A DNA stretch of 64,000 nt from assembly GCF_032062105.1 (NCBI RefSeq), contig NW_026939914.1, positions 1-64,000 on the forward strand. The letters are read 5' to 3'. The stretch is from Saccostrea cucullata. Taxonomy: Eukaryota. The notes beneath the pieces are model-generated. The model was not told where the DNA came from and did not search any database. It was given only the letters and a program-made list of their open reading frames with translations. A program made the translations under genes and the position numbers. This document shows positions 1 through 64,000 of this stretch, in pieces (within the stretch, counting starts at the first letter, position 1; the number at the start of each line of letters is the position of its first letter).

Positions 1-584
1 TACAAAAACCAAAATAAAACATGTCATAGCTAGGTAGATATCTTTTAAAATAAAATTTCCCATATTTTTTGTCCAATTTTTTAAAATATATTCCATGTAA
101 TACAACTTGAGTATATATTTTTTTTCATTTTTGAAACATGAAATTCCTAAAATTTTAATTTTTTTCCCCAAAATCAAAAAAAACCTTTATGGGTGCAAAA
201 AAATAGGGTAGGTCGGGTAGCAGGAAACAAGACTTTTTTTTATTTTGGCCTTAGGATAGCATAAAAAAAGAACGTACAAATGTTAATAATTGATTTATCA
301 AAAAAAAATTTTATTTCCTTCTACTTTAGGATTTTTTTATTCTCATGTTCATAACTAAACCTAAACATAAAAAAATGCTGGCCTTATAATGAAGAAAGGG
401 GCCTCTTTCAAAATAGATAATTTCAGGGCCACTGGTAAGCCGGGGGATTTACTAAAAATAAATTAATGCTTTGAAATCTGCCCTTTGATAAGCAATGGTG
501 CCTCTTTCAAAATTTGTGAATTTCACGGCTTTTGGCTTAAAACACGAACCAAATACAATCGCTGGAAAGTTGTAAATGATACTC

Positions 585-615
585 AGGTGACCTATAAGGC
601 CCGTGGGCCTCTTTT
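585..615 (+). repeat. 3' end (CAGGTGA + GC hairpin + T run) of a non-autonomous Helitron/Helentron-type element
   Basis: CAGGTGACCTATAAGGCCCGTGGGCCTCTTTTT resembles the 3' hairpin end of oyster HINE-like elements; the family match is from recall. Confidence 0.4.
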
Positions 616-617
616 TT

Positions 618-838
618 ATTTATAAAAAGAGGGTTGCCTATCAATGTCTTTTGTATGTGATGGCTCCAGTTTGTTTTTCTCAATCTTCCCAATATCCAAT
701 AAGGTTTGGGGAAATTTTATTTATTTATTAAAAAAAGGGTTGCCATCACTGCTTATGTATGTGACGGCTCCAGTTTGTTTTTTTTTAATCTTCCCAATAT
801 CCAATGAAGGTTGGGAAGATCTTTTTATTTATTTATAA
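618..838. repeat. Local tandem duplication, ~105-bp unit
   Basis: GGGTTGCC..TATGTGA.GGCTCCAGTTTGTTTTT..AATCTTCCCAATATCCAAT occurs twice. Confidence 0.8.
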
Positions 839-1098
839 AGAATGGTTCCCTTTGAATGTCACAAATGTTGAATTTTATCATGACCATGATGAACTGACCT
901 GTTCAACCTGACACTTATAATATGATAATAGGTTGGCAACATGCATTGTGAAGAGTTCAATTACAAATATAAAGATGAAAAATTTAAGCTGTTTGCTCCT
1001 AGGTACCATGTGTTTATAGCTGAGTGGCAAACAATTATTAATTCTATTATATTATCACCTATGGCAATTACAACTGCTTGGACTTATTGTAGAATAAA

Positions 1099-3720
1099 AT
1101 GCCACCAAAAAAGAGGAAAATGTGGGGGCCAAAAGCACCAGGAAGATGAGGTAACGTTGTCAACCTGCTCAACTGCACCCTGTGGATTCAACTTTGGGCA
1201 ACTCGGTTGATGCCAATTTATCATCGACTCAAGTGGCTGCTCCAAAATATCAGCTGGCAGCAGCAAATCTTAGACAACAGCAACAGGCATTGACTTCCAG
1301 CAATGCTTCTCAAACAATATCGCACCAAAGGCTGCACCACTGCACCACAACTTCTATTACCTCGTCTAGTGATTCAAATAGTTCCAATTTAGACACCCTA
1401 TAATAGTTGCATTGTTTTTCAGGTGATTTGGTGGCAAATACATTTAACAGTAACAACAAATGTTTACTTCTAAATTTCAAAGAGGAAAATATTTCATTTC
1501 AGATAAAAAATAATGTTATTCAATTAAATCTTAGTCAACTAGTATTAATTGTAATGGAGACCATTACAGATGTTCCCTAAATTCTCCCCCAAGTCCCTGC
1601 AGTTTTCATTAAATAAGGCAATCCAGTATATTAGTCATTTTAGGGTTTACACACGCGCGCAAGTACATGCATATACATAATGACCATGTCAAATTGTTTA
1701 CATTTTTAATGCATTTCCTTTTAAAAGCAATTTATCAGAAATATCTAAAATTGGCTATATTAAATATATTTGTCAATTTACACAGTTCGTGTCCTTGCAC
1801 GTACATGCATGTGCAGATTGACCATGTCATCTTGTGAACACTTTTAACAGTGTTATTATTATATTCTGATTTTTAAATCATTTCATTTTCAAAAACACAC
1901 ACACATATGGGGTTGTGCAATGTGATGTAAATAAAAATGATTACAGTAAATCAAGAAATATGGGAAAGGGCATTTGGCTAAGCTAGACATAGGAGATGGT
2001 TTTAGAAACATCCCAATGCCCCTTTCAGACTATCATTGAACAATCAGTATTATTTGATAAATGTTACCAATGGGTGCTAGTTCATTTTGTCAGTTGTTTG
2101 AGTTTTTAAGCACGTCCTTGCAATGGTTTATGTTTAATTAATATCAGGCCACTATCTCAAAAATGTGTCTCTGATGCTAGAAACTTTAAAAGTTTATGTT
2201 TGAGAGTATGATTTTCCTCTAAAAAATCAAAAACTGTCTTGCTGACAACTTGTTTGACTATATATGGAATTGAAGTAGATTCTATTACAAAGGGAAAAGT
2301 AGATTACCTGAAGACATATTCATAGATGTTAAAAATTTGCCTGTAATGGTCACACCTGGTCGTGCATTTTTTGAACTCCTAATAGATTTGACTGAAATGT
2401 ATGTCCAAACCAAACCATTACATAAAATCAACTGCTAAGGAGTATGCTGATATTAAAGCAAGGTAGCTTTTTAAAGAGCATTTTTGTGGCAAGTCAATAT
2501 TTCATCAGGATTAGTGGTATTCATTTATATACAGATGCATCAGGTGTTTTGGGTTTTATGAAGCTGTAATGTTTCAAAATGGTCTGCTAAATCTTAGTTA
2601 GATAGAGTTTTCCAATCATTTTGCTAGGCCCCGTGGGGATCCGGGTTAGAATAGGTCCTCGGTCCCCCCTTTGCTTGTCGAAAAAGGGACTAAATGGGGT
2701 GGTCTTTCGGATAGACCTAAAACCAGGCCCGTGTCACAGCAGGTGTGGCACGTAAAATCCCTCCCTGCTCAAAGGCCCTGAGTGCCGAGCATAGGCCTAA
2801 ATTTGCAGCCCTTCACCGGAAATGGTGACGTCTCCATATCAGTGAAATATTCTGGAGAGGGATGTTAAACAGTGTACAATCAATCAATCAATAAATCTTT
2901 TTGTTAGTAAAATTTGGGTACCATATTTCAGCTATCAAAAATTCTCCTTTTCGCTGATGATATAGCAGTTATACCTTCGAAGTAATAAAATTGCAAGTTA
3001 TTTAGGATTTATTTACACAGGGTTTTTAAACCATCCAAGGTTAATCCACATATTTCGGCCATAAGTTACGTTCTTAAACATTTTATCTACATGTATATGA
3101 CCTTAAATACTCCTTTATGGTGAGGAAAGTTGTAAAAAATAGAACCTAGCAAGAACTACTGACACAAGCCTTCTAATCACAAACCCATTCTTAACGAATT
3201 AGTATCTGACTTATATCACACTCTCCAAAAGCAGACACAAGAACCATACTATCAGCAGTCTTCCTTCTTGCCTTGAACGCTTTTATGAGCTTAGAACTCG
3301 TTCCTAGAAACAAAACATTCAACATTCAAAGACAAGCCATAATGTTCTATGATGATAATTCAGTTTAGATCACACTGAGGTATTCCAAACTATGAATGAT
3401 AGGCATCCAGTAAACTTACTCTAACAGCCAATAATTTAAATTGCCAATTTTGTCCAGTTCATGCCTTAAAAGCATACATTACTCGGCATAAACACACATC
3501 TAGTCCTTTATTCAACTTCAAATCTGATGAACCAGTTACTCACAGTTTTGTGTCATCCGAATTGAAACATGCAATAAGTTTTACCGATCATTTTACTTTG
3601 GTCATAGTTTTAGCGTTTGTACTGCTAGTGGCAGCTAACAATGGTTTATCTGAAAATGATCGGTCGTTGGCACGCAAATGCAGGTAGACATAACATTGAA
3701 ATAAATGCCTTCAGGTCTTA
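1099..3720 (+). mobile_element. Decayed tyrosine-recombinase (DIRS/Ngaro-type) retrotransposon with gag start, RT, RNase H and YR remnants
   Basis: Frameshifted remnants: MPPKRGK start (1099); AKLDIGDGFRNIP and LPMGASSFCQLFEFLSTSLQW (RT, ~1975-2130); TCLTIYGIEVDS; VTPGRAF; HLYTDASGVLGF (RNase H, ~2522); FLLALNAFMSL and GHSFS...GRW (YR, ~3260-3700). Confidence 0.8.
2628..2893 (+). mobile_element. Deu/Nin-domain SINE with non-tRNA structured head and (CAAT)n tail
   Basis: Near-identical to 22577-22851. Core GGTCTTTCGGAT..AAACC.GG..CGTGTC..AGGTGTGGCACG. Imperfect ~14-bp TSD AATCATTTTGCTAG / AATCTTTTTGTTAG. Inserted in the RNase H region of the decayed YR element. Confidence 0.85.
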
Positions 3721-3794
3721 AATTCCACACTTGTTATTAAAAATTCCTAACTAAATGTTCTCCTTATACATGTACACTGCCACCGACTATCGAA

Positions 3795-4890
3795 AGAGAG
3801 AAGTCGCAAATGGCTGTTTTTTACAGAATTTAATTAGAATATTATAAAACTTTTACATACATTTCAGTAATTAAACGTATAAATCAAGTCTATGAGGTCA
3901 GCAAATGGTTGCTTCGATAAATTGTGAAATTTTAAAAGCATCACATCAAAAAGAAATTAATTTCCACACTTGTTGTTAAGAATTTCAAACTAAATGTTCC
4001 CCTTATAAATGTACGGACACCGACTATGAAAGAGAGAAGTCAGCAAATTTTTTTCTCCATAATTTAATTAGGATCTGATAAACTGTTTACACCCATTTCA
4101 GTAATTAAATGTTAAAACAAATTTATGAGGTCAGCAAATGGTTGCTTAGATACAAAATTTTAAAAGCATCACATCAATATGAAACAACAAATTTGAACCT
4201 TTCCCAGGCCAGTATATAGCTGTTAAAATAAAACAGTAATTCGGTCAGTGATCTTGCAAAGTATTCGATTTGAAAATTAAGTGCTAGCTCGTTCATTAGA
4301 TGAACATTTTACTCTCCACATTGCCCTTAAATTTGCGAGCTAATATACTTGAGGACAGCATACAGATGCTCATAAAATCTACACTGTATTATTGGACAGT
4401 TGAAACTCAGCTTTAAGTTTGGTCTTGAGAATTGTGTATCTGGTCAGCATATGTCTGTTTACAAAATTGTATCATTGTCATGACTTAGAAGTTCAAAAAT
4501 TTGTGTATGACTCAGCGTACAGCTGCTTATAAAAACTGGATATTAGTTGGAGCTCACAGGAATTTGTGTAAGGCAGCGTATGGATGTTCATAAAAATAAA
4601 TTGTAGTTATGAGCTCATGATACTAAGGTTTGTTCCTAAGTATTGTTTATGAGGCAGCATATGGCCCCTTCTTTATTCTCGTTAAATGTAAGTTACTCAC
4701 AGGTTTAGTAACCTTTGCCCTTTATATTTTGTTACTTATTCAGATATATCTCTGTGTCTACGTGGGGTTTTTAATGTTTGTGCTTATTAAGTCAGTACAG
4801 GTACATATTATTCAGTACACAATGTTAGTATCTGTTAAAAAACATGTTTTGCTACAATTAAAATTGAGCAGCATATAATTCACAAAATGC
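3795..4890 (+). ncRNA. Degenerate array of ~10 bulged pentaloop hairpins downstream of the decayed YR gene (consensus TATGAG-[G/GT]-CAGC-N5-GCTG-CTYATA)
   Basis: Units near 3800, 3891, 4036, 4124, 4205, 4350, 4438, 4505, 4568, 4648 and 4865, e.g. GTATGA-CT-CAGC-GTACA-GCTG-CTTATA. Includes a ~240-bp tandem duplication (3720-4180). Confidence 0.5.
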
Positions 4891-4919
4891 CTTTCCTTGG
4901 GTGGCCTGCATGCGTCATG

Positions 4920-7900
4920 CAAGCATTTAGCATGCTGTGTGGCCTCTTTGTTTTCGCCACCTTCTTGTTACACAAACTTAGTAATCATTATATAACAATA
5001 GCTAGGATAAGCACTAAGTGCAATATATCATATCTAAGTTAAACTTCATTATTTGGCCTTATCCCAGCTATAATTTACATGATTGTATGTAATATTGTAT
5101 ATTTATGTGTTCTTGTTCACTTTTGTCATTTATCTGGTCAATAAATGACATTTTCACTCAACTCAAGTTCTCATGTCTTCTTTAGTGTTTAAGCAACAAG
5201 AACAAGCTACGGAAAGGCTTTTCATGTTATGAGATTTACTTTTATTAGTGGAAAAGTTGTGGATATGAATAAAATTTTATGTTTCATAAAATGTTTTATA
5301 TACAATCTTTTTTTTCATTGTTTTTAAATATTTAAATTAAAATTGCAGTTGTTATTGATTTTTACGTATTAAGAAAGGGGGGACTAAAGGGGATCAACTC
5401 ATATTTGGATCGAGTTCGGCTTGATCGGGATGGGGTCTAATTAATTTAATTTTGCAGAAACACGAGGTGAAGTCAATTTACCCCACCTCCCTCCCCCTCC
5501 CATTTAATATCAATATTTGAAATGGAAATTATTGATTGTTGAATTTTTGTTGTATAGATTTTTTCCCCATTGTATAAATCAAGCATTTAGCATGCCGGTG
5601 GCCTCTTTGTTTACGCCACCTTCTTGTTACACAAACTGGCTAATGGTACTTTGCGGAACGAAACGGAACCAGTTGTGGGGCACCCTAGGGGGCGGGGGAT
5701 TAAAAATGAATATATTATATATAACAAAAATAAATGTAATGCATTACTTTATTAAAAATTATTCTGCCATTGTATATCTTAAGAAACCAACCCAAAAACG
5801 TGTCAAGTTTCTGAAGTAGAGGACCATAAAATAAATTGTCTATAGCTTATAAATCATTCTGTCGTTGAGTTTTTGATCTGCTGTGTCATCTGTAGTGACT
5901 ATGTGAATTGTATTGAATGAGAGACGTGCACCTATCATTGATGTAAAAAGAGAAAAATCCAGAAATAACCTAAATCTGCCGGAGTATTCAACAGGCAATT
6001 TTAAAGCTTTCATAAATCCTGGGTATATCTGAATATTTCAAAATTAGTTTACCTGATAGAACAAGTCATTTTTAATTAAAGAAAAATATGGCATTAATGT
6101 AACAACATAATTCTTCATATATTTATACGAAGCCCTCGGGGATGTGAGTTTTTCTAACTGAATCGTCTCATATTTCCCTCACTATCATGCAATAAATGTA
6201 TATTGTCTAATTTCCCCATGCCCGTTTGTACCGATCCCATAATTGTGATAAATTTTGCCTGGTCCTTAAATCTGCCGGAGTATTCAACAGGCAATTTTTA
6301 AGCTTTCACAAATCCTAGGTAAATTTGAATATTCCAAAATTAGTTTACCTGATAGAACAAGTCATTTTTAATTAAAAAAAATTTGGCATTCATGTAACAA
6401 CTTTAATTCTTCATATATTTATACGAAGCCCTCGGGGGAATATGATTTTTCTTGGCTGAACAAGTCTTCATATTTCCCTCACTATCATGCAATAAATGTA
6501 TATTGTACCTGTCCATGCCCGTGTACCAATCCATAATTGTGATAAATTCTTCATATATTTATTTCATTGTGTTTCAATTTTGATGATATTCGTTTAGTTT
6601 CGCTGAATACTAATTTGTATAAAATTTTATACAAATGCTATTTTGCCACAATAGAAATTACGGCGAGATCCGTGATGAAATGCGGGACCGTGATTACCGC
6701 CGAAACACACTGCTGTAAAAACAAATATGTCAATAAGTAATAACTTATTCAAAACGATGTCAAAATCAAAGAGAAATAAGAAAATTACAGCACTGTGTCG
6801 GGTCCTATAAATTTAGAATTTAATGGCTGATGGGTGTTGCCTATATGCACACACAGTACCTTGTTCCGTTCCGTTCCGCTAAATACCAATATCCACACGG
6901 GTATTGGTATTTAGCGAACGAAACGGAACCAGGGAATAACTATACTGGCAAAGCGCAACAACTCTCTTTACATTTAGACTGCACGATATTCTTTTTATAA
7001 TTATCTTTAATAAATATTTACATCAATGATAGGTGTACAGTGTACGTCTCTCATTCAATGAAGTTCACATAGTCAGTCACTACAGAAATTAGTATTCAGC
7101 GGAACTAAACGAATCTCATCAAAATTGAAACACAATAACAAAAAATATATGAAAAATTATGTTGTTACATGAATGTCATATTTTTCTTTATAATTAAAAA
7201 TGACTAGTTCTATCAGGTAAACTAATTTTGAAATATTCAGATATACCCAGGATTTATGAAAGCTTTAAAATTGCCTGTTGAATACTCCGGCAGATTTAGG
7301 TTATTTCTGGCTTTTTCTCTTCAAATGAAAAGATGTGGTTCCGTTTGTAGTACCGATACCCGTGTGGATATTGGTAATTTGCGGAACGGAACGGAACAAG
7401 ATTTGATCATTTCGTTTCTTTCCTCTTCTTTTCAAATATAAATGGTGTTTAATTTACTTACAGAAAATGAAAACTTAACAAAACTTTTTGTTTGATTGTT
7501 TGTAAAGAAAACAAGAATTTTTAGGACTGTCGTTAAATTAATTTTCTTGCTGAGCATGATTTATAAATTCAAATATTTACAAGGCACAAAACTTATCTCA
7601 CGTCGTTCATTAACAGGATTTTAAAACCCTTAATATTATAGTTCCGTTCCGTTTAGCAAAGTACTAATAATTTAGTGGATATTGGTATTTTGCGAAAAGG
7701 AACGGAACCCGTTGTGTGTGTTTCCTTTCTTATTAACGCAGAACTGAATGTTTTAAGATATCAATCAAGATTCAGGTAGTTAACATACTTCTTAGTATAC
7801 AGCAAATTGCAAATTACGCGTTTTAAAGTATAATTTTACATGATAATGTTATAATTATTTTGCATATCGATCTAGTTGAAGATAGAGAGATGGTTTTTAC

Positions 7901-8970
7901 GTTCTCTTATCTACATCAAGGCCTGCAATTGTATATGTATATATAATACATGTATAACTGATATAAAGACTAGACTTTTGAAGAAGTTTGAAAGGTAAGA
8001 AAAGTATGCTTTATTATGTTGGATATATGATGCATGAATTACTTTCCTCCTCAAACATCCTTGTCCCTGACTTTAATTTTTAATGATTAAAAAGATGAGA
8101 TGAAATGAATAACAACAAATACTTGTGTGTAGTCTATTGAACTTAACTGTAGTGTTACGTTCCGTTGAGCTAAAATGCTAATACCCACACCGGATATTGG
8201 TATTTCACAAATAGAAACGGAACCAGAGAATGACCATACTGGCAAAGCAGACAACTCTCTTGTTACATTTAGACTGCACGTGAACGATATCCTTTTTATA
8301 ATAATCTATTAGATAAACCTTTAAATAAAAGCATTAATAATTTTTTACATCAATGATAGGTGTATGTTTTCATCAGACACAATTCACATAGTCACTACAG
8401 ATGACACAGCCAGATCAAAAACTCAACAACATAATAATTTATAACTTATCTATAGACAATTTATTTTATGGGCCTCTACTTCAAACACTTGACACGTTTT
8501 TGGGTTGGTTTCTTAAGATATACAATGGCAGAATAATTTGTAATAAAGAAATGTATTATATTCATTTTTATCATATATAATATATTCATTTTTAATCCCC
8601 AACCCCCTAAGGTGCCCAACAACTGGTTCCGTTCGGTTCCGTTTCGTTCCCGCAAAGTACCATTAGCCCACAAACTTGGTACTCATTATATAACAACAGC
8701 TGGGATAAGCACTTAGTCGCAATATGTCATATCTAAGTTGAAACTATTCATTATTTGGCCTTCTCCCAGCTATAATTTACAGGGTTGTATGTAATATTGT
8801 ATATTTATGTGCTTTTGTTTCACTTTCGTCATTTATCTGGTCAATAAATGACAGTTTCATTCAACTCAAGTTCTCATTTCTTCTCTAGTGTATCAAGCAA
8901 CAAGAACAAGCTACGGAAAGGCTTTTTATATTATGAGATTTACTTTTATTAGTGGAAAAGTTGTGGATAT
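4920..8970 (+). repeat. ~350-bp direct repeat: copy 1 at 4920-5266, copy 2 at 5580-5637 + 8677-8970, split by the foldback element
   Basis: CAAGCATTTAGCATGC..GTGGCCTCTTTG...GGAAAAGTTGTGGATAT is present twice. Copy 1 shows the empty insertion site. Confidence 0.85.
5638..8668. mobile_element. Non-autonomous foldback-type DNA transposon, ~300-bp TIRs, 8-bp TSD CACAAACT
   Basis: Starts GGCTAATGGTACTTTGCGG and ends CCGCAAAGTACCATTAGCC. CACAAACT at 5630-5637 and 8669-8676. No coding capacity. Superfamily (MULE, Merlin or hAT-like) unresolved. Confidence 0.9.
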
Positions 8971-9417
8971 AAATGATTATCTTGGAAAGCTTTATAAAGT
9001 TTTAGATTACATGAGTTGTAAACTCAAGTGAAGGTTCCTCATCACCTGTTGTTTGGCATCGTCTTTCTGTTTGCATATCACTGCCATTCTGCTTGTCTAT
9101 CACTCTAACTAAAACTTTTACATATTTTTTTACCTAACACATTCAGACTTTAACAAAACCTTGACATTTGTTGAATAATTATAATTTAACAACTAAATAC
9201 ACATGCCCGGACACTTGCAAGGAGAAATGGTTGAATCACTAGAACAAAAATTCAAACTATTTTGAAAAAATCCTTGGAAAATGTAGATTGATCTTAATCT
9301 TTCAAACATTCAAAAACATTTTGTTATCACTTCAAATTATGTTCACTGGAGTTGAGATCCAAATGACATTTTGTTTGTTTTATTAGAATGTTTATTAGAC
9401 TAAACAACATATTTTAG

Positions 9418-9629
9418 ATTTCTGCCACTGACGACGATGTTGGAAGAAGTGGGGCGATAGTATTTGACATTCAAAGCGTTTCCAACAATGGCATCGAAAA
9501 GTTTAAGCTAGCTCACATTCAAAAAGATGGGATGATTGCCATTTTGTGTATCAGTAATATATCTAGAGGTGAAACCTATGTAATAATGCTCCGTGCCTCG
9601 GACTTAGCTCTACCCATATATAGTAGAAG
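9418..9629 (+). CDS. Internal exon encoding part of a cadherin repeat (protocadherin/Fat-like gene)
   Basis: ttttag| ... |gtcagt splice sites. Open frame ISATDDDVGRSGAIVFDIQSVSNNGIEKFKL...GETYVIMLRASDLALP carries the cadherin A-T-D-x-D-x-G and Y-x-x-x-x-x-A-x-D-x-x-x-P motifs. Not in the ORF track because it has no start codon. Confidence 0.75.
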
Positions 9630-10511
9630 GTCAGTATTAATTAGATAACATACGAGTTCAGTTATGCACACTGTAAATAATGTGACAATTTTAGACATTA
9701 TGACTGATTGATTGAATCATTAAATGTATTTATTGATTTGTATATCGCAATATCTCTTAAAGTTTGATTTCTCTGTACAGAAAACGTATCACTCATATTT
9801 TAAAAATAAAATAAAAATCTCTTTTTTTCCATTTTTTTTTTAAAACAGAAATTCATAAAAATCTCTTTGTTTTATTTTTTCATTTACTTTCAGTGATTTA
9901 GGAGCCCTGTCATTTAAGCAATCAAGAGAATATTTATTTGGTGTACTTTGAATAACCTGTGGGTTTTCGAATTTTTCTTATGAAAATCTTACATCTGAAT
10001 ATACGTTATCTGAGATTATCACGTAAAAATTGTGAAGTTAAATGAACCAAAACATGCATATTTATTATCAAGTAGAGGCATTTTATTTATTTAAAAACCG
10101 GGCTTATGCGTTTGAAACACTTCTACTGACAGTTGATAAAATTTCCATGCTTGTGGATTGTTAATTGAAACATCAATCAATTTTTAAATTTTTTTTTTTG
10201 TTTTTTTCCCCCTGATTTTGTGTATATTTTTTTTTTTAAAATATTCTTTTGTTAATTTCTTTTAGTAACAGAATCATTATTTTGACTTTAAATTTTTGAA
10301 GAAGATTTCTCTGGACCGGAATGTTACTATCAGGATTCTGTATTGAGATATCAACACATACAATTATTGTATAATATTTCCATTTCTAATTTTTTTTTCT
10401 CTGTGGTAACTGTTTAAAAGTTTGGGGAATTTATTTCTTGAGAATTCTGCCGGAATGTAAATTAGGCAGGTCGATAGGTCAGCAGCTAACGAGGCCCAAT
10501 ACGCATGCAAA

Positions 10512-10628
10512 TGTCATGTTGTAAATTTTGAATTTACCGGGTGGCAGTAAATACAAAATTTACAAGTTGTCATGTTGTAAATTTTGTATTTACTGCCACC
10601 CGGTAAATTCAAAATTTACAACATGACA
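10512..10628. mobile_element. Palindromic MITE, TGT...ACA ends, 4-bp TSD CAAA (Ginger-like)
   Basis: Near-perfect 117-bp hairpin with CAAA on both sides. A neighbouring repeat unit (~10679-10700) shows the empty site GCATGTAAATCTCGTGCG. Second copy at 63855-63945. Confidence 0.8.
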
Positions 10629-10827
10629 CAAATCTCGTGCGCAACTGCTCTGTGACTGACGCTAAGGAGGCCAAATATGCATGTAAATCTCGTGCGGCTG
10701 CCTTTGTGTTTGACGTTAGTGTGCGAGGACTATTGAAATTGGCATGGAAGTCCTCGAGTAATTTAAATCGATTAGTCTAAATTTTTAATGTCAAACTCTA
10801 CAATTTTATTTCACAATGAAATGGAAA

Positions 10828-11000
10828 TATAAGGAATCACTGTCTAGTTTTGAGAGTATGCCAGTGACATCAACAATGTGGGGGAAACATGGGATAATTT
10901 TAGCATAACGGGCTTCGCTCGTTATCCAAATTATCCCATGTTCAGCTCTGTTGCATTAATACCCGGCATACTCTCAAAACTAGACAGTGATTCCTTAATA
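10828..11000. repeat. Long imperfect palindrome (Crypton-like non-autonomous repeat)
   Basis: TAAGGAATCACTGTCTAGTTTTGAGAGTATGCC pairs with GGCATACTCTCAAAACTAGACAGTGATTCCTTA, with an inner stem ACATGGGATAATTT/AAATTATCCCATGT. The family assignment is from recall only. Confidence 0.6.
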
Positions 11001-11739
11001 TCTTTAGTGTCTTCACCATTACAGAAGTTCTTCAGTTCCAATAGAAGTCAAAGTCGGCCCGTTTTCAGTTAATTAAAGTTAATAAAAGAAAAAGGTTCAT
11101 TCGAGCAAAATATTTGGTAAGTTTCTAGTATTAAAAACATATTTTTGCATTTTATTCCACCATGCATGTGATATATACATGCGAGAGTTGTCCATTAAGT
11201 TCTGGTACAATGACCTCTTTATCAATTTTAGAAAATACATAGACTTATTGAACTCCTCAATATAGTTCATGAATATGCATGTCAGAATAATTTTGTTTTT
11301 GTTGGTTTAATTTAATATTTTTGGCATGGCTAAAAATTAAATGTCATATATAAAGTTATGATTAAATGATGACTTTCTTTATAAAACGAGCCAAAATTTA
11401 AGATGCAGTTCACCAAATGCCTCTCAAGTAAACTACTTGCCGTCCTCTTTCTATGTCATTTAGTATCGGTAATTAATCAGAAGATAGGGGTTGATCTGTG
11501 CAGGCTTTGTATACGAAGTGTCTAAAATAATGATGCTAAAAATTAATTGCATATTATTTAAAATTGATATTAAAAGATGCTTGTAATGAGTTTGGAGTTG
11601 ATAACATCTTAGTATGTAGTTTTTGGAGATAAGGTCTTTAAATAATCTGTTGAAATTCCCATGGTAACCATGTGCGTTTGCAGACCTATTTTCATATTAA
11701 TATGACGTACAACTTATTAATAAACTAAACGTCTACACG

Positions 11740-12270
11740 TGAAGATCAAAAAGTGTTTGGGTCTTCCACTCGACATTTAGTTATATAGTTGTATCAATTA
11801 CAAATACATGTTACTTTAATTTATATGTAGACTCAATATATCCAATTGAACTCGTAATGAAAGGTTATACCAAAGAGTCTGACACACTCATTTCATGTTT
11901 GGATATTTTATTAGCAAAAGACGATAATGGTATTTTCACAACCAAACTTTATGAGAAACGTGATAACTTCAATTTTTCAATCGTCAACTAACCTTACTTG
12001 TGTCGCAATTATCCCTGCATATGGAGTGTATGTCTCTCATTTGATTCGATAAAGAAAAAGCATGCTCTACGTTTGAATAATTTCTAAAAAAGAGGAAGTA
12101 CTATTGACTAATAATCGGCTGATGAAACAAGGATATTAATAGTCTCGTTTGAAATCATCATTTCGCAAGGTTTTTGGTCGATACGATGACCCTGTCAGCA
12201 AATATAAATGTTTGGCCGTCATTTATAAACTCAACTGTCTACGTTTATCCATGATTTATATAAAAAGAAA
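11740..12270 (+). mobile_element. Decayed Penelope-like RT fragment
   Basis: Remnant peptides IYPIEL, LDILL, TTKLYEKRDNFNFSIVN, PAYGVYVSHLIR and SRLKSSFRKVFGRYDD. Confidence 0.7.
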
Positions 12271-37276: not shown

Positions 37277-39232
37277 GAATGGATTTATGGATTAAAGGTC
37301 AATAGGTCACTCTCTACCATCAGGTCATACATTCACTGTATGCATAAGGAAGGAACCAACAATTAATTTGTAAGGGATACTAAGTATTTCAAATGAGAGC
37401 TTTACATTTAAAAGGATATAGGTAAAAACTTCAGGTTTCCTTGAAACTGGAAACGGTGAAATTTCTCAAAACCGATTGAAAGGAATAACATTGGTTTTAC
37501 TTGAATTTTTAAAAGCCTGTTTTTAAGAAAGTCAGTCAATGATAATACTGATGGTTTGCACTTATTGAAATGTCTGAGTTTACAAAGCCATCCAATGTCT
37601 GCATTGTCAGACCATGCATCTGCTAAAACCTGCATTGATGAATTGTCCAATGCACACATTGAAAGACCGTGGTCCCGGCTAATTTCTACATTGTAATACA
37701 TGTCCTGTATTGAGATGCGTGAAAGCTGACCTGAGTCTTGCATTAACTAATTTTTTTTCCTCAAATTGACTGATTCACTGCATAGAGGAATGTTGAAAAG
37801 CAAAGCGTTTATTATCTGCATTTAGATGTTCACACTTATTAAACATTGTATCAATGCAGATCTGAATGTTGAACATTAAAAACAACTTGGATAAAATCAC
37901 CTTAAACTTGAAACGAAATACATGGAGATGACAAACAGTATTCAAACTCGAAAGTCCATTAAACAATACAATCAGGACCAGAGCAAATACGGACATCTAA
38001 AAACATGGAAAAAGGTGATATCAGGTACCACAACGGAGTGAGCATCCCCTGCGGATCGTTAACCCTTCCGTGTGCTCCTTTAATGATCTGTAAATAACGG
38101 GAAAGTCTGTCGACAATTTAGTGTATAAATAATGGCCAAATAATTAGCATTTCGCAAACTTTGTTTCTTAAAAAACATTCTGATTGTACGAACAAGTAAT
38201 CTGAAGCTGACATTGAAAAGATGTTTGAGTTTCTGATTGACAATATCTAAGTTGTTTTTGGAGACCAGGTCCTCCAACAATTTATTGGAATTCCCATGGG
38301 AATCAACTGCGCCCCTTATTAATATACTTATTTGTATTATGATGTGGAATTTGTCCAAAGTCTAATGCGTGAAAAGTAGAGTAAACCTGCTGTGGCCTTC
38401 AACTCGACGTTAAAGCTGAACACTACACGTAAAAAGGCATAGTCCGCCGTGTTTCCCGTTCATCAACGCTCTCCCTACAACCCCTATATAAGGAGAAGTA
38501 CAGTTACAGTTAAATGTATTTCGCTGTAGTGGTCAGACGAGTGTAGACGTACATCTTGCACTGCTGTGCTACTCGGTCGCGATGGAGTTATCAAATTTTA
38601 ATCATTTTATTCCAAAACAAGACAAAATATCATGAAAAATACAGGTCAATACATTATTCACAAACAGTAAATGCGCATAAAAACAGGGAATAAACGCAAA
38701 AAATTTAAGACCAAAAAATGGATACTACATGTCGGCCACGAGTTTCGAGTGTGCAATCGAGTGTAACAAAATCAAAGGGTTTCTATACACGTCTGACGGT
38801 GCCTATTTATTGATATTTAATGACATTAAATTATTATTTATACACAAATTGTCTTTTCTAGCCTTTGTGACTGAACTAAATTTGTTGCATTTTATTTTTT
38901 TATGTAATCAGGATGTGTTTCTATAAATAGTTTTTGTTTATGGGGTATTTTTTGGATTGACCAATAAGAAAAGAGTAGCCAGGGGCATTGATGCCTAGAG
39001 GGGGAGTCTGGCAATTGCAGTTGGAGCCTGGAAGTCACGGACTATTGTGCAGAAGCTATTATCTTCGATTTCCTCTACCATTCACAAAATGGATTACTTT
39101 TAAAACCTGTTATGCGTGTGTATTAGATGTTTTTATATGTTATAGGAACTTTTGACGTTTATATGTAGTGTTTCTGAGACGAATTCGACTGACTTTGTGT
39201 TTCATAATAATAACGTTACGTAACTTCGTAAG

Positions 39233-42200
39233 ATGGGACCTAAACGATCCACAAGACCTGCCCCGTATGATCCAGAACTCCCCGCAAACTGGCATGTTTC
39301 CCGATTGAAAGAGTTTTTGAATAATCGCGGAATAAACTTCCCACAGACCGCACGTAGATCAGTGTTGATACGTCTAGTGGAACAAGAGTATATTAATAGA
39401 ACAGAGACAAGTGCGCGATCCCAGAGTTCCGTGCAGCACAACAACAATGGCGGCGGTCGAGAACTAATAGACATTGTCACGAAGCTGACCTCTACGGTAC
39501 AGAACTTACAGCAGAATGTAATTAGTTTGACTTCCAGAGTTAACACCTTGACCTCGACGTCTCTATCTACTGATGTGAACTCGAGACCCAGCGAAATTAC
39601 AAATACACCGCTGCCAAATTCCACGATCACAACGCCGACGGTGAATCCAACTGTAAGTGTAACAACAGCTCTAGATCCTAGCAGCGGACAAAATGTGGCC
39701 ACTACAGAAATATCAAACAATTTCAACATTTCGTCAGCTATTACGGCCATGCAGACTTCAACACCACGCATTGTATCGGCGGCGGCCGGATCTGAAGCTC
39801 AACTGGGCAGGCCCGATTACACTAGGACTAGATATGGCTACGCGGCAGAATCTCTCCCCTTAGTGGAGACGATCTCTCCCCAACTAAGACAGCAGATAAC
39901 GGCAGGTAAGGATGTTAATCTTGCCGCCTTATTAATTCCCTATTATGCTCCTACTACAGAAGACAAAGCCACCGACAAAAAAACGGATTATAGGCTTTGT
40001 TAAAGTGAAATTTTGTGTGAAATTGTTTGTATAATTAATGCTTGATTTATATTATCTTAATCTTGTTGATTTGTAGTAATTGCTCTAAGCTGCAGACTGC
40101 AGTGATCTGTTTATGTGAAAAGGTCTTGACCGCTCATTAAGATTTGGCTGTGAAATTTAGCTCTTGTATCAGCATTGCTGACTTTTATCACCCGAGTCTC
40201 AGGGGGATTGAATGTCCGAAGTGCTGGCCATGAGAAAATGCAGAATTCATAGTGTTCACAATTAACGGGTTAATTTAGCAGTGATTGGCAGTCTGTAGGT
40301 TGGGCAGTTCTTAATATTTAGCGTAGAATTTGTGTGTTCAATTAGTTACTCAGTCGGGTCCTGTGTGTAAAGTGTTACACGGGAATACAAAATAAACTTT
40401 GTTGGAAACTTTGGGCATTTTTATTTAAAAAACAGAAAGTTTCTGTGTAACATTTTAAGTGGTGGCAGCGGTAAAGGATCCTAATTAAATGTGAAATATT
40501 GTTTGAAATTTTATATATATTTGGATTTAACAAGTGGAAATAAAATGCCTAGGAAACAGGACTTGAATTGGAATTACAACTTTCTAAACAAAACCAGGAA
40601 CATGAATTGCGTTTAAAAACACTTGAATTGGAACATGAAAAAGAAATTTTGGAATTACGTGTTCAGATAGAGAAGGCCAATTCAACACCAGGAGCACATT
40701 CGACAGGAATTCCAAAAATTAAACTTCAACCATTTAATCAGGAAAAGGATGACATTTTGTGCTATCTCTCTGAATTTGATGCGGTAGCTGAGCATGCAGG
40801 TTGGACTGAGAACTCAAAGGCTTTACAGCTTAGGTCACTTTTAACCGGAGAAGCTCGAGAAGTGTCGCAGCAAGTGACTTCGGGATACAGAGATCTGTAT
40901 AAGGCTCTTTTGAATCGATTCGGCAAGCGCCCAGCAGACTACTTTCAGTTCCTGGAGGAAATTAAACGTAGACCAGGAGAAACTTACAGAGGATTAATGT
41001 CGAGAATAGATCTGTATTTGAGTTGTTTCATTGATGAGAAAGATCCCGTACAAAAGTTCCGAGAAGAGTATTTCTTAAAGGCGTTATCTCCTCAACAAGC
41101 CCAGTGGATTAGACGGAATAAGGGAAGTAGTGAGTTAGTTGAAGCTGCTGAGGATTACATTCTACTAACAAAATCGGCTGAGGACAGAAAACTTCAAAAT
41201 CCTAAAGTGTTAGGTGAGAAGAAGAGCCAGGAACAGGGGAACTCCGGAAAACAGAAAAGTTTGGAAAAAGTGAAATGTTTTAGCTGTGGGAACTTTGGAC
41301 ATTATGCAAACAAATGCCCAAAGAAAGGTAATCTAGCGTCGTGTTTCGTGAAAGGAGCATTATGGGGTTTACATTATGTTCCGGGGAAAGTGGATGATGT
41401 GGAAGTGTCAATGGTCAAGGACACTGGAACATCTATGACGCTATTGCGGGAGGATCTTGTTGATCCAAAATGTGTTCTACATGGACAAACTACTTCCTTG
41501 GTTACAGCTATTGGACAGCCATTCGAGGCTAAGTTAGCAGTGGTTAACCTGGAAACACCAATGTTTAAGGGACATGTTCAGGTAGGTTTAGTACCTGATC
41601 TGGTTGCAGATGGTTTATTGGGAATAGATGTTCTGGAGAGGAACAAAGTCGCAGGTGTGGTTACGAGAGCCAAAGCAAAAGAACAAGAACAAAATGAAGT
41701 AAATGCCAAAAATCGCATGAATAAATGTGATGTCGAACCAAGGGACTTAAATGTCGTGGTAACTAAGGATGAGGCTGATGAAGTGAACCTTGATTTACCG
41801 GAAATTACATTACTGGCAGCAGCAGAAAATGAAATTGGAATTGAACAGCAATTTCCTAACGACACCACAGAAACAATTTCAGATCTTGTCTTTTGACATG
41901 GGCTGACACAAGTGCAGAGACAGAGTTTAAGGGATGTTTGTCAGAAATTTTCAAGAATTTTCACATCAAAGCCAGGAAAGTGTGATGTTATCTCACATAC
42001 AATCAGAACAACGTCTGAGAATCCAATTACTCAGAGACCTTACAGGATACCGGAAGCTAAGAAACAGGAAGTGAAGGAGTCTTTGAATGAAATATTAGAA
42101 CAAGGACTTATTACACCATCCAAAAGTCCGTGGGCCTCACCAATTGTCCTTGTCAACAAGCCTGATGGGACAATTAGAATATGTGTTGATTACAGAAAAT

Positions 42201-45200
42201 TGAATGAAATAACTCTCACGGATCCTTATCCCATTCCACGCATGAGTGAAATATTTGAGAAAATTGGAAGTGCAAAATATTTGAGTAGATTTGATCTTAC
42301 AAAAGGCTACTGGCAAGTTCCTCTGGCAAAGGAAACACGTGAGAAATCCGCCTTCATCACCCCATTTGGCCTTTTCGAGTTTACAGTGATGCCGTTTGGT
42401 ATGAAGACGTCTCCAGCATCATTCATAAGACTTATGGATCGTATTTTAGATGGAACTCAAAATACTGTTGCGTACTTTGATGACATAATTGTCTACAGTC
42501 AGACGTGGGAAGACCATATCAAACATGTAACAGAGCTACTTCAGCGTATTCATGAGGCCAATCTTACCATCAGACCATCAAAATGTAAGTTGGGAGCAAC
42601 AGAAATCATGTGTTTGGGACATATAGTTGGAGGGGGATCAATTCGACCAGACCCTCGGAAATTGAAGGCCATGGAGGATTTTCCGCTTCCCTTGACAAAG
42701 AAAGAATTAAGATCATTCTTGGGGCTAACTGGATACTATCGCCAGTATTTAGGAAATTATGCGGACATAACTGTACCACTGACTGATCTACTGAGAAAAA
42801 GTCAACCCGCAGAATTAAAATGGACGGAGAGGGAAGTGCAGTCATTCAAGAAACTGAAGGAGGCCCTGATGACAGCTCCTGTTTTGGTCAATCCGAACTT
42901 CAATTTACCGTTTGTACTACAAACAGATGCGAGTAATAACGCAATTGGGGCTGTCCTGAGCCAACAGTTGCCAGATGGTGATCACCCAGTTGCTTACCTT
43001 AGTAAGTAGTAAGAAGTTACTTCCGAGGGAAAAGAATTATTCAACGATAGAGAAGGAATTATTGGCTATCGTTTGGGCCATTGGATCGTTCTCGTATTAC
43101 CTAGAACGGAGGAAGTTTTACGTAGAAACAGATCACAATCCACTAACATGGTTGCAGAATGATAATAAAGAATAAAAATCAGAGACTTTTACGTTGGGCC
43201 CTCGCACTACAATCGTACACCTTTGAAGTTAGATATAAGAGAGGAAGCAAAAACACAAATGCAGACGAATTATCAAGAATCTGAAAAGTGAAATGTGTTT
43301 GTGAATTATGGGCAATTTTTGTGAAAATTTTATATTCATAAAATTCAAGTGCATTCAGTTTGGATTTACAGTGAAATTCATTTTGGATTTATATTATTCT
43401 TTTGATGATTAATTGCTATTAACTGTTTAATACTTATTTAGTGACTGGCTAAAGTGAATTTAGTGACTGGTTAAATTTAATGTTGCTATATAAAGAATTA
43501 TGAACTTGGAAAAAATTCAACTATTGACAGTTAAATTTTTATCTTTGGAAGGGAGGTGTTAAAGTGAAATTTTGTGTGAAATTGTTTGTATAATTAATGC
43601 TTGATTTATATTATCTTAATCTTGTTGATTTGTAGTAATTGCTCTAAGCTGCAGACTGCAGTGATCTGTCTATGTGAAAAGGTCTTGACCGCTCATTAAG
43701 ATTTGGCTGGGAAATTTAGCTCTTGTATCAGCATTGCTGACTTTTATCACCCGAGTCTCAGGGGGATTGAATGTCCGAAGTGCTGGCCATGAGAAAATGC
43801 AGAATTCATAGTGTTCACAATTAACGGGTTAATTTAGCAGTGATTGGCAGTCTGTAGGTTGGGCAGTTCTTAATATTTAGCGTAGAATTTGTGTGTTCAA
43901 TTAGTTACTCAGTCGGGTCCTGTGTGTAAAGTGTTACACGGGAATACAAAATAAACTTTGTTGGAAACTTTGGGCGTTTTTATTTAAAAACAGAAAGTTT
44001 CGGTGTAACATTTTAAGTGGTGGCAGCGGTAAAGGATCCTAATTAAATGTGAAATATTGTTTGAAATTTTATATATATTTGGATTTAACAAGTGGAAATA
44101 AAATGCCTAGGAAACAGGACTTGGAATTGGAATTACAACTTTCTAAACAAAAACAGGAACATGAATTGCGTTTAAAAACACTTGAATTGGAACATGAAAA
44201 AGAAATTTTGGAATTACGTGTTCAGATAGAGAAGGCCAATTCAACACCAGGAGCACATTCGACAGGAATTCCAAAAATTAAACTTCAACCATTTAATCAG
44301 GAAAAGGATGACATTTTGTGCTATCTCTCTGAATTTGATGCGGTAGCTGAGCATGCAGGTTGGACTGAGAACTCAAAGGCTTTACAGCTTAGGTCACTTT
44401 TAACCGGAGAAGCTCGAGAAGTGTCGCAGCAAGTGACTTCGGGATACAGAGATCTGTATAAGGCTCTTTTGAATCGATTCGGCAAGCGCCCAGCAGACTA
44501 CTTTCAGTTCCTGGAGGAAATTAAACGTAGACCAGGAGAAACTTACAGAGGATTAATGTCGAGAATAGATCTGTATTTGAGTTGTTTCATTGATGAGAAA
44601 GATCCCGTACAAAAGTTCCGAGAAGAGTATTTCTTAAAGGCGTTATCTCCTCAACAAGCCCAGTGGATTAGACGGAATAAGGGAAGTAGTGAGTTAGTTG
44701 AAGCTGCTGAGGATTACATTCTACTAACAAAATCGGCCGAGGACAGAAAACTTCAAAATCCTAAAGTGTTAGGTGAGAAGAAGAGCCAGGAACAGGGGAA
44801 CTCCGGAAAACAGAAAAGTTTGGAAAAAGTGAAATGTTTTAGCTGTGGGAACTTTGGACATTATGCAAACAAATGCCCAAAGAAAGGTAATCTAGCGTCG
44901 TGTTTCGTGAAAGGAGCATTATGGGGTTTACATTATGTTCCGGGGAAAGTGGATGATGTGGAAGTGTCAATGGTCAAGGACACTGGAACATCTATGACGC
45001 TATTGCGGGAGGATCTTGTTGATCCAAAATGTGTTCTACATGGACAAACTACTTCCTTGGTTACAGCTATTGGACAGCCATTCGAGGCTAAGTTAGCAGT
45101 GGTTAACCTGGAAACACCAATGTTTAAGGGACATGTTCAGGTAGGTTTAGTACCTGATCTGGTTGCAGATGGTTTATTGGGAATAGATGTTCTGGAGAGG

Positions 45201-48200
45201 AACAAAGTCGCAGGTGTGGTTACGAGAGCCAAAGCAAAAGAACAAGAACAAAATGAAGTAAATGCCAAAAATCGCATGAATAAATGTGATGTCGAACCAA
45301 GGGACTTAAATGTCGTGGTAACTAAGGATGAGGCTGATGAAGTGAACCTTGATTTACCGGAAATTACATTACTGGCAGCAGCAGAAAATGAAATTGGAAT
45401 TGAACAGCAATTTCCTAACGACACCACAGAAACAATTTCAGATCTTGTCTTTTGACATGGGCTGACACAAGTGCAGAGACAGAGTTTAAGGGATGTTTGT
45501 CAGAAATTTTCAAGAATTTTCACATCAAAGCCAGGAAAGTGTGATGTTATCTCACATACAATCAGAACAACGTCTGAGAATCCAATTACTCAGAGACCTT
45601 ACAGGATACCGGAAGCTAAGAAACAGGAAGTGAAGGAGTCTTTGAATGAAATATTAGAACAAGGACTTATTACACCATCCAAAAGTCTGTGGGCCTCACC
45701 AATTGTCCTTGTCAACAAGCCTGATGGGACAATTAGAATATGTGTTGATTACAGAAAATTGAATGAAATAACTCTCACGGATCCTTATCCCATTCCACGC
45801 ATGAGTGAAATATTTGAGAAAATTGGAAGTGCAAAATATTTGAGTAGATTTGATCTTACAAAAGGCTACTGGCAAGTTCCTCTGGCAAAGGAAACACGTG
45901 AGAAATCCGCCTTCATCACCCCATTTGGCCTTTTCGAGTTTACAGTGATGCCGTTTGGTATGAAGACGTCTCCAGCATCATTCATAAGACTTATGGATCG
46001 TATTTTAGATGGAACTCAAAATACTGTTGCGTACTTTGATGACATAATTGTCTACAGTCAGACGTGGGAAGACCATATCAAACATGTAACAGAGCTACTT
46101 CAGCGTATTCATGAGGCCAATCTTACCATCAGACCATCAAAATGTAAGTTGGGAGCAACAGAAATCATGTGTTTGGGACATATAGTTGGAGGGGGATCAA
46201 TTCGACCAGACCCTCGGAAATTGAAGGCCATGGAGGATTTTCCGCTTCCCTTGACAAAGAAAGAATTAAGATCATTCTTGGGGCTAACTGGATACTATCG
46301 CCAGTATTTAGGAAATTATGCGGACATAACTGTACCACTGACTGATCTACTGAGAAAAAGTCAACCCGCAGAATTAAAATGGACGGAGAGGGAAGTGCAG
46401 TCATTCAAGAAACTGAAGGAGGCCCTGATGACAGCTCCTGTTTTGGTCAATCCGAACTTCAATTTACCGTTTGTACTACAAACAGATGCGAGTAATAACG
46501 CAATTGGGGCTGTCCTGAGCCAACAGTTGCCAGATGGTGATCACCCAGTTGCTTACCTTAGTAAGTAGTAAGAAGTTACTTCCGAGGGAAAAGAATTATT
46601 CAACGATAGAGAAGGAATTATTGGCTATCGTTTGGGCCATTGGATCGTTCTCGTATTACCTAGAACGGAGGAAGTTTTACGTAGAAACAGATCACAATCC
46701 ACTAACATGGTTGCAGAATGATAATAAAGAATAAAAATCAGAGACTTTTACGTTGGGCCCTCGCACTACAATCGTACACCTTTGAAGTTAGATATAAGAG
46801 AGGAAGCAAAAACACAAATGCAGACGAATTATCAAGAATCTGAAAAGTGAAATGTGTTTGTGAATTATGGGCAATTTTTGTGAAAATTTTATATTCATAA
46901 AATTCAAGTGCATTCAGTTTGGATTTACAGTGAAATTCATTTTGGATTTATATTATTCTTTTGATGATTAATTGCTATTAACTGTTTAATACTTATTTAG
47001 TGACTGGCTAAAGTGAATTTAGTGACTGGTTAAATTTAATGTTGCTATATAAAGAATTATGAACTTGGAAAAAATTCAACTATTGACAGTTAAATTTTTA
47101 TCTTTGGAAGGGAGGTGTTAAAGTGAAATTTTGTGTGAAATTGTTTGTATAATTAATGCTTGATTTATATTATCTTAATCTTGTTGATTTGTAGTAATTG
47201 CTCTAAGCTGCAGACTGCAGTGATCTGTCTATGTGAAAAGGTCTTGACCGCTCATTAAGATTTGGCTGTGAAATTTAGCTCTTGTATCAGCATTGCTGAC
47301 TTTTATCACCCGAGTCTCAGGGGGATTGAATGTCCGAAGTGCTGGCCATGAGAAAATGCAGAATTCATAGTGTTCACAATTAACGGGTTAATTTAGCAGT
47401 GATTGGCAGTCTGTAGGTTGGGCAGTTCTTAATATTTAGCGTAGAATTTGTGTGTTCAATTAGTTACTCAGTCGGGTCCTGTGTGTAAAGTGTTACACGG
47501 GAATACAAAATAAACTTTGTTGGAAACTTTGGGCGTTTTTATTTAAAAACAGAAAGTTTCGGTGTAACATTTTAAGTGGTGGCAGCGGTAAAGGATCCTA
47601 ATTAAATGTGAAATATTGTTTGAAATTTTATATATATTTGGATTTAACAAGTGGAAATAAAATGCCTAGGAAACAGGACTTGGAATTGGAATTACAACTT
47701 TCTAAACAAAAACAGGAACATGAATTGCGTTTAAAAACACTTGAATTGGAACATGAAAAAGAAATTTTGGAATTACGTGTTCAGATAGAGAAGGCCAATT
47801 CAACACCAGGAGCACATTCGACAGGAATTCCAAAAATTAAACTTCAACCATTTAATCAGGAAAAGGATGACATTTTGTGCTATCTCTCTGAATTTGATGC
47901 GGTAGCTGAGCATGCAGGTTGGACTGAGAACTCAAAGGCTTTACAGCTTAGGTCACTTTTAACCGGAGAAGCTCGAGAAGTGTCGCAGCAAGTGACTTCG
48001 GGATACAGAGATCTGTATAAGGCTCTTTTGAATCGATTCGGCAAGCGCCCAGCAGACTACTTTCAGTTCCTGGAGGAAATTAAACGTAGACCAGGAGAAA
48101 CTTACAGAGGATTAATGTCGAGAATAGATCTGTATTTGAGTTGTTTCATTGATGAGAAAGATCCCGTACAAAAGTTCCGAGAAGAGTATTTCTTAAAGGC

Positions 48201-51200
48201 GTTATCTCCTCAACAAGCCCAGTGGATTAGACGGAATAAGGGAAGTAGTGAGTTAGTTGAAGCTGCTGAGGATTACATTCTACTAACAAAATCGGCCGAG
48301 GACAGAAAACTTCAAAATCCTAAAGTGTTAGGTGAGAAGAAGAGCCAGGAACAGGGGAACTCCGGAAAACAGAAAAGTTTGGAAAAAGTGAAATGTTTTA
48401 GCTGTGGGAACTTTGGACATTATGCAAACAAATGCCCAAAGAAAGGTAATCTAGCGTCGTGTTTCGTGAAAGGAGCATTATGGGGTTTACATTATGTTCC
48501 GGGGAAAGTGGATGATGTGGAAGTGTCAATGGTCAAGGACACTGGAACATCTATGACGCTATTGCGGGAGGATCTTGTTGATCCAAAATGTGTTCTACAT
48601 GGACAAACTACTTCCTTGGTTACAGCTATTGGACAGCCATTCGAGGCTAAGTTAGCAGTGGTTAACCTGGAAACACCAATGTTTAAGGGACATGTTCAGG
48701 TAGGTTTAGTACCTGATCTGGTTGCAGATGGTTTATTGGGAATAGATGTTCTGGAGAGGAACAAAGTCGCAGGTGTGGTTACGAGAGCCAAAGCAAAAGA
48801 ACAAGAACAAAATGAAGTAAATGCCAAAAATCGCATGAATAAATGTGATGTCGAACCAAGGGACTTAAATGTCGTGGTAACTAAGGATGAGGCTGATGAA
48901 GTGAACCTTGATTTACCGGAAATTACATTACTGGCAGCAGCAGAAAATGAAATTGGAATTGAACAGCAATTTCCTAACGACACCACAGAAACAATTTCAG
49001 ATCTTGTCTTTTGACATGGGCTGACACAAGTGCAGAGACAGAGTTTAAGGGATGTTTGTCAGAAATTTTCAAGAATTTTCACATCAAAGCCAGGAAAGTG
49101 TGATGTTATCTCACATACAATCAGAACAACGTCTGAGAATCCAATTACTCAGAGACCTTACAGGATACCGGAAGCTAAGAAACAGGAAGTGAAGGAGTCT
49201 TTGAATGAAATATTAGAACAAGGACTTATTACACCATCCAAAAGTCCGTGGGCCTCACCAATTGTCCTTGTCAACAAGCCTGATGGGACAATTAGAATAT
49301 GTGTTGATTACAGAAAATTGAATGAAATAACTCTCACGGATCCTTATCCCATTCCACGCATGAGTGAAATATTTGAGAAAATTGGAAGTGCAAAATATTT
49401 GAGTAGATTTGATCTTACAAAAGGCTACTGGCAAGTTCCTCTGGCAAAGGAAACACGTGAGAAATCCGCCTTCATCACCCCATTTGGCCTTTTCGAGTTT
49501 ACAGTGATGCCGTTTGGTATGAAGACGTCTCCAGCATCATTCATAAGACTTATGGATATTTTAGATGGAACTCAAAATACTGTTGCGTACTTTGATGACA
49601 TAATTGTCTACAGTCAGACGTGGGAAGACCATATCAAACATGTAACAGAGCTACTTCAGCGTATTCATGAGGCCAATCTTACCATCAGACCATCAAAATG
49701 TAAGTTGGGAGCAACAGAAATCATGTGTTTGGGACATATAGTTGGAGGGGGATCAATTCGACCAGACCCTCGGAAATTGAAGGCCATGGAGGATTTTCCG
49801 CTTCCCTTGACAAAGAAAGAATTAAGATCATTCTTGGGGCTAACTGGATACTATCGCCAGTATTTAGGAAATTATGCGGACATAACTGTACCACTGACTG
49901 ATCTACTGAGAAAAAGTCAACCCGCAGAATTAAAATGGACGGAGAGGGAAGTGCAGTCATTCAAGAAACTGAAGGAGGCCCTGATGACAGCTCCTGTTTT
50001 GGTCAATCCGAACTTCAATTTACCGTTTGTACTACAAACAGATGCGAGTAATAACGCAATTGGGGCTGTCCTGAGCCAACAGTTGCCAGATGGTGATCAC
50101 CCAGTTGCTTACCTTAGTAAGTAGTAAGAAGTTACTTCCGAGGGAAAAGAATTATTCAACGATAGAGAAGGAATTATTGGCTATCGTTTGGGCCATTGGA
50201 TCGTTCTCGTATTACCTAGAACGGAGGAAGTTTTACGTAGAAACAGATCACAATCCACTAACATGGTTGCAGAATGATAATAAAGAATAAAAATCAGAGA
50301 CTTTTACGTTGGGCCCTCGCACTACAATCGTACACCTTTGAAGTTAGATATAAGAGAAGAAGCAAAAACACAAATGCAGACGAATTATCAAGAATCTGAA
50401 AAGTGAAATGTGTTTGTGAATTATGGGCAATTTTTGTGAAAATTTTATATTCATAAAATTCAAGTGCATTCAGTTTGGATTTACAGTGAAATTCATTTTG
50501 GATTTATATTATTCTTTTGATGATTAATTGCTATTAACTGTTTAATACTTATTTAGTGACTGGCTAAAGTGAATTTAGTGACTGGTTAAATTTAATGTTG
50601 CTATATAAAGAATTATGAACTTGGAAAAAATTCAACTATTGACAGTTAAATTTTTATCTTTGGAAGGGAGGTGTTAAAGTGAAATTTTGTGTGAAATTGT
50701 TTGTATAATTAATGCTTGATTTATATTATCTTAATCTTGTTGATAACGGCAGGTAAGGATGTTAATCTTGCCGCCTTATTAATTCCCTATTATGCTCCTA
50801 CTACAGAAGACAAAGCCACCGACAAAAAAACGGATTATAGGCTTTGTTAAAGTGAAATTTTGTGTGAAATTGTTTGTATAATTAATGCTTGATTTATATT
50901 ATCTTAATCTTGTTGATTTGTAGTAATTGCTCTAAGCTGCAGACTGCAGTGATCTGTTTATGTGAAAAGGTCTTGACCGCTCATTAAGATTTGGCTGTGA
51001 AATTTAGCTCTTGTATCAGCATTGCTGACTTTTATCACCCGAGTCTCAGGGGGATTGAATGTCCGAAGTGCTGGCCATGAGAAAATGCAGAATTCATAGT
51101 GTTCACAATTAACGGGTTAATTTAGCAGTGATTGGCAGTCTGTAGGTTGGGCAGTTCTTAATATTTAGCGTAGAATTTGTGTGTTCAATTAGTTACTCAG

Positions 51201-54200
51201 TCGGGTCCTGTGTGTAAAGTGTTACACGGGAATACAAAATAAACTTTGTTGGAAACTTTGGGCGTTTTTATTTAAAAACAGAAAGTTTCGGTGTAACATT
51301 TTAAGTGGTGGCAGCGGTAAAGGATCCTAATTAAATGTGAAATATTGTTTGAAATTTTATATATATTTGGATTTAACAAGTGGAAATAAAATGCCTAGGA
51401 AACAGGACTTGGAATTGGAATTACAACTTTCTAAACAAAAACAGGAACATGAATTGCGTTTAAAAACACTTGAATTGGAACATGAAAAAGAAATTTTGGA
51501 ATTACGTGTTCAGATAGAGAAGGCCAATTCAACACCAGGAGCACATTCGACAGGAATTCCAAAAATTAAACTTCAACCATTTAATCAGGAAAAGGATGAC
51601 ATTTTGTGCTATCTCTCTGAATTTGATGCGGTAGCTGAGCATGCAGGTTGGACTGAGAACTCAAAGGCTTTACAGCTTAGGTCACTTTTAACCGGAGAAG
51701 CTCGAGAAGTGTCGCAGCAAGTGACTTCGGGATACAGAGATCTGTATAAGGCTCTTTTGAATCGATTCGGCAAGCGCCCAGCAGACTACTTTCAGTTCCT
51801 GGAGGAAATTAAACGTAGACCAGGAGAAACTTACAGAGGATTAATGTCGAGAATAGATCTGTATTTGAGTTGTTTCATTGATGAGAAAGATCCCGTACAA
51901 AAGTTCCGAGAAGAGTATTTCTTAAAGGCGTTATCTCCTCAACAAGCCCAGTGGATTAGACGGAATAAGGGAAGTAGTGAGTTAGTTGAAGCTGCTGAGG
52001 ATTACATTCTACTAACAAAATCGGCTGAGGACAGAAAACTTCAAAATCCTAAAGTGTTAGGTGAGAAGAAGAGCCAGGAACAGGGGAACTCCGGAAAACA
52101 GAAAAGTTTGGAAAAAGTGAAATGTTTTAGCTGTGGGAACTTTGGACATTATGCAAACAAATGCCCAAAGAAAGGTAATCTAGCGTCGTGTTTCGTGAAA
52201 GGAGCATTATGGGGTTTACATTATGTTCCGGGGAAAGTGGATGATGTGGAAGTGTCAATGGTCAAGGACACTGGAACATCTATGACGCTATTGCGGGAGG
52301 ATCTTGTTGATCCAAAATGTGTTCTACATGGACAAACTACTTCCTTGGTTACAGCTATTGGACAGCCATTCGAGGCTAAGTTAGCAGTGGTTAACCTGGA
52401 AACACCAATGTTTAAGGGACATGTTCAGGTAGGTTTAGTACCTGATCTGGTTGCAGATGGTTTATTGGGAATAGATGTTCTGGAGAGGAACAAAGTCGCA
52501 GGTGTGGTTACGAGAGCCAAAGCAAAAGAACAAGAACAAAATGAAGTAAATGCCAAAAATCGCATGAATAAATGTGATGTCGAACCAAGGGACTTAAATG
52601 TCGTGGTAACTAAGGATGAGGCTGATGAAGTGAACCTTGATTTACCGGAAATTACATTACTGGCAGCAGCAGAAAATGAAATTGGAATTGAACAGCAATT
52701 TCCTAACGACACCACAGAAACAATTTCAGATCTTGTCTTTTGACATGGGCTGACACAAGTGCAGAGACAGAGTTTAAGGGATGTTTGTCAGAAATTTTCA
52801 AGAATTTTCACATCAAAGCCAGGAAAGTGTGATGTTATCTCACATACAATCAGAACAACGTCTGAGAATCCAATTACTCAGAGACCTTACAGGATACCGG
52901 AAGCTAAGAAACAGGAAGTGAAGGAGTCTTTGAATGAAATATTAGAACAAGGACTTATTACACCATCCAAAAGTCCGTGGGCCTCACCAATTGTCCTTGT
53001 CAACAAGCCTGATGGGACAATTAGAATATGTGTTGATTACAGAAAATTGAATGAAATAACTCTCACGGATCCTTATCCCATTCCACGCATGAGAAATATT
53101 TGAGAAAATTGGAAGTGCAAAATATTTGAGTAGATTTGATCTTACAAAAGGCTACTGGCAAGTTCCTCTGGCAAAGGAAACACGTGAGAAATCCGCCTTC
53201 ATCACCCCATTTGGCCTTTTCGAGTTTACAGTGATGCCGTTTGGTATGAAGACGTCTCCAGCATCATTCATAAGACTTATGGATATTTTAGATGGAACTC
53301 AAAATACTGTTGCGTACTTTGATGACATAATTGTCTACAGTCAGACGTGGGAAGACCATATCAAACATGTAACAGAGCTACTTCAGCGTATTCATGAGGC
53401 CAATCTTACCATCAGACCATCAAAATGTAAGTTGGGAGCAACAGAAATCATGTGTTTGGGACATATAGTTGGAGGGGGATCAATTCGACCAGACCCTCGG
53501 AAATTGAAGGCCATGGAGGATTTTCCGCTTCCCTTGACAAAGAAAGAATTAAGATCATTCTTGGGGCTAACTGGATACTATCGCCAGTATTTAGGAAATT
53601 ATGCGGACATAACTGTACCACTGACTGATCTACTGAGAAAAAGTCAACCCGCAGAATTAAAATGGACGGAGAGGGAAGTGCAGTCATTCAAGAAACTGAA
53701 GGAGGCCCTGATGACAGCTCCTGTTTTGGTCAATCCGAACTTCAATTTACCGTTTGTACTACAAACAGATGCGAGTAATAACGCAATTGGGGCTGTCCTG
53801 AGCCAACAGTTGCCAGATGGTGATCACCCAGTTGCTTACCTTAGTAAGTAGTAAGAAGTTACTTCCGAGGGAAAAGAATTATTCAACGATAGAGAAGGAA
53901 TTATTGGCTATCGTTTGGGCCATTGGATCGTTCTCGTATTACCTAGAACGGAGGAAGTTTTACGTAGAAACAGATCACAATCCACTAACATGGTTGCAGA
54001 ATGATAATAAAGAATAAAAATCAGAGACTTTTACGTTGGGCCCTCGCACTACAATCGTACACCTTTGAAGTTAGATATAAGAGAGGAAGCAAAAACACAA
54101 ATGCAGACGAATTATCAAGAATCTGAAAAGTGAAATGTGTTTGTGAATTATGGGCAATTTTTGTGAAAATTTTATATTCATAAAATTCAAGTGCATTCAG

Positions 54201-55430
54201 TTTGGATTTACAGTGAAATTCATTTTGGATTTATATTATTCTTTTGATGATTAATTGCTATTAACTGTTTAATACTTATTTAGTGACTGGCTAAAGTGAA
54301 TTTAGTGACTGGTTAAATTTAATGTTGCTATATAAAGAATTATGAACTTGGAAAAAATTCAACTATTGACAGTTAAATTTTTATCTTTGGAAGGGAGGTG
54401 TTAAAGTGAAATTTTGTGTGAAATTGTTTGTATAATTAATGCTTGATTTATATTATCTTAATCTTGTTGATTTGTAGTAATTGCTCTAAGCTGCAGACTG
54501 CAGTGATCTGTTTATGTGAAAAGGTCTTGACCGCTCATTAAGATTTGGCTGTGAAATTTAGCTCTTGTATCAGCATTGCTGACTTTTATCACCCGAGTCT
54601 CAGGGGGATTGAATGTCCGAAGTGCTGGCCATGAGAAAATGCAGAATTCATAGTGTTCACAATTAACGGGTTAATTTAGCAGTGATGGGCAGTCTGTAGG
54701 TTGGGCAGTTCTTAATATTTAGCGTAGAATTTGTGTGTTCAATTAGTTACTCAGTCGGGTCCTGTGTGTAAAGTGTTACACGGGAATACAAAATAAACTT
54801 TGTTGGAAACTTTGGGCGTTTTTATTTAAAAACAGAAAGTTTCGGTGTAACAGGCTTCAAAGAGTCTTGACACTGGGGGAGTTTATACAGGCGTTCGGAA
54901 TCTACAAAAACATAATGTGTAATTCATACCCACAAAGGAGAACGGAATTGGATCTATACGAGCGAGACATAGTGGAAATGGCCACAGGTTACCCAGGTAA
55001 AGGGTTTTACGAATATCACAGACAGTTTAGCTTAATTGCGGCTTCACATTTGAAGTTCAACAACATACTGGTGGACTGGTCAGTTCGCAACAATACGTTG
55101 TTCTGCAACATTTTCGCTAATGCCAAAGCACAAACTTGTTCTTGGTGCAACAGCACTCTGCATTTGTCTGGATTTTGCCCTCTGTCTAAGACATCTGTAG
55201 ACAGAAAACAAAGGGATAGAGACATAGATTCATATGGAAGGAAACGTCATTTCAGTGCAGGAAGAGAGATTTGTAACAACTTTAATGGGGCAAAAGGATG
55301 TGCACTTGCTCGTTGTAGGAATGCTCATATTTGTATTGATTGTAAGGGAGATCACTCTAGATTGAAATGCGACAGTTCAAAAAACTCTCAATGGCCCCAA
55401 ACTGGGGCCTCGAATCAACAGAAACTGTGA
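39233..55430 (+). CDS. Gag-like ORF1 of the YR retroelement, split by the Gypsy array (39233-39997 joined to 54858-55430)
   Basis: Removing the insertion restores the frame DYRL-QRVLTLGEFIQAF. N-terminal HeH/LEM-like segment (WHVSRLKEFLNNRGI..RRSVLIRL). C-terminal CSWC-x4-H-x4-C, CCCH-like and CIDC-x3-H-x4-C fingers. Confidence 0.85.
40460..40472 (+). promoter_or_regulatory. Primer-binding site, tRNA-Leu type (repeated after each 5' LTR)
   Basis: TGGTGGCAGCGGT, 7 nt after the LTR end. Confidence 0.8.
40545..43284 (+). pseudogene. Gypsy unit 1 gag-protease-RT-RNase H
   Basis: CFSCGNFGHYANKC knuckle, KDTG protease, YFDD RT and TDAS RNase H. Extra 1-nt deletion near the start (~40564), TGA at 41894 and frameshifts at ~43005 and ~43165. 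Confidence 0.93.
43547..43556 (+). promoter_or_regulatory. Polypurine tract (repeated in each unit)
   Basis: GGAAGGGAGG immediately before the LTR TG. Confidence 0.85.
44103..46843 (+). pseudogene. Gypsy unit 2 gag-protease-RT-RNase H
   Basis: Same domains and shared lesions as unit 1; SPW changed to SLW. Confidence 0.93.
47662..50399 (+). pseudogene. Gypsy unit 3 gag-protease-RT-RNase H
   Basis: Same domains and lesions; 3-bp deletion LMDRIL to LMDIL. Confidence 0.93.
50742..50844 (+). repeat. Duplicate of the left insertion flank (39895-39997) inside the Gypsy array
   Basis: GATAACGGCAGGTAAGG...GATTATAGGCTT is identical to the DIRS gag flank and is joined to a truncated LTR at a GAT microhomology. 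Confidence 0.95.
51391..54126 (+). pseudogene. Gypsy unit 4 gag-protease-RT-RNase H
   Basis: Shares the 3-bp deletion with unit 3, plus a 2-bp RT frameshift at ~53093. Confidence 0.93.
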
Positions 55431-57043
55431 TTAGCAATCTCAATTCGGAGATCACCACACCTGTAAATATTGATGTACTACAAAACATGTTGTTTGATCA
55501 TCCAAATAAAACTTTCACAGACTATTTACTACATGGTTTGAAGCAGGGTTTCCACACAGGTATACAGATCATTCCAGATAAATCATTTGAATGCAAGAAT
55601 TTAAGATCTGCAACGTTACAACCAGACGTGGTTACTGAGCTAATTCAAGTGGAGGTAAGCAAAGGATATCTTTATGGACCCTTTGACCAAATTCCCTTCT
55701 CTCAGTATCGCATTAACCCCATTGGAGTGGCTGAAAGCAAGTATTCCAAAAAGAAACGCCTTATTGTAGACATGTCAGCACCTCATAATGATGAAATGCA
55801 TCCTAGTTTGAATGAGCTGATAGACAAAGAAGAATTCTCGTTAAGCTATGTTACCCTTGACGATGCTATTCGGCTCATAAAAAATTTGTGGAAAGGAGCT
55901 CTACTGATAAAAACTGACATTACAGATGCATTCAAAATAATGCCCATATGTCACAAACTTTGGCCGTATCATGGTGTGAAATGGAACAAGAAGTACTATT
56001 TCTTCAAACGCTTAGTATTTGGTAGTCGTTCTAGCCCAAAGATTTTCGACCATTTATCTTCAGCAGTTTGCTGGATTGCGGAAAATAAGTACAATATTTC
56101 CAATATTTTGCATCTTTTGGATGATTTTCTGGTCATCGTGCCTCAGAACAACAATGCGAGTGAAATAATGCAAAGATTCCTGGACATTTTCAACAAACTA
56201 GGCATACCTCTATCTGCAAAGAAAACTGAAGGACCTTGCACAGAGCTAGAATACTTGGGAATCTTTTTAGACACTGTACGTATGGAAGCAAGATTACCGA
56301 GAGAAAAGATTAAAAGAATCTCTGAAATAGTAGAATCTTTTCTTCATCGCAAAGCATGCACGAAAAGGGAACTACTCAGTCTCCTGGGACATCTGAATTT
56401 TGCATGCCGGGTTATCCTTCCAGGCCGTTCTTTCATTTCACATTTGATATCAGTGTCTACCTCCGTCAAAATGCTGCATCACCATGTTCATCTTACCAGC
56501 ATGTGTAGAGCTGATCTCACCATGTGGGCGAAGTTCTTACGTTCTTGGAATGGTGTATCCTTTTTCATCAATGACAACATAACTGAAGCTGCAGATATGC
56601 AGCTGTATACAGATGCAACACTTGTTTCATTTGGCGGATTCTATCAAAACAAATGGTTCCAAGGACACTTCGCACCTGAAATTCTGGAAGAGCAAACTTC
56701 AATGGCCTTCTTTGAACTATATCCGATTGTTATGGCTTGTCTTCTGTGGGGGCATAATTGGCAAAGGAAAAGAATTTTATTTCACTGTGACAATAGGGCA
56801 ACGGTAGACATAATTCATAAAGGGCGATCCAAAGTTAATAGCATCATGAAATTAATGAGGACATTGACTTTTCATGCAGCAAGTAATCATTATGTCATTC
56901 ATGCAAAACATATTGAGGGCATAAAAAACTCAATAGCGGACTCTATTTCTCGTTATCAGATGGAGAGATTTCGATGCCTGGCCCCACACTCCGATCCAGA
57001 GCCCATTCCTTGCCTGCATCATTCCGAGATGTTGATGGATTAG
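55367..57043 (+). CDS. DIRS/Ngaro-type reverse transcriptase-RNase H
   Basis: RINPIG, KRLIVDMS, KTDITDAF, LVFGSRSSP, HLLDDF, LEYLGI, LYTDA, ELYPI, HCDN and ADSISR. No methyltransferase domain follows. Confidence 0.95.
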   Translation: MRQFKKLSMAPNWGLESTETVISNLNSEITTPVNIDVLQNMLFDHPNKTFTDYLLHGLKQGFHTGIQIIPDKSFECKNLRSATLQPDVVTELIQVEVSKGYLYGPFDQIPFSQYRINPIGVAESKYSKKKRLIVDMSAPHNDEMHPSLNELIDKEEFSLSYVTLDDAIRLIKNLWKGALLIKTDITDAFKIMPICHKLWPYHGVKWNKKYYFFKRLVFGSRSSPKIFDHLSSAVCWIAENKYNISNILHLLDDFLVIVPQNNNASEIMQRFLDIFNKLGIPLSAKKTEGPCTELEYLGIFLDTVRMEARLPREKIKRISEIVESFLHRKACTKRELLSLLGHLNFACRVILPGRSFISHLISVSTSVKMLHHHVHLTSMCRADLTMWAKFLRSWNGVSFFINDNITEAADMQLYTDATLVSFGGFYQNKWFQGHFAPEILEEQTSMAFFELYPIVMACLLWGHNWQRKRILFHCDNRATVDIIHKGRSKVNSIMKLMRTLTFHAASNHYVIHAKHIEGIKNSIADSISRYQMERFRCLAPHSDPEPIPCLHHSEMLMD

Positions 57044-58012
57044 AGCAAGCAGTACAGGATTTATGGGACAAGTCCTTAAGCCACTCTACCAAGCAGACGT
57101 ACAGTTCCGCTTTTCAGACTTTTATAACATTCATGCAAATGAATGGAGTAACATTTTTAAATGATGGCTTACCACCTGTAAATGAGACTGTTCTTGTTTA
57201 TTTTGTAACACATTGTAAATCAGTGTTGAAACTCAAGCATGACACTATTAAATTGTACTTAGCTGGAATTCGTTTCCACTATATAAGAGCAGGTTACGGA
57301 GATATTTTGCAGGGTTGTGACCAATTACAATATGTTTTACGAGGAATTAAAAGATCTCAAATGAATGTACATAATAAACGCTTACCTATTACTGTTGACA
57401 TTTTACAACAGCTTTTGCATGTGTTAGATAAAGGTTTTTTTTTTCCCTTTTGTAGATCTCATGTTGAAGTGTATGTTTTCTTGTGCCTATTTTGGTTTTC
57501 TCAGATGTGGGGAAATCACTTGTAAAAGTACCAACTCCTTAGAATTTGTACAGATTGGTGATGTTGTTATGCAATCCGACAAAAATGCCTTTGTTTTGAG
57601 ACTAAAATCTTCTAAGACAGATCCTTTCTCCAGAGGTGTAGATATTACAATTTATGAGAACGAACATTTGAAACCTGTACATATTATGATGTCATATTTA
57701 GAAATTCGCAAGTCTCTACCATTTTTGTTATCTTCACCTCTTTTTGTAGACAGTGAATTCAATTTAGCACCAATTTTAAGAGAAAAATTTGTACAACTTT
57801 TAAGACAACTGCTCCTACGACTAGGTTATCCTGTAAATAATTTTGCTGGTCATTCTTTCCGTATAGGAGCAGCCACTGCAGCAGCTGCTGCTGGTGTTGA
57901 AGATCATGTGATTAAAGAACTAGGTAGATGGTCTTCAAATTGTTATATCAGGTATATAAGAACTAATTCGCAAGTCATAAGGGAAGCTCAAGAAAAAATG
58001 AGTGGTAGATAA
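56974..58012 (+). CDS. Tyrosine recombinase of the YR retroelement (frameshift in T10 at 57435-57444, possibly a sequencing error)
   Basis: Core-binding N-terminus plus catalytic R (FLRCGE), K (SKTD), HSFR, GRW and Y (CYIRY). Confidence 0.92.
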
Positions 58013-58085
58013 GGTTTTCATTGATTGTTTTTTTAAAAAAAATTTGTTACAAATATTCAATTAACATTGTTCTATAATATAAATA

Positions 58086-58799
58086 CTCTTGGGGGCTTCA
58101 CTCATTACTTCGTTCATTTGGCGTTCATTCCCGGGGAATTTTGCCCCCAATATTACTTATATTTAAATTTTGTGTGTCTGAAGTGGATTTGTTCTGTTTA
58201 AATACTTCGAATGTATAGTGTAGTACATGTATATAAGAATGGTTATATTTTATGCATCAAAACAATGGGATTAGCCCATAGTTTGTACTCGAAGGTATTT
58301 GTCTGGTTATGTAGCCTGCTGGGATCAGCCCCAGGCGTGATGCACTCCTGGGATCAGCCCGGAGTGTGGGTTCTACTTTAGCCTTTAGGGATCAGCCCAA
58401 GGCTAGGTATCTTGTTTACATCCTCTCGGGATCAGACCAGAGGTCCGTCAGGTTTTCGTGGCCTGCTGGGATCAGCCCCAGGCATATCACTCCTGGGATC
58501 AGCCCGGAGTGGCGATTTGTGCTTGCCTCTAGGGATCAGCCCTAGGCGTGTTTCCTGTTGAGCATCCTCTTGGGATCAGCCCAGAGGATTGTCTTGTTAG
58601 TAGCCTGCCGGGATCAGCCCCAGGCATTGTGCACTCCTGGGATCAGCCCGGAGTTGTTTTTGGTGCTTGCCTTTAGGGATCAGCTCTAGGCAGAATTGGG
58701 TCTAATTGTTTCGAGATCAGGTTGGATTTATTTATTGATCGCAGTTAAGAGTTGGAAGGAAAGGTAGAGAAAGTAATGAGTAGCCCCCAGAGCGCCAAA
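58086..58799 (+). ncRNA. Structured non-coding region: 12 GGGAT(C/T)AGCCC hairpins with variable, self-complementary lower stems, enclosed by a long-range stem
   Basis: Cores at 58267, 58321, 58350, 58388, 58428, 58468, 58495, 58532, 58572, 58610, 58639 and 58676. Closing helix 58086-58110 / 58771-58792. Confidence 0.75.
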
Positions 58800-58949
58800 C
58801 AAGTATGAGTTTTGAGATTTACAATATTGTAAATATTTTTTCTATGTGTTCATGTTTTTTATGGATTTTTGATATGTTAAATATTAAACCAACTGAACCT
58901 CTTAAACCTTGTTTTGTTTTGTGTATAAATGAGAAGTGTTCAGCTTTAA

Positions 58950-59320
58950 GATTTATCGACGACTGATGTTTTAGAGGGCCGTGTTTGATCTGATCCTATC
59001 CTATAATGCATTGTTTTTCTTATCTTGAATAACGTTCGTTATCTCCACGTGTTTTCAGAAGTATGTAAATCGTCAGCCAGCCTTTGACTAAATGATAGAT
59101 GGTATTTTCTTCCATGGTCATTGTATCGACCATAGAACTTACAAAATGATGACCTTAATCGAGAATGCTGATCGTCATGTTTCATCGACTTGTTTGTCAA
59201 CAAATTACGTAGAGCATGCTCTTGCATATCGAATCAACTGAGATACATTAACTTTATAACTTTGATAGAGGTATATTGCTGCATAAGTTAGGGAAGATGA
59301 CGATTGAAAAGTATCATCGT
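58950..59320 (-). mobile_element. Decayed Penelope-like fragments (rest of the host element)
   Basis: Reverse-strand SQLIRYARACST and SRLRSSFCKFYGRYND. Confidence 0.65.
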
Positions 59321-60216
59321 TAGATTGGATATAAATTTATAATATTTTTTTTTAGTAAAATAAACTACATTTTTTTTTTCAAACTAGAATGTTGGAGTTT
59401 TATCATTTCAATATCTTTTAAATAAGATGAAGAATGAGTCGAATGTCAATGCTAAATATAAACATCAACATCTTAACTAGGGCCGTGACATGACATGTTT
59501 CAGATTTAGTTTAATGTCACAGCATTTACTGCAATTGGCATATTTTTAATAAATATTTGACGCCAGAGTCTAACTTTTCAATTTAGTTACCATGGTAAAA
59601 AGGATGTTTGTTTTAGAATCATCCGATTAAGCAAATGATGAGTGCACTTAAGCTATGAGACTTGGATCCCGGTGTTTGCGCAAAATAAATTCCAAAATTC
59701 ATTAACTTTTTGTATTAAACAATGTATTAAGAGCAGATTTTGATATATTTTAATGCATGAAAGTATCAAATAATGCCCAACGACACTAGCTTCTAAGACG
59801 GGTGTCTAAGAGTTTTGTCACATTGCTATTGTTATTCAAATGCATAGCAGTTTTCAACGATATTGTTTACATCGAGCAATTGTCTATTGGTCCTATTTGT
59901 ACAGAATGTATACTTTGATTCAAACTTATACATATCCAAAGCACAATGTTGGACAAATTGCGGTTCATATCTAAATTTTTGCAAAAGTCTCCAAACTACA
60001 GTCGAGTTATCCACTAAATTAAGAGGTCTCCGAAAGTCAACAATTGATATTATAATCACTTTACTTACATGATATTCCACTGTTCGATATGCTAACGCTT
60101 TCACTGAATATTTCATTGTATTTTTCATTGAAAGTTTAGGTTGTGACAGTGTCTATCATACTTCCAACTTCAATGTGGAAGATTTTTGCGCAAATTTTAA
60201 TAGGGTTTGGAGATTA

Positions 60217-60423
60217 CTGTAGATTCCATATTTTTCGTGAGTGCTTTTTTTCGCTAACAGGCTCTTTAACGTCAAATCGCGAGAATTATAATTCGCGAAT
60301 GGACGGTTGATCAACAGAATTTACATAGATTTCAGCACCATCAAAATAAAAGCGATTAAAATTTTTTTTGCGAGCGATGCTTCTCGCGAAATTAATTCCT
60401 CGCATATAATTAGGAATCTACAG
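60217..60423. mobile_element. Tc1/mariner-like MITE, TA TSD
   Basis: TA|CTGTAGATTCC ... GGAATCTACAG|TA with internal TCGCGA motifs. Confidence 0.75.
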
Positions 60424-60804
60424 TATATATCTCTTATTTTACTTTGTATTTTTCGTATAATCTCTATATTCTAAGGTTTTAAAAGAATTTTTTTTAAAAA
60501 AATTGGGTAAATGTGCAGCTTTCTAAAAATTATTGCATGACCCACCCACCCACTACCCTCACCCCCAATCATACATTGCAGTGAAGAACATCTTAAGGGA
60601 ATTGAACGTTGTAGATTTTCAATGTTCACCCCTTACATGGCATATACGCTTTTCTACGCATCTGACTTGAAAAACGAGTATAGTGTGAAAAAACATTTAC
60701 AACTTCTTTAATACTGCAAAGAAATAACAGTTTTTGATTTAACATATTATGCTTTATAAAATTTCCTTTCTGTTTTCTGAAACCTGAGTAAAAGTCATCC
60801 TTAA

Positions 60805-61170
60805 CAAACAAGTTGATGAAACAAGAATATCAGCAATCTCGTTTTAAGTCATCATTTCATAAGTTCATCGCCTGATCGATGCAATGACATTGTTATCAAA
60901 TACAATTTTATTATTGAGTCAAATACTGATTGACGTTTCTCATACTAATTGTTAGTCCATAATTTATACACTGAATTGATGACGGATTTTGCCGTTATTC
61001 CCCGATCATGACAAGGAGCACACGGCGATTGTGAACGGTTGGCAGGGGATGCTCAGGCCTCCATGGAACCTGATCCCACCTCTGATGTTTCGGAGGTCCG
61101 TGTTTGCTCTGCTCCTATTTTGTATTGTTTTATGGACTTTGATATTGAATAGTGTTCTTTATCTTCATAT
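60805..61170 (+). mobile_element. 3' end of a decayed Penelope-like element
   Basis: TNKLMKQEYQQSRFKSSFHKF followed by the CAGGGGATGCT..CCTGATCCCACCTCTG 3' UTR motif. Confidence 0.65.
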
Positions 61171-61710
61171 CCTTGTTTAAAAGAAGCACAAGGTTCGTGA
61201 AGGCAATATTTGTTTAAAAGGGGTTTCCTTGTTTTGGTTGCTAGTAGTTTAAGTAGCAGGTTCTCAAATAAAGTTTTCTGAATATTGAAATGGAATACAG
61301 TAAACCAGAGCCAAAAGGAGAATTTTAAAATCTGAGATATATGGATACAATTTTAAAAGTCATTGAAAAATACAAATTTTTAAGCAGAACAAAAACGGAC
61401 CTTTAAAACATCAGAGGTGGGAGAACTGGAAGATGTTTGAACGAAAACGTGCTTTATTTAAGGTAAAGAAATTTTTAACTCCTACACTGAAAAAATTTCA
61501 CCATTATTCCTTCTTGACACGTAGTGTATATTTTTAGGGGAAAAGATCAAGATCACAATTAAATTAACAATCTATTTTATTTGTTACCTTCAAATGTTCA
61601 GTGTACAAGATAATGCTAAAGGATATCAAAGACACTTTGTTTAAATCCTTACAAACATTCCGCAATTCTTCGAAACACACTTTATTTTTGTAATTATTGC
61701 CTAGATTTTC

Positions 61711-63102
61711 TCATCGATTGACACATGATTTTAAATAAGTGACTTTGTCTTTAATAAATTCCCTAAATCCAGGAATCCGCACGACGTACACCAGCGGGTT
61801 TAACACTGAATGAAGAGTAGAGATACAAAACAATACGGTACGAACGATATCATCCCCACTGCCCTCCATCAAAAATCCTTCCGCGAACAGAAAGAAGTAG
61901 AATGGTCCATTCAGCGATAGATGTAGCAAAATAATTATGGAGACAGTTATCAACGATTTTTTATGACGAAGCGTAATGGGGTTTTTCTGCAGTTGCTTAT
62001 TCATATTACTGTCGGATGATTCAGGTTTTTGGGATTCTGTATCATGTGAACACACGGGGGAGGATTTCAATGTTCTGTGTTCTTCGAATCCTTTTGGTTG
62101 TACAGAATCCAAGGTAAAAACGAGCGTTTTTGGCGAGGAATTAAAGTATGGCGTGTTTTTTACGGAGGATAAATTTTCTGAAATATTTTCCGTTTCTTTG
62201 TTTATGTGCAACTTTCCATTGGATATTTCTTCAGTTTTGATACTCCTACGCACTGGATCATTGAGAATTTGAATGGAAGTTGATAAGATATTAGATTTAC
62301 GCAAATTTTGTTCATGTTGTTCTTGACTCTTTGCCCCATTTTCATCTTTTGGTATGGTCATTTCACGGACGGTAACAAGACTGCTGTTGGAGACATCATC
62401 ATTTTGAACTGTGTTTTTTGTCTGTATTTGGTCACTTGCATATTCGATATTGATAGGAAATATTCGCCTCAACCAAGTCTGCCGTGTATATAGTTTACAT
62501 CCGACTATAAGATTCATAGTTATCAACAGGAGACCACTAATCACTAATGTCATGCTGTGTAATTTTAAGAACAATTTATGTTTATCACCAAAGACACTCT
62601 CTAAAGTACATAAAATGAATGGTACGTTTTTCTGCGTCATCGTTAAAAAAGTCAAACCGGTTGAAAATAAAGCTAGAAACCATGTAATGAAAATAACTAG
62701 AATGGCGTTTCTAAGTTCAAATTTGAATACTGTGAAATTATTTTTTCCTATTGCATAGCATCTCAAAAAACCAATTATCAGCACGTGAAAACTTGAAGCT
62801 TGTATGCAGGTTGTATACCCCGCCAGTGCTATGGTACAGGAGTTATAGCTCACAGAATAAGTATTTGCCATATAAGAAATCAAGGGACGAATGGAAACAC
62901 CAACAAGAAAGTCAGTGAAGGAAAGACTAATAGTGGTTAAGTTATATCCACTCTTTCGCAAATGTTTGCTGAATAATGCAACTAGGAACACAAAGGCATT
63001 GAAAAATATTGCCATACAAACGACAAGACCAGTGATAACTTTTCCCGCTAAAGTATGATCTAAATCCGTAAACGACGGCTTAGATCCATTAGAGCTGTTC
63101 AT
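61711..63102 (-). CDS. Class A (rhodopsin-like) GPCR, uninterrupted coding region, 463 aa
   Basis: Seven hydrophobic segments; FN in TM1, LSFTD in TM2, LRC at the DRY position, W in TM4, Cys in ECL2, GPF in TM6, NPLVY in TM7. Long ICL3 and N-terminal NSS/NGS sequons. Probable 5' UTR splice acceptor at ~63138. Confidence 0.92.
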   Translation of the reverse strand: MNSSNGSKPSFTDLDHTLAGKVITGLVVCMAIFFNAFVFLVALFSKHLRKSGYNLTTISLSFTDFLVGVSIRPLISYMANTYSVSYNSCTIALAGYTTCIQASSFHVLIIGFLRCYAIGKNNFTVFKFELRNAILVIFITWFLALFSTGLTFLTMTQKNVPFILCTLESVFGDKHKLFLKLHSMTLVISGLLLITMNLIVGCKLYTRQTWLRRIFPINIEYASDQIQTKNTVQNDDVSNSSLVTVREMTIPKDENGAKSQEQHEQNLRKSNILSTSIQILNDPVRRSIKTEEISNGKLHINKETENISENLSSVKNTPYFNSSPKTLVFTLDSVQPKGFEEHRTLKSSPVCSHDTESQKPESSDSNMNKQLQKNPITLRHKKSLITVSIIILLHLSLNGPFYFFLFAEGFLMEGSGDDIVRTVLFCISTLHSVLNPLVYVVRIPGFREFIKDKVTYLKSCVNR

Positions 63103-63854
63103 CCTGGCCTCTATCCTGCTTCCTGACCTCTCTGCTTCTGAAATGAAATTTAAAGATCAGGCTCCAATACATATATATGTATATTTACTCATGCCCGCAA
63201 TGGACATGAGTGATACTAATTAGATATAATAGTAGATCGTCGAATATCTTGCGTTTTTATTATTATATTTTATGCAGTATTTATGTACAAAATGTAATAG
63301 TAAACTTTGGAACATAATTCTGAAAATGTTTGTGTTTTCAATAATTTTAGCAAAATGTCAAATTGTACGTATTTCGTAAAAAGTGAATGAGAAACGTAAC
63401 AAAAAGTATTTTTACATTTATCAAAATCCGTAACAATGCAAAGTATTGCAAACGAGCAAATGTACTTTCGTTAGACCCCTCCTCAACATGTACAAAAAGT
63501 GTTTGACATACAATTCAGATGTTAGATTATCTTTGTTTCTTAATGTATATGTAAAATTAGTAACAGACCAAAATAAGAAACATATGTGGCAGACTCGGTG
63601 GTGTTTTTTACTTCTAGATCCCTAGGATACAAAGGTTGTTCAATTAGTAATGTAAGAGGTCATCTTATTAAAATCAAAATTTCATGTGAACCAATTTCTC
63701 GTTATTTTTTATCACTGAAACATTCTTGTTACATTTACAGATATTTTAATCTATTGAACACATGGCCAGGTCAGCATACTCATCTCTAGGTTTGCACAAA
63801 AGGCACTGAAGAAAAGCAATTTCCATGAGATATCTGAAATTGTAGTCTTCGTTT

Positions 63855-63945
63855 TGTCATGTTGTAAATTTTGAATTTACCGGGTGGTAGAAAATACACA
63901 ACTTACAACCTGACAACCGGTGAATTCAAAATTTACAACATGACA
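63855..63945. mobile_element. Second copy of the Ginger-like palindromic MITE
   Basis: TGTCATGTTGTAAATTTTGAATT...AATTCAAAATTTACAACATGACA, with flanks GTTT/CTTT. Confidence 0.75.
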
Positions 63946-64000
63946 CTTTGATTGTTTTCTTGCGTTTTGGAATAAAAGTTTTCAATGACTGATTTCTAGA

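What the first reader, a model, noticed from the sequence alone, without database searches (positions are those of the whole stretch)
38410..58949. YR retroelement packaged between short Kolobok-type TIRs with a TTAA duplication instead of DIRS/Ngaro terminal repeats
Seen: an 11-bp TIR (13/15 when extended) with TTAA on both sides, and a cleanly rejoined empty site (Penelope RT AFNSTLRFIDD). Without the Gypsy array the unit is ~5.7 kb: ~820 bp leader, gag, RT-RH, YR, hairpin array and ~150 bp tail. By eye I found no ITR/ICR or split direct repeats. Established: YR retrotransposons integrate circles and normally make no TSD, while TTAA with RR..YY ends is typical of Kolobok DDE transposons. Inference: either the retroelement cassette is cargo mobilised in trans by a Kolobok transposase, making a hybrid element, or a YR element inserted into a small Kolobok MITE.
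Basis: partly seen in the sequence, partly recalled or inferred. Interest (0 to 1): 0.8.

Follow-up and report, generated by a model that had tools for sequence, protein, structure and literature searches.

The report
Retroelement nested inside an ordinary TTAA MITE
The short inverted ends and TTAA duplication belong to an old, abundant 412-bp miniature DNA transposon, into which a Ngaro-type tyrosine-recombinase retroelement later landed, so this is ordinary nesting of mobile elements and not a hybrid.

Summary
TTAA plus an 11-bp (13/15) inverted repeat bounds 38414-58945, and the flanks rejoin in frame. The ends do not belong to the retroelement.

- **The ends are a MITE.** 38414-38810 plus 58931-58945 are the two parts of a roughly 412-bp MITE. 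Its TTAA-plus-end 17-mer occurs 297 times in this oyster genome, against 0 for the control. All 20 sampled copies have TTAA at the left end and 18 of 20 at the right.
- **An empty site exists.** Contig C12099 carries the same flanks with the MITE intact and no retroelement. The YR element sits 15 bp from the MITE's right end, with no duplication or loss of target bases.
- **The composite has not moved.** Both MITE/retroelement junctions occur only at this locus, in three contigs that represent it.
- **The family has normal terminal repeats.** Other copies lie at unrelated sites and show Ngaro-type split direct repeats (A1-body-B1-A2-B2). The window copy is an A1-body-B1 form.
- **The Gypsy-like array is a third layer.** It has five LTRs, four internal units and a GGCTT duplication, and it interrupts the element's gag.

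Interest is low. By-products are an exact empty/filled pair for a Ngaro-like insertion and a 51-bp palindrome at the B|A junction.

The parts
38410..38413 (.). Left TTAA target-site duplication of the MITE
   Evidence: All 20 sampled family copies have TTAA at the left end.
38414..38810 (+). Left 397 bp of a roughly 412-bp TTAA-specific MITE (end AGCTGAACACTAC...). It is about 85% identical to other family copies and 99.7% to the uninterrupted copy on C12099.
   Evidence: The boundary with the retroelement is ambiguous by one T (38810).
38811..39058 (+). Repeat A1 of the Ngaro-type YR retroelement (about 250 bp). Its first 38 nt form the right part of the B|A junction palindrome.
   Evidence: Contig breakpoints at 38809 in independent runs.
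39233..39997 (+). N-terminal 255 codons of ORF1 (gag-like, weak HeH/SAP-like match), cut by the LTR-element insertion. The frame resumes at 54859 and ends at 55430. The ORF is 445 aa and uninterrupted in copies on C3606 and C10755.
39998..54853 (+). Tandem array of an integrase-less Ty3/Gypsy-like LTR element. It has 5 LTRs of 455 bp (TG...CA) and 4 internal units (zinc-knuckle gag, protease, RT, partial RNase H). The 5-bp duplication GGCTT lies at 39993-39997 and 54854-54858.
   Evidence: Other YR copies are continuous from 39997 to 54852.
55367..57043 (+). ORF2 of the YR retroelement, 558 aa, with a reverse transcriptase domain.
   Evidence: Pfam RVT_1, E = 1.6e-13. Nearest Atlas clusters are mollusc RVT_1 proteins.
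56974..58012 (+). Tyrosine recombinase gene, read here in two overlapping frames (183 + 183 aa). The window has one base more in a run of T near 57435 than the C3606 copy. The C3606 copy reads 345 aa with LRCGE, HSFRIGAAT and CYIRY motifs.
58119..58930 (+). Repeat B1 (812 bp), which holds the 144-bp-period hairpin-like sub-repeats. The element ends ...GTGTATAAA(T). This copy has no A2-B2.
58931..58945 (+). Right-hand 15 bp of the MITE (GAGAAGTGTTCAGCT).
   Evidence: 17 of the 19 sampled uninterrupted copies read exactly ...CCTATTTAT|GAGAAGTGTTCAGCT. L012 and L027 differ by one base each, and L028 is cut short at its right end.
58946..58949 (.). Right TTAA target-site duplication of the MITE

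Best explanation
The stretch is four nested mobile elements, each ordinary for its kind.

1. A degraded RT-bearing retroelement is the host. Its family has at least 2,900 candidate copies.
2. A roughly 412-bp non-autonomous DNA transposon (MITE) entered at a TTAA and duplicated it. The TTAA duplication and AG...CT ends fit the Kolobok signature.
3. Much later, a Ngaro-type tyrosine-recombinase retroelement integrated 15 bp from the MITE's right end, between ...CCTATTTA(T) and GAGAAG... It neither duplicated nor lost target bases, as expected for conservative recombination between a circular cDNA and the target. That last step is inferred from what is established for the family.
4. Most recently, an integrase-less Gypsy-like LTR element inserted into the retroelement's gag with a GGCTT duplication. 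It was then amplified into a 4-unit tandem array.

The 11-15-bp inverted ends and the TTAA therefore have nothing to do with how the retroelement moves.

The family's normal form is A1-body-B1-A2-spacer-B2. The window copy has only A1-body-B1. The most likely cause is B1 x B2 homologous recombination after insertion (inferred, about 0.6). Integration of a monomeric circle is the alternative (about 0.35).
For: - **Two repeat families in the leader.** The leader 38414-39232 splits into two. Bases 1-397 match hundreds of loci at about 85%. Bases 395-819 match only YR-element copies.
- **Tail stops short of the end.** YR-element tails match only up to 58930. The last 15 bp do not.
- **Intact MITEs.** The 19 sampled uninterrupted MITE copies run straight from ...CCTATTTAT into the 15-bp end, with the exceptions listed under parts, and have TTAA flanks. 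The TTAA-plus-end 17-mer occurs 297 times, against 0 for the control.
- **Empty site.** C12099:975098-975509 has the same flanks and the intact MITE at 99.7% with no retroelement. It is colinear with the window for more than 10 kb.
- **Junctions are unique to this locus.** 120-bp probes across both junctions match in full only on C22051, C22440 and C10892. The flanks of the latter two are about 99% identical to the window (93% over the 214 bp next to the MITE on C10892). All other hits break at the junction.
- **Other copies.** Other YR copies have different flanks and the A1...B1-A2-B2 architecture.
- **Independent samples.** Contigs from independent runs place the B end, or unrelated DNA, directly before 38809. 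None places the MITE there.
- **Age order by identity.** Host element 76-84%, MITE about 85%, YR copies 96-99%, LTRs 99-100%.
- **Coding capacity.** RT by Pfam. Tyrosine-recombinase motifs and a Cre-like C-terminus.
Against: - Only the top 40 candidates of each own-genome search are scored. A diverged second composite could be missed, although a full-length match would rank first.
- C12099 could be a paralogue and not the allele. It still shows the MITE-only state.
- Three or four assembly versions of one locus in a presumably diploid genome are unexplained.
- The MITE's superfamily rests on end signatures only.
- Absence of a methyltransferase domain, the Ngaro versus PAT criterion, rests on ORF length and a blank Pfam scan. 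The structure model was unusable.
Confidence: 0.95

Rival explanations
1. Hybrid element: the gag/RT/YR cassette has replaced its own terminal repeats with Kolobok-type ends and is moved as cargo by a Kolobok transposase acting in trans.
For: TTAA plus perfect 11-bp inverted ends bound the whole 20.5-kb unit, and the flanks rejoin cleanly. This particular copy lacks A2-B2. Earlier unchecked notes of this scan report Kolobok-type transposons in this genome.
Against: The ends are those of a separate 412-bp MITE, and 397 bp of its body sits between the left end and the retroelement. The same locus exists with the MITE alone. The composite junctions occur at this locus only. The MITE copy is about 85% identical to its relatives while the YR copies are 96-99% alike, so the ends are much older than the cargo.
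Confidence: 0.02
2. The filled state is ancestral, and the MITE-only copy on C12099 arose by precise recombinase-mediated excision of the retroelement.
For: Tyrosine recombinases can in principle reverse an integration. The junction is exact on both sides.
Against: Excision would need the B|A recombination site rebuilt from the two ends. The nested Gypsy-like array and the 96-99% flank divergence fit an older empty haplotype more simply. Nothing was observed that requires excision. The nesting order stays the same either way.
Confidence: 0.03
3. The missing A2-B2 in the window copy is an assembly collapse of the B1-A2-B2 repeat and not a real structure.
For: B is an 812-bp repeat, and the assembly shows other oddities: a homopolymer frameshift, an odd array junction and several versions of the locus.
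Against: Two contigs (C22051 and C10892) differ by about 1% and by array length, and both go from the B end straight into the 15-bp MITE end. Other copies in the same assembly keep B1-A2-B2.
Confidence: 0.05

Closest known systems
Ngaro-type tyrosine-recombinase retrotransposons (order DIRS)
   Same: Gene order gag, then RT(/RH), then YR. Split direct repeats with A1 at the 5' end and B1-A2-B2 downstream of the YR gene in family copies, as defined in PMC13465315 and PMC4157794. No target-site duplication. No methyltransferase domain detected. Ngaro and DIRS elements are reported in bivalves (PMC10294476).
   Different: The window copy is a monomeric A1-body-B1 form. Family placement by RT/YR phylogeny was not done. 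The B repeat carries an array of hairpin-like 144-bp-period sub-repeats, which is the subject of a separate finding.
Kolobok non-autonomous elements, such as the Xenopus T2-MITEs
   Same: TTAA-specific 4-bp duplication. Ends are 5'-AG...CT-3' (RR...YY), short inverted repeats and hundreds of copies. PMC9587614 and PMC6004289 give this signature, and Xenopus XKol ends also start with AG. Kolobok elements are common in bivalves (PMC10294476).
   Different: No autonomous partner with the same ends was identified here. Assignment rests on end signatures alone.
Nested transposon insertions and tandem LTR-retrotransposon arrays
   Same: Each layer has its own hallmark: TTAA for the MITE, no duplication for the YR element, and a 5-bp duplication for the LTR element. 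Identity to relatives rises from the outer to the inner layers.
   Different: One array junction (50672-50844) holds 73 bp of LTR followed by about 100 bp of the left-flanking gag sequence. LTR-LTR unequal exchange therefore cannot explain the whole array.

Membership tests
   Junction probes match in full only on C22051, C22440 and C10892, which are the same locus.
   19 sampled uninterrupted copies and 297 exact end matches. The identical locus on C12099 carries the intact MITE.
Kolobok (for the MITE) | [quoted passage not shown] | tested here: met
   TTAA at 20/20 left ends and 18/20 right ends sampled. A single 4-mer at the paralogous site.
Kolobok (for the MITE) | Ends 5'-RR...YY-3', unlike piggyBac (PMC9587614) | tested here: met
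   Ends are AGCTGAAC...GTTCAGCT.
Kolobok (for the MITE) | Shares its ends with an autonomous element encoding a Kolobok DDE transposase | not tested
Earlier scan notes of Kolobok elements in this genome are unchecked.
Ngaro-like YR retrotransposon | Encodes RT and a tyrosine recombinase with R...HxxR...Y motifs | tested here: met
   RVT_1 at E = 1.6e-13. Phage_integrase at E = 6.9e-5, which is below Pfam's cut-off. LRCGE, HSFRIGAAT and CYIRY motifs. Cre C-terminal match at E = 0.18.
Ngaro-like YR retrotransposon | Split direct repeats A1 ... B1-A2-B2, with the internal repeats downstream of YR | tested here: met
   Present in copies on C3606, C10755, C14640, C10038 and C9341. The window copy itself has only A1 and B1.
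Ngaro-like YR retrotransposon | No methyltransferase domain (separates Ngaro from DIRS1-like and PAT elements) | tested here: inconclusive
   ORF2 is only 550-558 aa, and Pfam finds RVT_1 alone at E <= 1. The single-sequence model of residues 301-558 had pLDDT 34 and was unusable.
Ngaro-like YR retrotransposon | RT/YR phylogenetic placement with reference Ngaro elements | not tested
DIRS1-like | Inverted terminal repeats plus an internal complementary region | tested here: not met
   No inverted repeats of 40 bp or more. The repeats are direct. The only inverted feature is a 13-nt sequence that is part of the B|A palindrome.
Ty3/Gypsy-like LTR element (the array) | LTRs TG...CA, 4-6-bp duplication, order gag-PR-RT-RH(-IN) | tested here: met
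   455-bp LTRs, GGCTT duplication, zf-CCHC plus aspartyl protease, and RVT_1 plus RT_RNaseH_2. Integrase is absent, so the element is non-autonomous.

The most novel reading that the evidence does not exclude
The window copy (A1-body-B1, with a sequence-verified empty site on C12099) may be the primary product of integrating a monomeric circular cDNA, not a later B1 x B2 deletion. It would then record the exact reaction of a Ngaro-type recombinase in an animal. The cut would be off-centre in a 51-bp imperfect palindrome formed by the B|A junction (25-nt arms, 84% complementary). The join would be to an AT-rich target with only 1-2 nt of shared sequence, no duplication and no loss.
Probability: 0.3. 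Interest if true: 0.35.

Novelty: new member of a known kind. Interest (0 to 1): 0.15.

Why it matters
It removes a false lead. A retroelement that had swapped its terminal repeats for DNA-transposon ends would have been a new kind of mobile element, and the data show plain nesting instead. Three things remain of modest use. One is a clean empty/filled pair showing that a Ngaro-like element integrates exactly and without a duplication. Another is a description of the family's repeat architecture and of the palindromic B|A junction in an oyster. The third is an example of how split-repeat elements decay into monomeric (A-body-B), solo (A-B) and internally deleted forms.

Tried and rejected
- **Structure of ORF2 residues 301-558**, to test for RNase H or a methyltransferase. 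The single-sequence model had mean pLDDT 34 and was not used.
- **More of C12099 and the middle of C10892.** Later own-genome searches gave coordinates only. The unit count of the C10892 array is therefore inferred from length.
- **Public runs laid on 38300-39300.** These were short unitig contigs only, and none bridges 38810/38811. This neither confirms nor denies the filled allele in other individuals. It did show the B|A junction and other flanks at the A start.
- **Chance inverted repeat.** Rejected by family conservation.
- **TA (Tc1/mariner) or TWA (Harbinger) duplication.** Rejected, because the full TTAA is conserved at nearly all sampled ends.
- **Large protein searches.** Not run, because the verdict does not depend on them.
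- **Joined or mended sequences.** The reading across the Gypsy insertion point rests on comparing copies.
Full report
**What the sequence shows at the stated coordinates**

The left boundary reads TTAA|AGCTGAACACT (38410-38424). The right boundary reads AGTGTTCAGCT|TTAA (58935-58949). This is a perfect 11-bp inverted repeat, 13/15 when extended. With the insert and one TTAA removed, the flanks read ...AFNSTL/RFIDD in one frame. The host RT gene is otherwise full of stop codons. A diverged paralogue of the host element elsewhere in the window (35462-35674, minus strand) has a single 4-mer at the same position, so the TTAA is a true duplication.

**The ends belong to a separate small element**

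I searched the 819-bp 'leader' against the window's own genome, and it fell into two parts.

- Bases 1-397 match hundreds of loci at about 85% identity (551 first-look candidates).
- Bases 395-819 match only a handful of loci at 95-99%. The same loci also carry the retroelement's tail.

The tail query matched those loci only up to 58930, so the last 15 bp belong to something else.

I read the ends of 19 uninterrupted copies of the abundant repeat. Each starts TTAA|AGCTGAACACTAC. Each runs about 397 bp to ...CCTATTTAT and continues directly with GAGAAGTGTTCAGCT|TTAA. Two copies carry a one-base change in that end, one is cut short, and one has a mutated right TTAA. The element is therefore a MITE of about 412 bp. 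The 17-mer of TTAA plus its first 13 bases occurs 297 times in the genome, against 0 for the reversed control.

A TTAA duplication with 5'-RR...YY-3' ends is the published signature of Kolobok, as distinct from piggyBac (PMC9587614). Xenopus Kolobok elements also begin with AG (PMC6004289). I did not find or test an autonomous partner, so 'Kolobok-type' remains a label based on the ends.

**An empty site exists**

Contig C12099 (about 975098-975509) carries the same flanks (...ggccttcaactcgacg TTAA ... TTAA gatttatcgacgac...). Between them is the intact MITE, 99.7% identical to the window's copy, and nothing else. C12099 is colinear with the window for more than 10 kb at 96-99%. It may be the other haplotype or a recent duplicate. 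Either way it shows the state before the retroelement arrived.

Comparing empty and filled sites gives the insertion point. The retroelement lies between ...CCTATTTA(T) and GAGAAG..., 15 bp from the MITE's right end. No target base is duplicated or lost, and one T is ambiguous.

**The composite has not moved**

I used 120-bp probes centred on each MITE/retroelement junction. They match over their full length only on C22051 (the window), C22440 (a 2.6-kb contig) and C10892. The flanks of the latter two are about 99% identical to the window (93% over the 214 bp next to the MITE on C10892), so all three are the same locus. Every other hit stops at the junction.

The MITE copy is only about 85% identical to its relatives, whereas the retroelement copies are 96-99% alike. 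The ends are therefore much older than the supposed cargo.

**What the retroelement is**

Other copies (C3606, C10755, C14640, C10038, C9341) align to the window as follows:

- A1 (38809-39058), then leader and gag up to 39997;
- directly on to 54852-58930, so the Gypsy-like array is absent from them;
- then A2 (a second copy of 38809-39058), a spacer of about 50 bp, and B2 (a second copy of 58119-58930).

This is the A1...B1-A2-B2 split-direct-repeat layout that defines Ngaro-like elements, and PAT elements when a methyltransferase domain is present (PMC13465315, PMC4157794).

The coding capacity is:

- ORF1 of 445 aa, gag-like, with a weak HeH/SAP-like motif and a cysteine-rich C-terminus;
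- an RT ORF of 550-558 aa (RVT_1, E = 1.6e-13);
- a 345-aa tyrosine recombinase with LRCGE, HSFRIGAAT and CYIRY motifs and a weak Cre-like match.

No methyltransferase domain was detected, and ORF2 is short. That favours Ngaro, but the test is weak, because the structure model of the ORF2 C-terminus failed.

In the window copy the recombinase gene is read in two frames. The cause is a one-base difference in a run of T near 57435. This may be real slippage or an assembly error.

**How the retroelement integrates**

The 5' ends of nine copies are always T|TGATATTTAAT..., preceded by unrelated, mostly AT-rich DNA. The 3' ends are ...GTGTATAAA followed by a variable base and unrelated DNA. Paired flanks show no duplication.

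At the internal B1-A2 junction the two ends abut and form a 51-bp imperfect palindrome, with 25-nt arms, 84% complementarity and 1 nt between them. The element boundary lies about 13 nt into the left arm. I infer that this junction, recreated on a circular cDNA, is the recombination site. The recombinase would exchange it conservatively with a target sharing only 1-2 nt. This fits what is established for the order but is not shown here.

Unitigs from independent public runs place either the B end or unrelated DNA directly before 38809. None places the MITE there. These contigs show presence only, not absence.

**Why this copy lacks A2-B2**

Both contigs that carry the insertion go from the B end straight into the MITE end. 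The genome also holds a solo A-spacer-B copy (C8202) and an internally deleted copy (C16122). Recombination and deletion among the repeats therefore do occur. The simplest reading is a B1 x B2 exchange after insertion. Integration of a monomeric circle cannot be excluded and is the most novel reading left open.

**The Gypsy-like array**

Five 455-bp LTRs (TGTTAAAG...GTGTAACA) and four internal units span 39998-54853. The internal units encode a zinc-knuckle gag, a protease, an RT and a partial RNase H, with no integrase. GGCTT is duplicated on both sides, and the array lies inside ORF1. The LTRs are 99-100% identical, so this is the youngest layer.

One junction (50672-50844) has 73 bp of LTR followed by about 100 bp of the gag sequence that lies left of the array, and then a full LTR. 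At least one amplification step therefore duplicated flank plus element, or the assembly is wrong there. By length, the array on C10892 is about 7.3 kb shorter, or roughly two units. I could not read its middle.

**Verdict**

The finding is ordinary nesting of four known kinds of element: host retroelement, TTAA MITE, Ngaro-type YR retroelement and Gypsy-like array.

Noticed in passing
window 50672-50844: Odd junction inside the Gypsy-like array. 73 bp of LTR start is followed by about 100 bp identical to the gag flank at 39895-39997, and then a full LTR. This explains the 3729-bp spacing of that unit. It points to a tandem duplication that included the flank, or to a misassembly.
   Followed up: partly
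G000:C10892:14361-27620 versus window 38414-58945: A second contig of the same locus (about 99% identical flanks) carries the same MITE, YR element and Gypsy nest. Its array is about 7.3 kb shorter, roughly two units instead of four. With C12099 (MITE only) and C22440, the assembly holds three or four versions of this locus.
   Followed up: partly
L061:2113-2163 (B1|A2 junction); window 38811-38848 and 58918-58930: The junction of the element's 3' and 5' ends forms a 51-bp imperfect palindrome with 25-nt arms, 84% complementary. The element boundary lies off-centre in it. It is a candidate recombination site for the tyrosine recombinase.
   Followed up: partly
G000:C8202:806084-807049 and G000:C16122:109086-110723: Decay forms of the same YR family. 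C8202 holds a solo A-spacer-B copy with flanks on both sides. C16122 holds a copy with nearly all coding sequence deleted.
   Followed up: partly
window 39202-39771 (minus strand): A 189-aa antisense ORF overlaps the start of gag. ORFs of 188-189 aa sit at the same place in the C3606 and C10755 copies. The copies are 97-99% identical, so this conservation says little. Pfam finds nothing.
   Followed up: no
window about 57435-57445: The frameshift that splits the recombinase gene lies in a run of about ten T. The length of this run differs among copies, so it may be an assembly or homopolymer error.
   Followed up: partly
G000:C4769:89433-91244 and G000:C566:499900-500317: Pairs of the MITE's exact TTAA-plus-13-mer end in inverted orientation, 1.8 kb and 418 bp apart. 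The 1.8-kb pair may be a longer family member or a MITE with its own insert.
   Followed up: no
window 39233-39390 (ORF1 residues 20-51): Weak HeH/LEM or SAP-like DNA-binding motif at the N-terminus of the YR element's gag-like ORF1 (E about 1e-3, below Pfam's cut-off). It is also present in the C3606 copy.
   Followed up: no

Follow-up and report, generated by a model that had tools for sequence, protein, structure and literature searches.

The closest described relatives of the element analysed here are Ngaro-like tyrosine-recombinase (YR) retrotransposons, such as DIRS-53_XT of Xenopus and the Ngaro element of Cafeteria, with which it shares split direct repeats in the order A1-ORFs-B1-A2-B2 and a gene content of gag, reverse transcriptase/RNase H (RT/RH) and YR, without a methyltransferase (PMC9210276, PMC4157794, PMC8547959). 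Neither RNA structure nor boundary motifs are mentioned in these Ngaro accounts (PMC9210276, PMC4157794, PMC8547959). The B repeat of DIRS-53_XT is 152 bp long, whereas that of the oyster element spans 812 bp and contains a hairpin array within a covarying scaffold; unlike the compared Ngaro-like elements, the oyster element is also devoid of an SGNH hydrolase ORF. A second likeness exists to DIRS-1, in which the internal complementary region (ICR) and a proposed 3' priming hairpin provide a non-coding cis element that follows the ORFs and is needed for rebuilding the ends (PMC7192593). However, the DIRS-1 ICR pairs with inverted-repeat termini, while the pairing in the oyster element takes place within and just before a direct repeat and is accompanied by a multi-copy array. 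The primer of reverse transcription in the DIRS order is unknown (PMC7192593).

The oyster element as such is an ordinary Ngaro-type retrotransposon. Bulged stem-loops in terminal regions that are read by a protein of the element itself are represented by retroviral psi and hepadnavirus epsilon. Psi is located at the 5' end and consists of a small number of dissimilar hairpins whose loops are G-rich, and epsilon is a single stem-loop, present twice in the RNA and read by the polymerase, which couples packaging to reverse transcription. The oyster module differs from both by its 3-12 equivalent hairpins and by its location in the 3' repeat. TOC1 and kangaroo, which are split-direct-repeat YR elements, reportedly carry internal tandem arrays near their left end that were described as sequence repeats, whereas the oyster array is located in B and is composed of covarying hairpins. 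In the literature searched, which had the classic Ngaro, TOC1 and kangaroo papers beyond its scope, we found no description of the RNA module or of the boundary motifs reported below, and likewise none of how the split repeats of Ngaro elements acquire sharply defined ends or by which means RNA is selected by these elements.

The window, i.e. the entire stretch of 64,000 nucleotides from Saccostrea cucullata, contains one copy of the element, which is assigned to the Ngaro type by layout, gene order and domain content, the recombinase tree being one without named Ngaro references. The features of this copy and of the insertion within it are all encoded on the plus strand, with the genes for Gag, RT/RH and YR followed by the downstream repeats. 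Sibling copies (L002, L005, L006, L007 and L011) end in B1-A2-B2, and their A2 and B repeats match positions 38809-39058 and 58119-58930 of the window, which define its A1 (250 bp, 97-99% identical to the sibling A2 between B1 and B2) and its B1 (812 bp), respectively. The first nucleotides of A1 form the right half of the inverted repeat at the recombinase site; A1 contains CCAAT at 38961-38965 and ends where CCCACCC begins in A2. The gag gene is divided into an N-terminal part with a weak HeH/LEM-like match (39233-39997) and a C-terminal part (54853-55430) comprising a helical domain, a CCHC knuckle, a CCCH finger and a second CCHC-like finger. Between these parts, an unrelated gypsy LTR element of four tandem gag-protease-RT-RNase H units (39998-54852) is inserted and flanked by the 5-bp duplication GGCTT. 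The four units, each with LTR, gag, protease, RT and RNase H, are more than 99% identical and no integrase ORF was seen in them; about 100 nt of Ngaro gag are held in one gypsy junction (50742-50844). The Gag fingers are weakly similar to the RNA-binding fingers of MBNL (E 8e-4) and LIN28, and structural comparison of the helical domain revealed no match to a capsid-like fold. A 558 amino acid long RT/RNase H ORF (55367-57043) runs into the YR, which is present as two ORFs in this copy (56974-58012, namely 56974-57525 and 57461-58012). Pfam detected only RVT_1 (E 1.6e-13) in the 558 amino acid ORF, and the methyltransferase that separates Ngaro from PAT and DIRS1 was not found.

At its right end, the element contains the left half (58918-58930) of the inverted repeat at the B|A junction, the presumed recombinase site. 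Upstream of it lies ATTAAA (58883-58888), a likely poly(A) signal, which in eight families is separated from the recombinase half-site by 32-38 nt. Integration occurred without target duplication: the two ends share an AT core only, and the flanks can be rejoined to a small host element. This host element (38410-38808 and 58931-58949) is Kolobok-like and flanked by TTAA, and the short inverted ends seen at this place belong to it and not to Ngaro. Besides the interrupted gag and the recombinase in two pieces, the window copy is characterized by missing A2-B2 repeats. Three loci (L015, L018 and L028) are solo A-spacer-B remnants without ORFs that were probably generated by recombination between A1 and A2, and the window copy is probably their B1 x B2 counterpart. 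One sibling copy encodes a recombinase identical to a protein of Saccostrea cucullata, with relatives in Ostrea, Mytilus, scallops and a unionid. A search of viral contigs gave no relative.

A first-pass annotation of the window had described an array of twelve bulged hairpins directly after the RT and recombinase genes. Twelve cores of the GGGATCAGCCC type are indeed present at 58267-58686, all on the plus strand, compared with 0.18 expected by chance when matches to GGGATCAGCCC with at most one change are counted, and twelve cores were reached in none of 100 shuffles. The hairpins cover 58256-58694 on the plus strand, and the array starts about 250 nt beyond the recombinase stop, in agreement with its described position. 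It had been overlooked that the array sits inside the terminal B split direct repeat, and complete copies thus carry it twice. The described periodicity was also recovered: after a first unit 54 nt upstream, the cores recur every 27-40 nt (spacings 54, 29, 38, 40, 40, 27, 37, 40, 38, 29 and 37), and the stem types A-B-C-D recur at about 145 nt (TRF: period 144, 2.7 copies, 80% matches). Local folding predicts a three-pair upper stem with an AUCAG loop in each unit, one loop reading AUUAG. A pyrimidine bulge of 1-2 nt (CU, U, CC or UU) is found on the 5' side in most units; the first unit has its bulge on the 3' side, and the fifth lacks one closing pair. The MS2 operator, to which these hairpins had been compared, is defined by one bulged A, a 2-bp upper stem and an ANYA tetraloop. 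A short stem, a 5' bulge and a loop starting with AUCA are shared, but the resemblance is superficial, because the array units have no bulged A; their bulge consists of 1-2 pyrimidines and is separated by an upper stem of 3 bp from a loop of five nucleotides.

The array alone is no more stable than its own shuffles (z -1.2), and folding of the whole region yields a modest z-score of -3.3. The A-type units often pair with one another instead in the global ensemble, and their own hairpins reach probabilities of only 0.03-0.47. Due to the low z-score of the array and the inter-unit pairing of the A-type units, the case for structure is one of covariation and not of energy. Among 54 distinct units, the lower stems are paired at 4.72 of 5 positions on average versus 3.74 with shuffled partners (maximum 4.13 in 5000), and a 2-nt bulge is located on the 5' side in 42. 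On the plus strand, these units contain 12 G-U wobbles compared to 3 A-C combinations, which favors selection on the sense strand. When differences shared between the older subfamilies of the window's family are counted, they amount to 0/60 in loops, 7/223 in stems and 12/135 in linkers (Fisher p 0.005). The earlier proposal that structure is under selection, as opposed to satellite drift, is thus borne out by covariation within and across families and by the excess of G-U over A-C; from these sequence comparisons, we consider selection on RNA structure as highly probable.

Comparable arrays are not restricted to the window's family. The enclosing helix described below is kept in 19 elements, and most of these contain arrays of their own with loops that differ by family. 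In a typical unit of these relatives, an N-U-C-N(N) loop sits on three pairs, which a 2-nt bulge on the 5' side separates from the stem below. The same loop as in the window is present in a sister family with approx. 67% recombinase identity, where a 44-nt tandem unit was independently amplified, and in Ostrea edulis, where it is placed on other stems. In more distant families of the same genome and of other bivalves, the loops CUCC, AUCUA, AUCC, GUCA (closed by GGU/ACC), AUCA (closed by GAG/CUC), AUCG and AUC within GGCC/GGCC were observed. N-U-C loops, with U-C at positions 2-3, account for 77 of 181 hairpins versus 24/301 in shuffles, a count in which repeats within a family are non-independent; about seven separate loop and closing-pair types nevertheless have U-C in common. 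The loop type tracks the recombinase clades, and at least five loop types are found in one genome. This concordance is not equivalent to co-evolution, because related elements share loops and Gag alike. In every array-bearing family checked, the ligands of the Gag fingers are either invariant or retained; most oyster families are covered as 3.5-kb loci without gag, and the pairing of Gag with arrays is confined to the remaining families. Other repeats that deviate from this pattern are present in L064, L067, L068 and L070, and the most distant relatives examined have no array. After the recombinase gene of L063 and L094, the loops can be read as the hexaloops GAUCUA, GCUCUA and GUUCUA, the last of which equals the Roquin ADE consensus GUUYUA.

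The array is enclosed by a long-range helix. As proposed in the first-pass annotation, 58086-58110, a strand just outside the B repeat that contains a G-run and a CTCA segment, pairs with 58771-58792, and the predicted duplex has an energy of -33.6 kcal/mol with core pair probabilities of 0.9-1.0. In the 19 elements, which have 40-97% recombinase identity and originate from oysters, mussels, a scallop, a unionid and others, this helix spans 303-715 nt and covaries, as do the hairpin stems between units. With the strands anchored by motif alone, cognate strands reach a mean of -28.7 kcal/mol compared to -22.5 kcal/mol for non-cognate strands (0/50000 permutations, a value inflated by the relatedness of the elements), and the own 3' partner of the G-run strand outscores every other segment after the recombinase gene. 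These statistics come only from the motif-anchored test; a table of best-fit partners misplaces some pseudoknot strands. In the upper helix, both sides have changed in the same columns, giving A-U, G-C, C-G and U-A pairs. The suggested pseudoknot between TTTGGCG (58117-58123) and CGCCAAA (58793-58799) is conserved, but its covariation is weak (p 0.03). Its complementarity extends to 10 bp (58117-58126 with 58790-58799), such that 58771-58799 provides the 3' strand for both the helix and the pseudoknot. The two strands are nearly invariant, the 5' strand is lost in several B2 copies, and the sequence comparison makes the pseudoknot likely.

The G-run has a second, local partner, a conserved C-run (58143-58150) that is located 6-47 nt after the pseudoknot strand. 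The local pairing covaries on its own (p 2e-4), and in L094, for example, GAGG pairs with CCUC. Because the long-range and the local pairing of the G-run exclude each other, a switch is suggested. Upstream of B2, a different strand is usually found, which still pairs with the same 3' strand; the upstream strand is bulged in B1 and often near-perfect in B2. The scaffold also includes a conserved unpaired U-C-G-U segment. Distant relatives keep a similar, compact fold without an array, and the arrays therefore look like insertions into an older structure. At the gathering score, the covariance models of Rfam 15 did not match the window or 14 related loci.

The ends of the split repeats coincide with these motifs: B starts at the pseudoknot strand, in the window at 58119, and A ends at CCCACCC. 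The start of B, i.e. the position at which B1/B2 identity begins, falls between -2 and +7 nt relative to the pseudoknot-strand GG in 12/12 elements and within -2 to +4 nt in 10 of the 12. GG is found at the start of B also in most of the distant elements, and G is the first nucleotide in nearly all. Relative to the end of A, where A1/A2 identity stops, CCCACC begins at -2 to +4 nt in 21 of 23 elements; these include oyster elements as well as distant ones of metagenome hosts, with recombinase identities down to 35%. The A1/A2 and B1/B2 pairs are mostly 97-100% identical. CCCACCC was observed at the A2 end of L002 (1207-1224, minus strand) and of 20 other loci, both bivalve and distant Ngaro-like; it is a candidate primer site, antisense polypurine tract or KLF/Sp site, the same sequence also being a KLF/Sp DNA site. 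A search within the element for a G-rich primer candidate for CCCACCC found none. G-rich stretches that are able to pair with CCCACCC occur in B of L067, L068 and L076 and are absent from the window's family. The TGG with which B begins was rejected as a tRNA primer site, because families differ in the sequence that follows it and TGG is often missing from B2. The G-run, which resembles a tRNA-Pro site, was also dismissed as a primer site, as it covaries instead with a strand of the element itself. The B|A junction is a conserved inverted repeat preceded by the poly(A) hexamer, which is located 4-200 nt past the helix and is not covered by it. In bivalve elements, A contains a CCAAT box 83-104 nt before its end.

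Transcription was assessed by RNA-seq mapping. In three oligo-dT runs of a related organism, a sibling copy was covered by 25-86 reads per run; the depth is highest over B and fades just beyond the ATTAAA hexamer, and the junction between spacer and B2 is present in RNA. The element is transcribed at a low level, which is all that these reads show, but the depth is only 1-15x and the strand signal is not uniform: two runs are sense-biased if the libraries were stranded as usual, and one run contains both strands. Poly(A) addition at GCCAAA was rejected, because reads run past this site, and no joint removing the array by splicing was present in the reads at this low depth. The idea that the array is a source of small RNAs found no support.

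We tentatively read the module as a structured cis-acting RNA in the Ngaro B repeat that would combine a Gag docking array with a strand-transfer scaffold, a combined reading to which we assign somewhat less than an even chance. On the sense RNA, the array would offer multiple docking sites to a protein encoded by the element. A multivalent protein site is indicated because geometry and loop are fixed, while stems and linkers are free and the copy number is variable, and an element-encoded reader is favored because at least five loop types coexist in one host. The most likely reader would be the CCHC-CCCH-CCHC finger cluster of Gag, which may select the RNA of its own family for particle assembly; packaging by Gag is the best guess because the fingers are kept in array-bearing families and are similar to RNA-binding fingers. 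Two arrays would be present on full-length RNA from A1 to B2, and a single one on transcripts that terminate at the poly(A) site of B1. The enclosing helix, the pseudoknot and the alternative local helix would mark the 5' end of B for the reverse transcriptase. We infer that cDNA synthesis could start from a G-rich primer on CCCACCC directly after A2 and that RT could copy A2 and B1, halt at the scaffold and jump to the start of B2, from where it would proceed through the spacer, A2, B1 and the ORFs as far as the 5' end. The ends would then be joined through A, and the resulting circle would be integrated by the recombinase. In such a retrovirus-like cycle, A2 would be the template for a new A1 and B1 for a new B2, both with the observed ends. 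Docking of Gag is countered by distant relatives that have CCCH fingers and the compact fold without an array, and the lack of a capsid-like structural match for the helical domain also speaks against Gag. The combined reading is further weakened by the low covariation of the pseudoknot and the loss of its 5' strand in several B2 copies, by the missing primer candidate and the KLF/Sp alternative for CCCACCC, by the unremarkable stability of the array alone, and by the low RNA depth with both strands in one run. In a further version, which is possible but doubtful, Ngaro elements would have two unrecognised replication signals, namely CCCACCC as a primer site that is present near-universally where A2 ends, and a scaffold with switchable pairing that stops and transfers RT where B starts; in a bivalve-rich clade, this scaffold would have acquired lineage-specific hairpin arrays as identity tags for the Gag of each family.

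Several other explanations were considered. Docking of a host RNA-binding protein for export, localisation or stabilisation, with a scaffold that merely closes the domain, would agree with the 3' UTR position of the array and with the U-C loops and the bulged shape that are common to most families, and the bulged stem-loops of the I factor retrotransposon, which are read by Egalitarian, are transport signals (10.1101/2025.08.03.668247). Yet Egalitarian does not contact the loop (10.1101/2025.08.03.668247), and the loops studied here are near invariant within a family and vary between families of one host; as a host protein would also leave the boundary coincidence unexplained, we regard its involvement as unlikely. 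If RT/RNase H or the recombinase instead read the module, as RNA or as single-stranded sense cDNA, for loading or end-pairing and without Gag, this would suit its place in a terminal repeat, at a distance of about 130 nt to the presumed recombinase site, the single-stranded nature of DIRS-1 cDNA (PMC7192593) and the fact that G-T wobbles are also possible in DNA. This appears quite improbable, because a conserved inverted repeat at the B|A junction already provides the recombinase with a site, 3-12 copies fit a polymerising protein better than an enzyme, and the first cDNA would be the minus strand, in which the wobbles become A-C mismatches.

We also give little credence to a scaffold that acts as a two-state 3'-end switch between read-through of the B1 poly(A) site and use of B2, or that is part of a short non-coding RNA driven from A2. 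The hexamer is the same in B1 and B2 while the upstream strands are different, both mutually exclusive partners of the G-run covary, the CCAAT box in A could serve such an RNA, and read depth peaks over B; however, the hexamer lies beyond the helix and is uncovered, and two copies together with 3' bias would raise the depth over B anyway. Ribozymes are often carried by retrotransposons, and a self-cleaving ribozyme of an undescribed kind, whose cut would set the boundary at the start of B, would explain why nearly all elements begin B with G and why a pseudoknot accompanies the conserved unpaired U-C-G-U segment. It is nevertheless very improbable, considering the missing Rfam match and the RNA contigs and reads that cross the boundary without a pile-up of ends, although at low depth. 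An HDV-like ribozyme in particular, which is defined by a nested double pseudoknot with P1.1, a catalytic C and a short P3-L3 ahead of the 3' strand of P1, was rejected upon inspection, because its helix order does not fit: 650 nt occupy the place where P3-L3 belongs and no GG follows the helix, and Rfam again gave no match. Finally, a functionless minisatellite that arose by slippage from a palindromic seed is hardly credible. The tandem units with their TRF period of 144 and 2.7 copies, the 44-nt tandem unit of the sister family and the z-score of -1.2 for the array alone would be typical of it, but the stems change on both sides while the loops stay, the linkers are more variable than stems and loops (p 0.005), which makes divergence position-dependent, and the same geometry was rebuilt in separate lineages.

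If the version with a CCCACCC primer site, a switchable scaffold and family-specific identity tags is correct, the rebuilding of split direct repeats would be accounted for, and many natural, possibly orthogonal hairpin-protein pairs would be available. In case the fingers read the loops of their own family, these pairs would constitute a natural animal series of the MS2 type. The combined reading of Gag docking and strand transfer predicts a minus-strand cDNA of about 1.06 kb that extends from CCCACCC to the pseudoknot strand, as well as family-specific binding of Gag to the loops. The boundary motifs are also useful for annotating the ends of Ngaro elements.

Elsewhere in the window, a single-exon ORF on the minus strand (61711-63102) encodes a 463 amino acid long GPCR of the rhodopsin family (Pfam 7tm_1). 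Two short inverted-repeat elements with related arms, at 10512-10631 and 63855-63945, are probably MITE fragments.
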